Source: Acidimicrobiales bacterium (lineage in GTDB: Bacteria; Actinomycetota; Acidimicrobiia; Acidimicrobiales; SZUA-35). From it: a stretch of DNA of 64,000 nucleotides. Location: positions 74,043 through 138,042 of the forward strand of contig JAHDBV010000003.1 in NCBI GenBank assembly GCA_020630195.1, given 5' to 3'. The notes beneath the pieces are model-generated. The model worked only from the letters and a program-made list of their open reading frames with translations, was not told where the DNA came from and did no database searches. A program made the position numbers and the translations under genes. Below, in pieces: positions 1 through 64,000 of the stretch (the first letter of the stretch is position 1; every line of letters starts with the position of its first letter).

Positions 1-2
1 TC

Positions 3-281
3 ACCCGGGCGTCGTCGTTCAACGACGGCGAGCTGCGGGTCGACGTCGCCACCGCCGGCTTCGAGATCGGTGACAAGGAACTCGTCGTGCTCTGCGACGG
101 CGAGCCCGTGGCCGAGCGCACGGTCACCTTCGTGCTCCCGGTCGACGAGGGTGGCGGTGGTGGATCCCGCTCCCTCGTGGTGGTCATGTTGTTCGCCCTC
201 GCCTCGGCCGGGGCATGGGTGGTCACCAATCAGGCATCCGGGGCGAACTCGGTCGGACGGAAGGAAGAGGTGGCGGCGTGA
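3..281 (+). CDS. 3' part of a secreted/membrane-anchored protein (5' truncated by window)
   Basis: Frame open from position 3 (TRASSFNDGELRVDVAT...), C-terminal hydrophobic helix; TGA overlaps next GTG (GTGA). Confidence 0.7.
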   Translation, partial: TRASSFNDGELRVDVATAGFEIGDKELVVLCDGEPVAERTVTFVLPVDEGGGGGSRSLVVVMLFALASAGAWVVTNQASGANSVGRKEEVAA

Positions 282-1093
282 AGCGTCTCACCGGAATGCT
301 GTTGATCGTGGCCGTGCTGTTGCTCGGCCCCGCCGCCGGAGCCCAGAGCGAACCGGTGCTCGAGCTCGAGTCGTCGATCGACGGGCGTGACACCGACGGT
401 GCGGGCAACCGCGATCCGATCGTGTTGGACCCCAACGAGGAGATCCTGCTCCGGATCGACGTCACCAACCCGACGCCGTCGGCGGTCCAGGTCGACCGGG
501 TCCGGATGGAGGGTGAGGCGATGGGCCTCACCTTCCTCGTCTACGACACCGGTGTCTCGTTCTCGGTCCCGGCCGGCGCCACCCGCGCGATCGAGTTCCC
601 GCTCGACTTCTTCGACCTCGAGAACCAGGCCACTGGCTACCTCTCGACCTCGATCAAGCTCTACACCGAGGACCGCACCGAGTTGGCCTCGAACGAGTTC
701 GTGACCGACGTGCGTGGTCGCACCATCTCGACGCTCGGGTTGTTCGCACTCTTCGCACTCGTGTTCACCGCCATCGCCGTGGCCGTGCTGTTGTGGACGA
801 TCGCCAAGCGACGCCTGTCGGTGAACCGGGCGTTCCGAGGCCTGCAGTTCGTGCTCGTCGGCATCGGTGTCGGCCTGTGTCTCGCCATCGGTCTCGCCGT
901 GCTGCGCATCGTGGCCGTGCCGGCGACGGCGTCGCTGATCCTGTTGCTCGTGCCGACGGTGGGTGCGTTCGCACTCGGCTACGCCATGCCCGGGTTCCTC
1001 AGCTCCTACGCCGACGAGGAAGACCTCGACGACGGTGAGGTGTTCGATCTCACCGACGACGCCGACGAGCGCACCACGGTGCTCGACGGCTGA
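278..1093 (+). CDS. membrane protein: signal peptide, beta-rich extracellular domain, 3 C-terminal TM helices, acidic tail
   Basis: GTG at 278 after GAGGTGG; MKRLTGMLLIVAVLLLGPAAGA signal peptide; three hydrophobic segments. Confidence 0.8.
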   Translation: MKRLTGMLLIVAVLLLGPAAGAQSEPVLELESSIDGRDTDGAGNRDPIVLDPNEEILLRIDVTNPTPSAVQVDRVRMEGEAMGLTFLVYDTGVSFSVPAGATRAIEFPLDFFDLENQATGYLSTSIKLYTEDRTELASNEFVTDVRGRTISTLGLFALFALVFTAIAVAVLLWTIAKRRLSVNRAFRGLQFVLVGIGVGLCLAIGLAVLRIVAVPATASLILLLVPTVGAFALGYAMPGFLSSYADEEDLDDGEVFDLTDDADERTTVLDG

Positions 1094-1108
1094 CGCCGAG
1101 CGGCTCGC

Positions 1109-2104
1109 TCAGAGCTCGACCCGGTCCCACAGCACCGGGTAGACGAAGTGGGGGCCTTCGATGCCCTTCAGCTCGAGATCGAGGGGATCGGCCATCGGGA
1201 TGTCCCCCCGGCTGGCCACCATCTCCTTCGTGAGCGACGAGATGTAGAGATCGCCGCCGTCGGCGTGGTTGGCGATCCGCGCCGCCTTGATCACGTGCTG
1301 GCCGAAGAGGTTGCCCTTGTGGGCGATCACCTCGCCCGTGTGCATCCCGATGCGGACCTTCAAGGCACGCTCGGGGTCGTCGACGGCCCAGCGGGCGAGG
1401 TCCTGCTGCACGGCGGCCATGGCCCGCACGGCCCGGCGAGCCCCGGGGAACGTGAGCATGAAGCCGTCGCCCTGGTTCTCGACCTCGGTGCCTCCGGCTT
1501 CGGCCACCCGGCGCCGGATGATCTCGTGATGCTTGGTGAGCGACTGGAACCAGAACTCGTCACCCAGGCGGATGGCGGCCTTGGTGCCCTCCTCGACATC
1601 GGAGAACACGATCGTGATCGTGCCTTCGTCGTCGGAGAGCGGGGCCTTCATCGCCGCGATGTCGGGGATCGAGGCGACGACCTTGTCGATCGAGGTCTCC
1701 CGGCCGACGTTGCCGCTCACGGGGCGGACGACCCCGGCGGCGATCGTGGCGTCGTGGCGGGGTGGTGCCCCGGCCCCGCCGGCGGTGGCCCGGGTGTTCA
1801 CCGCGGCGTCGGGCGGCGGGAGCACCTCGATACGGACCCCACCGAGCTCGATCGACGAGCCGGGTCGGGCGAGCATCGGCATCGTGGCCGGCTGGCCGTC
1901 GACGATGGTGCCGTTGGTCGAACCGAGGTCCTCGACCGAGACGCCACCGCCGCTCTCGGGCTGGAGGCGCAGGTGGCGGCGGGAGATGGCGGGGTCGTCG
2001 AGGAGGAGCCCGTTGCACTCGCGTCCGATCTCGAGGGGTTCCCGGATCTGGAGATGGAGCGTGGTGCAGTCGGCTCGACGCACGGCGATCAACGGATGCG
2101 ACAT
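1109..2104 (-). CDS. FHA-domain class III nucleotide cyclase
   Basis: FHA motifs IGR, ISRRH, DLGSTNGT; cyclase motifs IVFSDV, QGDGFM, RIGMHTGEV, AARI. Confidence 0.9.
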   Translation of the reverse strand: MSHPLIAVRRADCTTLHLQIREPLEIGRECNGLLLDDPAISRRHLRLQPESGGGVSVEDLGSTNGTIVDGQPATMPMLARPGSSIELGGVRIEVLPPPDAAVNTRATAGGAGAPPRHDATIAAGVVRPVSGNVGRETSIDKVVASIPDIAAMKAPLSDDEGTITIVFSDVEEGTKAAIRLGDEFWFQSLTKHHEIIRRRVAEAGGTEVENQGDGFMLTFPGARRAVRAMAAVQQDLARWAVDDPERALKVRIGMHTGEVIAHKGNLFGQHVIKAARIANHADGGDLYISSLTKEMVASRGDIPMADPLDLELKGIEGPHFVYPVLWDRVEL

Positions 2105-2209
2105 GGATCCTCCCGGAAGATCCCCCGAACCTACTCGGCGGCAGCCGGTCGGTGTGCCGCCGGGTGGTCCCGGTTCGGGGCTCTACGCTCGCAGCAGCAG
2201 TGCTGTCCG

Positions 2210-2298
2210 GCCCGGGTGGCGAAACTGGCAGACGCAGAGGGCTTAAACCCCTCGGACCGGCAACGGTCGTGCGGGTTCGAACCCCGCCCCGGGCACCA
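2210..2298 (+). tRNA. tRNA-Leu(UAA), bldA-type isoacceptor
   Basis: Acceptor stem GCCCGGG/CCCGGGC, anticodon stem GAGGG/CCCTC with loop CT-TAA-AC, long variable arm, GGTTCGAA T-loop, encoded CCA. Confidence 0.97.
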
Positions 2299-2402
2299 AT
2301 CTGGGAGGCATGCATATGCGACTCCGAGCGCTCTTCTTCGCTGGCGCGCTGATCATGCACAGCTTCGTGCAGCTGCTCGTTGCGGCCACCGTCGGTTCCG
2401 TG

Positions 2403-2597
2403 ATGGACACAGACGACATACAGAAGTTCGGACGCATCGCGATCGTGACGTGGCTGTTCGGTGCAGCGGGGCTCGCGGTCGTGTCAGTCTGGGACGACCC
2501 GAATCGTTGGCGACCGATGCTGGCGCTCTCGGTCATCAGCGTCGCAGCGGTCGTGCTGGGACTGGTCGGGCTCGTGGTCTTCTCACCACCGAGCTGA
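2403..2597 (+). CDS. small two-TM membrane protein
   Basis: Two hydrophobic helices; start uncertain (2310/2400/2403). Confidence 0.5.
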   Translation: MDTDDIQKFGRIAIVTWLFGAAGLAVVSVWDDPNRWRPMLALSVISVAAVVLGLVGLVVFSPPS

Positions 2598-2734
2598 CTG
2601 CTCGGCACGGGAAAGGTGGAGACGATGAAGAGGTCGATCGTTGGTGAACGTTTCGTGTGCCTGTCTCTGAGGCCTGCGTGAACGTCGTCGGGCGGGGCGG
2701 CGATCACCGGGCGAAGGGGGCAAGACGAGGGGCC

Positions 2735-3259
2735 TTGCTGACGGCTGCCCGCAGAGCGGCTGCTGTTGTTGTGATGGCGGGCTGTGTCGCCGCTTGCAGC
2801 TCGGCCGCCGCTCCCGCTGATGACGCTCTTCCCGTTGACGCCGCACCAGCACCAACGACGACGAACCCGTCAGGCCCGTACTCGCAGTGCGTCCCCGACG
2901 GCCCGGCCAACCTTGAGGTCGAGAATGTGACCGTCAACCCCGAGCGAATCGTCGTCGGCGGCTCAGCGACGATCGTGTGGGACTTCGACGCCATGGAGAT
3001 CGGCGTCTCCCCCGATCTGGTCGTGTGGTGCTGGGACTCGGAGCAGTGGCATGCGGCCTGGCTGCTGCTCGACGTGGTCGGGTCTCCGTCGATCATTCCA
3101 CTCGAACCCGGGCAGGACGTCGCACTCCCCGATGCTTCCGTCGGTGGCGTTGGTCGTCTGCTCGTCCCGACGGATGCTCCTCCGGGCACCTACATGATCG
3201 AAGGCACCTCTTTCCGGGGACTCTTTGCGGTCATCGAGGCGGCCGAATCGGACGGGTAG
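2735..3259 (+). CDS. putative lipoprotein with Ig-like domain
   Basis: Lipobox-like VAAC followed by A/P/T linker and beta-rich domain (PTDAPPGTY); start uncertain. Confidence 0.55.
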   Translation: MLTAARRAAAVVVMAGCVAACSSAAAPADDALPVDAAPAPTTTNPSGPYSQCVPDGPANLEVENVTVNPERIVVGGSATIVWDFDAMEIGVSPDLVVWCWDSEQWHAAWLLLDVVGSPSIIPLEPGQDVALPDASVGGVGRLLVPTDAPPGTYMIEGTSFRGLFAVIEAAESDG

Positions 3260-3370
3260 CCGGAGCCCCGAGACCCGCCCTTCGAGGTGGGAGTGGAGCT
3301 GACCGTTCGAGTCGCCACACCGCTCGACGCATGGTCGTGGACATCGGCCAGAGTGCGCGAAACGCACGGA

Positions 3371-3736
3371 TCAAGCCGGTGCGAACTCACGGAAGACCAG
3401 GACGGCGCCGGCGAGTGCGCCGAGCTGGCCGAGCGCCATGGCCTGCACCCCGGTGCGGCCGAGCCGACGCCCCACGAGGTGGCCCGAACCGGCGAGCACG
3501 ACGCCTAACCCTGTGAGGAAGAACCACAGGAGGATCAGGCCGGCCCGGTTGGCGGCCGTGATGCCGTGAACCGCGGCGTCGTACCGGCTCACTGCCAGAC
3601 GGAGTCCCACCGACGACCACACGAGCGCACTGACCATCGTGACCAGCAACAGCGCCACCCCGATCGTGTGATGGAGGAGCCGGGCTCCGGCCACGTACGG
3701 CTGGTCGGCGGGGATCAAGGGCTCGGTGCGATCCAT
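3371..3736 (-). CDS. three-TM membrane protein (contains a TTA codon)
   Basis: ATG preceded by TACGTT-N7; three hydrophobic segments; TTA at 3506-3508. Confidence 0.65.
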   Translation of the reverse strand: MDRTEPLIPADQPYVAGARLLHHTIGVALLLVTMVSALVWSSVGLRLAVSRYDAAVHGITAANRAGLILLWFFLTGLGVVLAGSGHLVGRRLGRTGVQAMALGQLGALAGAVLVFREFAPA

Positions 3737-3844
3737 GCAGTGCAACGTAGGACGGGGTCGGTGTGGGGCCCGTTGAGGTGCGGTGCGGATTGTGCGGAGC
3801 CTCAACCGGCGCCGGCGGACTCGGGATGCAGCAGACTCGGTGTC

Positions 3845-4252
3845 GTGTCCGAGCCCACCGCCATCGGTCCCTACCGATTCTTGCTCCGGATCGCGTCGAT
3901 CCTGGCCTCCGTCGTGGCGGTGATGATCCTGCTCGGCTCGCTCGGCCTCGGACCCCGAGCGATCCTTCTCGTGCCTGTCTGGGCCGGCCTTTGTCTCATC
4001 GCCCATCGGGCATGGACCGTTGCGATCCGTCGGGACTCCGAGGGCTTCGTGATCCGAAACGTATGGTCCACCGTCGTCGTGCCGGTGCCCGACGTTCGCC
4101 GCGCCCACCTCCGTGCGCCGCTGAGTGCGGTCCTCGTCCGCGTTGTCGAACTGGAGCTGGTCGACGGCCGGCGGGTGACGGTGAGCGCGCTGAGCCTGCC
4201 TGGGCGGCGACATGAGATCGACGACCTGCTGGGGGTCACGCTCAGTCCGTGA
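3845..4252 (+). CDS. membrane protein with bacterial PH-like domain
   Basis: Two TM helices then DSEGFVIRNVWSTVVVP...LELVDGRRV, a bPH-like pattern. Confidence 0.65.
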   Translation: MSEPTAIGPYRFLLRIASILASVVAVMILLGSLGLGPRAILLVPVWAGLCLIAHRAWTVAIRRDSEGFVIRNVWSTVVVPVPDVRRAHLRAPLSAVLVRVVELELVDGRRVTVSALSLPGRRHEIDDLLGVTLSP

Positions 4253-4561
4253 AGCGCCGGCTCACCTCCGCCTTGGGCGCTCGTGCGACCGTTCGTCTCC
4301 CGTCACTCAGCTCCTCGCCGAGGAAGCGGATGCGGTGTTCCAGCTGACGATCGGTCGGTGCCGGTTCCGCACGATGAGGATCGGTCAACGGTTGTGCCGT
4401 CGTGGACCGTTTCGCCGACCGCGAAGTCCACCGCCGCAGAGGGCTCGGCCCCGCCCGGGTGGCGGGTGGATCGCAGGTGACCGCCGGATGGTGCCAGCAC
4501 TAGGGTGCGGCGGCCCCGGACAACCGTCCGGCGGCGGTGATCGAACGGACGGAGTCCGCCG

Positions 4562-5866
4562 GTGCGACGGCTGCTCGGATACCAGACCGAAGCGATCGAG
4601 ATCGACGGGGTCGACGCGCTGGCCGTCCACCGTCGGACGCTGCGGGTGCTGCGCCTGTCCTCGACGTTCAGCCGCGGTGCGTTCTCCGCCGCCTTCCCGG
4701 TTTCGGTCCTGGCGATCAAGGACCTGCTCGGCTCCGAGACCTGGGCCGGGTTGTCCACCGGGTTCAGCACCCTCGGCTCCGCGCTCGCCGCCGGATGGCT
4801 GGCCGCCTTCATGCAGCGGCGGGGGCGGACCCCCGGCCTCACCCTCGGCCTGGCCGTGGCCGCCGTCGGTGCCGGGGTCTGCATCGTGTCGATCCAGGCA
4901 GGGGTGCTGCCGCTGTTCCTGCTCGGCATGGCCCTCATCGGTGTGGGCTCGGGCACGTCGAACATGTCCCGCTACGCCGCCGCCGATCTCGCCGCCGACA
5001 CCACCCGCAGCCGCGACATCGGCTCGGTCGTGTTCTTCGCCACCTTCGGTGCCGTGCTCGCCCCGCTCACGATCGGGGGCTTGGCGACCTTCGCCGAGTC
5101 TCTCGGGCTCGACGGCAACGCCGGCGGATTCCTGCTGGCCGCCGCGCTGTCGATCACCTCGGCCGCGGTCATCTGGTTCTTCATGCGGCCCGACCCACTC
5201 GTCGTCAACGGTGGCATCACGAAGGCGTCGCCGTCGTCGGCAGCCGCACCTGCGGAGGCACCCGTGTCGTTCCGCGAAGCCGTCGCGATCGTGTGGGCCA
5301 ACCCCCTGGCCCGGCTCGCCTTCGCCGGTCTCGTCGTCTCCCAGGCCGTGATGGTGATGGTCATGGCGATGACGCCGCTCCACATGGAGGACCACGGCCA
5401 CAGCAAGGGCTGGATCGGTGCGGTCATCTCGGCCCACACGGCCGGCATGTTCGCCTTCGCTCCGCTCGCCGGTCGCCTCTCGGACGGGATCGGTCGGGTG
5501 AAGACCGTCGTGCTCGGCGGTGTCACGCTGCTCGTGGCCACGGCGTTCACCGCCCTTGCGGGCGATGCACCGCGGGTGTTGCTGTTCCCGGGTCTGTTCC
5601 TGCTCGGGCTCGGGTGGAGCCTCGGGATCGTCGCCTCGAGCGCCCTGCTGACCGAGTCGGTGGCGGAGTCCCGACGGGTGGCCGTGCAGGGAGCGGCCGA
5701 CCTGGCCACCAACCTCGCCAGCGGTGTCGGAGCGCTCGCCGCGGGCATCGTCGTGAGTGGTGCGGGCTACCACATCCTCTCGATGCTCGGGATGGCCGCC
5801 GCCGGTGGCTTGATGATCCACTCGTGGGTCCAGAACCGCCTCGCCGTCGGTCTCCGACCGGCCTAG
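4562..5866 (+). CDS. MFS transporter
   Basis: About 12 TM segments; MQRRGR and GRLSDGIGR motif A; SRYAAAD. Confidence 0.9.
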   Translation: MRRLLGYQTEAIEIDGVDALAVHRRTLRVLRLSSTFSRGAFSAAFPVSVLAIKDLLGSETWAGLSTGFSTLGSALAAGWLAAFMQRRGRTPGLTLGLAVAAVGAGVCIVSIQAGVLPLFLLGMALIGVGSGTSNMSRYAAADLAADTTRSRDIGSVVFFATFGAVLAPLTIGGLATFAESLGLDGNAGGFLLAAALSITSAAVIWFFMRPDPLVVNGGITKASPSSAAAPAEAPVSFREAVAIVWANPLARLAFAGLVVSQAVMVMVMAMTPLHMEDHGHSKGWIGAVISAHTAGMFAFAPLAGRLSDGIGRVKTVVLGGVTLLVATAFTALAGDAPRVLLFPGLFLLGLGWSLGIVASSALLTESVAESRRVAVQGAADLATNLASGVGALAAGIVVSGAGYHILSMLGMAAAGGLMIHSWVQNRLAVGLRPA

Positions 5867-5881
5867 AGCGACCGAGGCCGC

Positions 5882-6751
5882 TCAGCCGGGCCAGCGACGC
5901 CAGCGGGACGGTCGGGCGTCGAACAGGGGAAGCAGGGCGATCCCGGTCACGTGGTACGGGAACACGATGAACATCGTGGCCGCCACGCCGAGGTGCATCG
6001 CGAGGACCGCCACGATCCACCCCGTGCGCCAGCGGTCGCCGAGCAGCGCGATCGGCGCACCGAGTTCGACGGCGACCACCACGACGGCTCCGACCGTCAG
6101 GGCGGGCCCGAGGGCCAGGGCGGCGTCGGCGAGGAACGGGGTGCGTTCACCGAAGACCTCGAGCCGGGTGGCGGAGAAGGCGATGTGGTTGCCGAGCGTG
6201 TCGCCCCTCAGCCACTCGAGGCCGCCGATCCGGAGCTTGGCCACCCCGGCGAGCACGTAGGTGGCGATCGTGAGCACCGCGGCCAGCCGGAGCGGGTGGC
6301 CGTATCGCATGGCCGGCTCGTCGTCTCCGGCCGACCAGTCGCCGAGACGCCAGGCGTCGGCGGCGGGTGCGAAGGCGACGACGAGCGCGTGCAGCGCGAT
6401 GAGCGGCTCGAACCAGAGGATCTGGCCGTACGACGACCGGGCGGCGAGCAGCAGCAGGGTCGCCACGCCGAACACCGGTCCGATGACCCGATGCCACACA
6501 CCGGCGGCGACCATCGCGCCCGTCACGACCACGATGCCGACCAGGACGACGAGCACGGGGTCCATCGGCGCCCGATCGAGCCAGGCCCATGGTCCGACGC
6601 CGTCCCACTCAGCCGGGGGCCGGTCCCGGAGGCCGAGGAACACGGGAGATCGAACGGCGACGTAGATCGTGACGAACCCGGCGACGAGGATGCGCCACAA
6701 CGCCAGCCGTTCCGCCACGGCGACCGGGGTGAGGGTCAGCCGATCGCGCAT
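5882..6751 (-). CDS. HTTM-domain membrane protein
   Basis: YVLAGVAKLRIGGLEWLRG and MHLGVAATM motifs typical of HTTM / gamma-carboxylase-like TM domain. Confidence 0.7.
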   Translation of the reverse strand: MRDRLTLTPVAVAERLALWRILVAGFVTIYVAVRSPVFLGLRDRPPAEWDGVGPWAWLDRAPMDPVLVVLVGIVVVTGAMVAAGVWHRVIGPVFGVATLLLLAARSSYGQILWFEPLIALHALVVAFAPAADAWRLGDWSAGDDEPAMRYGHPLRLAAVLTIATYVLAGVAKLRIGGLEWLRGDTLGNHIAFSATRLEVFGERTPFLADAALALGPALTVGAVVVVAVELGAPIALLGDRWRTGWIVAVLAMHLGVAATMFIVFPYHVTGIALLPLFDARPSRWRRWPG

Positions 6752-7152
6752 CGGGCCAGCACTTCCCGTTCGAGTCGCTCGCCGCTGCGGAGCTCGATCG
6801 TCAGCCGCACGACCTCGACGACCTCGGCTCGTCGGAACCGCTCGTCGTCGTCGGCCACCCGGGTGGCGATCCTGGCGCACGTGGTGGCGAGCTCGCCCCG
6901 GGCCTCGCTGTCACGCAGTCGGCCCTGTGCCACCAGCGGGTCGTCGGTCTCGGCGATGAGGGCGAGTGACAGCGTGGCCGGCTGCCCGTCGGCCACGGCC
7001 TCGACGGTGCGGAAGACCGCCACGTCGCCCCGATCGTGGGCGTACATCGGATGGGTCGACAGCGGGAAGGAGTCCCGGTCGGTGACGAGCGGCGACAGCA
7101 CGAGCGCCAGCACGGCGAGCGAGAGCGCCGACCGCCATCGCCGCTCGCGCAT
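6736..7152 (-). CDS. HTTM-associated secreted/membrane protein
   Basis: N-terminal TM then DSFPLSTHPMY; overlaps HTTM gene start. Confidence 0.7.
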   Translation of the reverse strand: MRERRWRSALSLAVLALVLSPLVTDRDSFPLSTHPMYAHDRGDVAVFRTVEAVADGQPATLSLALIAETDDPLVAQGRLRDSEARGELATTCARIATRVADDDERFRRAEVVEVVRLTIELRSGERLEREVLARCAIG

Positions 7153-7161
7153 CGTCGGGTC

Positions 7162-8637
7162 TCAGGCGGCGGGCCAGAACCCCGGCAGGGGAGCGGTCAC
7201 ACCACCGGCGGCGTAGGCACGGAGACGCGTCTCGGCGGCTTCGTCGAACAGCTCGATGACGTCGAACACCGCACCCGGGCCGGCGGCCCGCAACGACTGA
7301 TCGGTCGGCGAACCCGGCTTCGGGGCGGTGGTGGTCACGGCGAGCACCCTGGCGCCGGGGTGTTTGCCCCGCAGCACCTGAGCCCGACCGAGGAGGCGCC
7401 ACAGGGTGTCCGGGCGCTGGAGTCCGGGCCGGCTCGTCGTGAAGGTGCCGGCGAGGTCGATCCACCATTCGCCGCCGTCGGCGTCGGTGGCGAGGAAGGA
7501 GAACTCGATGCCGGCACCCCGGACCTTCGGGCCCTTGCGGAGCTCGAAACCGGCCCGTTCCAACATGGCGGCCGCGAGGTCGTTGGCCCGTTTGCCGGCG
7601 TCGACGGCACGGGCCTGGGCCAGGTCCTGGCGTTCGTCGTGCACGAGGTCGTCGATCGCACGGTCGTCGCCGTCGCCGGTGGCCATCTCGAGGCGCTCGA
7701 CACGGGCCAGTTCCTCGGCGAGACGTTCCTCCGACAGCGCCACGTAGGCGGGGTCGAGGTCGTAGCCGACCCCGATCCGGCCCGTTCGGGCGGCGGCGAC
7801 GAGCGTGGTGCCGGAGCCGAGGAACGGATCGAGGACCAGGTCGCCGACGTAGGTGTAGAGGTCGATGAGTCGCCGCGGGAGTTCGACGGGGAACGGTGCG
7901 GGATGGCCGATGCGGGTGGCCGACTCGGGCGGCATGTCCCACACGTCGTTGGTGACGGCGATGAACTCGTCGTTCGTGATCGTCGAGACGTGGGGGAGCC
8001 CGGCCGCGGCCCGCTTCTTCGGTGGCAAGGCCCGCTGGAAGGCGCCCTTCGAGGCGATGATCACCCGCTCGGTGTTGTCCCGCAGCACCGGGTTCGAGGC
8101 CTTCGCGAACGAACCCCATGCGCACGACCCGCCGGCGGCCTCGGCCTTCTGCCAGATGACCTCACCCCGCAGCAACAGACCGAGGTCGTCCTGGAGGATC
8201 GTGATCACGTCGCTCGCGAGGCTGCGGTAGGGCTTGCGTCCGAGATTGGCGACGTTCACCGCGATGCGCCCACCCGGTTCGAGCACCCGGGCGCATTCCG
8301 CGAACACGTCCCGTAGGAGCTCGAGGTACTCGACATACGTGGTGGGGATCCGACCGTCGTCGCCGGTGACGGCGAGTTCGTAGTCCTTGCCGACGAAGTA
8401 GGGCGGTGAGGTCACCACGAGGGCGACCGAGTTGTCGGGCAGCTGGGCCATGTCGGTCGACGACCCGGCGAAGGCCCGACCCGTGCCGAGTGCGTCGATC
8501 AGCTCGGCCGGCCGGTTCACCGTGGTGTCATCAGACAGCGTCGGCGCCGTGAACCGTTCGTAGAACGACGAGGCGTCATGGCTCTCGCGACGGGACGTGC
8601 CGAAGCTCGTGGTGCGCGTCCCCCGCGGTCGGTCCAT
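7162..8637 (-). CDS. beta-class N4-C/N6-A DNA methyltransferase with C-terminal restriction-endonuclease-like domain
   Basis: Motif IV TSPPY precedes HPAPFP and motif I DPFLGSGTT; extra C-terminal domain of about 170 aa. Confidence 0.9.
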   Translation of the reverse strand: MDRPRGTRTTSFGTSRRESHDASSFYERFTAPTLSDDTTVNRPAELIDALGTGRAFAGSSTDMAQLPDNSVALVVTSPPYFVGKDYELAVTGDDGRIPTTYVEYLELLRDVFAECARVLEPGGRIAVNVANLGRKPYRSLASDVITILQDDLGLLLRGEVIWQKAEAAGGSCAWGSFAKASNPVLRDNTERVIIASKGAFQRALPPKKRAAAGLPHVSTITNDEFIAVTNDVWDMPPESATRIGHPAPFPVELPRRLIDLYTYVGDLVLDPFLGSGTTLVAAARTGRIGVGYDLDPAYVALSEERLAEELARVERLEMATGDGDDRAIDDLVHDERQDLAQARAVDAGKRANDLAAAMLERAGFELRKGPKVRGAGIEFSFLATDADGGEWWIDLAGTFTTSRPGLQRPDTLWRLLGRAQVLRGKHPGARVLAVTTTAPKPGSPTDQSLRAAGPGAVFDVIELFDEAAETRLRAYAAGGVTAPLPGFWPAA

Positions 8638-8679
8638 TCGACGAGGCTACGGCACCGCGGCGCGCGCCCGGTGGCCCGC

Positions 8680-9864
8680 TCACCCGGCTCGGTGGTCGGG
8701 CACCCGACGGGGGCCGCACAGAAACGCGATGAGGCGTTCCGCCGGGCCCCGCCCTCGCCACGCCACGACACGGTCGCCGAACACGAGCATCGCGAGGCAG
8801 AACCCGACCATCACGACGAGCTGCCGCCGGACCGAGGCCACCCCCGGGAGCCCGCCGACGTGCCACCAGAGATCGGCGACGAGGAAGATGTGGGCGAGGT
8901 AGGCGCTGAGGCTGACGGTCCCGAGCCGGGCCAGGGGGCGGAGCCACCGGTGGGTCGTGGCGGGGAGCGAGAGCGCGGCGCCGAGGATGGTGGTGGCGAG
9001 CCCTGCCGTGGCGAGTGTCCAGGCGAGTTGGCCCGAATGGGGTCGTGTGTCCAACAACTGGCGTGGGTCGTCGTCGATCGGTTGATCCCGGACGACCAAC
9101 CCCGGCCGTTCGATTCCGGTGATCCCGGTCGGATCCGCCTCGAGCGGTGTGTGGGCGACACCGAGTGCGCCGGCGCCCGCCACGCCCACCCGGACGACGG
9201 CGACGGTGAGCAGGCCGGCGACGAGCAGCCGCTGCCCGACACGCCTGGCGCCGAGGTCGAGGCGTCCGAGGCGGGCCCCGGCGGCGAAGAACCCGACCCA
9301 CACGAGCAGCGGGAAGTTGCCGCTGACGAGCAGGCTCCAGCTGCCGTTGAGGATCCACACGGACCAGCCGGCTTTGCCGATCGACGCCCACTCGTCGGTG
9401 AGGTGGCGGGCGGCGAGCAGCACGACCGGCCCGAGCAGGAGGCCGGCTCCGGCGACGCTCGTGAGGCTCCGGTCCGAGCGTCGGAGGAGCCAGGGGGCGA
9501 GCAGGAACATCACGCCGTAGTGCTCGAGGATCGACACCGGCCACGGCCCCCACGACAGGGCGAAGCCGGCGACCAGCAACACCACCCCCCGGCGTCGGAG
9601 GACGTCATCGGTGGCGCTCGCCGAACCGGACCGAGCGACGAGTGTGAGCGAGACGCCGCTCAGGAGGAAGAAGAGCACCGACGAGATCCCCGCCGGCGCG
9701 CTCAGGAGGCCGGCGGTCCAGGGTCCGAGGGGACGATTCGCCTCGGGGATGACCGGCGTGTGGATGATCGTCATGCCCAGAAGGGCCACACCCCGGGCGA
9801 TGTCGACGCCGACCACTCGCGTCGACGCCCGCGCCCGTTTCTGTCGTCCCGTCCACACGACCAC
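8680..9864 (-). CDS. DUF418/DUF1624-type membrane protein (HGSNAT/acyltransferase-like)
   Basis: RVVGVDIARGVALLGM, ILEHYG, LGTVSLSAYLAH, GRGPAE motifs; GGAGG upstream. Confidence 0.8.
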   Translation of the reverse strand: MVVWTGRQKRARASTRVVGVDIARGVALLGMTIIHTPVIPEANRPLGPWTAGLLSAPAGISSVLFFLLSGVSLTLVARSGSASATDDVLRRRGVVLLVAGFALSWGPWPVSILEHYGVMFLLAPWLLRRSDRSLTSVAGAGLLLGPVVLLAARHLTDEWASIGKAGWSVWILNGSWSLLVSGNFPLLVWVGFFAAGARLGRLDLGARRVGQRLLVAGLLTVAVVRVGVAGAGALGVAHTPLEADPTGITGIERPGLVVRDQPIDDDPRQLLDTRPHSGQLAWTLATAGLATTILGAALSLPATTHRWLRPLARLGTVSLSAYLAHIFLVADLWWHVGGLPGVASVRRQLVVMVGFCLAMLVFGDRVVAWRGRGPAERLIAFLCGPRRVPDHRAG

Positions 9865-9972
9865 CACGACCTCCGTTGCTCGGCCCCGACGATGGCCGCG
9901 ATGGCCTCGATGCTCAACGGGCCGTGCGGGATCCGCACCGAACCCGCACATCCGGGGCGATCCCGCCCGGGG

Positions 9973-10674
9973 TCAGCTCCCGACGGGTGCCAGAGTCTCG
10001 AGCAGGTGGGCCAGCAGGTCGGCGTAGACCTCGATCACGCTCGTTCGTTCGGCGTCGTCGACGGCGAACCGATGGCGCAGCGCACAGCCCTCGGTGAGCG
10101 CCGTGACCGCCGTCGTCAGCCGGCCGACCGTCCACCCGTCGATGAGTTGGCGGCCGAACAGTTCGAAGAAGCCGGCGAAGAACTGCTCGAACTGGGTCTG
10201 GATCTCGGCATAGCCGGCTCGCACGGCATCACGGATCTCCGGCTCGGAGTCCGGATGCGCCGTCCAGAACGTGAGCGAGACGTAGAAGAACGGGTCGCGG
10301 ACGAGCTGCTCGAGGTAGCGGCGGGCGACGGCACGCACGAGATCCGCGTCCGACTGCTCGACCGCCATCTCACTCGCCGAGGCCTCGGTGAGGGTCGACG
10401 TGCCGGCGTAGTCGACGTGCCGGGCGATGTAGACCGCGACCTCACGCCGGAAGTCCTCCTGCGTCGCCCAGATCTGATACGCCGACCCGTTGGTGCGGCC
10501 GATCCGGCGGCAGGCGTCGCTCAGCTTCACCGGCAGACCGCCGGGCAGGCCCTGCTCGAGGATGATCTCGGCGGCCGAGCGCAACAGGAGCTGGCGGGTC
10601 TGTTCCGCGGCGCCCGGGCGCCCGCGCGACGACCGCCCTGCGTCCCCGAGTCGCTGCCCACCGTGAAGCGTCAC
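9973..10674 (-). CDS. TetR-like transcriptional regulator
   Basis: TRQLLLRSAAEIILEQG...ACRRIGRTNGSAYQIWATQEDF HTH pattern. Confidence 0.75.
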   Translation of the reverse strand: MTLHGGQRLGDAGRSSRGRPGAAEQTRQLLLRSAAEIILEQGLPGGLPVKLSDACRRIGRTNGSAYQIWATQEDFRREVAVYIARHVDYAGTSTLTEASASEMAVEQSDADLVRAVARRYLEQLVRDPFFYVSLTFWTAHPDSEPEIRDAVRAGYAEIQTQFEQFFAGFFELFGRQLIDGWTVGRLTTAVTALTEGCALRHRFAVDDAERTSVIEVYADLLAHLLETLAPVGS

Positions 10675-10761
10675 GGCGGGCAGGGTAGGGGAGGAGCGGT
10701 GTCGAATCGAGGTCGCCCCCTTGAAAGGGGCGAACGGCCCAGGCCCGGCGAACCCCGTGGC

Positions 10762-11142
10762 TCAGCCGAGGGAGCGGAGATCGACCACGAACACGAGCGT
10801 CTCGTTCGGGGCGATCACGCCACCGGCGCCGCGTGCGCCGTAGCCCATCTCCGGCGGGATCGTGAGGCGGCGCCGGCCACCGACCTTCATGCCCGCGACA
10901 CCCTGATCCCAGCCCGAGATCACCATGCCGGCGCCCAGCGAGAAGCTGAAGGTGTCGCCGCGGTTCCACGAGGCGTCGAACTCCCGGCCGGTCGACCAGG
11001 ACACGCCGACGTAGTCGACGTTGACGGTGGCGCCACGGGCGGCCTCGGCGCCGTCGCCGACGACGAGATCCTCGATCACGAGTTCGGCCGGCGGATCACC
11101 GGCGGGGATCGTCACCTCGGGCTTGGAGAACACATCGGTCAT
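10762..11142 (-). CDS. fkbP: FKBP-type peptidyl-prolyl cis-trans isomerase
   Basis: VDYVG, FDASWNRG, VISGWDQG, RRLTIPPEMGYG, TLVFVVDL. Confidence 0.95.
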   Translation of the reverse strand: MTDVFSKPEVTIPAGDPPAELVIEDLVVGDGAEAARGATVNVDYVGVSWSTGREFDASWNRGDTFSFSLGAGMVISGWDQGVAGMKVGGRRRLTIPPEMGYGARGAGGVIAPNETLVFVVDLRSLG

Positions 11143-11963
11143 GGCGACGACGGTACCGCTGGGTGCCCCGCCTGCGGACGCCGAGCGGCCTCGGTCACAC
11201 GGGTCCCCTCGGGCTCCTCGGGGTGTTGGCGGGAGGAGCGCCACAGCAGCGTGACGAGTGCGGCCCCCGCCAGGGCCGACGCCGCCTCCTGGAACGAGTT
11301 CGTCCACGAGGCGTTCGCCCCGATCCACTCCACGTTGCCCACCGAGAACCCGACGGCCGACATGGCGTAGGCCCGGAACGCCCACCGGCGCAGGTGGACG
11401 TCGTGGGGTCGGGCGGCGAAGGCGAGCAGGAACCAGCCGGCGGCGTGTGCGGCGACGCTGGCCGTCCCGATCGCGAGATCACCGACCCGGAGGATGTGGT
11501 GCTCGGTGAGCAGATGGACGTGGGCGCTGATCGCCAGGACCCCCGCGATCGCGAGGCGCGACGGTCGCTGCCACCTCGGCTCGAGGCCGATCACGGCGGC
11601 GAGTGCCAGGAGGCTGAGTGCGAAGTGCATGTGGACCGGCGGAGGCATCGGCTCGTTGGGTTCGAAGGCGTAGGAGAACGCGCTGCCGGCTGCGGCGAAG
11701 AGGAGAACGGCGGTGGACACGCCGGTGAACGTTCCATGCCGCAGCCGCTGTCCGACGTGAGCGGCCATCTCACGGAAGTGATCGGTGGTCGTCCATCGGT
11801 CGCCGTGACGGGCCGCCTCGGCGAGATGATCGAGCCAGGCTCGGCGGTGGAAGTCGGCGACGTCGGGCGCCTCGCCGTGCAGCGCGAGCCGCAGCAGCCA
11901 CGGCAGCTCCGATCGGATCCCCCGGGCGTCGGACGTCGGCTGGTTCGACGTCGGCGCCACCAT
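11139..11963 (-). CDS. multi-pass membrane protein co-transcribed with PadR
   Basis: TGATG coupling to PadR; about 6 hydrophobic segments. Confidence 0.7.
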   Translation of the reverse strand: MVAPTSNQPTSDARGIRSELPWLLRLALHGEAPDVADFHRRAWLDHLAEAARHGDRWTTTDHFREMAAHVGQRLRHGTFTGVSTAVLLFAAAGSAFSYAFEPNEPMPPPVHMHFALSLLALAAVIGLEPRWQRPSRLAIAGVLAISAHVHLLTEHHILRVGDLAIGTASVAAHAAGWFLLAFAARPHDVHLRRWAFRAYAMSAVGFSVGNVEWIGANASWTNSFQEAASALAGAALVTLLWRSSRQHPEEPEGTRVTEAARRPQAGHPAVPSSP

Positions 11964-12280
11964 CAGTCGGTGGCGGGCTTCAGCGATCCGGGCAACGGTG
12001 CGACACCGACGTCGAGGAGTGCGGCGGCGTCGGGAGTGAGGGTGTAGACCCGGCGGGCCGGGCCCCGGCCCTCGGCCTGCTCGAAGCGGCTCGTCAGACC
12101 ACCGAGCTCTTCGAGTCGGGAGAGGCTGCGGTACAGCGTCGACATGGTGAAGGCCCGGTTGCCGCGGGCCTCGTAGACCTTGTTCAGCTGGTAGCCGTGC
12201 AGGTCGTCGGTGCCCTGTGACGCGAGCTCGATGGCGAGCTCGAGGATCGTTCGATCGCTCTTGTTGAGTCGCCGAGCCAT
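11963..12280 (-). CDS. PadR family transcriptional regulator
   Basis: LHGYQL, TLYRSLSRLEELG, GPARRVYTLT. Confidence 0.9.
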   Translation of the reverse strand: MARRLNKSDRTILELAIELASQGTDDLHGYQLNKVYEARGNRAFTMSTLYRSLSRLEELGGLTSRFEQAEGRGPARRVYTLTPDAAALLDVGVAPLPGSLKPATD

Positions 12281-12287
12281 GCCGGGG

Positions 12288-12316
12288 AGGTTAGGAGACG
12301 GAACCCCGTTGCTCAA
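12288..12316 (-). promoter_or_regulatory. sigma70-type promoter of padR (leaderless)
   Basis: TTGAGC-N17-TAACCT-N7-ATG; -35 lies within the inverted repeat CCGTTG-CT-CAACGG (12306-12319). Confidence 0.6.
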
Positions 12317-12475
12317 CGGCGAATATTCACCTAGCGTCCACGGCTCGTCCCCTGGGATGCGAGCCAGCGGCGCCTCGGCGTCGCGACGGCTCCGGGTGGC
12401 CCCATCGGGGCGGGGAGCTGCAGGCCCCGCCCCGACGCTCCACCGCCGTCGTGGGCGGCGACGTAGGGTCGGGTC

Positions 12476-13225
12476 ATGACCGAACTCGGTGACGCCGTCG
12501 TCCAACTGCTCCGCTCCCATCGCTCGATCCGCAAGTTCACCGACGAGCCGGTGTCGGACGAGCTGTGCGACACCGTGATCGGCGCGGGCTTCGCGGCGGC
12601 GACGTCGTCGAACCTGCAGGGCACCACCGTGATCCGGGTGCGTGACGCGGCCACCCGGGCCGCCATCGCCGAGGTGGCCGGCGGGCAGACCTGGGTCGAG
12701 GAGGCCGGGGCGTTCTTCGTGTGGTGTGCCGACCTGGCCCGATCCGCACGGGCCTGTGAGATCGGCGGCGGCGACTTCCACGCCGGCGCCACCGAACACT
12801 TCCTCATCGCCGCCGTCGACTGCGCCCTCGCCGCGCAGAACGCCGTGGTGGCGGCCGAGGCCCACGGCCTCGGCATCTGTTACATCGGCGGCATCCGCAA
12901 CGATCCCGCCCGGCTGACCGAACTCCTCGAGCTGCCCGAGCAGGTGATGCCGATGTTCGGTCTCTGTCTCGGCTGGCCCGACCAGGATCCGGCGCTGAAG
13001 CCGCGCCTGCCCCTGTCGGTCACGCTGAAGGACGAGCGGTACGACACCGGCGGCGACGACGACGGCATCGGTGGCTACGACGAGCAGATGCGGGCGTATT
13101 ACCTCGAGCGCACGGGCGGGAAGCTCGATCGGGTCTGGTCGGCGGACATGTCGGCGCTGCTCGGCAAGGAGTCACGTCCGCACATGCGTGGGTATCTCGA
13201 CGGCCAGGGCCTCGCCACCCACTGA
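12476..13225 (+). CDS. nfsA: oxygen-insensitive NADPH nitroreductase (NfsA/Frp family)
   Basis: HRSIRKF, AATSSNLQ, GICYIGGIRN, KPRLP, ESRPHM. Confidence 0.9.
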   Translation: MTELGDAVVQLLRSHRSIRKFTDEPVSDELCDTVIGAGFAAATSSNLQGTTVIRVRDAATRAAIAEVAGGQTWVEEAGAFFVWCADLARSARACEIGGGDFHAGATEHFLIAAVDCALAAQNAVVAAEAHGLGICYIGGIRNDPARLTELLELPEQVMPMFGLCLGWPDQDPALKPRLPLSVTLKDERYDTGGDDDGIGGYDEQMRAYYLERTGGKLDRVWSADMSALLGKESRPHMRGYLDGQGLATH

Positions 13226-13277
13226 ACGGTGCCGCCGGTCGGGCTCGGCCCGAGGCGCGGTGGATAGCGTGGCGGCC

Positions 13278-14990
13278 ATGAGCCCGGCCGCGCCCGAACC
13301 CGAAGCGAACGACGGTGCCGACGCCCCCGAGGTGTCCCTCGACTTCGTGCGACAGAAGGTGGTCGACGACAACGCCGCCGGCACCTTCGGCGGACGGGTC
13401 CAGACCCGGTTCCCACCCGAGCCGAACGGCTTCCTCCACCTGGGCCACGTGAAGTCGATCTTCCTCAACTTCGGGATCGCCGAGGAGTTCGGCGGCACCT
13501 GCTTCCTGCGGTTCGACGACACCAACCCCGAGACCGAGGACATCTCCTACGTCGAGGCGATCAAGGAGGATCTCGCCTGGCTCGGGGTGCAGCCCGACGA
13601 CGTGCGGTTCGCGTCCGACTACTTCGATCAGCTCTACGCATGGGCCGAGGACCTGATCCGGGCCGGCAAGGCCTACGTCGACGACACCGATGCCGAGACG
13701 ATCTCCGAGCAGCGCGGCGGCTTCGGCCAGCCGGGTGTCGAGAGCGCCCGACGGGACCGTCCCGCCGAGGAGAGCCTCGGGCTCTTCCACCAGATGCGCG
13801 ACGGGGCGTTCGCCGACGGCGAGCTGTCGTTGCGGGCGAAGATCGACATGCAGGCCGACAACATGTGGCTGCGAGATCCCGTGCTGTACCGCATCCGGCG
13901 GGTGCCCCACCATCGCACGGAGGATCGCTGGGTCGTCTATCCGACCTACGACTGGGCCCACGGACAGTCCGACGCGATCGAAGGTGTGACCCATTCGATC
14001 TGCACGCTCGAGTTCTCCGACCACCGGGCGCTCTACGACTGGTGTCTCGACCAGCTCGAGCTGCCGTTCGAGCAGCCCGAACAGACCGAGTTCGCCCGAC
14101 TCAACGTCACCCATCTCGTGATGTCGAAGCGGATCCTGAAGACGCTCGTCGAGCAGGGCCACGTCGACGGGTGGGACGACGCCCGCATGCCGACCGTGCG
14201 CGGGATGCGTCGACGCGGGTTCCCGGCCGCGGCGCTCCGCTCGTTCACCGATCACATCTCGGTGGCCAAGACGAACTCGATGATCGAGATCGAGCTGCTC
14301 GAGTCGTTCGTGCGCACCCACCACAACCGCCACGCGCTCCGTCGGATGGCCGTGCTCGACCCGCTGAAGCTCACCATCACGAACTGGCCCGACGGCCACG
14401 TCGAGTGGATGGACGTCGTCAACAACCCGGAGGATCCCGACGCCGGGACCCGCTCGGTGCCGTTCACCGGTGAGCTCTGGATCGAGCAGGACGATTTCCG
14501 GCTCGATCCACCACCGAAGTACTTCCGTCTCACGCCGGGACGTGAGGTGCGGCTCCGCAACGCCTTCTTCGTCACGGCGACCGATGCGGTGACCGACGAC
14601 GACGGCAACGTGATCGAGGTGTTGGCCACCTACGACCCGGAGACGAAGGGCGGCAACGCCCCCGACGGCCGCAAGGTCAAGTCGACGATGCACTGGGTCT
14701 CGCGCCCGCATGCGGCCGAGGCGACCGTGCACCGCTACGAGCGCCTGTTCGAGTCGTCCCATCCGGGTGAGGCCACGGGTGATCCCCTCGACGACCTGCA
14801 TCCCGCCTCCCGACACACCACCACGGCCCGGGTCGAGCCGGCACTGGCCGAGGTCACCGCCGGTGAGGTCGTCCAGTTCGAGCGGCTCGGCTACTTCGCC
14901 GCCGACGTCGACGATCCGACGGTGTTCCACCGCACGGTCGGTCTGCGAGACGAGTGGGCCAACATCCAGAAGCGCAAGCAGAAGGGCTGA
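13278..14990 (+). CDS. glnS: glutamine--tRNA ligase
   Basis: TRFPPEPNGFLHLGH, LRFDDTNP, THSICTLEF, MSKR, GWDDARMPT, EVRLR, QFERLGYF. Confidence 0.95.
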   Translation: MSPAAPEPEANDGADAPEVSLDFVRQKVVDDNAAGTFGGRVQTRFPPEPNGFLHLGHVKSIFLNFGIAEEFGGTCFLRFDDTNPETEDISYVEAIKEDLAWLGVQPDDVRFASDYFDQLYAWAEDLIRAGKAYVDDTDAETISEQRGGFGQPGVESARRDRPAEESLGLFHQMRDGAFADGELSLRAKIDMQADNMWLRDPVLYRIRRVPHHRTEDRWVVYPTYDWAHGQSDAIEGVTHSICTLEFSDHRALYDWCLDQLELPFEQPEQTEFARLNVTHLVMSKRILKTLVEQGHVDGWDDARMPTVRGMRRRGFPAAALRSFTDHISVAKTNSMIEIELLESFVRTHHNRHALRRMAVLDPLKLTITNWPDGHVEWMDVVNNPEDPDAGTRSVPFTGELWIEQDDFRLDPPPKYFRLTPGREVRLRNAFFVTATDAVTDDDGNVIEVLATYDPETKGGNAPDGRKVKSTMHWVSRPHAAEATVHRYERLFESSHPGEATGDPLDDLHPASRHTTTARVEPALAEVTAGEVVQFERLGYFAADVDDPTVFHRTVGLRDEWANIQKRKQKG

Positions 14991-15002
14991 GCGCCGCTCG
15001 GC

Positions 15003-15317
15003 TCAGCAACCCGCCCGGCGGCGCAGTTCGCCGATGTGATCGAGGAGCCCGTCGACGTCGCGGCCCTGATCTCGGAGTTCGGCCGCCTCGGTGGCGAGCT
15101 CGGCCCGTTCGGCGTCGAGCGTCGAGCAGTCACCGGCGTCGGCGGCGGAGTTGACCGCGAGCAGACGGCTCGGCTCGAACCCGAAGTCCCCGGATCCGAG
15201 CTCGTCGCTGGCGTAGCGCGACAACACGGCCATGACGACGACGGCCACGGCCAGCACGGCGGCCTTCCGCCACGGTGCCCGCCACCCCGGTCGTTCGTCG
15301 CGATCGCTCGACGCCAT
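15003..15317 (-). CDS. small membrane-anchored protein
   Basis: Single TM helix; two Cys in soluble part; GGAG upstream. Confidence 0.55.
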   Translation of the reverse strand: MASSDRDERPGWRAPWRKAAVLAVAVVVMAVLSRYASDELGSGDFGFEPSRLLAVNSAADAGDCSTLDAERAELATEAAELRDQGRDVDGLLDHIGELRRRAGC

Positions 15318-15383
15318 CGCTCCAGTGAGCCACAGCCGAATGCCCGCTGGCGAGCGATCTCCCGAGCGTGGGGGAGGCGCAGA

Positions 15384-16769
15384 TCAACCAGCCAGGATCG
15401 CCTCGAAGGTGGCGGCCATCTCGAGGAGCCGGCGCTCTCCGCCGATCGGCGCCACGAGCTGCAACCCGACCGGCATGCCGTGCTCGTCGGTGCCGCACGG
15501 GATCGACATCGCAGGGCAACCCGTCGGGGTGATGAGAAAGCAGCTCGACATCCAGTGGAGGTAGTCGTGCATCTCGACGCCGCCGATCTCGGTCGGGAAC
15601 TCGATGTCGACGTCGAAGGGCATGACCTGGGTGGTCGGCAGGGCCAGCACGTCGATGCGGTCCCACAGGGCGTTCATCTCGGCGTGCAGACCGGCACGGA
15701 GCCGTTCGGCCTCCAGCACGTCGTCGACGGTGAGCGTCCGGCCGAACTCGATGTTCTCCTGCACGGTCGCTTTGACCATGGCGAACTGTTCCTCGGAGAG
15801 CTGGCTGCCGAGGTCGCGGTAGGCGACCCCCCGCAGCACCCGGAACACACGGGTCGCGTGGGCGAGATCGGGTCGGTCGTCGCGGACCTGATGGCCGGCC
15901 GAGCCGAGGCGGTCGACGGCGGCCCGGGTGATCCGGATGATCTCGGGTTCGACGTGGAGGAGGCCGAAATCGCCGGCCCATCCGATCCGGAGCGGCCCGG
16001 CGGGGGCGAGCGGCGGCGCGAAGGACGTGCCGGGATCGGGCAACGACAGGGGATCGCGTCGGTCCGGCCCGGCGAGCACGGAGAGCATCAGGGCACAGTC
16101 GGCGACCGTGCGGCCCATCGGGCCTCGGACGCCGAGCCGCATCATGTGCGTGGCCCGGACCGCCGGGGTCGGAACCCGCCCGATGCCGGGGCGCAGGCCG
16201 ACGACCCCGCAGAACGCCGCCGGGTTGCGCAGCGACCCACCGAGGTCGGAGCCATCGGCGACCGGCAACATGTGGGAGGCGAGGGCGGCGGCCGCACCTC
16301 CCGACGAGCCTCCGGCCGATCGGCTCGGGTCGTGGGGGTTCCGGGTCACGCCGTAGACGGGGTTGAACGTGTGGGATCCGGTGCCGAACTCCGGGGTGTT
16401 GGTCTTGCCGATGATGACCGCCCCGGCGGCCCGCAGTCGGGCGGCGACGAGACCGTCGGCGACCGCGGGGCGATCGCTGGTGGTGGGGCTGCCGGCCCGG
16501 GTCGGGAGACCGGCGACGTCCTCGAGGTCCTTCACCGCGACCGGGAGTCCGTGGAGCGGTCCGGTGGCGCCCTGCTCGGTGCGTGCACGATCGAGCGCGG
16601 CGGCGTCCGCGAGCACGTCGGCACGATCCCGGCGGGCGACGATGGCGTTCAGCTCGGGGTTGCGCTCGTCGATCCGGTCGAGGTGGGCGGCGACCACCTC
16701 GACGCTGCTCAGCGCACCCGTGGCGAGGTCACGGGCGAGGTCGACGGCCGAACGGGTCACGAGCTCCAT
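15384..16769 (-). CDS. amidase signature family protein
   Basis: GLPVAVKD, GKTNTPEF, GGSSGG, GSDLGGSLRNPA. Confidence 0.92.
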   Translation of the reverse strand: MELVTRSAVDLARDLATGALSSVEVVAAHLDRIDERNPELNAIVARRDRADVLADAAALDRARTEQGATGPLHGLPVAVKDLEDVAGLPTRAGSPTTSDRPAVADGLVAARLRAAGAVIIGKTNTPEFGTGSHTFNPVYGVTRNPHDPSRSAGGSSGGAAAALASHMLPVADGSDLGGSLRNPAAFCGVVGLRPGIGRVPTPAVRATHMMRLGVRGPMGRTVADCALMLSVLAGPDRRDPLSLPDPGTSFAPPLAPAGPLRIGWAGDFGLLHVEPEIIRITRAAVDRLGSAGHQVRDDRPDLAHATRVFRVLRGVAYRDLGSQLSEEQFAMVKATVQENIEFGRTLTVDDVLEAERLRAGLHAEMNALWDRIDVLALPTTQVMPFDVDIEFPTEIGGVEMHDYLHWMSSCFLITPTGCPAMSIPCGTDEHGMPVGLQLVAPIGGERRLLEMAATFEAILAG

Positions 16770-16860
16770 GGGCGGCAACCTAGGTCAGCGCCGCGGTCGG
16801 CCGCATCAGGCGTGCACCGACCTCCCGGAGGGCGGTCCGGCTCGTCGCTCCCGGTGGTGT

Positions 16861-17910
16861 ATGACTGGGAGGGTGATCGCCCGCCACCGCCACCGAGCCG
16901 TCGTCGTGACGTTGCTGATGGTGGTCGCGTCGCTGCTCGCTCCCGCCCCGGCCCGGGCCGACGATCGCATCGAGTTCGGCTTCGGCGCCTCGGTGCTCGA
17001 CGATCGTCCGACCTACGTGCCGAACGGCGCCGGCTCGGCCGACTTCGTCCATCGTCTGTACGACGGCCTCCTGCTCCGCTCGCCCGACGTCGACGGCTGG
17101 GCGTTCTGGGTGGCGATGCTCGACACCGGCCGGACCGACCGGAGCCGCATCGTCGACCAGTTCGTCGATTCCCCGGAGTTCCGCCAGCGCTTCGGCACCA
17201 CCGACGCGGCGATCGTCACGAACCTCTATCGCAACACCCTCGGCCGGGCTCCGGATGCCGAGGGTGAGGAGTTCTGGCTCGGCCGTCTCCGCTGGCAGCC
17301 GGTCGCCGACGTGGTGACCTTCTTCCTCGAGTCCGACGAGAACAAGCTCCGCCAGCGCAACCGGGGGGCCACCCTCGTGCCCGTGACCGAACTGCCCTTC
17401 CGGTACAGCAACACCACCGGTGTCGCCGAGTTCGCGTTCCCCGACGTGATCCGGATCGACAACAACACCGGCACCTTCGTCCGCCTCGACGTGCCCGAAT
17501 ACGAGCTCCCCGCCTACACGGCGGTCTACGGCGGGCAGTGTCGGCACCCCGACACCGGCGAGGACGTCGGTGGGGTGGCCAACACCTGGCTCCGCTCGAC
17601 CGACATCTCCTGGAGCGGCGGTGCCTACCTGATGTCGCCCGACCGGGAGCACTTCTGGCGCATCGCGTGTGTCGACACGGTCGAGCCCGGTGACTACGAG
17701 TGGGCGATCGCGCACGAGGTCGCCCACCTCTGGCAGCCCGTCGTGATGGGCGACGCCGCGTACCGCGCCGCGGCATGGCCCGACCCGATCGAGCGGGTGG
17801 CCGACTGTGTGAAGGTGGCGTTCGGCGGGGTCGCCGCCTACGGCCTCGGGCCGTGCGACGACACGATCATCGACGAGTTGATCGTCGAGCGGATGCGGCC
17901 CCGGAACTGA
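16861..17910 (+). CDS. secreted DUF4214-domain protein with HExxH zinc-peptidase-like motif
   Basis: Signal peptide; FVHRLYDGLLLRSPD..GWAFW and LYRNTLGRAPDAEG..FW repeats; AHEVAH...ERVADC. Confidence 0.75.
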   Translation: MTGRVIARHRHRAVVVTLLMVVASLLAPAPARADDRIEFGFGASVLDDRPTYVPNGAGSADFVHRLYDGLLLRSPDVDGWAFWVAMLDTGRTDRSRIVDQFVDSPEFRQRFGTTDAAIVTNLYRNTLGRAPDAEGEEFWLGRLRWQPVADVVTFFLESDENKLRQRNRGATLVPVTELPFRYSNTTGVAEFAFPDVIRIDNNTGTFVRLDVPEYELPAYTAVYGGQCRHPDTGEDVGGVANTWLRSTDISWSGGAYLMSPDREHFWRIACVDTVEPGDYEWAIAHEVAHLWQPVVMGDAAYRAAAWPDPIERVADCVKVAFGGVAAYGLGPCDDTIIDELIVERMRPRN

Positions 17911-17956
17911 GTCGCCCGGGGCCGGATCGGTGGCGTCGGTCTGGCACGATGCCGGG

Positions 17957-19186
17957 GTGTCCTCCCACGACGTCCTCACGCTGCACCGGGCCCGCCTCAC
18001 CGACGGATCGCTCGTCGACCTCGACGTGATCGACGGTCGGGTCTCGGCCTCCCGACCCGCCGCGGCCGCCGCACCGGAGGGTGCGACCGACCTGGATGGG
18101 TGGTTGCTGTTGCCCGCACTCGCCGAACCCCATGCCCACCTCGACAAGGCGCTGAGCGCGGAGATGGTCCCCAATCCCGCCGGCGACCTCGACGGTGCGA
18201 TCCACGCCTGGGTCGCCGCGCTCGTCGACGGCACGGTCGATGCCGACGACATCGCCGACCGGGCCACGGCCGCGCTCGAAAAGCTGCTCGTCAGCGGCGT
18301 CACCGCGGTGCGGAGCCACGTCGATGTGGGCGCCGCGACCGGGACCGCGTTCGTCGAGGCCGTCGGCGAGGCCCGGCGTCGGCTCGGTGATCGAATGCAG
18401 GTCCAACTCGTCGGGCTGTGCCACGGTCCGATCGCCGGTGACGACGGTGCCGCCAACCGGGCCGCCCTCGATGCGGCGCTGGATGCCGGGCTCGATCTGG
18501 TCGGCGGATGCTCCTACCGCGAACCCGAGGTGGACGAGGTGCTCGACCATCTGATCGGTCGGGCCGTCGAGCGTGGCATGCCGCTCGATCTCCACGTCGA
18601 CGAGACCCTCGCCGTCGACGTGCTCACGCTCGACTCGATCGCCCGCCGCGTGCTCGACGGACGCTGCGACGTGCCCGTGACCGCCAGCCACTGCGTGTCG
18701 CTCGGGATGCAGACACCCGAGGTCCAGGCGGCCGTCTCGGCCCGGGTCGCGGATGCCGGGGTCTCGATCGTGACGCTCCCGCACACCAACCTGTTCCTCC
18801 AGGGTCGGGCCCATCCCGTGGCCACACCTCGTGGGCTCACCGGACTCGACGCCCTCGCGTCCGCGGGCGCGCGGGTGTGTGCCGGGGCCGACAACGTGCA
18901 GGATCCGTTCAACCTCGTCGGCCGGTCCGACCCGCTCGAGACCGCCGCCCTGCTCGTGATGGCCGGCCACCGTCTGCCGGAGCGGGCGCTCGAGATGGTG
19001 AGCGGCTCGGTGTTCGACACGCTCGGGCTCGACCGCCCGGGTGTCGCCGTCGGCGATGTCGCCGACTACGTGGCCATCGATGCGGCCTCGGTGCGTGAGG
19101 CGATCTCGGACGCCCCCCGGGCCCGGCGCACGATCCGCGCGGGTCGGGTGGTGGCGGCGGTCGACGAGTCGGTCCGGATCGACTGA
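17957..19186 (+). CDS. cytosine-deaminase-like amidohydrolase
   Basis: EPHAHLDK, DLHVDE, ASHC, GADNVQDPF. Confidence 0.85.
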   Translation: MSSHDVLTLHRARLTDGSLVDLDVIDGRVSASRPAAAAAPEGATDLDGWLLLPALAEPHAHLDKALSAEMVPNPAGDLDGAIHAWVAALVDGTVDADDIADRATAALEKLLVSGVTAVRSHVDVGAATGTAFVEAVGEARRRLGDRMQVQLVGLCHGPIAGDDGAANRAALDAALDAGLDLVGGCSYREPEVDEVLDHLIGRAVERGMPLDLHVDETLAVDVLTLDSIARRVLDGRCDVPVTASHCVSLGMQTPEVQAAVSARVADAGVSIVTLPHTNLFLQGRAHPVATPRGLTGLDALASAGARVCAGADNVQDPFNLVGRSDPLETAALLVMAGHRLPERALEMVSGSVFDTLGLDRPGVAVGDVADYVAIDAASVREAISDAPRARRTIRAGRVVAAVDESVRID

Positions 19187-19196
19187 GATCGGCCGG

Positions 19197-20765
19197 TCAG
19201 ATCCCCGCGGCCCGCACGGCGGCGACGAGCTCGCCGAACCGGTCGAGGGCGCCCGGGTGCCCGAGGTCGGCCACCGAGACCATGGCGTGGTCGACGCCGG
19301 CGGCGCGCAGCGCCCGGAATCGTTCGACGTGGTCGTCGGTGGTGCCCGCTCCGACCCGTGCGGCCACCGTGGCCCGGCTGCGCCGCGGCGGGGTGATGGC
19401 GCCGAGTGCCCGATCGAGCCGTGTCGTGTCCGGGGCGGTCAGGATCGTGGAGAGATGGGTGACCCGGCGGGTGGCCGGGTCGATGCCGGCCTCGGCGAGA
19501 TGGTCCCGGTACACGCCCACGTGCGCGGCGACGGCGGCGGGATCGCCGAACACGTTGCAGGCGTCGGCCTGCCGAGCGGCGATGGCGAGGGTGCGCCGTG
19601 GCCCGCTGCCACCGACGAGGATCGGGATCTCACCCCGCACGGGCCGGGGGTAGGCGGTGGTGTCGTCGAGGCGCCACGACTCGTTCCCGAACGGCTTCGC
19701 CCCGGGGCCCCACAGGGCACGGAGGGCACCGATCGTGTCGACGAGACGGTCGGCCCGTTCGGCGACGGGCGGGAACTCGATCCCCGCGGCGGCGTGCTCG
19801 GCCTCGAACCACCCGAGCCCGAGCCCGCAGACCACGCGCCCCCCGGAGAGGACGTCGAGGGTCGCGAGGCGCTTGGCCAGCAGCGCCGGGTGGTGGAACG
19901 TGACGGGGGAGACGAGGACGCCGAGATGGATGCGCTCCGTGGCGGAGGCGATCGCGGCCAGGGTCGTGACCGGATCGAGGATCGGATCCCAACGCCGGCC
20001 GACCTGGGGGATCTGGACGAGGTGGTCCATCAGCCAGACGCTGTCGACGCCGGCCTGTTCGGCCTCCCGGGCCCAGCCGACGACGGCCGGGAAGCCCCCG
20101 GAGGCGTCGGCCGCCATCGTCACATCGCTCAGATGGAGCCCGATCCCGAGTCGGTCCGAGTCGAACAGCGGCCGCCCGGGAACACGCACCGGTGCCACGT
20201 CGGCCGGCGCTGTTGGAGCCGGCGGTGATGGGGCCGGCGGCGCCGTGACGGCGACCACGTCGCCAGCGCCCACCGCCGGGCGGGGCGGGTCGGCGTCGAG
20301 CACGAGCACACGATCGGCCTCGGGGACGAGCTCCTCGGGTGCCCGGAGCAACTCCCGGATCGTGCGGACCTGGTCGTCGACGACACGCTGGGGGACCGGG
20401 TCCGGGCGTGCCCGGTTCCGGCGTCGGCACTCCGCCGCGGTCACGGCGAAGGCCACCACGTGGATCGGACGGCCGTGTCGCAGGGCGCTGTCGACCCAAC
20501 GTCGACGCTGCACGACCTCCAGCCCCGTCGAATCGACGAGGGTGAACAGGCCGCGGGCGAGGCGACGTTCGACGATCTCCCCGACGATCGTGAAGGCGTC
20601 GTCGCTGGCCCGGATGTCGCGCTGGTTCTCGCCGCACAGGGCACGGGCGCCGTCGGTCGACACGACGCCGTTGTCGAACGCGGACGCCCAGGTCGACTTG
20701 CCGCTGCCGGCGGCGCCGACGAGCAGCACCAGCGCATCGTGGGGGAAGCTCGGCGAGTCGCTCAT
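19197..20765 (-). CDS. P-loop (Pnkp-like/AAA_33) kinase fused to LLM-class flavin/F420-dependent oxidoreductase
   Basis: N-term GAAGSGKSTW, VVSTD, VDST; C-term VWLMDHL, LAKRLATLDVLSGGR, GLGWFEAE, PILVGG. Confidence 0.85.
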   Translation of the reverse strand: MSDSPSFPHDALVLLVGAAGSGKSTWASAFDNGVVSTDGARALCGENQRDIRASDDAFTIVGEIVERRLARGLFTLVDSTGLEVVQRRRWVDSALRHGRPIHVVAFAVTAAECRRRNRARPDPVPQRVVDDQVRTIRELLRAPEELVPEADRVLVLDADPPRPAVGAGDVVAVTAPPAPSPPAPTAPADVAPVRVPGRPLFDSDRLGIGLHLSDVTMAADASGGFPAVVGWAREAEQAGVDSVWLMDHLVQIPQVGRRWDPILDPVTTLAAIASATERIHLGVLVSPVTFHHPALLAKRLATLDVLSGGRVVCGLGLGWFEAEHAAAGIEFPPVAERADRLVDTIGALRALWGPGAKPFGNESWRLDDTTAYPRPVRGEIPILVGGSGPRRTLAIAARQADACNVFGDPAAVAAHVGVYRDHLAEAGIDPATRRVTHLSTILTAPDTTRLDRALGAITPPRRSRATVAARVGAGTTDDHVERFRALRAAGVDHAMVSVADLGHPGALDRFGELVAAVRAAGI

Positions 20766-20891
20766 GCGACTCCGGGTGGCGTTGTCGCGACCATCACGGT
20801 GGTCCTGTCGTCGGTGGGGACATACTTTGCCGCGAACACACGATGGTCGCTGTCGCCCCAGCCGGCCACGACGGGAACGGGTAGGCCCTTC

Positions 20892-21167
20892 GTGATCTTG
20901 AATCTGACCTTCGACACCGATGGCTCCGGCGACGCCGGCGCGGTCGAATCGGTCGTGCGATCCGCCGATGGCGGCGCCGTCCGCGTCGCTGGGAACCACT
21001 GGTTCGTCGACTCCTCGGAGGACGCCGACACCTGGGGCCGCCGATTGCTCGAAGCCGGCGCCTCGACGTTCCTCGTGACGCTCTGCTCCCGGTCGATGGC
21101 CTGGCGGCTCGGCCCCGAGATCTCGAGCTGGATCAAGGCCGACCACCGCAACTGGGATCCCTCGTGA
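20892..21167 (+). CDS. small protein, possible Cas2/VapD-like ferredoxin fold
   Basis: Beta-Asp-alpha-beta pattern (LNLTFD...NHWFVDS...AW...SWI); stop overlaps next start. Confidence 0.55.
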   Translation: MILNLTFDTDGSGDAGAVESVVRSADGGAVRVAGNHWFVDSSEDADTWGRRLLEAGASTFLVTLCSRSMAWRLGPEISSWIKADHRNWDPS

Positions 21168-21544
21168 GCGATGCCCGCTGCCCCTGCGGCGGGTTCTCCA
21201 CGGCCACCTGTTGTGGCCCGATCCTCGCCGGGGCGAACCCGGCCGTCACCGCCGAAGCGCTGATGCGGAGTCGCTACACGGCGTTCGCACTCGGCCTGGT
21301 CGATCACCTCGTCGCCACGTGGGATCCGGCCACCCGCCCGGTCGAGCTGACCGTGCCGGCCGCGCAGACCTGGCACGGCCTCCGGATCCTCGACACGGCC
21401 CGTGGCGGTGCCCTCGACGCCGACGGCGAAGTCGAGTTCATCGCGACCTATCGCATCGGTGGCGAGGAGGCGCAGCTGCACGAACGGAGCCGCTTCCGTC
21501 GTGATGCCGGCCGTTGGCTTTACGTCGACGGCGATCAGTTCTGA
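21164..21544 (+). CDS. YchJ family protein (SEC-C + NTF2-like)
   Basis: CPCG...CC, TAEALMRSRYTAF, VEFIA, HERSRF, WLYVDG. Confidence 0.92.
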   Translation: MSDARCPCGGFSTATCCGPILAGANPAVTAEALMRSRYTAFALGLVDHLVATWDPATRPVELTVPAAQTWHGLRILDTARGGALDADGEVEFIATYRIGGEEAQLHERSRFRRDAGRWLYVDGDQF

Positions 21545-21557
21545 CCCATCGGCGCGG

Positions 21558-22358
21558 TCAGCGGTTCTGGAAGTCGGGGCGACGCTTCTCGAGGAAGCTC
21601 GCCATGCCCTCCTGGGCGTCGTGGGTCTGGCTCGCCGAGGCCATCACCTCGAGGGCGTGGCGATAGGCCGACTCGAGATCGAGGTCGAGATGGGCGTAGA
21701 GCGTCTGCTTGCCGAGGCCCTTCGAGAAGCGTGAACCCCGGGTCGCCCGACCGAGCAGTTCGGCGGCCGCATCGTCGAGGGTGTCGGCGGGGACCACCCG
21801 ATTGAGCAGGCCCCATTCGGCAGCGGTGTCGGCATCGATCGTGTCGCCGGTGAGGCTGAGTTCCATGGCCCGCTTGCGGCCGATGTTGCGGCTGATGCCG
21901 ACCATGGGCGTGTGGCAGAACCAGCCGCCCTTGCCGCCGGGGGCGGCGAACCCCGCGCTGTCGGCCGCCACGGCGAGATCACACGACGACACGAGCTGGC
22001 AGCCCGCGGCCGTGGCGAGGCCGTGGACCCGGGCGAGCACCACCTGGGGCACCCGCTGGACGAGCAACATCAGCTCGGTGCAGGTGGCGAGCAGTTCCCG
22101 CATGAACCCGAGGTCGGCACCGGCCATGTCGGCGAAGTCGTGGCCGGCGGAGAACACGGGGCCGTTGCCGGCCACGATGATGCCGGTGGCGTCGCTCTCG
22201 GCGACCGCCTCGAACGCGACGATGAGTTCACGCATGTGGGCGAGCGACAGGGCGTTGCGCCGGTCGGGGCGGTTCATCGTGATCGTCACGTGGTCACCCG
22301 CCCGGGTGACGAGCACGTGCTCGAGGTCGAGGCCGGCGAGATCGGTGCTGGTGCTCAC
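21558..22358 (-). CDS. enoyl-CoA hydratase/isomerase family protein
   Basis: NRPDRRNALS, FSAGHD, ATAAGCQLV, EGMASFLEKRRP. Confidence 0.92.
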   Translation of the reverse strand: MSTSTDLAGLDLEHVLVTRAGDHVTITMNRPDRRNALSLAHMRELIVAFEAVAESDATGIIVAGNGPVFSAGHDFADMAGADLGFMRELLATCTELMLLVQRVPQVVLARVHGLATAAGCQLVSSCDLAVAADSAGFAAPGGKGGWFCHTPMVGISRNIGRKRAMELSLTGDTIDADTAAEWGLLNRVVPADTLDDAAAELLGRATRGSRFSKGLGKQTLYAHLDLDLESAYRHALEVMASASQTHDAQEGMASFLEKRRPDFQNR

Positions 22359-22438
22359 GAGTGCATCCTCCCATGACGGGGCGCCGAGCCGCCACGGCAT
22401 GCCCCGACCGGGCCGTCCGGCGTCGATATCCTCCCCCG

Positions 22439-23242
22439 GTGCCGTCCGCCGCCTCCACGACCCCCGTCGTGCGCCCCTCCGTCGATGGTCGAGGCGCCGA
22501 GGTGGTCTTCACCACCCGCCACGGCGGGGTCTCGAGCGGCGAGTTCGGTTCGCTCAACCTCGGCGCCCACGTCGGTGACGACCCCGCCGCCGTCACCGAG
22601 AACCGCCGTCGTGCCGTCGCGACGCTCGGGCTCGCCGGCAACCGGGGTGTGTTCGCCGAACAGGTGCACGGAACCCACGTGAGCGTGGTCGACGACACCC
22701 ACGCCGGCGCCGGCATCACAGGCCCCGAGATCGCGGCCAGTGATGCACTCGTCACCGACTCGCCCGGGCTCGCCCTGGCGATGATGGTGGCCGACTGTGT
22801 GCCGGGTGTGCTGCTCGATCCCGACGCCGGCGTGCTCGGCGTGTTCCACGCCGGGTGGAAGGGCACCGTGCACGGTGTGGCCGCCGAGACCGTCGGCGCG
22901 ATGGCCGCCCTCGGTGCCGAGCCGGAACGCATCGTCGGGGCCCTCGGTCCGCACATCACGGTCGACCGCTATCAGGTCGACGACGTCGTGGCCGGCCCGG
23001 TGCGCGTCGCCTTCGGTGCGGACACCGCCCTGCTCGTGCCCGACGGGCCCGGCCACCACCGCTTCGATCTCGCCGGGGCCAACCTCACCCATCTCGCCGA
23101 CGCGGGGGTCGATCCCGCGGGCATCGAGGTGGTCGACGTCGGGACCGACGACGACCGTTTCTACTCGCACCGCCTGCGCCCACCGGTCGGACGGTTCGCG
23201 GTCATCGCCGCCCTCAGCACCCCGGGAGGCCCCCGTGGCTGA
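22439..23242 (+). CDS. pgeF: PgeF/YfiH polyphenol oxidase family (peptidoglycan editing factor)
   Basis: FTTRHGGVS, SLNLG, QVHG, VADCVP, HAGWKG, FYSHR. Confidence 0.9.
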   Translation: MPSAASTTPVVRPSVDGRGAEVVFTTRHGGVSSGEFGSLNLGAHVGDDPAAVTENRRRAVATLGLAGNRGVFAEQVHGTHVSVVDDTHAGAGITGPEIAASDALVTDSPGLALAMMVADCVPGVLLDPDAGVLGVFHAGWKGTVHGVAAETVGAMAALGAEPERIVGALGPHITVDRYQVDDVVAGPVRVAFGADTALLVPDGPGHHRFDLAGANLTHLADAGVDPAGIEVVDVGTDDDRFYSHRLRPPVGRFAVIAALSTPGGPRG

Positions 23243-24599
23243 CACCCCCACCCGGTCGAGCGGCACGTTCCGCTACGGCACGGCCACCGTCGATCGGGCC
23301 GCCCACGCCGTCGATCTGGGCTACGAGCACCATGCAGCCGACGGCACCGTCGAGACCTTCGTCGAGCGCGTCGCCTTCCCCGGCGGCGGTGACTGGGATG
23401 CGCCGGGTGTCGAGGCCGCGATCCGCCTGCTCCATCTCGTCGCGGCCGTGAGCTACCACAAGGCCTTCGCCACGGCCCGGATCGAGCTCGGCCAGTACCG
23501 CCTCGCGCCGTCGGAGCACACCTGGCTCACCGGCTTCTACCGGGACGGACTCGGCGAGTTCGCCTACGTCAACGATCTCGACCTGTCCGACCTCCACCTC
23601 GTCGCCGACCTCGACGACGAACCGGGTCCGGCGCCGGTCCGCGACGGGGTCCGCAACCGTCCGCTGCTCCCGTTCGGTGGTGGTCTCGACTCGATCGTGT
23701 CGCTGTCCCTCCTGCCCGAGGACGCCGAGGTGTCGCTGTTCGTGGTCGGCCGGCCGGGCATGGCGTATGCCGCCATCGACAAGGCGGCCTCGGTGACCGA
23801 CCTCCCGATGGTGCGGGCGGAGCGATCGCTCGACCCGAAGGTGCTGCGCCCGACGAGCGAGACCGGCTACCTCAACGGCCACGTGCCGATCACCGGCGTC
23901 ATCTCGGCGATCGGTGTCCTCGCGGCGGCGCTCGATCGCCGGGACGCGCTCGTCATGTCGAACGAGTGGTCGGCGTCGTCGGGCACCCTCGAGGTCGACG
24001 GGGTGATGGTGAACCATCAGTACTCGAAGTCGTGGGCGTTCGAGTCGGCGTTCAACGATCTCGTGCATCGCCGGGTGGCCGCCGACCTGCACTACTTCTC
24101 GATCCTGCGACCCCGCACCGAACTCTGGATCGCGGAGCGCTTCGCCGAGCTGGCCGAGTTCCATCCGGTGGTGCACTCGTGCAATCGGGCGTTCCACGCC
24201 GATCCGGCCCGACGACTCGATCACTGGTGCGGCGAGTGCCCCAAGTGCGCGTTCATCGATCTGATCCTCAGCCCCACGATGTCGCCCGATGCGCTCGGGT
24301 CGATCTTCTCCGTCGCCGGTGAGCCGCTGCGGAACCCCGAGGTGATCGAGGAGTTCCGCCGCCTGCTCGGGACCTCGCCGCTCGACAAGCCCTTCGAGTG
24401 TGTGGGCGACGTGGCCGAGTGTCGTGCCGCCGTCCGTCTCGCCGCCGCCCGCCCCGATCGCGCCGACGACGCGGTGCTCCACCGGCTCGTGGCCGAGCTG
24501 CCTCCGGCCGACCCGGACGAGGAGCCGGCACGGTTGATGGCGCCGCTCGGACCCGATCTCGTGCCCGAGGGGTACCGCCGTGGCGCTCGGCTGGACTGA
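23235..24599 (+). CDS. murL: UDP-MurNAc-L-Ala-L-Glu epimerase (MurL)
   Basis: VSYHKA, GLGEFAYVN, GGGLDS PP-loop, NGHVPIT, SNEWSA, VNHQYSKS, WCGECPKC, KPFECVG; directly upstream of murD-like gene. Confidence 0.82.
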   Translation: MADTPTRSSGTFRYGTATVDRAAHAVDLGYEHHAADGTVETFVERVAFPGGGDWDAPGVEAAIRLLHLVAAVSYHKAFATARIELGQYRLAPSEHTWLTGFYRDGLGEFAYVNDLDLSDLHLVADLDDEPGPAPVRDGVRNRPLLPFGGGLDSIVSLSLLPEDAEVSLFVVGRPGMAYAAIDKAASVTDLPMVRAERSLDPKVLRPTSETGYLNGHVPITGVISAIGVLAAALDRRDALVMSNEWSASSGTLEVDGVMVNHQYSKSWAFESAFNDLVHRRVAADLHYFSILRPRTELWIAERFAELAEFHPVVHSCNRAFHADPARRLDHWCGECPKCAFIDLILSPTMSPDALGSIFSVAGEPLRNPEVIEEFRRLLGTSPLDKPFECVGDVAECRAAVRLAAARPDRADDAVLHRLVAELPPADPDEEPARLMAPLGPDLVPEGYRRGARLD

Positions 24600-25920
24600 T
24601 CTCCCGGGACGGCGCGTCGGCATCTGGGGCCTCGGCGTCGAGGGCCGTGCGGCCCTGCGGCGCCTCGCCGACGACGGCCTCCGCCCGACCGTCATCGTCG
24701 ACGGTGCTCCTCCCGCCGAGCTCGGTGCTCCCGACGGTGGCGCCCCGGTGGTCGCCCAGGACGCGGGCGGACTCGAACGGCTGGCCGCCTGCGACGTCGT
24801 GATCGCCTCCCCGGGCATCTCCCGCCACGGCGCCCCGATGGCCGAGGTGGCGGCCGGCGGCGCGGTCGTCGTCGGTGGGCTCGGGTTGTGGTTCGCCGAC
24901 ACCGACCCCGATCGGGTCATCGCGGTCACGGGCACCAAGGGCAAGTCGACGACCGCCCTCGTACTCGGCCACCTGCTCGCCGGTCTCGGCGAACAGGTGC
25001 GGGTCGGCGGCAACGTCGGTGTCTGCCCCTTCGACCCCGAGCACGCCGATCGCTCGGCCCGCTGGGTCATCGAGGTGTCGAGCTATCAGGCCACGTCGAT
25101 CCGGCACGGTGCGGGTGTCGTGGTCGTGACGAGCCTGGCCCCCGATCACCTGCCGTGGCACGCCGACGACGTCGAGACGTACTACGCCGACAAGCTCTCG
25201 CTCGCTTCCCACGACGGCACCGGCGCGGTGCTCGTCAACGGTGACTCGGCACTGCTCACCGCCCGGCCCGAGCTCTCCGGTGCGATCCCGGTCGGGCTCG
25301 CCGACGAGCACGCGGCCGATGCCGCCTGGCTCGACGCACTCGGGCTCCTCGGCAGCCACAACCGCCGGAACGCGCTCCTCGCCCGGGCCGCCATCGTGGC
25401 CGCCGGCGTCGACGCCGATCCGGCCCGCCTCGTCGAGGCCGCCGCCGGATTCGAACCACCGGAGGCCCGCCTCACCGCGGTCGCCACGGTGGCCGGGGTC
25501 ACGTTCGTCGACGACGGGCTCTCCACCAATGTGTTGCCGGCGCTCGCCGCGGTCGAGGCGTTCGCCGACCGGGCGGTCGCGCTCGTCGTCGGTGGGCAGG
25601 ACCGGGGCGTCGACTACGGACCGCTCGCCGCCGGCCTCACCGACCATCCGATGTGCACCCTCGTGGTGGTCGACTCCGAGACCGCCGATCGCATGGCCGA
25701 CGCGGCGGCCCACCACGGGGTGGCATCGATCCGGGTGCCCGACCTCGAGGCGGCGGTCGCCGCCGGTGCGTCCGCCGTCGGCGACGGTGGTGTCGTGGTG
25801 TTGTCACCGGCGGCACCGAGCTTCGATCGCTTCCGCGACTACCGACACCGTTCGGAGGTGTTCGCCGGGGCCGTGGCGCGCCACGCCGACGCTCAGCCCC
25901 GCGGGACCAGCGCCAGCTGA
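24580..25920 (+). CDS. murD: UDP-MurNAc-L-Ala--glutamate ligase (MurD2-type)
   Basis: IWGLGVEG, SPGI, VTGTKGKSTT, EVSSYQ, PDHLPWH, GGQDRG, LSPAAPSFD. Confidence 0.9.
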   Translation: MALGWTDLPGRRVGIWGLGVEGRAALRRLADDGLRPTVIVDGAPPAELGAPDGGAPVVAQDAGGLERLAACDVVIASPGISRHGAPMAEVAAGGAVVVGGLGLWFADTDPDRVIAVTGTKGKSTTALVLGHLLAGLGEQVRVGGNVGVCPFDPEHADRSARWVIEVSSYQATSIRHGAGVVVVTSLAPDHLPWHADDVETYYADKLSLASHDGTGAVLVNGDSALLTARPELSGAIPVGLADEHAADAAWLDALGLLGSHNRRNALLARAAIVAAGVDADPARLVEAAAGFEPPEARLTAVATVAGVTFVDDGLSTNVLPALAAVEAFADRAVALVVGGQDRGVDYGPLAAGLTDHPMCTLVVVDSETADRMADAAAHHGVASIRVPDLEAAVAAGASAVGDGGVVVLSPAAPSFDRFRDYRHRSEVFAGAVARHADAQPRGTSAS

Positions 25921-26699
25921 CGCGACTGGGCCACGAGGCGCCCCTCGCCGTCCCAGATCACGCCGTCCTCCTCGAGGAACCCGCCGGTGATGAACCGGCT
26001 CGTGAACCCGGCCCGGAGTGGGCCCGGTGCGGGGCGGCGACGGACGTGGCTCGTCAACTCGACCGTGGGCACCCATCCGACGGGGGCGTCGACGTTGAAG
26101 ATCGTGGGTGGCAGGGCGTCGGTGGCGAACACGAGGCCGATGCCGTCGATCACCTCACCGTCGGCGAAGGCGAACCAGCCCCGGGTACGGGCGTGGCCGC
26201 TCTTGCGGCCTTCGGCGAACCCGGCGTCGTCGGGGTGGAGGCGTACGTCGAGTCGTTCGAACAGGGCGGGACCACCACCGGGTCCACCCGGGTTGGTGCG
26301 GGCGGGGAGTTCGTCGAACGGTGGCATCGGGGTCGGTTCGTCGTCGACGAGGAGGTCGGTCGCGCCGCCGATCTCGTCGAGATCGCCGGCGGCCATCAGC
26401 ACCTGGACGATCGTGCGGCCCTCGGCGTCGGTCATCGTCACCGACCCGGATGCGAACCGTCGTCCCTCCTTGTGCACCACGATGGCGAGCTCGACCGGGC
26501 CGTCACGCCCCGGGGCGAGGTAGTGGGTGGTCGTCGTGATCGGATCGGGGCGACCGGTGTGCTCGGTGAAGGCCCGTGCGGCCAGGGCGGCGAGATAGCC
26601 ACCGTTGGCGTTGCCGCCGATGTCCCACCCGGGACGGATCTCGGCGGCCCATCGGTCGTCGGCCACCCGGGTGACCGCGGTGTCTTCTCGGAACGACAT
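25893..26699 (-). CDS. TesB-like double hotdog thioesterase
   Basis: NGGYLAA, DALPP, VPTVELT, GRLVAQSRQ. Confidence 0.88.
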   Translation of the reverse strand: MSFREDTAVTRVADDRWAAEIRPGWDIGGNANGGYLAALAARAFTEHTGRPDPITTTTHYLAPGRDGPVELAIVVHKEGRRFASGSVTMTDAEGRTIVQVLMAAGDLDEIGGATDLLVDDEPTPMPPFDELPARTNPGGPGGGPALFERLDVRLHPDDAGFAEGRKSGHARTRGWFAFADGEVIDGIGLVFATDALPPTIFNVDAPVGWVPTVELTSHVRRRPAPGPLRAGFTSRFITGGFLEEDGVIWDGEGRLVAQSRQLALVPRG

Positions 26700-26781
26700 G
26701 GTCGCAGCCTCCCCGATCCGGCCGCCGAGCACACATCCGCACCACGGGGTGTGACGAAGGTCGCCCGGTAGTGTCGGAACC

Positions 26782-27879
26782 ATGTGGACGCTGGAGGCGG
26801 CAGGTCCGGACGATCTCGATCACGTGCTCGTGGCGGTCGTGGCGACGGCGAACACCGGTGGTGGGTCGTTGCACGTCGAGGGTGGGGCCGACCTGTTGCC
26901 GCTGCTCGTCGAGCAGCTCGGCACGATCGCCGACCCGGACCGGGTCGATGCCAACCTCCGCCGGGTCGGCACGCACCTCCACGTGCAGGTCGCTCCGGCC
27001 GGTCGGCCGCCCTTCGTGCTGGCCCGCGCGTGTGAGGAGTTCGCCGAACACGCCGTCGTGGTCCGCGACGGCGACGACGTCGTGCCCGCCGGGCGGGCGC
27101 AGCACATCGCCTGGATCGACGAGGCCGTCCGGGCGGAACGTCAGCGGTGGCGCAGTCGTCTGGCGCTCGTGTCCGGCCTCCCCGAGGGTGCCGAGCTGAC
27201 GGTCACGGTCGGTGACGGGCCGGGGCAGGACGAGCCGTCGTTGGCACTCGCCCAGGGCCTCCGCCGCTTCCGTTCCGATCGGGACGATCTCATCTCGAGC
27301 CGCGATCTGCTCGTGATCTTCCTCGCCCGGGAAGCGCTCACCATCGACGACGAAGCCGAGCAGCTGCTGTTGCGTTCGGCCCTGCGGCGCCGGGTCACCC
27401 TCTGGCACTGGCTCGCCGAGTTCGAGCCGGAGCCGACCCAGGTGGCGGCCCTGCTGCACGAGGCCATCACCGGTCGGGATCGGGACAAGACCGACGCCGG
27501 CCGGGCGATCGTCGACGTCTCGGCGTTGCTGCTCGACGGCGACACCCACGCCGAACTGGTCGAGGCCCTCGGGTCGTCGGGCTACAAGCACTTCTCCGAG
27601 GCGGCGACCGAGGGTGCCGATCCCGCCGTCATCCAGCTCCGGCTGCGGTCGGTGCTCGCCACCACGATCGCGGGGGAGGAGCTGCGCTGGCGCTCCAACG
27701 GTGAGCTGCGCCGACGCTCCGCCATCGCGGCGACCGAGCTGCTCGCCGAACCACGCCGGCGGTCGGTGAGTCGCCTGCTCGATCGGCTGGGTCTGGAGCG
27801 CTTCGCCCGCTCGTCGTCGGGTGTGCGGCTGCGCGCCGAGGACGACCGACTCGCGCTCGACTGGCCGGGCAAGGTCTGA
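26782..27879 (+). CDS. hypothetical helical protein
   Basis: 365-aa ORF with host codon bias; TAGTGT-N7-ATG. Confidence 0.7.
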   Translation: MWTLEAAGPDDLDHVLVAVVATANTGGGSLHVEGGADLLPLLVEQLGTIADPDRVDANLRRVGTHLHVQVAPAGRPPFVLARACEEFAEHAVVVRDGDDVVPAGRAQHIAWIDEAVRAERQRWRSRLALVSGLPEGAELTVTVGDGPGQDEPSLALAQGLRRFRSDRDDLISSRDLLVIFLAREALTIDDEAEQLLLRSALRRRVTLWHWLAEFEPEPTQVAALLHEAITGRDRDKTDAGRAIVDVSALLLDGDTHAELVEALGSSGYKHFSEAATEGADPAVIQLRLRSVLATTIAGEELRWRSNGELRRRSAIAATELLAEPRRRSVSRLLDRLGLERFARSSSGVRLRAEDDRLALDWPGKV

Positions 27880-27898
27880 CCCGCACCGGCGTCGGCGG

Positions 27899-29389
27899 TC
27901 AGACCGAGCGGTCCCGCAGCGCCTTCTTCGTCACCTTGCCCATCGCATTGCGGGGCAGTGCGTCGATCACGTGCACCGACTTCGGGTGCTTGAACCTGGC
28001 GAGATGCTCCCGGCACGCCTCGTCGATCGCTGCGTGGGGCACGGCCTCGACACCGTCGAGCACGACATAGGCGGTGACCGCCTCGCCGAACGACGGATCG
28101 GCGACCCCGATCACGGCCGATTCGGCGATGCCGTCGACGGCATCCAGCACGAGCTCGATCTCCTTCGGGTACACGTTCTCGCCGCCGGAGATGATCATGT
28201 CCGACCCCCGACCCCGCAGACGGAGCCGGCCGTCGTCGTCGAGCCCGCCGATGTCACCGGTGCGGAACCAGCCGTCGTCGGTGAACGCCTCGGCCGTGGC
28301 GTCGGCACGCCGCCAGTAGCCCGACAGGAGGTGCGGCCCGGCGACCTCCACCTCACCCGTCTCGCCACCACCGGCGATGCGGACGCTGGCGTGGGGGAGG
28401 GGGTAGCCGACGGAGCCGGGCACCCGTTCGCCGTCGAGCGGGTTCGACGTGATGATGCCGGCCTCGGACATGCCGTAGCGCTCCACCGGTCGGTGCCCCG
28501 TGCGGGACTCGATCTCGGCGAAGACCAGCTCGGACAGCGGAGCCGAGCCCGACGTCACGAGGCGGAGATGTCGGGCGTCGTCGCCGAAGCCGGGGTCGTC
28601 GAGCAGCCGCCGCCAGATGGCCGGCACCGCCATGAAGACCGTGGAGTCGGCGAGGGCGCCACGCACGCCCTCGACCGTGAACCGTGGCAGCAGGAGCGTA
28701 CGGGCCCCGGCGAGCAGCGCGGTGTGGAGCGCCACGAACAGGCCGTGCACGTGGAACAGCGGCAGGCAGTGCAGGGTGACGTCGTCGGGGCCGAGCCCCC
28801 AGACCTCGACGAGGGCGCGCCCGTTCGCGAGCAGGCCGCCATGGGTGTTCATCGCCCCCTTCGGTCGACCCGTCGTGCCCGAGGTGTACACGAGGGCGGC
28901 GAGGTCGTCGTCGGCCCGCTCCACCGGATCGAGCCGCCCCGGATCGGCGAGGGCGTCGGCCCGCTCGGCCAGGGTGCCGTCGCCGGATGCGTCGAGCGAG
29001 GCCACGCCGAGCGATTCCACCGCATCGACCCCGAAGCGGGCCGCGAGCTCCCGAGCCGTGCCGAGCCGCTCCGGGCTGACCACGAACACCGTCGGCTGGG
29101 CATCACCGAGGTAGTGCTCGAGCTCGGTGTCGGTGAAGGCGGGGTTGAGCGGCACCGTCACCGCCCCGATCCCGAGGATCCCGAGATGGAGGGCGACCGC
29201 GTCGGGCGAGGTACCCACCTGGACGGCCACGCGATCGCCCGGCGTCACGCCGAGTGCGGCCAGTGACGCGGCGAAGCGGCCGGCTCGTGTGACGAGCTCG
29301 GCCGCTTCGAGTGCCGTTCCCCCCGGCGTCTCCAGGATCGGTGCGGGCCGATCGGTGATGCCGAGGATGAGTTGTCGGGCCACGTTCAC
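27899..29389 (-). CDS. acyl-CoA synthetase, MatB (malonyl-CoA synthetase)-like
   Basis: YTSGTTGRPKG, HCLPLFHVHGLFVA, ERYGMSE, FRTGD, PRNAMGKV. Confidence 0.88.
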   Translation of the reverse strand: MNVARQLILGITDRPAPILETPGGTALEAAELVTRAGRFAASLAALGVTPGDRVAVQVGTSPDAVALHLGILGIGAVTVPLNPAFTDTELEHYLGDAQPTVFVVSPERLGTARELAARFGVDAVESLGVASLDASGDGTLAERADALADPGRLDPVERADDDLAALVYTSGTTGRPKGAMNTHGGLLANGRALVEVWGLGPDDVTLHCLPLFHVHGLFVALHTALLAGARTLLLPRFTVEGVRGALADSTVFMAVPAIWRRLLDDPGFGDDARHLRLVTSGSAPLSELVFAEIESRTGHRPVERYGMSEAGIITSNPLDGERVPGSVGYPLPHASVRIAGGGETGEVEVAGPHLLSGYWRRADATAEAFTDDGWFRTGDIGGLDDDGRLRLRGRGSDMIISGGENVYPKEIELVLDAVDGIAESAVIGVADPSFGEAVTAYVVLDGVEAVPHAAIDEACREHLARFKHPKSVHVIDALPRNAMGKVTKKALRDRSV

Positions 29390-29490
29390 GATGACCGAGT
29401 CTGCCTGACCGGACACCCAGACCGAAATGGTCCTCGTGACGAGCCCTCGCTCACCGCTACGGGTTGGCGGCGAGGCGTCTCACCGAGCGC

Positions 29491-30408
29491 TCAGGCGTGG
29501 CGCTTCGAGGTCCGGATCAGACCCCGACCGGCGGCCATGAGCACCGAGCCGATGCCGGCGAAGACGAGGGTCTCCGAGCCGGTCTCGGGGAGCTCCTGGC
29601 GGGTCTGGGTCGAGCCCTGGACCACGGTCTCGGTCGCCGGGGCGGCCGGGGTGGCGGGGGCCGCAGCCGGCTCGGTCTTGGTGGTCGTGGTGTCGGTCTT
29701 GGGCTCGGCGGCCGGGGCGGCGGCCGGAGCTTCCTCCGCCGGGGCCGGGGCGGCCGGCTGGGTGTCGGGGGTGACCTCGGGAGTGGTCTGCGGCGTGGTG
29801 TCGACACCGGCGCCGGCGTCGGTCTCGGGGACCTCGCTGGTCTCGGTCTCGGTCTCGGTCTCGACCTCGGCCTCGGTGGTGGTCGTGGTGGGCTCCGGCT
29901 CGGGGGCCGGGGTCCAGCAGAGGTTGGCCGAACCGACGATGAAGGAGTTGGCGGTGTGGGGGTCGCCACCACCGTGGTGGGCCCGGATGGCGGCGGCGGC
30001 CGACGGCAGGGTGACGGAGCCGAGGCTGCCGCTCCACGAGGCGGAGTCGGTGTCGTCGGCGAGGTCGGGGGAGGCCCACGAGTTGGCGATCACGTTGCCG
30101 CCGGCGTCGAGGAACTGGACGACGAACTTCTCACCCGGCTGGGCGAAGCCGATCGCACGGTCGGCGTGGGAGTCGGAGTGGCTGGCGGACACCGAGACGG
30201 TGGCACCGGCGGGGATCGACACCGACGTCGACGGGCCGATGACCCGGACACCGTTGGCGAGCTGCACGCCACCGAGGCTGTGCGAGCTGCAGGTGGACTC
30301 GGCCCCGGCGGCGGCCGGGAGCATCAGGACACCGGCGAGAGCGGCGGTGCCGGTGACGGCGGCCAGGGTGCGGGTCGAGAGGCGCTTGGAGGAAATGTTC
30401 TTGTTCAT
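29491..30408 (-). CDS. LPXTG sortase-anchored surface protein
   Basis: Signal peptide, globular domain, E/T/P/A stalk, LPETG + hydrophobic stretch + basic tail. Confidence 0.85.
   Translation of the reverse strand: MNKNISSKRLSTRTLAAVTGTAALAGVLMLPAAAGAESTCSSHSLGGVQLANGVRVIGPSTSVSIPAGATVSVSASHSDSHADRAIGFAQPGEKFVVQFLDAGGNVIANSWASPDLADDTDSASWSGSLGSVTLPSAAAAIRAHHGGGDPHTANSFIVGSANLCWTPAPEPEPTTTTTEAEVETETETETSEVPETDAGAGVDTTPQTTPEVTPDTQPAAPAPAEEAPAAAPAAEPKTDTTTTKTEPAAAPATPAAPATETVVQGSTQTRQELPETGSETLVFAGIGSVLMAAGRGLIRTSKRHA
29817..29910. repeat. coding low-complexity tandem repeats (GTCTCG)n encoding PE/T/ET stalk
   Basis: Multiple GTCTCG and GGT units. Confidence 0.6.
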
Positions 30409-30577
30409 TTTGGAGAGGCTCCGTTGTTGTCCGGTGCCCTCCACATCACGTCGCTGGACACCACGATGGCAGGCCCCCACGGAGCGTCACGAGGGGAAGG
30501 ATCCCCGACCTTGATGGGTGGTCGTGCTCGGGACCTCCGTCACTCACGCCCCGGGTGTGCGTGCCGACGGGAGGCGC

Positions 30578-31912
30578 ATGTATCTGGCGGAGCGCTCGAG
30601 GTCGGCGACGGCCACCGTCGAGCCCGGCGACGCCACCGCCGGTTCCCCACGGGGCCGGCGGGTCCCGGTGGCCCTGCTCGCCCTCGGGCTCACCAGCTTC
30701 TTCACCGACATCTCCTCCGAGATGGTGGCCGCCGCGCTACCGCTCTACCTGGCGGGCGAACTCGGGTTCACGGTCGCACTGCTCGGCGTGTTCGACGGCT
30801 TCCAGCGGGCGGCCGCCATCGCGGTCCGGCTCCTCGGTGGCCGCCTCGCCGACGGGCGACGGGGTCCGAAGCAGGTCGCCCTCGCCGGCTACGGCCTGTC
30901 GATGCTCACCCGCTGGTTGCTCGTCCTCACCGCCGCCCTCGGCCCGGTGCTCGTGGCCACCGGCCTCGATCGGGTGGGGAAGGGATTGCGGAGCCCGGCC
31001 CGCGACGCCCTCATCTCCCGCAACACGGGCCGCCTGGGTCCGGCCGCGGCATTCGGGGTCCATCGGGCGTTCGACACCGCCGGCGCGCTGCTCGGTCCGA
31101 TCCTCGTGTTCGCCTTCCTCTCGATCGCTCCCGGCCGGTTCGACACCGTGTGGTTGTTGAGTGGTCTCGCCGCCGTGGCCGGCCTGGTCTGGCTGGCCGC
31201 CTTCGTGCCGTCACCGACCATGTCGCCCGGAGCCGCCGCCACCGGACCGAGCGCACCGACGCTGTCCGCGTGGCGGATACTGCGGACGGACCCGGTCGCC
31301 CGGTCGCTCATGACGGTCGGTGTCGTGCTCGGCCTCGGCGCCGTCGGCGACCCGGTCGTGTTCATCGCCCTTCGGGAGACCGGTGCGGTGTCGCTCGCCG
31401 TCGTGCCGTTGCTGTTCGCCGCCTCGGCGCTCGTGTTCGTCGTGCTGGCCGTGCCGGTGGGGCGCCTCGCCGATCGGATCGGCCCGACCCGGGTGTATGT
31501 CGCCGGCCACCTGCCGTTGCTCGCCGTCTACGGGGCGTTGTGGGTCGCGGCCGCGACCCCGGGAGGCGACCTCGTTCGACTCGACGGCCGGGGCGTCGCC
31601 CTCGCCGCCGTCGCCGTCGGGGCCCTCGGCCTGCACTACGCGGCGACCGACGGTGTCGGTGTCGCCGCCCTGGCGTCACGGCTCGACCCGGGGCTGCGGG
31701 GTCGGGCGATCGCGGCCTTCACCTCGATGGTGCTGGCGGGTCGTCTCATCGCATCCGCCGGCTTCGGCCTGCTCTGGACCCGGGCGGGCGCCACCGTCGC
31801 CTGTGCCGTCGCCATGGCCGTCGTCCTCGCGGGCCTCGTGTGGGCCCGTCGGGCCCGCGGACTGTTCGTACCGACCACGCCCGGCAACCACCACGAGGAG
31901 GCCACGCCATGA
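30578..31912 (+). CDS. MFS transporter
   Basis: SFFTDISSEM, DRVGKGLRSPARDALI, HRAFDTAGA. Confidence 0.9.
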   Translation: MYLAERSRSATATVEPGDATAGSPRGRRVPVALLALGLTSFFTDISSEMVAAALPLYLAGELGFTVALLGVFDGFQRAAAIAVRLLGGRLADGRRGPKQVALAGYGLSMLTRWLLVLTAALGPVLVATGLDRVGKGLRSPARDALISRNTGRLGPAAAFGVHRAFDTAGALLGPILVFAFLSIAPGRFDTVWLLSGLAAVAGLVWLAAFVPSPTMSPGAAATGPSAPTLSAWRILRTDPVARSLMTVGVVLGLGAVGDPVVFIALRETGAVSLAVVPLLFAASALVFVVLAVPVGRLADRIGPTRVYVAGHLPLLAVYGALWVAAATPGGDLVRLDGRGVALAAVAVGALGLHYAATDGVGVAALASRLDPGLRGRAIAAFTSMVLAGRLIASAGFGLLWTRAGATVACAVAMAVVLAGLVWARRARGLFVPTTPGNHHEEATP

Positions 31913-33027
31913 CCGACCCCGGCGTTCTGTCCGGACCGTCCCGACCGATGGTGCTCGGTGTGGGTCTGGTCCTCACCGTGCTGAGCGTCGTCGCTGGGGT
32001 GCTCGTCATCGGCGCCGCCGACGACGCCGGACGAACCGGCGGTCCCGATGCCGTCGCACTGCCCGACACGGCCCTCGCCCCCGGCGTGCTCGCCTACGTC
32101 GACACCGATCCGATCGATCCGGTGCCCACCCCGTCGGGTCTCGACCGGTTCATCACGGTGATCGACCGTCGCCCGGGCTCACCCACCTACGGCCGGGTCC
32201 AGGATCTGCGACCCTCGGGTGAACGGATCGACCACGACATCACGTGCGACCGCTATCACGAGCGCCGGCAGGTGGCCGTCTGTCTCGAGCTGGCCTCCGC
32301 GGTCACCGGGACCTCCGATGTGCACACCGTCACCCGCAGCGACGACGGGCTCGACGTGGTGGCGTCCCGTTCGATGGTGGGCACACCGAGTCGGGTCCGG
32401 GTGTCCCCCGACGGTCGCCGCTACGGCTTCACCACGTTCGTGGCCGGTCACGGCTACGGCGATCCCGGGTCGCTGTCGACCTTCACCGGGGTGTTCGACC
32501 ACGACGACAACCTGTGGCACATGGAGATGCTGCGGGTCTCGGGGCCCGACGGCACGCTCGACTCCCAGGCCAACAACTTCTGGGGTGCCAGCTGGAACCC
32601 GGCCGCCGACGGGCTCGTGGTCACCATGACCGACGCATCGGACAACGACGGCGAGTTCCATCTGGTTCGCGTCGATCCCGACCGACTCACCGGCGAGGCC
32701 ATTGGTCACGGCGAGTGCCCCTCGTGGTCGCCCGACGGGTCGACGATCGTCGTGAAGGACCGGCTCGAACTCGACGACGGCTCCGCCGCGTGGCGGTTGG
32801 TCGCCATCGACGTGGCGACGGGGGAGCGGACCGTGCTCCCCGAGGCCCGCAGCGTCGACGATCAGGTCGAGTGGTACGACGATCACACCATCCTCTACGC
32901 CGTCGCCGCCGGTGGCTCCGCGCTCGAACCCCGCCGTGACCTCTATGCCCTCCGCGTCGACGACCCGATGGCCCGGCCCGTGCTCGTCGCCGCGGGCGCC
33001 GACTCCCCATCCGCTCCGACGGACTGA
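31909..33027 (+). CDS. membrane-anchored TolB-like beta-propeller protein
   Basis: ATGA overlap; N-terminal TM; PSRVRVSPDG, NFWG, ECPSWSPDG, RSVDDQVEW. Confidence 0.8.
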   Translation: MTDPGVLSGPSRPMVLGVGLVLTVLSVVAGVLVIGAADDAGRTGGPDAVALPDTALAPGVLAYVDTDPIDPVPTPSGLDRFITVIDRRPGSPTYGRVQDLRPSGERIDHDITCDRYHERRQVAVCLELASAVTGTSDVHTVTRSDDGLDVVASRSMVGTPSRVRVSPDGRRYGFTTFVAGHGYGDPGSLSTFTGVFDHDDNLWHMEMLRVSGPDGTLDSQANNFWGASWNPAADGLVVTMTDASDNDGEFHLVRVDPDRLTGEAIGHGECPSWSPDGSTIVVKDRLELDDGSAAWRLVAIDVATGERTVLPEARSVDDQVEWYDDHTILYAVAAGGSALEPRRDLYALRVDDPMARPVLVAAGADSPSAPTD

Positions 33028-33046
33028 GGTCTGCCACACTCGCCCC

Positions 33047-34123
33047 ATGCGTCGGACGGTCATCGTGGGTGCGGGGGTCGCGGGGCTCGCCGCGCTGGAC
33101 CGTGTCGTGCGCGAGGCCGGCCCGCGGGATCGCATCACGCTCGTCGAACCCGGGCCACCCGAGCCCGGCCCACCGCCGCTCGTCGGCTTCCACCCGGCGC
33201 TCGATCGGCGCCTCGGCGCCCGGGTGCAACGCCCCGCCTCGGGGATCTGGCGTGGTGTCGGCGTCGGTGGCTCGGGGTCGGTCAACGGTGCGGTGCTGCA
33301 ACGGCCGACCGGGGCCGAGGCGCTCGTGCCCGGCGCCGACCGCGATGTCCTCGAGGCCGCCGTCGACCGGTGGTGGCAGGCACCGACCGTGGTCCGGCCC
33401 GTCGCCGGGGCGCTCGATCACCGTCTGGCGGCGGCCGGTGCCGAGGCCGTGCCGTTCCGCCTCGCCCTCGACCCGAGCACCGGGCGCCGGTGGCTGCCCG
33501 GCCTCGCCACGCTCGACGACGAACGGGTCGACCTCGTGCGGACGACGATCCGGTGCCTCGACCACACCGACGGTGCCGTGATCGGTGTCGTCGACTCGGC
33601 CGGGACCCGACTGCCCGCCGACCGGGTGCTCCTCGCGGCTGGCGCGGCGGCGACGCCGCGGATCCTCGGCGCCTCGGGGTTGCTCGACGACGCCCCGTCG
33701 GGCCGCGTCCATCTCGGTCGGGTGCTCGATCTCGTCGACCACGGCCCCGTGCCACCCGTCGGTGCCATCACCTCGGCCTGGGTCGTGCCCGGGGGGCGGG
33801 CGCTGCTCGCCACCAGCCCCACCGGACCGTTCCTGGTGTGTTGGGCCGGCGACACCGTCGCCGCCGGCACCACCCCCGACGCGGCGGGCCTCGACGCCGT
33901 CACGGGTCACGGTCTCGGACTGCTCGAGGCCGCCGGCATCGGCGTCCGGGACCCGGCGCCCCCGGCCGGCGGTGTGCATCATCTCGCCGCCACCGTCCCG
34001 CCCGACCCTCGACCGGTGCCGGGCTGCACGATCGTCGACACGAGCGTCTGGCACGACCTGCCGGTGGTGCCACCGATGCTGCTCGTCGCCGCGGCCGCCG
34101 AGGCGCTGGCCGGCGACACCTGA
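33047..34123 (+). CDS. FAD-dependent oxidoreductase, reduced GMC-like
   Basis: IVGAGVAG, GVGVGGSGSVNG, VLLAAGAAATPRILGASG, HHLAAT, IVDTSV. Confidence 0.75.
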   Translation: MRRTVIVGAGVAGLAALDRVVREAGPRDRITLVEPGPPEPGPPPLVGFHPALDRRLGARVQRPASGIWRGVGVGGSGSVNGAVLQRPTGAEALVPGADRDVLEAAVDRWWQAPTVVRPVAGALDHRLAAAGAEAVPFRLALDPSTGRRWLPGLATLDDERVDLVRTTIRCLDHTDGAVIGVVDSAGTRLPADRVLLAAGAAATPRILGASGLLDDAPSGRVHLGRVLDLVDHGPVPPVGAITSAWVVPGGRALLATSPTGPFLVCWAGDTVAAGTTPDAAGLDAVTGHGLGLLEAAGIGVRDPAPPAGGVHHLAATVPPDPRPVPGCTIVDTSVWHDLPVVPPMLLVAAAAEALAGDT

Positions 34124-34175
34124 CACACCACCCCGGGTTCGACGCCGTCCGCCCGGGGTCGGGGACACTGTCGGC

Positions 34176-34655
34176 ATGGCCCGCCCCCTCGTCGACGTCG
34201 ATGCACTGCCCGCCGAGTGGCGGGACGCCGACGACCTCACCGTCGTCTTCCTCCGCCACAAGGGGTGCCTGTTCACACGGGAGCTCATCCAGGACCTGCG
34301 GGCCGAGGCCGAGCCGGATCAGCGCGTGGTGCTGGTGCACCAGAGCACCGAGGCCGAGTTCGATCGGACCCTCGCTCACCTGTGGCCGGCCGCCGAGCGG
34401 GTCTCCGATCCCGACGCCCGTTGGTACGCCGCCGCCGGCGTCCGTCGTGGGGGCTGGCGGGAGATGTTCGGTTGGCGTTCGTGGCGGGCGGGTGTGCCCG
34501 CGTTCCTCCGCGGCAACCGGATCGGTTGGAAGGGCGCCGCCGACGGCTGGACGTTGCCCACCGCCATCCGACTCCGCGACGGCGCCGTGGTGGCCGAACA
34601 CCGTGGCCGCCATGCCGGCGACCAACCCCGGCTCGCCGAACTGGCCGCCGCATGA
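34176..34655 (+). CDS. AhpC/TSA-like (PRXL2/SelL-related) redoxin with CxxT motif
   Basis: VVFLRHKGCLFTRE, VSDPDARWYAAAG. Confidence 0.75.
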   Translation: MARPLVDVDALPAEWRDADDLTVVFLRHKGCLFTRELIQDLRAEAEPDQRVVLVHQSTEAEFDRTLAHLWPAAERVSDPDARWYAAAGVRRGGWREMFGWRSWRAGVPAFLRGNRIGWKGAADGWTLPTAIRLRDGAVVAEHRGRHAGDQPRLAELAAA

Positions 34656-35407
34656 GCGCCGCCGCCCATCCCTCGACCATCACCGTCGTGGCCGTGCACG
34701 GCAACGGCGGGGGAGCGTTCCGGTTCTCGCTGCTTCCCGAGCGCCTGGCCGAGGGTGTCGCCCTGCACGCCGTCACGTTGCCGGGGTTCGAGGGTCGGCC
34801 CCTCGGCACCACCGAACCGACCATGGCGACCTACACCGACGACCTGCTCGCCACACTCGACGGCATCGACGGGCAGACCGTGGTGCTCGGCCACGGCATC
34901 GGTGGCTCGATCGCGCTCGACGCCCTCTCCCGGCGGCCCGACGCCGCCGACGGGCTGATCCTCCACGCCATCGTCGGGGCCAACCTCGACGAACGGTGGT
35001 TTCCCCGGTTCATGGCCCGTCCGGCCGTGCGAGCGGGTGTGCAGCGGCTCATCTCGTCGCTCCCGGTCCGGCTCGTCGCCGGGCGACTCCTGTTCCGCTC
35101 CGCCCCGTCGGGATTCGCCGACCGCTTCCTCGCCGAGTACCGCCGGGCGGAGTCGTTCGGTCCGATGTTCGACCTCCTGACCGCCGAGTGGTTCGAGGGG
35201 CTCGCCGAGGTCCCGACGCCGACGATCGTGCTGTGGGGCCAGAAGGATCGCGTGCTCGACGTCGATCAGTTGGCCGTCATCGAGCGCCTGGTGCCGAACC
35301 GGCGCCGCCAGATCGAAGCCGGCTGGGGTCACTTCCCGATGGTCGACGACCCCGATGCCTATGCCCGGGTGCTGTCCGACCTCGCCATCGAACTCGTCGA
35401 CCGTTGA
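34652..35407 (+). CDS. alpha/beta hydrolase fold protein lacking the nucleophilic Ser
   Basis: VHGNGG, LPGF, GHGIGG at nucleophile elbow, LWGQKD, WGHFP. Confidence 0.8.
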   Translation: MSAAAHPSTITVVAVHGNGGGAFRFSLLPERLAEGVALHAVTLPGFEGRPLGTTEPTMATYTDDLLATLDGIDGQTVVLGHGIGGSIALDALSRRPDAADGLILHAIVGANLDERWFPRFMARPAVRAGVQRLISSLPVRLVAGRLLFRSAPSGFADRFLAEYRRAESFGPMFDLLTAEWFEGLAEVPTPTIVLWGQKDRVLDVDQLAVIERLVPNRRRQIEAGWGHFPMVDDPDAYARVLSDLAIELVDR

Positions 35408-35411
35408 CCCC

Positions 35412-37676
35412 GTGACCTCCTCGGCCGTGGTGCTCGCCCTCGGATCCGGACTGCCGAGCCCGGTCGGTCCGAAGGCCGCCAACCTCGATCGGGCCGTCGC
35501 CGTCGGGCTCGATGTTCCTCGCGGGTTCGTCGTGCTCGACGGGGCGGATCTCGCCGACCCCGGCGTCGCCCGCCAGGTCCGGGCCTCCGCCGCCGACCTC
35601 GGTGGTGCGGTGTCGGTGCGCTCGGCGTTCTCGGCCGAGGACGGCACGGGACGATCGATGGCGGGTGCGTTCCACACCGAGCTCGGCGTCGACCCCGATG
35701 CGGCGCCCGACGCCGTGCTCGATGCCGTCGCCCGGGTGCGGGCCTCGTGGGACGACGTGGCCGATCTCCGGGGCGTGGCGGGCCGCCGCGACGTGCTCGT
35801 GCAGCGCATGGTTCCCGCCCTCGTCGCCGGGGTCGCGTTCTCCGAGCCCGGGCACGAGGACGACTGGATCGACGCCGCACCGGGTCTCGGTGACGCCGTC
35901 GTCGACGGCACCGATCGTGGTCGGTCGTCACGGTTGCCCCGCGTCGGCCGGGGTGAACGCCCCGACCCCCGCCTCGCCCCGTGGGAGGCCCGGCTCGCCG
36001 AGGTCTGCCGGGCGGTGCGGGCCGAGTTCGGTGACGAACCCTGGGATCTCGAGTGGGCGGACGACGGTCGCCGGTGCTGGCTGCTCCAGGTGCGTCCGAT
36101 CACCGCGGCCATCCGCCGCAACGAGACCCTCACCCTCGCCAACCACAAGGAGATCCTGCCGGAGCTGCCCTCGACGTTGATGACGAGCCTCATCGTCGCC
36201 GCCGGGGAGGACCTGGTGGGCTTCTACGACGAGATCGACCCGACGCTTCCGATCCACCGACCCTTCGTCGAGGTCGTCCACGGCCGCCCGCTGCTCAATC
36301 TGACGATGCTCACCGACATGGTGCGGGCGCTCGGCCTGCCGACCCGCATGGTGACCGAGAGCTACGGCGGCGAACCCGACATCGACATCGGGCTCCGCCC
36401 GCGCCGGGTGGTGTCGAAGATCCCGACACTCCTCCGGCTCGCCGCGGCGCAGGCCGGCGCGCCCGGGCGGGCCGCCACCGTCGGCGCCGGGTTGCGGGAG
36501 CGGGCGTCGACCGCACGCGCCGAGGCGGCGGCGTCGGATCGGCCCTTCGGCGTCCTGCTCGAGGGGCTCCACGAGGTCTACGTCGGACTCGTGTCGGAGA
36601 TGGGAGCGTTGGCCTCCGGCATGGCGCCGCCCACGACCGTCCTGCGCGGCCTCGGCACCCTCGATCTCCACCTCGCGGCGCAGCGCACCGCTGCCACCCG
36701 CATGCTCGACGACCTCGGACCGATCCGCGCCGCACTCGACGCGTCGCCGACCGGTCGGCCCACGCTCGACGATCCCGAGGCCTGGCGTCGAGCCATCCTC
36801 GCCGATGCCGCCGCGTCGGCAGCCTGGCGGCGGTGGCTCGACGAGCACGGGCACCGGGGTGTGTTCGAGTCCGACATCGCCCGTCCCCGATTCGCCGAGG
36901 CGCCGGCCCCGATCCTGCGGGCACTCGCCGCCGATCCACTGCCGCCGACCGGCGCCGTGTCGATGCCCGATCGACTGCGTCGAGCCGTCACCGGCCCCGT
37001 CTGGTGGCCGGCGGCTCGCGCCGTGCACGCCCGCGAGCGTCTGCGTTCCGAGGCGATGGCGGCCTTCGCCGAGCTGCGCGCCGGCCTCGCCGATGCCGGC
37101 GGGCGAGCCGTCGCCGCCGGCCGCCTGCCCCATGTCGACGCCGTGTGGGACGCCACCGTCGACGAGCTCCACACCCTCGACGAGCCCGACGGTCGCCTCG
37201 ACGGTTCGTGGTGGTCGGATCGCCGGGATGAACGCGCCCGGGACGAGGCGGTGGTCCTCGCCGATCAGTTCCGCCGGTTCGACTCCCCGACGGCCGTGGC
37301 CGACACCGGAGCGGGGATCTGGCGAGGCCTCGGACTGACCCGTGGTGCGGTGCGCGGTCGAGCTCTGCGAGCGGCGGAGCCCCCGGCTTCGTTGCCCGAC
37401 GGGTTCGACCCGGCCGACACCGTCCTCGTCGCCCGCAGCGTCGATGCCGGTTGGGTGCCGATCTTCTCCTCGGTCGCCGCGGTGGCGGTCGAGATCGGTG
37501 GTGATCTCTCCCACGGTTCGATCGTGCTGCGCGAACTCGGCCTGCCGGCCGTCACCAACCTCGGCGCCGTGGCCGGCGGTCTCGAGACCGGCGATCGGGT
37601 CGAGCTCGACGCCGATCGGGCGACGCTGCGACGCCTCGACGGCCCGTCCGGGTCGGCCGTTTCCACCGCCGACTGA
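35412..37676 (+). CDS. PEP-utilizing enzyme / rifampin-phosphotransferase-like dikinase
   Basis: [22 protein letters not shown]...MAG, DLEWA, LQVRPIT; central HGHRG..ESD..PRF; C-terminal [19 protein letters not shown]. Confidence 0.85.
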
Positions 37677-37762
37677 TCGGCGGCCCGGTGTCGCCGAGCG
37701 GTGCTACGTTGCCGCGTCGGGCGCCGATCGGCGGCGCCGCCACGATCGCAGGGGGAACCGGA

Positions 37763-38848
37763 ATGCCGCAGACCGTCAAGGGTGTCATCGCCATGGCCAA
37801 GGGGGAGCCGGTCACCGTGACCGACATCGTCATCCCCGACCCCATCGCCGGAGAGGCCGTCGTGGCCATCAAGGCCTGCGGCGTCTGCCACACCGACCTC
37901 CACTACCGGGAGGGCGGCATCAACGACGAGTTCCCGTTCCTCCTCGGCCACGAGGCCGCCGGTGTGGTCGAGTCGGTCGGTGAGGGTGTCACCGACGTCG
38001 CCGTCGGCGACTACGTGATCCTGAACTGGCGTGCCGTGTGTGGTCAGTGCCGCTCGTGTGCCAAGGGCAAGCCGCAGTACTGCTTCGCCACCCACAACGC
38101 GACGCAGAAGATGACGCTCACCGACGGCACCGAGCTGTCGCCGGCGCTCGGCATCGGGGCGTTCTGCGAGAAGACCCTCGTCGCCGCCGGCCAGTGCACG
38201 AAGGTCGACGAAGCCGCCCCGCCGGAGGTCGCCGGCCTGCTCGGCTGCGGCGTGATGGCCGGGATCGGCGCCGCCATCAACACTGGTGAGGTCGGCCGGG
38301 GCGACACCGTCGCCGTGTTCGGCTGCGGCGGTGTCGGCAACGCCGCGCTCGAAGGTGCCCGCATCGCCGGCGCCCGCACGATCATCGCCGTCGACATCGA
38401 CGACCAGAAGCTCGAGTGGGCCAAGGACTTCGGCGCCACCCACACCGTCAACTCCTCCGAGGTCGATGCCGTCGAGGCGATCCGGGAACTCACCGACGGC
38501 AACGGTGTCGACGTGGCCATCGAGGCCGTGGGCCTGCCGCAGACCTACGAGCAGGCGTTCTACGCCCGCGATCTCGCCGGCACCGTGGTGCTGGTCGGTG
38601 TGCCGAACCCCGAGATGAAGGTCGAGCTCCCGTTCATCGAGATCTTCGGTCGTGGCGGCGCGTTGAAGTCGTCGTGGTACGGCGACTGCCTGCCCAGCCG
38701 GGACTTCCCGATGCTGATCGACCTGTTCCTCCAGGGCCGCCTGAACCTGGGTGGCTTCGTGTCGGAGACGATCGACCTCGATGCCGTCGAGGAGGCGTTC
38801 CACAAGATGCACAAGGGCGAGGTGCTCCGCAGCGTCGTGACGCTGTGA
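37763..38848 (+). CDS. mscR: S-(hydroxymethyl)mycothiol dehydrogenase / S-nitrosomycothiol reductase
   Basis: [46 protein letters not shown]. Confidence 0.92.
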
Positions 38849-38854
38849 TCCGCC

Positions 38855-38884
38855 ACGGCTCGGCGTGGTGACGCGCCGAGCCGT
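38855..38884. terminator. GC-rich hairpin between convergent genes
   Basis: ACGGCTCGGCG pairs with CGCCGAGCCGT (11-bp perfect stem); no U-tract. Confidence 0.65.
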
Positions 38885-38889
38885 CGCCC

Positions 38890-40104
38890 TCAGGCGAAGC
38901 GGGCCCCGCTGCGGCGGGGCCACATCACCGCACCGAACAACAGGATGCTCGGGAGCACCACCGTGGCGATCGCCATGCCGACGTCGAAGGTGTCGGTGGC
39001 GGCGAGTGCTCCGATGACGAGCGGTGCGAACAGTCCCATCGCCCGGCTCCCGGCCGTGACGGCGCCCAGACCACCGGCGCCGCCGCCGGGCATCTGGGCG
39101 GCCTGGTCGTAGAGCGTCGGGAAGAAGGTGGCGACGCCGAGCCCGGTGGCGAAGAGCCCGGCGAGCACGGCTGCGGTGAGGTCGACGAGGGTGGAGGCCA
39201 CCGCACCCACCGAGGCGAGCACGATCGACAGTCGAGCGAGTCGGTCGTCGCCGATCCGGACGACCACGCTGTCGCCGGCGAAGCGGCCGACGGTCATGCC
39301 GAGCGTGTAGGCCACGTAGCCGAGCGCGCCGAGGGCGGCGGTGTTGCCGAGGTCGTCGATGAGCCGGAAGGCGGCCCAGTCGCTCGAGGTCTGCTCGGCG
39401 GCGAAGGCGCCACCGGATGCGGCTCCGATGAGGAGCAGCAGTCGCCAGCGGGGCCCGCTCCGGCGACCTCGACCGGAGGTCTCGGTCGTGGCGTCGTCGG
39501 GGTCCGGCTCGTCACCGCGCTCGTCGACCCGGAGGAGGTTCGCTCCGACACCGAGGATGGCGACCGCGAACAGTCCGGCGGCGATGAAGAGGTGAGTGCG
39601 CAGCGACAGCTCGGCCGCGGTGGCCTGGGTGGCGACGATGGCGCCGAGCACGGTGCCGAGGCTCCAGAGGCCGTGGAGGCGGTTCATGACGGGGGTGTGC
39701 CGGCGGGCGCTCAGCCAACTGCCCTGGAGGTTCATCGGGACGTCGACACAGACGTCGGCGGCCTGGATCCCGACGAGTCCGAGCAGCAGCAGGGGCACGC
39801 TGTCGGCGGCGCCGACGAGGGCGAGGGCGCCGACGAGGACGAGGCCGCCGCCGAGGATGAGGCGACGGGTGCCGAGGGCGGCGACGAGTGGGCCGACGGC
39901 GAACGAGGCCGCGATGCCGGCGAAGACGGCTGCGGCGAGGAGCAGCCCGAGTTGGTCGAGCGTCAGGTCGATCCGGTCGCGGATCTCGGGAAGGCGGGGG
40001 AGGAACGAGGCGACCACGGCGCCGTTGACGAAGAACTGCACGGCCACGGCCGAGAGCGCCCGCCGATCGGTCGGGGAGAGCGAAGATGTCGTGGTCCCGG
40101 TCAA
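38890..40104 (-). CDS. MFS transporter
   Basis: FFVNGAVVAS..PRLPEIR, DVPMN, LHGLWSLG, MTVGRFAGD. Confidence 0.88.
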   Translation of the reverse strand: MTGTTTSSLSPTDRRALSAVAVQFFVNGAVVASFLPRLPEIRDRIDLTLDQLGLLLAAAVFAGIAASFAVGPLVAALGTRRLILGGGLVLVGALALVGAADSVPLLLLGLVGIQAADVCVDVPMNLQGSWLSARRHTPVMNRLHGLWSLGTVLGAIVATQATAAELSLRTHLFIAAGLFAVAILGVGANLLRVDERGDEPDPDDATTETSGRGRRSGPRWRLLLLIGAASGGAFAAEQTSSDWAAFRLIDDLGNTAALGALGYVAYTLGMTVGRFAGDSVVVRIGDDRLARLSIVLASVGAVASTLVDLTAAVLAGLFATGLGVATFFPTLYDQAAQMPGGGAGGLGAVTAGSRAMGLFAPLVIGALAATDTFDVGMAIATVVLPSILLFGAVMWPRRSGARFA

Positions 40105-40153
40105 GCGCCCGAGGCTAGCGATCCGCCGTGTGGGCCTCGCCTAGGTTCGTAGG

Positions 40154-40702
40154 GTGCGCATCTCCATCGTCGGCAATTCGGGTTCGGGCAAGACGACGCT
40201 GGCTCGTCGGGTCGCCGAGCGCACGGGTGCCCACCACATCGAGCTCGATGCACACCAGCACCAACCGGGCTGGGTCGAAGCCGGGGAGACGGCGATGCGT
40301 CGCTCCGTGGCCGCCGAGGTCGAGTCCCACGATCACTGGGTCTGTGATGGGAACTACAACAGCTGGGTCGGCGACGTCGTGCGAGGCGCTGCCGATGTGG
40401 TGGTCCTGCTCGACCTCCCTCGGTGGCGGGTCATGGAGCAGGTGGTTCGGCGCACGGTACGCCGGGCGGTGACTCTCGAGGAGCTCTGGAACGGCAACCG
40501 GGAACCGCTGACCAATTTCACCCGCTGGGATCCAGCGGAGAACATCATCCGCTGGTCGTGGACGAACCACGAGCGCTACCGAACGAAGTACCTCGCCCTC
40601 TTCGAGTCGAACGAGTGGCCCCGGGCCCAGACCGTCGTGCTCCGCTCTCGCCCCGAGATCGACGAGTGGCTCGCCACTCTGCCTCCCGTCACGACGAGCT
40701 GA
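40154..40702 (+). CDS. adenylate-kinase-like P-loop protein (FlaR-like)
   Basis: IVGNSGSGKTT, IELD, WVCDGNY, LWNGNRE. Confidence 0.85.
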   Translation: MRISIVGNSGSGKTTLARRVAERTGAHHIELDAHQHQPGWVEAGETAMRRSVAAEVESHDHWVCDGNYNSWVGDVVRGAADVVVLLDLPRWRVMEQVVRRTVRRAVTLEELWNGNREPLTNFTRWDPAENIIRWSWTNHERYRTKYLALFESNEWPRAQTVVLRSRPEIDEWLATLPPVTTS

Positions 40703-40712
40703 CCGAGTTCGC

Positions 40713-40735
40713 TGTCAGACCCCTGTGCCTATGGT
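40713..40735 (+). promoter_or_regulatory. RecA-NDp/PafBC-like DNA-damage promoter candidate
   Basis: TGTCAG-N11-TATGGT-N7-GTG (mycobacterial consensus spacing is N10). Confidence 0.4.
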
Positions 40736-40742
40736 CCGGTTT

Positions 40743-42011
40743 GTGGGAGATGGACTGACGAGCGGGCCGGGGTGGGTGGACCCTGACGCGTTGGACCGGG
40801 CCTGGCATGCGGCGATCGAACAGGCCGCCACCGTGGCGGGAGCACGCAACGTCGCCGACGCCGCCGCGGTGGATCTGATCGCCGACGTCATCGCCACCGA
40901 CGCCTGGCGCGGTGACGGGATCCGATCGGTCACCCACTGGGTGCAGTGGAACCTCGGCCTCTCCATCAGCCAAGCCGTGAAGTTGGTGAAGATCGCGGAA
41001 CGCCGCGACGAACTCGACGAAACAATGCGCCTGTTCCGCAATGGCGAGCTGTCATCGGACCAAGTCGCCTTGATCGCAAAGCACGCACCCACCACGTTCG
41101 AAGCCTCATCCGGGCGCCTCGCCCGTGAGTTGACGATGAACCAACTCAGTCGGGTCATGCGCTCGTACTCATTCGCTGAGGACCCGCCGACGCCCCCATC
41201 ACATGACGAGGAGACCGACGCTGCTGCTGCGGGGTCGTTGTCGATGTCGACGACGGAGTCGGGACGGTTCGTCCTGCGGGTCGAAGGCGACGCCGAAGCC
41301 GGGAACCGTGTCCGCACCACCCTCGACCAGTTCCGCTCGAAACTCCGCCACGAACTCGACGAAACAAATCGGGTCACCGGGTTCGACGCGTTCATGGACC
41401 TCATCGACACCGCCACCGACCACGACCCCTCACGCTCCCGACGAGACCGGACCCGCGTGTTCGTCCACCTCGACCTCACCAAACGAGGCCTCATCGGATC
41501 CACCCACCTCGGGCCGACCGTGCCGGACGAGTTGTTGCGCCTCATCACGTGTGACGCGTCGACGCAGGCGGTGATCGACGAAGCCGGCACACCCTTGGCG
41601 TTGGGCCGGACGTCTCGGACGGTGCCGGACAGCCTGAGGAACCAGATCCTCCACCGCGACCAGGGCTGCCTGGTCTGCGGACGGACCCGGAACCTCGACG
41701 CCCACCACCTCCACCACTGGATCGATGGTGGGGCGACCGACCCGGAGAACCTGATCACGTTGTGTTCGGCCTGCCACCAGGCCCACCACCGGGGCGAGTT
41801 CGACATCCAAGCATCTGCCGATGCTCCCGGCGGCGTGGTGATCACCAACCAACACGGCGTGCCCTGGAACCGGCCACCCCGACAACCACCCGACCCGCCC
41901 GACCCGGACAGCCCCGACCCGCCACCCAGATTCCACAAACCCACCCACGAACCCCTCCGCACAGGCGACATCCACCTCACCGAGAACCCACGGCCGCCCC
42001 ACCTCGAATGA
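40743..42011 (+). CDS. DUF222 + HNH endonuclease (13E12-repeat-like) protein
   Basis: RLITCDA, LGRTSR, RDQGCLVCG, DAHHLHHWIDGGATDPENLITLCSACHQAHH; more A-ending codons than flanks. Confidence 0.88.
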   Translation: MGDGLTSGPGWVDPDALDRAWHAAIEQAATVAGARNVADAAAVDLIADVIATDAWRGDGIRSVTHWVQWNLGLSISQAVKLVKIAERRDELDETMRLFRNGELSSDQVALIAKHAPTTFEASSGRLARELTMNQLSRVMRSYSFAEDPPTPPSHDEETDAAAAGSLSMSTTESGRFVLRVEGDAEAGNRVRTTLDQFRSKLRHELDETNRVTGFDAFMDLIDTATDHDPSRSRRDRTRVFVHLDLTKRGLIGSTHLGPTVPDELLRLITCDASTQAVIDEAGTPLALGRTSRTVPDSLRNQILHRDQGCLVCGRTRNLDAHHLHHWIDGGATDPENLITLCSACHQAHHRGEFDIQASADAPGGVVITNQHGVPWNRPPRQPPDPPDPDSPDPPPRFHKPTHEPLRTGDIHLTENPRPPHLE

Positions 42012-42062
42012 CCGGGACCGTCCGGTCCGACGTGTGCGACCCGACCTCGCCGATCATGCGGC

Positions 42063-42869
42063 ATGCCCGAAGGTCACGTCCTCCATCGCCAGGCCCGGCT
42101 GCAGCGCCGGCGGTTCGCCGGTGAGGTCGTGCGGACGGCATCGCCACAGGGACGGTTCGACGAGGGTGCCGCCCGCCTCGACGGGCAGACGGTCGCCGAG
42201 ATCCGGGCCATCGGGAAGCATCTGATCTACCGGTTCGACTCCGACGACCACCTGCACATCCACCTCGGCCTGTTCGGCAAGTTCCGCCTGCGTCGCCAGC
42301 CCGCGCCGGAGCCGTCGCCGAACTGTCGGCTCCTGCTCTGGACCGACACCGACGAACTCCACCTCGCGGGCCCGACCGCGTGCGAGGTGCTCGACCCCGG
42401 CGCGATCGACGCCCTCGAAGCCCGCCTGGGCCCCGATCCGATCGCTCGACCGGCCGATGGTGCCGAGCGGTTCGCCGCTCGCCTCGCCACCCGATCGATC
42501 CCGATCGGCAAGGCGCTGCTCGATCAGAAGGTCATCGCCGGCCTTGGCAACGTCTACCGCGCCGAGCTGCTGTTCCTCCTCGGCATCCACCCGTTCGTGC
42601 CGTCGAAGGAGGTGCTGGCCCACGAGGTCGACGCACTCTGGGACCTGTCGGTGATCGAACTCGTCGAGGGCGAACGCGCCGGGAAGATCGTCACCGTCGA
42701 TCCCGCCGATCTCGGCCGCACGAGACGCAGCGAGCTCGGGCGGGGCGAGAAGCTCTACGTGTACAAGCGCCACAACCGCCCATGTCGCCGCTGCGGCACG
42801 ACGGTCGTCGCCGCCGACATCGACGGGCGCAACATCTGGTGGTGTCCGAGCTGTCAGCCCGAACGCTGA
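42063..42869 (+). CDS. nei: Fpg/Nei family DNA glycosylase
   Basis: MPEGH, GKHL, HLGLFG, LLDQKVIAGLGNVYRAE, CRRC...WCPSCQ zinc finger. Confidence 0.92.
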   Translation: MPEGHVLHRQARLQRRRFAGEVVRTASPQGRFDEGAARLDGQTVAEIRAIGKHLIYRFDSDDHLHIHLGLFGKFRLRRQPAPEPSPNCRLLLWTDTDELHLAGPTACEVLDPGAIDALEARLGPDPIARPADGAERFAARLATRSIPIGKALLDQKVIAGLGNVYRAELLFLLGIHPFVPSKEVLAHEVDALWDLSVIELVEGERAGKIVTVDPADLGRTRRSELGRGEKLYVYKRHNRPCRRCGTTVVAADIDGRNIWWCPSCQPER

Positions 42870-43011
42870 CGCCTCCGTTCGGCCTCTCCATCGACGACCC
42901 CACCACCACGGGGACCGCAGCTGGGCCGAACGACCCATTTCCTTCCACCGCTCTGGGCGGTCACCGCCACGCTGGGTAGTGTCGATCACGGCGAGTGAGG
43001 GAGTACACGGC

Positions 43012-44850
43012 GTGACACGGATGATGCGGGCAGTGCTGACGGCACTGCTGGTGGGCGCGACGGTGGTGGCCGTCCCCGGTGCGGTGGATGCACAGAACGG
43101 CCGGCGTCTCGACGTCGGTGTCAGCGGTGGCGATCCCGCGCGGGTGGCTCAGATCGAGGGTGCCATCGGGCAGGGCCTCGACGTCGTCCGGATCTTCAAG
43201 CGGCTCGACGACCGATTCCCGAACGCCTCCGAGCAACGCCTGCTCGACTCCGGCCACGACCTGTGGATCTCGATCGACAGCTCGACGCGAGCGGGCCGGG
43301 TCCGCTGGCGCGACCTCGCGAACGCGGCGCCGGGCAGCGCCCTCCACGGCCACCTCACCCGCTGGGGCGACAGCATCGAGCCATACGAAGACCGGGTGCA
43401 TCTGACGTTCCAGCACGAACCCGAGAGCCGGATCAACGTCGCGCTCGGCGACGCCGACGACTTCATCGCCGCATGGCGTCAGGTGATGACGGTGATGGCG
43501 GAGCGGGGCGCACAGCCGAATCGTGCCTGGACGATGACGAGCTACTCGTTCCGGGTCGATCAGAACGATCGACGGACGGCCGGTCGCTGGTATCCCGGTG
43601 ACGGCTGGGTCGACGCGTTCGGTGCCGCGGCCTACAACTGGGCGGGCTGTCGCCCGGGCTTCAACGACCCGTGGCGGAGCGCCGCCGAGGCGCTCGAACC
43701 GTTCCGCCGTTTCGGGGCCCGCTATCCCGGGATGGAGCTGATGATCTCCGAGCTCGGATCGGCCGAAGCCGGTGCCGGTCGGAAGGCCCGCTGGATCCGC
43801 GAGACGGCCGACCTCCTCGTCAGCCCCGGCTACGAGCAGTTCTCGACGGTGATCTGGTTCAACTCGGTCCACGATCAACGTGACGGGCAGAACAGCTGCA
43901 ACTGGCGGCTCGACTCGAGCCCGTCGGTGATGCCCGCCTTCGGTGACATGGTGCGGACGCTCCATGGCCGTCCGCCCGCGGCCGCCGTCGTCGCCCCACC
44001 CGTGACGACCACCACGACCCGTCCTGCGCCCACGACGACCTCGACCACCCGGCCCGCGCCGACGACGACGAACCCCCGGGTCCCGACCACGGCGGCCCCC
44101 ACGACGGCCGCCCCGACCACCACGACGACGGTCGCGCCGACCACCGCCGCCCCCACGACGGCCGCCCCGACGACGACCCGGCCCGCGCCGACCACCTCGA
44201 CGACTCGACGCCAGACGACGACCTCGGCGGCACCCGCGGCCCCCGTGGCCGCGGCGCCGGCCCGCAGCGCGGGGTCGCTCCTGCTCTCCGACCGGCTCGA
44301 CCGCAGCGGCGATCGCATCGAGATCGAACTCACCGCCGACACCACGGGCCTGCATCGCCTCGATCTGCTCACCGGCGGATCCCTCGATGCCGGCGCCAGT
44401 GTGCGCGGTTCGTTCGGTCACTTCGTCGCCGCCACCGCTCCCGGCGACTCCTCGATCATGGTGCCGCTCGAGGCGGGAGTGACCCGTCGCCTGGCCGTCT
44501 GGTCGCGCAGCGGCTCCGGCTCGATCGACGTGCGACTCGCCTCACCGGCCGACCAGACCACGATCCGGTCGGGTCGAGCCGACGCTTCGGGCACGAACGG
44601 GGCCGTCAGCCAGACGATGCGGTGGACCGCCGACCGATCCGGCCCGACGCGGTTCGTGCTCGACTGGTCGACCACGGCCGACCTGCACCTCCGGGTGACC
44701 GCCCCGGACGGGACCGTGATCGGCGAGGACCGCTCGGGCAACGATCTGGCGCTCGTCGAGGCCGACCTCGTGGCCGGACGGCGCTACACCGTCGAGATCT
44801 GGGCCACCGCCGGGGCGTCGTCGTTCCAGCTCTCGGTGGCCGACAACTGA
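43012..44850 (+). CDS. secreted GH26-like glycoside hydrolase with T/P linker and C-terminal beta domains
   Basis: Signal peptide; FQHEPE, WYPGDGWVD, MISELG; PTTT linker. Confidence 0.75.
   Translation: MTRMMRAVLTALLVGATVVAVPGAVDAQNGRRLDVGVSGGDPARVAQIEGAIGQGLDVVRIFKRLDDRFPNASEQRLLDSGHDLWISIDSSTRAGRVRWRDLANAAPGSALHGHLTRWGDSIEPYEDRVHLTFQHEPESRINVALGDADDFIAAWRQVMTVMAERGAQPNRAWTMTSYSFRVDQNDRRTAGRWYPGDGWVDAFGAAAYNWAGCRPGFNDPWRSAAEALEPFRRFGARYPGMELMISELGSAEAGAGRKARWIRETADLLVSPGYEQFSTVIWFNSVHDQRDGQNSCNWRLDSSPSVMPAFGDMVRTLHGRPPAAAVVAPPVTTTTTRPAPTTTSTTRPAPTTTNPRVPTTAAPTTAAPTTTTTVAPTTAAPTTAAPTTTRPAPTTSTTRRQTTTSAAPAAPVAAAPARSAGSLLLSDRLDRSGDRIEIELTADTTGLHRLDLLTGGSLDAGASVRGSFGHFVAATAPGDSSIMVPLEAGVTRRLAVWSRSGSGSIDVRLASPADQTTIRSGRADASGTNGAVSQTMRWTADRSGPTRFVLDWSTTADLHLRVTAPDGTVIGEDRSGNDLALVEADLVAGRRYTVEIWATAGASSFQLSVADN
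43995..44270 (+). repeat. coding T/P/A-rich imperfect repeats (TTRPAPTT, PTTAA)
   Basis: Repeated ACC/ACG-rich units. Confidence 0.7.
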
Positions 44851-44878
44851 GCGGTGGTCTGGCGGGCCGCGGTGCCGG

Positions 44879-46138
44879 TCAACCGGCGCCGACGCGCAAC
44901 GCCGTGATCGGTTCGATCGACGACGCCTTCCAGGCCGGATAGACCCCGGCCACGAGGCCGATCAGCGCTCCCAGCACCGGTGCGGCGAGCGGGAGCCAGG
45001 AATCGAGCACCGGCGTCCACTCGCGGGTGGCCGACACGGCCACGACACTCAACACGCCGAGGCTCGCGCCGAGCACGCCGGCGAAGAGTCCGAGCGCCGC
45101 CGATTCGGTGAGGAACTGGCCGGCGATGTGGCCTCGGGTCGCGCCGAGCGCCCGTCGGAGTCCGATCTCGCCGGTGCGCTCGAGCACCGACACGAGCGTC
45201 ACGTTGGCGATGCCGATCGCGCCGACGAGCAACGACAGACCACCGAGCACCAGGAACAGCGCGTTCACCTCCGACTCGACCGTGGAGCGCACCGCCCGGG
45301 GCGACGGGGGGACCCTCGACCGGACGAAGCCCGGGTCGTTGGGGGAGAGGGCCAGGGGTGCCTGTTCGCCGATGAGCTCCGCCGCGCCGACCTCGACGTC
45401 GATGTGCACCTCGTCGACACCACTCAGGCCGAACCGATCACGGGCCAGGCCGTCGGGCACGATGATCGCGTTGAGCAGGTCCGGCTCCCGGGCGACGTCG
45501 TCGAGAATGCCCATGACCGCCACCGGCTCCTCACCGATGAAGATCGCCGGCAGGTTGTCGATGCGGGCCACGTTCAGCCGGTTGGCGGCGCCGGGGCCGA
45601 GGATGGCGACGGCGTCGCCCCGGTCGTTGTGGCCGTGATCGAAGAAGCGTCCGGTCCGGGTCTCGGCCCGCACGGCCTCGAACAGGCCCGGGCTGACGGC
45701 GATCACGGGGATCTGGAACTCGTTCTGGCCGAGCGGGTCGATGACCGGCACGGCCCGGGCGAGGGCGCCGTTCAGCTCGACGGGTGACTTCGTGCCGGCG
45801 GCGCGCACCCCGTTGAGACGGACGAGGCGGTCCTCGGCGTCGAAGGGGATGGCGTTGAGCTGGGTGTTCTCGTCCCGGGTCTGGCGCGGTGCGTTGGTCA
45901 CGACGATCCGCGTGGCCTCGAGCTCGTCGAACTGGCGCACGATCTGATTGCCCGCGGTCTTGGCCAGCCCGAGCGTCGCGACGAGCGCGGCCACGCCGAG
46001 GATCGTGCCGAGTGCGGTGAGCAACGTCCGGGCGGGTCGAGCCGTGAGCGCCGTGCTCACCTCACCGACCAGGTCGCCCGCGGTCAGGCCCGATCGGGGC
46101 ACGGCCTCGGTGTCGGAGATCCAGGTGGGGGTGGTCAC
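44879..46138 (-). CDS. MacB/FtsX-like ABC transporter permease
   Basis: RTLLTALG, IGIANVTLVSVLERTGEIGLRRALGA, YPAWKAS. Confidence 0.92.
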   Translation of the reverse strand: MTTPTWISDTEAVPRSGLTAGDLVGEVSTALTARPARTLLTALGTILGVAALVATLGLAKTAGNQIVRQFDELEATRIVVTNAPRQTRDENTQLNAIPFDAEDRLVRLNGVRAAGTKSPVELNGALARAVPVIDPLGQNEFQIPVIAVSPGLFEAVRAETRTGRFFDHGHNDRGDAVAILGPGAANRLNVARIDNLPAIFIGEEPVAVMGILDDVAREPDLLNAIIVPDGLARDRFGLSGVDEVHIDVEVGAAELIGEQAPLALSPNDPGFVRSRVPPSPRAVRSTVESEVNALFLVLGGLSLLVGAIGIANVTLVSVLERTGEIGLRRALGATRGHIAGQFLTESAALGLFAGVLGASLGVLSVVAVSATREWTPVLDSWLPLAAPVLGALIGLVAGVYPAWKASSIEPITALRVGAG

Positions 46139-46827
46139 GAGGTGACTCCGGCGGGCAGCTCCGACAGTCGGCCGTCGCGGATCTGCACCCGACGTTCGGC
46201 GACGTCGGCCACCTCGAGATCGTGGGTGATCACGGCCAGCGTGAGCCCGTCGTCGTGCAACTCCGCGAACAGATCGAGGATCTGGTCGGACGTGTTGGTG
46301 TCGAGGTTGCCGGTCGGTTCGTCGGCGAGCAGCAGGCTCGGTCGGCCGACGAGTGCCCGGGCGACGGCGACACGCTGGCGTTCGCCGCCCGACAGGGTGG
46401 TCGGCATGGCGTCGAGCCGATGCCCGAGGCCCACCCGCTCCAGTGCTTCGGACGCGAGCTGGCGGCGCTCCCGACGTGAACCCTTGCGGTACACCTCGGA
46501 CAGCATCACGTTCTCGACCGTCGTGCGGTTGGCGAGCAGGTGGAACGACTGGAAGACGAACCCGATGCGATGGGCCCGCATGCCGGCCCGTTCCCGATCG
46601 TCGAGTGACGCGGTGTCGATGCCGTCGAGGGCGTAGACCCCCGAGGTCGGACGATCGAGCAGGCCGAGCAGGTGGAGCAGCGTCGACTTGCCCGACCCCG
46701 ACGGGCCGACGATCGCCAGATAGTCGCCACGTTCGACGACGAGGTCGGCGTCGACGAGTGCTTCCACCGGCGGGTTGCCGGGGAACGAACGACCGAGCCC
46801 GATCAGCTCGACGACGGGAGCGGTCAC
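46135..46827 (-). CDS. ABC transporter ATP-binding protein (LolD/MacB-like)
   Basis: GPSGSGKST, LSGGERQR, LADEPTGNLD, ITHD. Confidence 0.95.
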   Translation of the reverse strand: MTAPVVELIGLGRSFPGNPPVEALVDADLVVERGDYLAIVGPSGSGKSTLLHLLGLLDRPTSGVYALDGIDTASLDDRERAGMRAHRIGFVFQSFHLLANRTTVENVMLSEVYRKGSRRERRQLASEALERVGLGHRLDAMPTTLSGGERQRVAVARALVGRPSLLLADEPTGNLDTNTSDQILDLFAELHDDGLTLAVITHDLEVADVAERRVQIRDGRLSELPAGVTS

Positions 46828-48591
46828 GAGTCGTCGGCGTCGTCGGAGGTGTCGTCGCCGTCGGACTCGGCGTCCTCGGACTCGTCCGAGGACGCCTCGC
46901 CCGAGTCGCCCGTGGCGAGGCCGACCACGACCCGGTCGCCCTCGGCGAGCTCGTCGTCGACGGGGGTGATCTGGACGAAGCCCTGGGCTCGCAGACCCGG
47001 GATCACCTCGACGCGGCGCACGGTGCCGTCCTCGTCCTCGACCTCCACCCGTGCCGAGCCGTCGGCGTTGGCCGACAGCGCCGCGAGCGGCACGGCGAGC
47101 ACGTCGCCACCGGTCGTGTCGATCGGGATGGTCACGCGGAAGTTCTGGAAGTAGGCGTCGACGGGAACCTGCTCGGTCGGTTCGAACCGGACCCGGTAGC
47201 GGCCGGCGCCACCGGAGGGTTCATCCGCCACCTCGGTGATCTCGGCCTCGAACTCGAGGTCGAGCGACGCGTTGTCGAGCACGGCCCGTTGTCCCACCGA
47301 GACGAGCGATCGGTCGGCGGCCGAGACACTGCCGTCGACCCGTGCACCCGAGCCCGTCACGGTCATGACGGCCTCGTTGGCGAAGTCGCCGACCTCGACG
47401 TTGATCTGCTGGACCTCACGGGGCAGGAACGGCAGGAACAACAACTCGGCGGCCGGGAAAGGTCGTGCCGATCTGGGCTCGGGTCTGGCTGAGCCGTTCC
47501 CGGGCGTCGGCGAGGTCCTCACGGGCGTCGCTCACGTCGTCGGCACTCACGCCCGTGTCGCCCGACAGGGCCTCGTTCAGCGAGGCCCGGGCGATGGCGA
47601 GCTGGTTGGCGGCGTCGGCGACGAACCCGTCCTGCTCCCGCTTCGCCGCCATCTCGGCGGCCGAAGCGTCGTCGCGCACGGCGAGCAGATCGTCCCGGGT
47701 GGCGGTCAGGGCCACCTCGGCCTGGATCAGCTCATCGAGCTTGGCGGCGGTGATGGGATCGCCCGTGTCGGGGTCGGTGCCCTGCTGGCCCTGGACCCGG
47801 CGGGCGGCCGCTGCTTCGAGCTCGGCCTGGGCGGCATCGAGGTCGGCCTGGGCCGCGCCGGTGGCCTCCCAGAAGGGGGCGATGATCTCGTCGCGCTGTC
47901 GCTCGGCGTCCTCGAGTGCCCGTTGTGACCGGTCGATCTCACCCTGGAGCTGGAGGCGCTGGGACTCGGGGAGTCCGGTGCCCTGCTGCGTGATGTCCCG
48001 GACCCGTCGCTCCGCCGCGGTCACGGCGTCCTCGTCGCCGTCGAGGCGGGCGAGATCGTCGACCGAGGGCAGGTTCGGGGTGTAGCCGGCGTTGCGGTAG
48101 AGCTGCTCGACGGCGGCCTGGGTGTCGGCGTCGTAGACGCCGTCGATCGTGCCGGGCGCGAGGCCCAGGCGATCGAGGGCGGCCTCGAGCTGCTCGACAT
48201 CGGGGCCGTTGACCGACGGACCGAAGCTGCGGAACACCGGGAGCTCGCCCTGGAGGGCGAACACCGGTCGGCCGCCGATCTCGACGATCACGTCACCTTC
48301 GGTCAACTCGTCACCGACCTGCCAGGGCTGGCGGGTCACGATCGTCGAGCCGTCGATGGATGCACTCACCCGGAGGTTGAGCGAGTCGGCGAAGACCACG
48401 TCGCCACGGGTGATCACGCTGGAGGACAGCGACAGGGTCTCGATCGGGACCGTGACGTTGGAGGCCGGCGGGGGCGCGGCGTCGGCCGCGATCTCGGCCG
48501 GTGACTTGATCTGGCGCCCGGCGATCCATCCCAACGCGGCCGCCGCCACCGCCACGACCGTGACGATGGCGAGCGCTCCGCGGCGGCTCAT
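46824..48591 (-). pseudogene. peptidoglycan-binding efflux adaptor (MFP) gene with a 1-nt frameshift at 47458-47460
   Basis: N-part (TM, PG-binding GPDVEQLEAAL..LG...DGVY, coiled coil) continues in another frame as FPAAELLFLP...VLAVPLAAL...GDRVVVG. Confidence 0.8.
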
Positions 48592-49895
48592 CCGTTGAAG
48601 GCGCCGCGGTACTGCTCGAGCGCCGCCGCGTTGTCATCGAGGAACTGCTGCTCGTACTCGGCGAGCACCTCGAAGTAGATCTCGTCGCCGCCGCCGAAGC
48701 TGCCGAACACCGACCCACCGCACTCGGTGACGGCGGCGGCCAGGGCGAGCTCGGCCTCCTGGAGAGCGCCGAGGCGCTGCTTCTGGTCGTCGTTCAGCTC
48801 GGGCTGCACGTACTCGAAGGGATCGCCGCCCTCCTCGTCGGTCTCGGTCACACCACCGACGTCCTCGGCGATCTCGCCGCCTTCCTCGTCGAAGAACTGC
48901 TCGTCGAAGGCGCCCCAGACCTCGTCCTGGAGGGCGTTGAGGTCGTCCTCGAACAGGAGCCAGACATCGCCGTTCTCGGGCAGCGGCTGCTGGCCGGCGT
49001 CGATGAGGCAGGCGTCGACGGCCTGGCGTCGCTCCTCGATCCGGGGGTCGGCCTCGACCCGCTCGTAGATCTGCTCGAGCTGGTCGCCGAACTCCTCCTC
49101 GAACGAGACCATGGCCTCACCGCCACCGAACTCCGCGGCGAAGATCTCCTCCTGGGCCTCGGGGTAGCACCCGGTGGGCACGTAGTCCTCGAAGTAGGCG
49201 TCGATCTCCTCCTGCGTGGCGGTCTCGTCGAACTCGGGCTGCTCACCCCAGAGGGCGGCGTAGTAGGCCTCGATCTCGCCTTCGCTGAGCGACGACACGT
49301 AGACCTGGTTCGGGTCCTCGGTCTGCTGACCGTCGTCGGCCGGGAAGATGTCGTCGTCGGGATACCCGAGGAGGTCGGGGCCGACCTGGCTCTGGCCGAA
49401 CGCCATGGTGGTGATTCCGAAGCCCCAGGTGGCGGCCCACTCCTCGCTGCCCCAGTCGTCGTCGAGGCCACCGTCGAAGCCGATGAACTGTTCCGGATCC
49501 TCGGGGTAGTACTCGAAGCCCTGCGCCGTCATGCACTCGACGACCATCTGCTGGACCTGTCGCTCCATCTCGATGAACTGATCGTCGCTGTCCTCGTCGG
49601 GAGCGAACGAGGGGGCGCCCAGGAACGAGCCGATCGGCGACTCGTAGGTCTCCCACGACTCGCCGTCGCCGTCACCCGTGTCGGTGTCGTCGCCGGCCTC
49701 GACGGTCTCACCGTCGCCGGAGCCCTCGCCGTCGGCCTCGTCCTCGTCGCCGGAGTCCTCGGAGGTCTCGGCCCGGACGTCGTCGGCGGACTCGTCGCTC
49801 GCCGATTCGGACGCGGCGTCCGATCCACCACACGCGGCGGCGACCATCGCGATGGCCGCCAGCCACACCAACATCATTCGCCATCCCAGTCGCAT
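48588..49895 (-). CDS. highly acidic lipoprotein, first gene of the ABC operon
   Basis: Lipobox VAAAC; ECMTAQGFEY, GC, ACL motifs; GAGGAGG SD; ATGA overlap with next gene. Confidence 0.85.
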   Translation of the reverse strand: MRLGWRMMLVWLAAIAMVAAACGGSDAASESASDESADDVRAETSEDSGDEDEADGEGSGDGETVEAGDDTDTGDGDGESWETYESPIGSFLGAPSFAPDEDSDDQFIEMERQVQQMVVECMTAQGFEYYPEDPEQFIGFDGGLDDDWGSEEWAATWGFGITTMAFGQSQVGPDLLGYPDDDIFPADDGQQTEDPNQVYVSSLSEGEIEAYYAALWGEQPEFDETATQEEIDAYFEDYVPTGCYPEAQEEIFAAEFGGGEAMVSFEEEFGDQLEQIYERVEADPRIEERRQAVDACLIDAGQQPLPENGDVWLLFEDDLNALQDEVWGAFDEQFFDEEGGEIAEDVGGVTETDEEGGDPFEYVQPELNDDQKQRLGALQEAELALAAAVTECGGSVFGSFGGGDEIYFEVLAEYEQQFLDDNAAALEQYRGAFNG

Positions 49896-49940
49896 CTCTG
49901 CCTCCTCAGCCGTGCGAAGTCTCGCACGAGCCATGCCTCG

Positions 49941-49973
49941 AGTGTGTTCGATGAACCTGAGAACGAGCTGAAT
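49941..49973 (-). promoter_or_regulatory. -10 CACACT with upstream OmpR/MprA-like direct repeat
   Basis: Minus strand ATTCAG-N5-TCTCAG-N10-CACACT. Confidence 0.4.
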
Positions 49974-50000
49974 GCCCGCCGGGTTCCGACTACCCGGAGG

Positions 50001-51584
50001 TCAGTTCGGGCGGCCGACGGAGCGGACCGTGTCGATCGTGTCGGCGGTGTCGGCCGAGCGGTCGGGTCGATAGCCCTTCACCCGGGCGAAACGGAGTGCG
50101 ACCCCGCCCGGGTAGCGGGTGGAGCGCTGCACGCCGTCGACCGCGATCTCGACGACGAGTTCGGGCCGCACCATCACCACCCAGCCGTCGTCGGGGGTGC
50201 GCTGTGTGGAGTCGAGGGCGCGTGTGAGGAGTTGTTCGGTCTGCCAGGCAAGCAGTTCGTCGGTGAGGCCCTTGAAGGTCTTGCCGACCATGACGAACCT
50301 CGCCGGGTCGTCGGGGTCGCGGGCGCCGAGATGCAGGTTCGACAACGAGCCCGTCCGCCGGCCGTGACCCCATTCGGCGCCGAGCACCACGAGGTCGAGG
50401 GTGTGTACCGGCTTCACTTTCCGCCAGCCCTTGCCCCGGCGCCCGGCGTCGTAGGTGGTGGTGAGGTCCTTGACCATCACCCCCTCGTGGCCGGCGGCGA
50501 GGGTGTCGTCGGCGAAGCGCTCGGCGGTCGCGGGATCGTCGGTGACGATCGAGTGGATCCGATGTGGCCCCACCACGGCCTCGAGATGGCCGAGCCGATC
50601 GGCCAGTGGGAGGTCGATCAGGTCGTTGCCGTCGCGGTGGAGGATGTCGAAGAAGAACGGTCGCATGCCGCCGCCGTCGCCCCCGGGCCCGTCGCCGATG
50701 CCGCTCATCGTGTCCTGGAAGGCCCGGGGCCGACCGTCGGCATCGAGACCGAGCACCTCGCCGTCGAGCACCACGGCGCCACCGGGCAGGCCGGCCACGA
50801 CCGCGGCCGCCTCCGGGAGGCGGTCGGTGATGTCGTTGAGGTTGCGGGTGTACAGGGTGACCTCGCCGTCGGCGGTCCGGTGGGCCTGGATCCGGGCACC
50901 GTCGAGCTTCTGTTCCACCGACGCCGGGCCGGTGGCGGCGAGCGCTTCGGCGACGTCGCCCGCCGTGGCGGCGAGCATGGGCTGGACCGCCCGCCCGACC
51001 CGCAGACCGATCGCCTCCAGTCCGGGTCGCCCCTCGACGGCACCGATCGCGGCGGTCATGGCGAGGTCGCCCTGGAGCATGAGTGCCCGTCGGACGACGG
51101 TCTTCGGGACGCCGAGGGTGACGGCCACGGCGTCGGCCACGAGCGACTCGAGTGCTCCGTGTCCCGGGTCGCCGAGCAGGATCGAACCGAGCACGTCGCG
51201 GGCGGCGGGCGCCATGCGGGCCATCACGTCGCCGACCAACTCGATCCGTCGGATGGTGCTCCCGGGGCCGGCGGTGTGGAGGAGCTGCGTGAGGAGCTCG
51301 TCGACGTCGACGACGGTGACGGTCGGCCCGGTCGCGTCGGGGCGCCCGGCGAGACGTTCGTGGACGGAGCGCAGCGTCGACCAACCGACACCGACCTTGC
51401 CCTGCCGGGGTTCGCCCGCGAGGAGCGCGGCGGCCGGACCGATCTCGCGGGCGGTGCATCGACCGAGGACCTCCGCGAGCACCGCGACCTTCTCGTTGCG
51501 GGCCCGGGTCGCCCCGATCCGGCTGGAGGCCGCCGCGATGGCATCGAAGGCCAGCGGGCCGTCGGTGGGTTCGGCGTCGGTCAT
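50001..51584 (-). CDS. ligB: ATP-dependent DNA ligase
   Basis: PMLA, EQKLDGARIQ, VLDGE, FFDIL, EGVMVK, WRKVK, ALRFARV. Confidence 0.93.
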   Translation of the reverse strand: MTDAEPTDGPLAFDAIAAASSRIGATRARNEKVAVLAEVLGRCTAREIGPAAALLAGEPRQGKVGVGWSTLRSVHERLAGRPDATGPTVTVVDVDELLTQLLHTAGPGSTIRRIELVGDVMARMAPAARDVLGSILLGDPGHGALESLVADAVAVTLGVPKTVVRRALMLQGDLAMTAAIGAVEGRPGLEAIGLRVGRAVQPMLAATAGDVAEALAATGPASVEQKLDGARIQAHRTADGEVTLYTRNLNDITDRLPEAAAVVAGLPGGAVVLDGEVLGLDADGRPRAFQDTMSGIGDGPGGDGGGMRPFFFDILHRDGNDLIDLPLADRLGHLEAVVGPHRIHSIVTDDPATAERFADDTLAAGHEGVMVKDLTTTYDAGRRGKGWRKVKPVHTLDLVVLGAEWGHGRRTGSLSNLHLGARDPDDPARFVMVGKTFKGLTDELLAWQTEQLLTRALDSTQRTPDDGWVVMVRPELVVEIAVDGVQRSTRYPGGVALRFARVKGYRPDRSADTADTIDTVRSVGRPN

Positions 51585-51723
51585 GGCCACAGTCTCGCAC
51601 GATGTCGGACCTTCGTCCTGACTGCGCTCATTTACGCTCGAACGCGTTGACGGCGGCTGATGTCGGTGATTGGGTGGTGTTCATCACGGATCAGGGCGGT
51701 TGAGCCCGAACGACAGGAGATGA

Positions 51724-52221
51724 ATGACGATGACGATGCTCGGAGCGCAGCTCGACGATCTCGATGGCCTGGCCCAGCGCCTGCGGATCACCGCCGGTGA
51801 CATCGGGACGGCCCAGGGCGATGCCCGGACGACGACCACCACCGTCGTCGGCTCGGTGCGGGAATCGGCCGGGGCGGCACGGATGACGATCGAGACGGCC
51901 ATGCAGACGTTGTTGGCCTCGGTCGCCGGTTCGGCCCGCACGGCCGAGGCGGCCAACTGGACCGGGCAGAACCAGGCGGCGTTTCTCGGCCACCACGCCG
52001 ACTTCAGCGCCGCCATGGATCGTGCCGGCGCGGCCACGAACGACGCGTTCGGGCGCTTCGCCGACGCCATCGAGCAGATGTCGGCCGCGCTCGAGGAGTA
52101 CGAGGTCTCGCTCGCCGCCTCCTTGACCGATGCGACGGCCTCGGCCGAGTCGATGGCCGGCGCGGTGGATGCACAGCGGGCCAACCTCGACCTGGTGATG
52201 AACACCGGGCTCGCCGGCTGA
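51724..52221 (+). CDS. extended WXG100-like helical hairpin protein
   Basis: MLGAQLDDLDGLAQRL N-terminus; central NWTGQNQAAF; all-helical; CAGGAG SD. Confidence 0.7.
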   Translation: MTMTMLGAQLDDLDGLAQRLRITAGDIGTAQGDARTTTTTVVGSVRESAGAARMTIETAMQTLLASVAGSARTAEAANWTGQNQAAFLGHHADFSAAMDRAGAATNDAFGRFADAIEQMSAALEEYEVSLAASLTDATASAESMAGAVDAQRANLDLVMNTGLAG

Positions 52222-52248
52222 CCCCGGTGACGGGTGAGGGAGCGGGAC

Positions 52249-52641
52249 ATGCCGACCGCCGATCGGTACCTGACGTTGGCCGAGGGATTGGAGCTCGCCG
52301 CCGAGACGCTCGACGATCTGTGTGCGCCGCTCGCCGAGGTCGGTGACCCGCTCGTCCTCGCCGGTGGTGTGCTGCGGGACGAACTCGTGCAGCGGGTCGA
52401 CGACGATCACGGCTGGTGTGTTCGTGATGCGTCGTTGCTTCGGGACGCGGCCGCGGTGTGTCGGGATCGCGTCGTCGAGATCGCCCGGTTGGAGGTGGCC
52501 TGGGACGACCACGCCGCCGCAATGGCCCGCTATCGGCGCGGTGTCGACCTGTTCGACCGGGGTGTGCCCGGTGCGCCGCCTTCTCGTCCGGTCCGCCCGG
52601 CTCCGCCGCCGAACGTTCCGGTCTGGGCGGTGCTCACGTGA
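52249..52641 (+). CDS. small helical protein with Pro-rich tail (putative type VII substrate partner)
   Basis: GAGGGAG SD; helix-turn(LAGG)-helix; PPSRPVRPAPPP..W tail; GTGA overlap with next gene. Confidence 0.7.
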   Translation: MPTADRYLTLAEGLELAAETLDDLCAPLAEVGDPLVLAGGVLRDELVQRVDDDHGWCVRDASLLRDAAAVCRDRVVEIARLEVAWDDHAAAMARYRRGVDLFDRGVPGAPPSRPVRPAPPPNVPVWAVLT

Positions 52642-54518
52642 GCGGCTACGTCGGGTTCGACCCGGTTGCCGTCGCCCGGGTCGTCGGCTCGTTCCGCTCC
52701 GGCGCCGATGTCGCCGATGCGCTGGGCCGACAGGTCGCCAGCCTGCTCGACGAGGCCGTGCTCAGCGACGCCGTCAGTGCACCCGCCTACGCACGGGCCG
52801 ACGACTGGCGTCTGCTGGCCGCCGTGCTCGAGACCCGGATCGACCACGCGGAGGCCTTCGCGCTCTCGGCCGACCCACGGGTTCGCGACCTCGGCGCCCT
52901 CCAGCGGCGGCTGGATGGCTGGACCGGTGGCGACAACGACCCCCGACTCGACCGCCTGGTCGCCGATCGCCGCCGCGCCGTCGCCGACCTGCTCGACACC
53001 CGGGCCATCGACCCGACGCACACCCGTCGGGTCCTCGATCTCCTCGATGCCGGCGTGCCGGCCGCTGCCGCCCTCGCGGCGGTCGACCGCGTCGTGCGCA
53101 TCGAGGCCACCGCGGCGGCCCTGGCTCTGCCCCCGGCCGGGGCCGCCGCCCTCGTCGACCGACTCGACGCCACCTCGGAGGCACTCGTCGACGACGGGTT
53201 CGACGTCGTCGAGGCGACCGGCCTCGCCGCATTGCTGCACCTCACCGACGGCGACCTCACCACGGCACAGGCCGACGCCGACCGATTCGGGCTGGATCTC
53301 GCGACGGCCATCGCCATCCGGCCGATGGCCGAGGCGCTTCGCCTCGAGCTCGACGAGGTCGTGGCGCTGCGCGGCCTCACCGTGCACTTCGAGACCCTCG
53401 ACGCGGCCCGCGGCGGTGACGGCGATCTCCGGGTCTCACTCGCCGATCTCCGGTTCGTGACCGCCCACCCCGACCGCTTCAGCCCCGCCGAGGTGGAAGC
53501 GGCTCGCCGACTGCTCGACGAACCCGCCCTGCTCACCTCCCTGGACACGGGCGCGACCCACGACGACCTGTTCGAGCCGGGTCGCTTCGGCGCCACCGAC
53601 GCCGACGACGGCCTGATCTCACTCGCCGATGTGGAGGCCTTCGTGGTGCGAGCCGAGCTGGCGGCACGCCTGGCACCCCACCTCGACGCGCTCGACAACG
53701 CCGGGTTCGGCGACGCCGCCGACGGGTTCGTCTCCCGGCGGGACCTCACCGCCGCTCTGGAAGACCCGTCGTTCCCCGTCGAGGCGCGGACGGCCATCGC
53801 GACGGCGTTGGAGCGTGAGTGGTTCGACCGCACGTGGTGGGAGGAGCATCGCAACAGCCTCGCCGTGGTCAGCGCCGTGCTCGCCGGTGGGGCGATCCTG
53901 ATCCTGACCGGCGGACTGGCGGCACCTCTCGTCGTGTCGTTCACGGCGGGATTCGGTGCGGCGGCCGGCACGACGGTGCTCGTGAACACCTTGGGGGGTG
54001 ATGCCGAGCGGACCCTCGACGGCGCCTTCGCGAACGGGGTCTCGGGTGGTCTCATCACGATGTCGGTCGTCGGGCTCGGTGCGGTGTCGGCCGGGACCGG
54101 CACGGGGGCGACGTCGGGCGGGGCCGGTTCGACGGCGGCGCGGGAGGCGAAGACCGTGGCGGGGCACTGGGAACTCGGCGCCGGCATCGTCGAGGCCTCC
54201 GCCGACCTCAGCGGCGCCGATGACGTCGCCGCTGTCGCCGACACGGTCGGCACGGTCGCGGGCACGGTCGGCATGGTCGCCTCGGTCGACATCGCCGCCG
54301 ATCACCTCGACGACCTCGCGTGGGCGATCGCGGAGGACGGGCTCACACCCGACGACTGGCGGCCGGCGGCCACCGTCGGCCGGGATCTGCACTCGCTCCA
54401 CGGCGACCTCGAGGCCCTGGGTGACGCGGCCGGTCCCGGCGAACGCGCCGGCGATCCCCGGACCCCTCTCCGACGACTCGCCGACCCGGTGGTGGACGAC
54501 TGGTTCGAGGCCGGCTGA
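52638..54518 (+). CDS. putative type VII-secreted effector with EF-hand-like repeats and hydrophobic hairpin
   Basis: SGYVGFDPVAV N-terminus; DGDLRVSLADL, DDGLISLADV, ADGFVSRRDL; LAVVSAVLAGGAILILTGGLAAPLV. Confidence 0.65.
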   Translation: MSGYVGFDPVAVARVVGSFRSGADVADALGRQVASLLDEAVLSDAVSAPAYARADDWRLLAAVLETRIDHAEAFALSADPRVRDLGALQRRLDGWTGGDNDPRLDRLVADRRRAVADLLDTRAIDPTHTRRVLDLLDAGVPAAAALAAVDRVVRIEATAAALALPPAGAAALVDRLDATSEALVDDGFDVVEATGLAALLHLTDGDLTTAQADADRFGLDLATAIAIRPMAEALRLELDEVVALRGLTVHFETLDAARGGDGDLRVSLADLRFVTAHPDRFSPAEVEAARRLLDEPALLTSLDTGATHDDLFEPGRFGATDADDGLISLADVEAFVVRAELAARLAPHLDALDNAGFGDAADGFVSRRDLTAALEDPSFPVEARTAIATALEREWFDRTWWEEHRNSLAVVSAVLAGGAILILTGGLAAPLVVSFTAGFGAAAGTTVLVNTLGGDAERTLDGAFANGVSGGLITMSVVGLGAVSAGTGTGATSGGAGSTAAREAKTVAGHWELGAGIVEASADLSGADDVAAVADTVGTVAGTVGMVASVDIAADHLDDLAWAIAEDGLTPDDWRPAATVGRDLHSLHGDLEALGDAAGPGERAGDPRTPLRRLADPVVDDWFEAG

Positions 54519-54560
54519 CCGGTTCGAGGCCCTCGACCGTTCCGGCCTAGGTTCGGGCTC

Positions 54561-55652
54561 GTGATCACCACCGACGAACGGCTCGATGCCGACGCTCTCG
54601 CCGAACTCGGCTGGGAACTCAAACCGGAGGGCCTCTGCCGCGACGAGCAGTGTGTGCCCCTGCCGGCCGATGCCGACACGAGCGACGGTCGGGTCGACAC
54701 CGGACTCGTCGCCGAGCGGCTGCGTCGTCCCATGGCCCTCGACACGGCCACCGGTCTGCGGGCGCTCGGCCCCGAGACCGACGGCGGTGTCCTGCCCTCG
54801 GCGACCCTGCCCGACCTCGAGCTGACCGACGTCGACGGCAATCCGTTCTCGCTCCAGGCTCTCCACGGGCGCCGGACACTGTTGGTGGCGTGGGCCTCCT
54901 GGTGAGGCTGCCGGGAGAGCCTGCCCGGGTGGCAGGCATTACACGAAGAGATCAGCCCCCTCGGTGTCGACGTCGTCACGATCTCGCTCGACCTCGACCC
55001 TGAGGCGGCACGTCCGTTCATCGACGCGGCGTCGCCGACCCATCGATCGCTGATCGACAGCCGGCACGCCACGACCGTGGCTCTCGGGTTCACGAACGTG
55101 CCGATGGCGTTGTGGGTCGACGCGGACGGCACGTTCGTCCGGCCGCCGGAGTCCGCCTCCATCGAACGCTCGGGGCTCGCCGACATGGAGATCAGCGACG
55201 AGTGGCCGGAGCGACTCGCGGCGCAGCTGCGCCTGGCCCAGTCGATCCCGTCCGACCCCGAGACCTACCGGGCGGCCATCGTCGACTGGGCCCGCCACGG
55301 TGCCGAGAGCCGGTTCGTGATGACCCCGGATCAGGTGGCCGCGGGTGCCGGCGGTCGGACCGCCGAGGAGGCGGAGGCCGCGGCGGCCTTCGAGCTCGGT
55401 CGGGCGTTGTTCGACCGGGCCGGTGGGGGACACGACGGGGTGCTCGCGGCGCGGGACTGGTGGCAGCGGGCCCACGATCTCGACCCGGACAACTGGACCT
55501 ACAAACGCCAGGCCTGGACGCTCGTGACCACGCCCGAGGGGCAGCCGTCGGATCTGATGCAGGGCCCGAACGACGTGTTCACGGGGAACTGGCTCGACGA
55601 CGTGACCGCCAACGGTGGTGGTCCGGCCTACGTGATCACGCACGACCTCTGA
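54561..55652 (+). CDS. selenocysteine-containing ResA/TlpA-like redoxin (WAxxUGC motif) with C-terminal TPR-like region
   Basis: Same-frame ORFs joined by TGA at 54903-54905: LLVAWASW-U-GCRESLPGWQALH...VVTISLD...NVP; hairpin just downstream. Confidence 0.88.
54919..54937 (+). promoter_or_regulatory. bacterial SECIS-like hairpin
   Basis: GCCTGCC-CGGGT-GGCAGGC perfect 7-bp stem starting 13 nt after the UGA. Confidence 0.7.
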
Positions 55653-55668
55653 GAATCCGGAGAACTCC

Positions 55669-56340
55669 ATGACCCAGATCGACGGCGCTCGTGCGCTCGT
55701 GCTCGGTGGATCCGGTGGCCTCGGCTCCCGGATCGCCTCCCGTCTCGTGGCCGGTGGCGCCACCGTCACCGTGGTCGGACGCGACGCCGCCCGTCTCGGC
55801 GCCGTCGCCGGTGCGCGATCCGTCGAAGCCGACCTGCGCGACCCGGCGGCGGTGTCGTCGGTGGTCGCCGCAGCCGCCGCCGACGGTCCGCTCGACGTCG
55901 TGGTCAACGCCACCGGCGTCGTCGCGTTCGGGCCCGTCGCCGAACTCAGTCCCGGCGTCGCCGAGGAGCTCTTCCTCACCAACGCCTTCATCCCGGTGTT
56001 CGCCGCCACCGCCGCCATGCCACACCTCGCGCCGGGCAGCGTCTTTGTCACGATCTCCGGCGTGATCGCCGAACAGAACCTGCCCGGTATGGCCGCCTAC
56101 GGCGCGTCGAAGGCCGCCGGGCGGTCGTTCGGCGAGGGCTTCGCACGGGAGGCCCGTCGGGCGAAGGTCCGGGTGCTCGACGCCCGCCCCGGCCACACCG
56201 AGACCGGGCTCGCCGATCGAGCGATCGCCGGCACGGCACCGGACTTCCCGGCTGGGCTCGCCGCCGACCACGTCGCTGATGTCATCGTCGCCGCCATCGG
56301 GGACGACAAGGTGAAGGACCTGCCCTCCACCGCCTTCTGA
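55669..56340 (+). CDS. SDR family oxidoreductase
   Basis: GGSGGLG, VVNATG, YGASK. Confidence 0.9.
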   Translation: MTQIDGARALVLGGSGGLGSRIASRLVAGGATVTVVGRDAARLGAVAGARSVEADLRDPAAVSSVVAAAAADGPLDVVVNATGVVAFGPVAELSPGVAEELFLTNAFIPVFAATAAMPHLAPGSVFVTISGVIAEQNLPGMAAYGASKAAGRSFGEGFAREARRAKVRVLDARPGHTETGLADRAIAGTAPDFPAGLAADHVADVIVAAIGDDKVKDLPSTAF

Positions 56341-56343
56341 GGC

Positions 56344-57399
56344 TCAGCCCTCGGGCAGGTCGGGGCCGATCGGGCGCCCGTCGACCACCTGGTCGAGATA
56401 CTCCGACATGCCCATCCCCACCCGACCGTCGCAGGTGTAGCGGGTCATGCCCTCGGTGATCCTCGTGACGAGTTGCTCACCGCCGGGTGTGGTGCGGCGG
56501 TTGCGCAGCGGGATCAACGACAGGACCTCACCGGAGACCTCGTAGGTCCGTTCGTCCGTCGTGGCGATGGCGCTCAGGCCGGTCTGGTTGCCGGCGTCGT
56601 CCCACGTCGAGGTCAGCTGCACGTCGCGGATCCGGTGGTAACGCCCACCGTCGAGCACCATGCCCGACCGCCGCGGCTCACCATCGGGCCGGGCGACGAT
56701 CGACAACATCATGGCGAAGTCGTCGCCGAACGACATCGGCAGCCAGCGGTACCACGAGAGGGCCTGCCAGAACCGTGGCCCCCACGACTTGTCCCGGAGT
56801 CCGAAGCCGTCGATCTCCATCACGACCGGCCCCTCCGGCGCGTCGATCGTCACGGACCCGACGGTGCGGGTGTGCTGCTCGTAGTGGGCCTTCGCGAACG
56901 AGGTCTCGGCGTCGGTCTCGATCTCGGACCCATCCGCCCGGACCGGCCGGCCGCCCCACATCGGCGACGCCCCGTACACGTCGAGGGCGACCGTGCACGC
57001 CACCCGGGGGTTCTCGGCGAAGGCCGTGCGGGGGTCGGCCATGGCGGCGGGATCGTCGAGCAGGGTGATGCGGCCCTCGTAGGAGACCCGGAGGTGTTCG
57101 AACGGTTCGACGACCTCGATGTGGAGCCCGCCGGCGCGCATCTCGTCGTTGGTCTCGATGGCCGGGCGTTTGTAGGTGAACCCGACGCGGCCGTCGGCGA
57201 GATACAGACAGACCGTCAACTCGGCATAGCCCTCGTGCACCCGGTTGCCGAGCCGGAACCAGCCGCCGTGGCCGCGCTCGACGTCGAACGCGTTCAGGTA
57301 CATCGATTCGTTGTAGTTCGAGGCGGCGTCGGGCTCGTGGGTGTACTCGTCGCCCGGTTCGAGCACGATCCGGATGTCATCGGCGTTCTGGTCGGCCAT
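56344..57399 (-). CDS. conserved actinobacterial beta-barrel protein (tocopherol cyclase/AttH-like fold suspected)
   Basis: YNESMY, HYEQ, GLRDKSWGPRFW, GMSEYL. Confidence 0.75.
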   Translation of the reverse strand: MADQNADDIRIVLEPGDEYTHEPDAASNYNESMYLNAFDVERGHGGWFRLGNRVHEGYAELTVCLYLADGRVGFTYKRPAIETNDEMRAGGLHIEVVEPFEHLRVSYEGRITLLDDPAAMADPRTAFAENPRVACTVALDVYGASPMWGGRPVRADGSEIETDAETSFAKAHYEQHTRTVGSVTIDAPEGPVVMEIDGFGLRDKSWGPRFWQALSWYRWLPMSFGDDFAMMLSIVARPDGEPRRSGMVLDGGRYHRIRDVQLTSTWDDAGNQTGLSAIATTDERTYEVSGEVLSLIPLRNRRTTPGGEQLVTRITEGMTRYTCDGRVGMGMSEYLDQVVDGRPIGPDLPEG

Positions 57400-57477
57400 C
57401 TCCCGAACGTAGGTGCCGGTGATGACCGACCGGAAACTCGGGTGCGCTCGGGCGATCCCGATGCGAGGGTGATCACC

Positions 57478-57936
57478 ATGGTGGATGGAGACCGTTCGTT
57501 GCCCTGGTTCTGGTCGCTCGGCTCCGCGGTCGCGCACGTGATCTTCGGACTCGGTGTGCTCTCGACGTTGTGGACCTCACACCTCCGGTCGTTCGATGCC
57601 CTGTCGCTGCGCCCGACCGACGACTTCGCCCGCGCCGTCGAGGACAGCCGGCCGGTGCTCACCATCGTGATGATGGTCGGCGTGACGGCGCTCGGGATCG
57701 TGGCCGGGGCCCGGATGGCCCGGGGCGACTGGAAGATCCCCGCCGCCCGCCTCGCACTGCTCGCCGTCGCGCCGGTGATCGTGGAGCTCACCGCTGTCGG
57801 CGTGCAGGACGGGTCGCCGAACGACCTCGATCTCGTGCCCACACACACCCTCGTCATGCTCGCCGTGCTGGTGCTGGGTGTGCTCGGATCGATCGTCGAC
57901 GACGTCATCCGGTTGCGTCGGCCCGTCGAGGCCTGA
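57478..57936 (+). CDS. four-TM membrane protein
   Basis: Four hydrophobic segments; start uncertain. Confidence 0.6.
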   Translation: MVDGDRSLPWFWSLGSAVAHVIFGLGVLSTLWTSHLRSFDALSLRPTDDFARAVEDSRPVLTIVMMVGVTALGIVAGARMARGDWKIPAARLALLAVAPVIVELTAVGVQDGSPNDLDLVPTHTLVMLAVLVLGVLGSIVDDVIRLRRPVEA

Positions 57937-58047
57937 ACCCACCCGGTTGGGCGATCCCCCACCCGGCGATGACCCGGGCGGTCGTGACGACGTAGGATCA
58001 GGAGTGCACCCGTTCGTCTCGTCCGGGTCCGTCTCCCAGGAGTTCAG

Positions 58048-58761
58048 ATGACTTCGCCCTACGCAGGCGCCACCATGATCCCCGCCATCTCGGCCCCGGC
58101 CGAGGACCGCGAAGCCTTCGTGGTCAAGGTGTACCAGCACGTCGGTCTCGCCCTCGCCGCCTTCGTGGCGTTCGAGGTGCTGCTGTTCGTCACCGGCATC
58201 GCCGATGCCCTCGGTGACTTCGTGCTCAGCGGCGGCAGCGGCCGCTGGCTGTTGATCCTCGGTGGCTTCATGGTCGGCCAGTGGATGGCCAGCAACGCCG
58301 CCCACCGTCTCGAGAACACCGGCCTCCAGTACGCCGGCCTCTTCGGCTCGGCGCTGCTCCAGTCGCTGATCTTCGCCCCGTTCCTGGCGATCCTGGTCGG
58401 GGCCGGCGCCTCGAGCGACATCGTCATCGCCGGTGGCATCACCGCCGTGGCGTTCTTCGCCCTGACGATCGTCGGCATGACGACCAAGAAGGACCTGTCC
58501 TTCATGCGTCCGATGATGATGTGGGGCGGCATCGTCGCCATCGGCCTCATCATCGGTGCCGCCATCTTCGGCTTCCAGCTCGGCGTGTGGTTCTCGGCCG
58601 CCATGATCGGCCTGATGGGTGCGACGATCATCTACCAGACCCAGCAGATCATCCGGCAGTACCCGGTGTGGGCCCACGTCGGTGCCGCCCTCGCCCTGTT
58701 CAGCTCGCTGATGACCCTCTTCTGGTACGTGCTCCGTCTGGTGTCGCAGCTGCGCCGCTGA
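58048..58761 (+). CDS. Bax inhibitor-1/YccA family membrane protein
   Basis: FVVKVYQH, TKKDLSF, IIYQTQQI, ALALFSSL..LFWYVLRL. Confidence 0.88.
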   Translation: MTSPYAGATMIPAISAPAEDREAFVVKVYQHVGLALAAFVAFEVLLFVTGIADALGDFVLSGGSGRWLLILGGFMVGQWMASNAAHRLENTGLQYAGLFGSALLQSLIFAPFLAILVGAGASSDIVIAGGITAVAFFALTIVGMTTKKDLSFMRPMMMWGGIVAIGLIIGAAIFGFQLGVWFSAAMIGLMGATIIYQTQQIIRQYPVWAHVGAALALFSSLMTLFWYVLRLVSQLRR

Positions 58762-58786
58762 GCCAGCGCCCCACCGTTTCTCCGAT

Positions 58787-58815
58787 CGACGCCCGGGCCC
58801 ACGGCCCGGGCGTCG
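58787..58815 (+). terminator. GC-rich hairpin after BI-1 gene
   Basis: CGACGCCCGGGCC-CAC-GGCCCGGGCGTCG 13-bp perfect stem. Confidence 0.6.
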
Positions 58816-58865
58816 TCGCGTCCCGGCCCGGCGTCGACGCCTCGGCCCGGCAATAGGGTGCGGCG

Positions 58866-59759
58866 GTGACCCGGTCCGGACTCGGTGTCGGGGTGGCCGC
58901 CTACGTGATGTGGGGTGTCGCCCCGCTCTACTGGAAGCTCATCGCCGACGTGCCGGCGGGGACGACGACGATGGTGCGGGTCGTCGCCTCGGTGGTGCTC
59001 CTGCTCGTGGTGGCCGCCGTGCGAGGGGTCGACGTGGCGGGGTTGTTCCGGGATCCCGTCGCCCGCACCCGTCACGCCGTGGCCGCCGTGTTCCTGGTCG
59101 GAAACTGGCTCACCTACGTCTACGCCGTGGCCACCGATCGGGTCATCGACGCGTCCCTCGGCTATTTCATCCTCCCCCTCGTGCTCGTCGTGGTCGGCGT
59201 GGTGGCCTTCGACGAACGTCTGGCCGCCGGACAGACCGTCGCCGTCGCGCTCGGTGCTGTCGGGGTGCTCGTGCTGGGGGTGGAGTCGGGCACGGTCCCG
59301 TGGATCGGGCTGGTCCTGGCGGCGTCGTTCGCCGTCTACTCGGTGTTGCGCAAGACCTCTCCGCTGGGGTCGTTGGAGGGCCTCACCGTCGAGACGCTCG
59401 TGGCAGCACCCGCGGCGGTCGGGGTGCTCGCCGCCGCCGTCGTCACCGGGCGGAGTGGGCTGTCGAACGTCGACGCGATCACGCCGTGGCTGAGCGGTGT
59501 GGTCACGGTGGCACCGCTGCTCGCCTTCGCCTCGGCCGCCCGACGGATCCCGCTGTGGACCGTGGGTCTGCTCCAGTTCATCGCACCGCTCATCCAGTTC
59601 ACGATCGGCTGGGCCGGTGGTGAGGCGGTGTCGGGCTGGCGGTGGATCGGGTTCGCCGTGATCTGGGCGGGCCTCGTGGTGTTCGCCGCCGACTCGGTCA
59701 GGCGGGTCGCACCGTCGCCCAACCCCGCGGCAGTTCCCGGTCCGGGTGGACGGCCGTGA
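58866..59759 (+). CDS. rarD: EamA family transporter RarD
   Basis: AYVMWG..PLYWK, NWLTYVYAV, ASLGYFI.PL, GLLQFIAP. Confidence 0.9.
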   Translation: MTRSGLGVGVAAYVMWGVAPLYWKLIADVPAGTTTMVRVVASVVLLLVVAAVRGVDVAGLFRDPVARTRHAVAAVFLVGNWLTYVYAVATDRVIDASLGYFILPLVLVVVGVVAFDERLAAGQTVAVALGAVGVLVLGVESGTVPWIGLVLAASFAVYSVLRKTSPLGSLEGLTVETLVAAPAAVGVLAAAVVTGRSGLSNVDAITPWLSGVVTVAPLLAFASAARRIPLWTVGLLQFIAPLIQFTIGWAGGEAVSGWRWIGFAVIWAGLVVFAADSVRRVAPSPNPAAVPGPGGRP

Positions 59760-60534
59760 GTGGATCCTCGGAGTCGCGCCAGTAGCCGAGCCCGTTGCCG
59801 GTCTTCGTGTAGCCGATGAAGCGCAAGAGCTCGTCGTCCCAGTCGCCGACCTCGGCCGGTGGGCACTCGAGGAACTGATTGGTCGACTGGGTGAGCCAGC
59901 CGACCGCGTGTTGGAGCGACAGCCCGGCCCGCCACTCGTCGGATTCGTTCGGGCCCCCGCCGTGGTACACCGAGCCGGTGTAGAGGAACAGCGAGCCGCA
60001 CGGCATCTCCGCCGGCACGGTGTCGTCGGGGTGCGGTCGCTGCTCGGCGGGCCAGCGATGGCTGCCCGGCACCACGCGGGTCGCGCCGTTGGCCTCGGTG
60101 AAGTCGGTGACGGCCCACATGCCGTTCATCTCCACCTCGACGCCGAACTCGACCATGTCGTACTTCCAACGGTCCCGGTGCAGGCGTTGTGCCGTCTCGC
60201 CGGGGCCGATCTCGATGTACTCGGCGGCGGAGAAGCGCCAGGTGGTGGCGTGACCGAGCACGTGGTCGCCGGAGGCCAACACCGCGGGATGGCGGGCGAT
60301 GGAGCGGAACGTCGCCGAGCGGGGCAACGGTGCGCCCGTGCGACGGGTGGTGTGGCCCTCGAAGTCGGATCGGCCGACACTGGCCATGTCGCCGTGCTCG
60401 GCGAGCTCGGCGGCGATCGCCCCCATCACCTCCGGCGCAGCCGCGTCGGTGACGACACAACAGCCGGCCTCGTCGAGGGCACGGCGGATCTGGCGGTCCC
60501 GGTCGGGATCGGCGTGGGTGATGCGGGGGATCAC
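59698..60534 (-). CDS. phytanoyl-CoA dioxygenase family (Fe/2OG) protein
   Basis: Q.LHRD, DFTEANGATRVVPGSH, YHGGGPN. Confidence 0.88.
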   Translation of the reverse strand: MIPRITHADPDRDRQIRRALDEAGCCVVTDAAAPEVMGAIAAELAEHGDMASVGRSDFEGHTTRRTGAPLPRSATFRSIARHPAVLASGDHVLGHATTWRFSAAEYIEIGPGETAQRLHRDRWKYDMVEFGVEVEMNGMWAVTDFTEANGATRVVPGSHRWPAEQRPHPDDTVPAEMPCGSLFLYTGSVYHGGGPNESDEWRAGLSLQHAVGWLTQSTNQFLECPPAEVGDWDDELLRFIGYTKTGNGLGYWRDSEDPLTAVHPDRELPRGWATVRPA

Positions 60535-60544
60535 GGCGGCGTGA

Positions 60545-61402
60545 TCAGGAGTAGTCGTAGAACCCGCGGCCGGTCTTGCGGCCGAGCAACCCGGCCTCGA
60601 CCATCCGGGCGAGCAGCGGCGGCGGGGCGTAGAGCTGCTCCTTGAACTCCTCGTAGAGGCTCTCGGCCACGGCCTGGGTCGTGTCGAGCCCGATGAGGTC
60701 GGCCAAGGCCAGGGGACCCATCGGGTGGGCGCAGCCGGTGACCATGCCCTGGTCGATGTCCTCCTTCGAGGCGAAGCCCGACTCGTACATCCGCACCGCC
60801 GAGAGGATGTAGGGGATGAGCAAGGCGTTCACGATGAAGCCCGCACGGTCCTGGGAGTTGATGACGCGCTTGGCGAGCTGCTCACCGGCGTAGGACTCGG
60901 CGAGGGCCTGGGTCTCGGCCGAGGTGTGCAGGCTCGTCACGATCTCCACGAGATGCAGCACCGGCACCGGGTTGAAGAAGTGGATGCCGAGCACCTGCTC
61001 GGGCCGCTTCGTGGCCATGGCGAGCTTCATGATCGGTATCGACGAGGTGTTCGAGGCGAGGATCGCCTGCGGGTCCTCGACGATCGTGTCGAGCTGGCGG
61101 AACAGCGCGGTCTTCGCGTTCTCGTTCTCGACGATCGCCTCGACCACGAGCTGACGGTCGGCGAGGTCGGCCATCCGGGCCGAGACCTTCAGGTTGTCGA
61201 GGATCGTGACCTGCTCTTCACCGGTGAGCTTGCCCCGCTGCACGGCCTTGTCGAGGCTCGACTCGATCCGTCGGCGCCCGGCTGAGGCGGCCTCCTCGGT
61301 GGCCTCGATGACCACGGTGTTGATCCCGGCCCGGGCCGACACCTCGGCGATGCCCGCACCCATCTGTCCGGCGCCGATGACGCCGATTCGTTCGATTGCC
61401 AT
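60545..61402 (-). CDS. fadB2: 3-hydroxybutyryl-CoA dehydrogenase
   Basis: GAGQMGAGIA, ASNTSSIPI, HFFNP, GFIVNALL, HPMGPL. Confidence 0.93.
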   Translation of the reverse strand: MAIERIGVIGAGQMGAGIAEVSARAGINTVVIEATEEAASAGRRRIESSLDKAVQRGKLTGEEQVTILDNLKVSARMADLADRQLVVEAIVENENAKTALFRQLDTIVEDPQAILASNTSSIPIMKLAMATKRPEQVLGIHFFNPVPVLHLVEIVTSLHTSAETQALAESYAGEQLAKRVINSQDRAGFIVNALLIPYILSAVRMYESGFASKEDIDQGMVTGCAHPMGPLALADLIGLDTTQAVAESLYEEFKEQLYAPPPLLARMVEAGLLGRKTGRGFYDYS

Positions 61403-61435
61403 GGCCGCAACCTAGGCCGTCGCGGCAGGCCTCGC

Positions 61436-62617
61436 TCAGGCGTCGAAACCCATGCCGATCTCGTCCTCGCTGATGACCAGATCGGCCGGCGGCGGGGCGA
61501 TGCCGACGTCGGCACCGTGGTCCCAGATCTCGAACACGACCGAAGCCGACGAGATGTCCTCGTCGCCGGTACCGAGCAGGTCGCCGGCGATCTCGATCGA
61601 GAAGCGGTGGGCGTTGCCGTCGGCGTCGAGCCAGATGTCGATCGGCAGGGTGCCGGACGTGGCGCCGAACTCGGCTTCCAGTTCGGCCAGCTCGGCGGCG
61701 TCCAGCCCGGCGGCGAGAGCGTCGAGGTCGACGACGACGAGGTAGTGGGTGGTCTCGACCCAGCGGAGCACCTCGGTGCCGACCTCCGTGATCGTGCCTC
61801 GACCATCGGCGAACTGGCCGAGCAGCTCGTTGGGGTCGGAGAACCCGAGGCCGTCGATGGCCTCGAGCTCGACCTCGCCGTCGGTGGCGGTGGTCTCGAC
61901 CCACTTCCCGGCGGCGTCGGGGGCGAAGGCGGCGAACATGTCGCCACTCACCCAGCCGATGTCACCGATCTGGATGACCTCGATCGGCTCGGCGAACATC
62001 ATGAGGAAGAACTCGAGGAACGGATCCTCCTCGCCCTCGCCGAGGTCGGCGAAGAAGTCGGACATGTCCATCGTGAGATGGGTGGCGGGCACCCGGGCGT
62101 CGAATGCACCCGCCATCGTCATGTCCATCGGGGCGCCGCCGTCGGCGGGGGTCATCGACATGACGAACGAGAAGCGGGCCGACGGCACGCCGGTGTCGCC
62201 GTCCTCGGCCGTGACGGCCTGCTTCAACACCGAGTCCCGGAAGGCGATCGTGGCACCCGGATCGAGTGGCGCGTCCTCGGGCTTCGCGTTGTCGTCCGAG
62301 GTGGCCGAACCGTCGGGCTTGGTGGCGGTGTCCTCGGCCGGCGTCGTGTCGTCCGCGTCGGCCTCGTCAGCGGGGATCGACTCGGTGGTCTCGGGGGCCG
62401 CGGTGTCGGGCGTCGTGGTGTCGGGAGCGGCCGGCACCGTCGTCTCGGCCGAGCCGGCGATCACGATCTCGCCGCCGTTCGGCGCCGCGGTGCTCGTCTC
62501 GACGGGCTCGGCACCGCCACACGCCGCAGCCACGAGGGCCAGCGCGGCGAGCAGCGCCACGACCATCGGTCGGTGGCGTGGGGTCGGGGACGACGAGGAC
62601 GAACGCAGCTGGGTCAC
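61436..62617 (-). CDS. LppX/LprAFG-like lipoprotein
   Basis: Lipobox LVAAAC, acidic P/T linker, GKWV, TTHY, PIDIWLDADG, IAPPP. Confidence 0.7.
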   Translation of the reverse strand: MTQLRSSSSSPTPRHRPMVVALLAALALVAAACGGAEPVETSTAAPNGGEIVIAGSAETTVPAAPDTTTPDTAAPETTESIPADEADADDTTPAEDTATKPDGSATSDDNAKPEDAPLDPGATIAFRDSVLKQAVTAEDGDTGVPSARFSFVMSMTPADGGAPMDMTMAGAFDARVPATHLTMDMSDFFADLGEGEEDPFLEFFLMMFAEPIEVIQIGDIGWVSGDMFAAFAPDAAGKWVETTATDGEVELEAIDGLGFSDPNELLGQFADGRGTITEVGTEVLRWVETTHYLVVVDLDALAAGLDAAELAELEAEFGATSGTLPIDIWLDADGNAHRFSIEIAGDLLGTGDEDISSASVVFEIWDHGADVGIAPPPADLVISEDEIGMGFDA

Positions 62618-62689
62618 GCCGCTCGGTATCGGCGCGACGGACCGACATCTGTAGCCGCTGTGGCCGAGGCGCCGTCGTACGATCGGGGC

Positions 62690-64000
62690 ATGGACACCGA
62701 GTCATTCCGGGCCGCCGGGCACGAGCTGATCGACTGGATCGCCGACTACCGGGCCTCGGTCGCCGAGCGCCCCGTGAAGCCACCCGTCGGGCCGGGTGAG
62801 GTGCGCGGCGCACTGCCCGTCGAACCCCCGTCGTCGGTCGAGGGCATCGAGGCGTTGCTCCGCGACCTCGACGAGATCGTCGTGCCGGGCACCACGATGG
62901 TGCAGCACCCCATGCACTTCGGCTGGTTTCCCTCCAACGCCGCCCTGTCGAGTGTGCTCGGTGACCTCGCCTCGTCGGGTCTCGGGGCGCTCGGGATCTC
63001 CTGGGAGTCCGCGCCGGCACTGACCGAGGTGGAGGAAGTCGTCTGCGACTGGCTCCGCCAGCTGACCGGGTTGTCCGACCGGTGGCATGGTTCGATCAAC
63101 GACACGGCGTCCTCGTCGACCTTCGTCGCGCTGCTCGCGGCCCGCGAGCGGGCCACCGACCACGGCCAGACCCGTGGGGGACTGGTCGCCGAGACCGCAC
63201 CGCTCGTCGTCTACACCACCAGCGAAGCCCACTCGTCGGTCCGCAAGGCCAGCCTGCTCGCCGGAGTCGGCGCCGATGATCTGCGCCTCGTCGAGGTCGA
63301 CCCGGACGACCGCTCGATGCGCCCCGACGCACTCGAGGCGGCCATCACGGCCGATGTCGCCGCCGGACGTCGCCCGATGGCGGTCGTCGCGTCGGTCGGT
63401 ACCACCGGGACGACGGCGTTCGATCCGCTCGATCCCATCGCCCGGATCTGCGCCGCCCACGGCGTGTGGCTCCACGTCGATGCGGCAATGGCCGGCTCGG
63501 CGATGTTGCTGCCGGAGTGCCGTCACCTCTGGCACGGGGTGGAGGGGGCCGATTCGGTCTCGTGGAACCCGCACAAGTGGATGGGCACCATCCTCGACTG
63601 TTCGTTGCTCTACGTCACCGACCCGGAACACCTCGTGCGGGTGTTCTCCACCAACCCGTCCTACCTGCGTTCATCGGTCGACGGGGAGGTCACGCAGTAC
63701 CGCGACTGGGGTATTCCGCTCGGGCGCCGGTTCCGGGCCCTGAAGCTCTGGTTCCATCTCCGCCTCGACGGCATCGAGGCGATCCGTGCGCGGCTGCGGC
63801 GGGATCTGGCCAACGCCCAGTGGTTGGCCGAGCAGGTGCGTGCCGCACCCGACTGGGAGGTCGTGGCCCCGGTGCTCCTGCAGACGGTCTGTGTCCGGCA
63901 CCGTCCGATCGGGCCGGACGGGGTCCCGCTCGACGGCGAGGCGCTCGACACCCACACGACGCGCTGGTTGGCCGAGCTGAACGACTCCGGCGTCGCCTAC
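62690..64000 (+). CDS. aromatic L-amino acid decarboxylase (group II PLP), 3' truncated by window; missed by ORF track
   Basis: MDTESFRAAGHELIDWIADY, HFGWFP, SPALTEVE, AHSSV.KA, GTTGTTAFDP, HVDAA, NPHKW, LGRRFRALKLW. Confidence 0.92.
   Translation, partial: MDTESFRAAGHELIDWIADYRASVAERPVKPPVGPGEVRGALPVEPPSSVEGIEALLRDLDEIVVPGTTMVQHPMHFGWFPSNAALSSVLGDLASSGLGALGISWESAPALTEVEEVVCDWLRQLTGLSDRWHGSINDTASSSTFVALLAARERATDHGQTRGGLVAETAPLVVYTTSEAHSSVRKASLLAGVGADDLRLVEVDPDDRSMRPDALEAAITADVAAGRRPMAVVASVGTTGTTAFDPLDPIARICAAHGVWLHVDAAMAGSAMLLPECRHLWHGVEGADSVSWNPHKWMGTILDCSLLYVTDPEHLVRVFSTNPSYLRSSVDGEVTQYRDWGIPLGRRFRALKLWFHLRLDGIEAIRARLRRDLANAQWLAEQVRAAPDWEVVAPVLLQTVCVRHRPIGPDGVPLDGEALDTHTTRWLAELNDSGVAY

Follow-up and report, generated by a model that had tools for sequence, protein, structure and literature searches.

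Two open reading frames that share a frame and are separated by a TGA codon and a short stretch free of stops can represent two neighbouring genes, one gene broken by a nonsense mutation, or a single gene in which UGA is translated. Here, we address this question for positions 54561-55652 (forward strand) of a 64,000-nucleotide stretch of DNA, hereafter the window, from an Acidimicrobiales metagenome-assembled genome (MAG) that is 82% complete and comprises 200 contigs. The first frame (54561-54905) opens with GTG and ends at the TGA at 54903-54905, the second (55077-55652) continues in the same frame, and the 171 nt separating the two contain no in-frame stop. Read through, the locus is a gene of 363 codons, closed by a TGA stop at 55650-55652, and its 363-aa product contains the segment LLVAWASW-U-GCRESLP, in which U (selenocysteine, Sec) is residue 115. 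The GTG start agrees with the M-I-x N-terminus that is conserved in homologs. An earlier reading of the sequence alone (the sequence-only reading) had proposed one hidden selenoprotein gene of 363 aa at this locus, and the shared frame, the open 171-nt gap and the family match of the read-through product all bear this out.

The read-through protein belongs to NCBIfam family NF041054 ('WAxxUGC_long', an equivalog described as ResA-like WAxxUGC motif-containing protein), which it matches with 415.6 bits (cut-off 300; E 1.8e-124) and at full length, residues 2-357 being aligned to profile positions 2-348 of 354. In a six-frame search of the genome, the same gene scored 408.9 bits. It has the W-A-x-x-U-G-C motif of the family, with U encoded by TGA, as well as its three-part architecture, and nothing of substance differs; the family name 'ResA-like WAxxUGC', which the sequence-only reading had put forward, was thus the right one. 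The MAG additionally carries a second paralog (contig C53, 418.7 bits) with W-A-P-Y-U-G-C in place of the W-A-S-W version of the motif found here, and two paralogs per genome are often seen in this family. Within the order, a six-frame search of the MAG and 40 relatives placed NF041054 over its cut-off in 24 of the 41 genomes. One-genome-per-species data provided further members, with 409 stretches confirmed and 77 named loci kept. The nearest of the named loci come from Acidimicrobiales, Ilumatobacteraceae and Acidimicrobiia MAGs, and the more distant ones from Frankia isolates and from MAGs assigned to Nitriliruptorales, Solirubrobacterales, Myxococcota/'Deltaproteobacteria' and Dormiibacterota. 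The carriers are mostly freshwater and soil Acidimicrobiia.

The codon at the putative Sec site is strongly shared among these relatives. Each of the 30 matches over the cut-off among the 41 genomes contains exactly one TGA (one of them also a TAG), and in all 28 genes extracted from these matches, which are 39-74% identical to the gene under study, the TGA is found at the identical aligned site, here within the motif W-A-S-W-[TGA]-G-C (54891-54911). In a further 83 family ORFs from the 77 named loci, the codon at this site is TGA in 68, TGC in 13 and TGT in 2. The Cys forms (15/83) are found at five Frankia loci, as tandem pairs, and at five Acidimicrobiia MAG loci, and the cultured Frankia strains carry the Cys form only. 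When aligned to TlpA, W-A-S-W-U-.-G-C-R lies over W-A-T-W-C-V-P-C-R, so that U115 falls on the first Cys of the TlpA C-V-P-C motif, with a spacer that is one residue shorter. The predicted Sec therefore stands in for the attacking Cys of a TlpA-type site, which is where the sequence-only reading had placed it, and the inspection of homologous codons proposed by that reading came out in favour of recoding, as the close homologs carry TGA and not TGC or TGT. According to an unrooted FastTree phylogeny with 90 Sec and 15 Cys rows (105 in all), which leaves out two ORFs where the motif is absent (L020_2 and L090_1), identical duplicates, and HSPs that are shorter than 250 aa or begin beyond residue 60, at least five changes between Sec and Cys are needed, three of them forced by well-supported branches; since the tree is unrooted, we claim no direction for these changes.

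Immediately downstream of the TGA, there is a hairpin at 54919-54937 on the forward strand (GCCTGCC / CGGGU / GGCAGGC), which starts 13 nt past the last base of the TGA and lies inside the codons for L-P-G-W-Q. The sequence-only reading had described it as a 7-bp hairpin with a G-rich loop, and this is what the window contains, with six of the base pairs conserved in relatives. Based on RNAalifold with 28 sequences, the conserved 6-bp stem pairs 54920-54925 with 54931-54936 around the loop at 54926-54930 (CGGGU) and begins after a 14-nt spacer from the UGA, while the seventh pair (54919:54937) forms in 11 of the 28 sequences and is not conserved. By itself, the hairpin is thermodynamically unexceptional in DNA of 71% G+C: the 61-nt fold has a free energy of -21.8 kcal/mol, a value equalled or bettered by 58 of 200 shuffles (z = -0.54). 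Furthermore, no Rfam family, including the SECIS families, matched the hairpin at E <= 10.

The comparison between relatives gives a different view of the stem. Across the 28 sequences, 90.8% of the stem cells are paired versus 26-63% when the 3' partner is slid by 1-3 columns, and the stem covariation score of 0.105 versus 0.045 in shuffled alignments was reached by 0/500 shuffles, with the caveat that relatedness between sequences, in the absence of structure, can be enough to place a score above all shuffles. As the same bases form the codons of the conserved L-P-G/V-W-Q, the protein sequence accounts for part of the conservation of the stem. Compensatory changes occur at two of the stem pairs; position 3 of the Leu codon co-varies with position 1 of the codon for Gln, Lys or Glu (CTG-CAG, CTT-AAG in L044 and CTC-GAG in L036), and two loci (L030 and L027) have the synonymous double change TTG...CAA in the stem. 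The best control for a tie between stem and UGA is a natural one, the Cys forms. After removal of identical 45-nt stretches, complete pairing of the stem was seen in 54 of the 55 distinct Sec forms and in none of the 12 distinct Cys forms, which retain pairing at 2-5 of the six stem positions. In the sequences compared, the conserved stem-loop immediately 3' of the codon is thus retained only where this codon is UGA. Because the TGA is conserved in 28/28 genes, RNAalifold recovers the stem, compensatory changes are present and the stem breaks down in the Cys forms, we regard the hairpin as more than a chance feature, and calling it SECIS-like, as had been done from the sequence alone, is well supported by the same observations. 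Like a SECIS of the Escherichia coli fdhF type, it is a hairpin in the coding region just 3' of the UGA whose small apical loop contains G and U; unlike that element, it has a short 6-bp stem, a 5-nt loop, no evident bulged U and no match in Rfam.

In bacteria, the Sec pathway consists of SelA, SelB, SelC and SelD, and the search for this machinery that the sequence-only reading had advised was productive. The genes selA (392.2 bits, cut-off 267.9) and selB (250.4 bits, cut-off 242.25) are immediate neighbours on contig C113, and selD (354.1 bits, cut-off 125) is located on contig C185. The latter contains one in-frame TGA, in the motif H-G-A-G-U-A-C-K, where U occupies the Cys/Sec site of SelD, and selD is thereby itself a predicted selenoprotein gene. 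The tRNA-Sec gene is represented by its 5' 54 nt at the start of contig C64 (minus strand), the 3' part being unassembled. According to BLAST, these 54 nt are identical, anticodon loop CTTCAAA included, to the tRNA-Sec of a same-genus genome (67.2 bits in G001). In the MAG, ARAGORN with default settings reported 42 tRNAs and no tRNA-Sec, a permissive ARAGORN run returned only noise and no tRNA-Sec, the best score against the Rfam tRNA-Sec model was 46.1 bits (cut-off 47) on a different tRNA, and no tRNA-Sec was found beside selA, selB or selD. Among 13 genomes of the order, seven have a tRNA-Sec over the cut-off (63-68 bits), and all seven carry NF041054. The expectation that Sec use is uncommon among Actinobacteria, voiced in the sequence-only reading, does not hold in this order, considering both this count and the presence of the family in more than half of the genomes searched.

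These data also bear on the possibility that the UGA is read through without selenium, either by near-cognate insertion of Trp or Cys or by local reassignment, with the hairpin acting as a general stimulator. Other systems are known in which a downstream structure aids read-through of stop codons, and the identity of the residue inserted here is itself a prediction, but we consider this explanation highly unlikely. TGA is the main stop in this genome, terminating 297 of the 331 long ORFs with high GC3 on the first 60 contigs, and the code is therefore not reassigned. Moreover, the site is a redox Cys position, where Sec/Cys pairs typify selenoproteins, the genome has kept selA, selB and a selD with TGA at its own Cys/Sec site, and the family is present in every one of the genomes in which tRNA-Sec exceeded the cut-off.

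The locus could also be taken as two genes, encoding a 114-aa N-terminal protein and a 191-aa protein starting from the GTG at 55077, which is how gene callers annotate it. Public protein sets do hold many such pieces. At E <= 0.001, a profile of the N-terminal domain matched 1021 clusters (50% identity), and among the best 150 of these 1021 matches, 38 end exactly one residue before the Sec site, 109 are other fragments and 3 are full-length Cys forms. Against a split, these Cys forms are each a single chain of 350-364 aa, and the gap between the two frames looks like coding sequence: G+C at the three codon positions is 0.78/0.51/0.85 before the TGA, 0.68/0.52/0.84 in the gap and 0.72/0.53/0.92 after it, the same coding pattern in all three parts of the gene. 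Homology runs unbroken across the TGA, a single HSP aligning the gene with the same-genus copy at 73.6% identity, and part of the thioredoxin fold, namely a helix and strands that are conserved, is encoded in the gap; the split would cut this fold through the active site. We therefore find the two-gene annotation barely credible. Finally, a nonsense pseudogene, that is a TlpA-like gene in which a Cys codon mutated to TGA, might be suggested by the Cys-codon homologs, by the single base separating TGC or TGT from TGA and by the incomplete tRNA-Sec in the assembly, but its probability is close to negligible given that the same TGA recurs in every match and every extracted gene down to 39% identity, that the part downstream of it is still conserved and coding, that the hairpin co-occurs with TGA only and that the Sec machinery is present in the genome. 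Altogether, 54561-55652 is very probably a genuine selenoprotein gene, as predicted from comparative sequence data, belonging to NF041054 and with UGA 115 recoded as Sec.

The selenoprotein thus predicted has three parts. An AlphaFold2 model of the full protein, built with 36 sequences, reached a pLDDT of 93.1 and a pTM of 0.90, and it comprises an N-terminal domain (residues ~1-75, 54561-54785), a TlpA/ResA/DsbE-like thioredoxin-fold domain (residues ~76-250, 54786-55310) and a C-terminal helical region (residues ~251-363, 55311-55649), all encoded on the forward strand. The thioredoxin-fold domain contains U115, C117, an N-V-P loop of the cis-Pro type and a variable insert at ~199-232. Only its core, residues 81-181, was recognised by Pfam, as Redoxin (52.3 bits) and AhpC-TSA (44 bits). 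Structure comparison of the whole model with VIA matched the DsbE-like 3gl3 (Z 13.7, rmsd 2.3, 139 aligned), ResA 2f9s (Z 13.0, rmsd 2.4, 136 aligned) and TlpA 1jfu (Z 11.4, rmsd 2.9, 138 aligned), and Foldseek likewise returned ResA, DsbE and TlpA; the thioredoxin domain accounts for the matches in both of these whole-model lists.

The protein thus shares with the extracytoplasmic thiol-disulfide oxidoreductases ResA, TlpA and CcmG (DsbE), which serve cytochrome maturation, the thioredoxin-fold subtype and the W-A-x-W-C context, with Sec at the position of the attacking Cys. In contrast to these proteins, its U-G-C motif lacks one residue relative to C-x-x-C, it carries additional domains at both termini and has neither a membrane anchor nor a signal peptide, and its gene has no cytochrome-maturation neighbours. 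The combination of C-x-x-C with a membrane anchor or signal peptide that characterises the ResA/TlpA/DsbE group is accordingly lacking in this product. Scores against the curated profiles likewise stayed far below the cut-offs (TlpA NF047696, 44.2 vs 230; ResA NF002854, 38.4 vs 170; DsbE TIGR00385, 27 vs 123.15). An orthologue of ResA, TlpA or DsbE is ruled out by these scores together with the U-G-C motif, the missing anchor and the extra domains. No hydrophobic segment was detected (top Kyte-Doolittle 19-residue mean 1.06) and the N-terminus is acidic, and the protein is probably soluble and cytoplasmic, unlike ResA and TlpA.

The N-terminal domain carries an invariant G-x-C-x4-C motif, with C26 and C31 on a beta-hairpin. 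Both cysteines are invariant in 36/36 sequences, as are W18, G24 and G70-P71, and the motif is present in 146 of the best 150 of the 1021 domain matches described above. The extra two-Cys domain at the N-terminus, which had been noticed from the sequence alone, is therefore real and conserved. Folded alone, it was modelled with a pLDDT of 91.5. A structure search with VIA gave a best Z of 2.8 (rmsd 2.6, 48 aligned), none of the 48,161 chains reaching Z >= 5, the best Foldseek match had an E of 0.72, a profile search against the PDB reached at best an E of 0.13 and Pfam returned nothing at E <= 10. This absence of matches does not make the fold new. Other architectures containing the domain were not evident among the best 150 of the 1021 matches, which are mostly partial gene calls.

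For the C-terminus, a TPR-like character had been suggested, and this was weakly supported. One helix pair at most (residues ~271-310, 55371-55490) resembles the repeat, the family profile scoring 8-13 bits against each single consensus-TPR repeat, but Pfam TPR_2 reached only 13 bits (cut-off 27, E 0.12). The helix pair is followed by a near-invariant N-W-T-Y-K-R-Q-A-W segment (residues 311-319).

Based on these features, the following mechanism can be proposed. During translation of the mRNA, SelB carrying Sec-tRNA(Sec) would bind the hairpin and deliver Sec at UGA 115, yielding a single protein of 363 residues. The product would act as a thioredoxin-fold oxidoreductase, in which the U115 selenolate, located at the N-terminal end of the active-site helix, would attack an oxidised substrate such as a disulfide, a sulfenate or a peroxide. 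C117 would then resolve the adduct as a U-G-C selenenylsulfide, and either a cellular thiol system or the C26/C31 pair of the same protein might reduce this bond again. The recoding half of this scheme, as a prediction, has comparative support, while for the catalytic chemistry and the role of C26/C31 we infer what is likely by analogy with the fold. One tentative and rather doubtful possibility is that C26 and C31 form a second redox centre or, together with U115 and C117, a four-ligand site for a metal or cluster. The C26/C31 pair is retained in Sec and Cys forms alike.

The surroundings of the gene offer no clue to the substrate. A short-chain dehydrogenase/reductase (SDR) gene at 55669-56340 begins 17 nt past the stop of the selenoprotein gene, and the co-transcription of the two that the sequence-only reading had suggested is plausible at this locus in view of the short gap. 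The SDR adjoins the gene in just 2 of 104 related loci, though, the same-genus L043 and L024, and it is therefore not part of the system. An upstream ORF of 686 aa (52458-54518) was matched in L043 only, and Pfam assigned no families to this ORF or to five alternative ORFs. Considering the 213 ORFs of eight reference loci, none located outside the span of the gene was shared by more than 14 of the 104 loci, and a conserved operon partner, whether the SDR or another neighbour, was rejected on these counts.

A related group of proteins has been known for some time. A 'Prx-like (UGC-containing)' selenoprotein has been listed since the 2008 GOS survey, in the relevant passages of which it is represented by 46 Sec and 855 Cys sequences and described as commoner in non-marine samples. 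As far as these passages go, the UGC-containing Prx/TlpA-like selenoprotein resembles the one described here in its U-G-C motif, its thioredoxin fold and its standing as a purely computational prediction, and the N-terminal CxxxxC domain that is present here goes unmentioned in them. Judging from these descriptions, the literature family is probably the same as NF041054. The reported non-marine abundance fits the mostly freshwater and soil origin of the carriers. Our literature search found no occurrence of the name 'WAxxUGC', and the main text of PMC5029168 contains neither 'UGC' nor 'TlpA'.

The gene at 54561-55652 is, consequently, a member of an already known, computationally defined family and nothing new in kind. 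The family is nevertheless widespread, with 409 loci in one-genome-per-species data and 1021 clusters at 50% identity, and gene callers cut its genes at the UGA, as illustrated by the 38 of the best 150 N-domain representatives that stop before the Sec site; the selenoproteome of the abundant freshwater and soil Acidimicrobiia is therefore under-counted. The natural pairs of Sec and Cys forms furthermore represent a convenient case for exploring what Sec gives a thioredoxin-fold enzyme. If C26 and C31 did constitute a second redox centre or contribute to a metal site, the family would be more than a Sec variant of a disulfide reductase, and it would represent a novel type of selenoenzyme with two centres, whose substrate differs from those of TlpA and ResA.

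The genome that harbours the window, an 82%-complete MAG in 200 contigs (G000), also carries a second paralog of the ResA-like WAxxUGC family NF041054 on contig C53 (locus L045:2104-3153; G000:C53:2041-3150, minus strand; 418.7 bits), in which the motif reads V-V-V-A-W-A-P-Y-U-G-C and the hairpin CCTGCC-AGGTT-GGCAGG. Two NF041054 copies were also observed in several relatives. In the related genome G029, a regular copy is directly adjoined by an additional divergent copy with F-A-S-W-U-G-C (L020:459-1301; G029:C142:1764-2363; 34% identity), which scores under the family cut-off of 300 bits. Five Frankia loci from cultured strains (L091 and L093-L096) each hold two family copies, for example L091:3410-5071 and L091:6565-7716, all of them Cys forms with TGC or TGT at the motif and all having lost the hairpin. 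Six further loci (L054, L063, L064, L072, L076 and L087) contain genes 50-57% identical to the Acidimicrobiales protein, with the TGA shared, and come from public MAG records whose titles name 'Bifidobacterium breve' or an 'uncultured Bifidobacterium sp.', which looks like mislabelled taxonomy.

Directly upstream of the selenoprotein gene, across a 42-nt gap, lies a 686-aa ORF (window 52458-54518, plus strand) for which a Pfam search returned no family and whose only conserved counterpart is at L043, a locus of the same genus (415 aa aligned at 47% identity). The convergent neighbour (window 56344-57537, minus strand) encodes DUF7065 and DUF7064 domains (113.6 and 42.3 bits, respectively), and such a gene adjoins a family member in none of the 104 related loci. 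At gathering thresholds, Rfam matches the window only once, at an ordinary tRNA gene (2210-2295, plus strand; RF00005, 52.4 bits).

Elsewhere in the host genome, the reading frame of another, distinct redoxin also contains a TGA (G000:C78:41126-41434, minus strand). Its F-W-A-P-W-U-P-T-C motif comes after a signal of the lipoprotein type (…LALALAAC-GGG), and the protein is a candidate TlpA/DsbE-type UxxC selenoprotein that would be exported. Many relatives show similar weak matches that contain a single TGA. Contig C64 breaks off inside the tRNA-Sec gene, of which the 5' 54 nt alone are assembled (G000:C64:1-54, minus strand), and tRNA finders therefore report no selC in this MAG. The selenophosphate synthetase gene selD (locus L010; G000:C185:34867-35790, minus strand) reads H-G-A-G-U-A-C-K across an in-frame TGA, so that SelD of this organism is, judging from its sequence, a selenoprotein in its own right.
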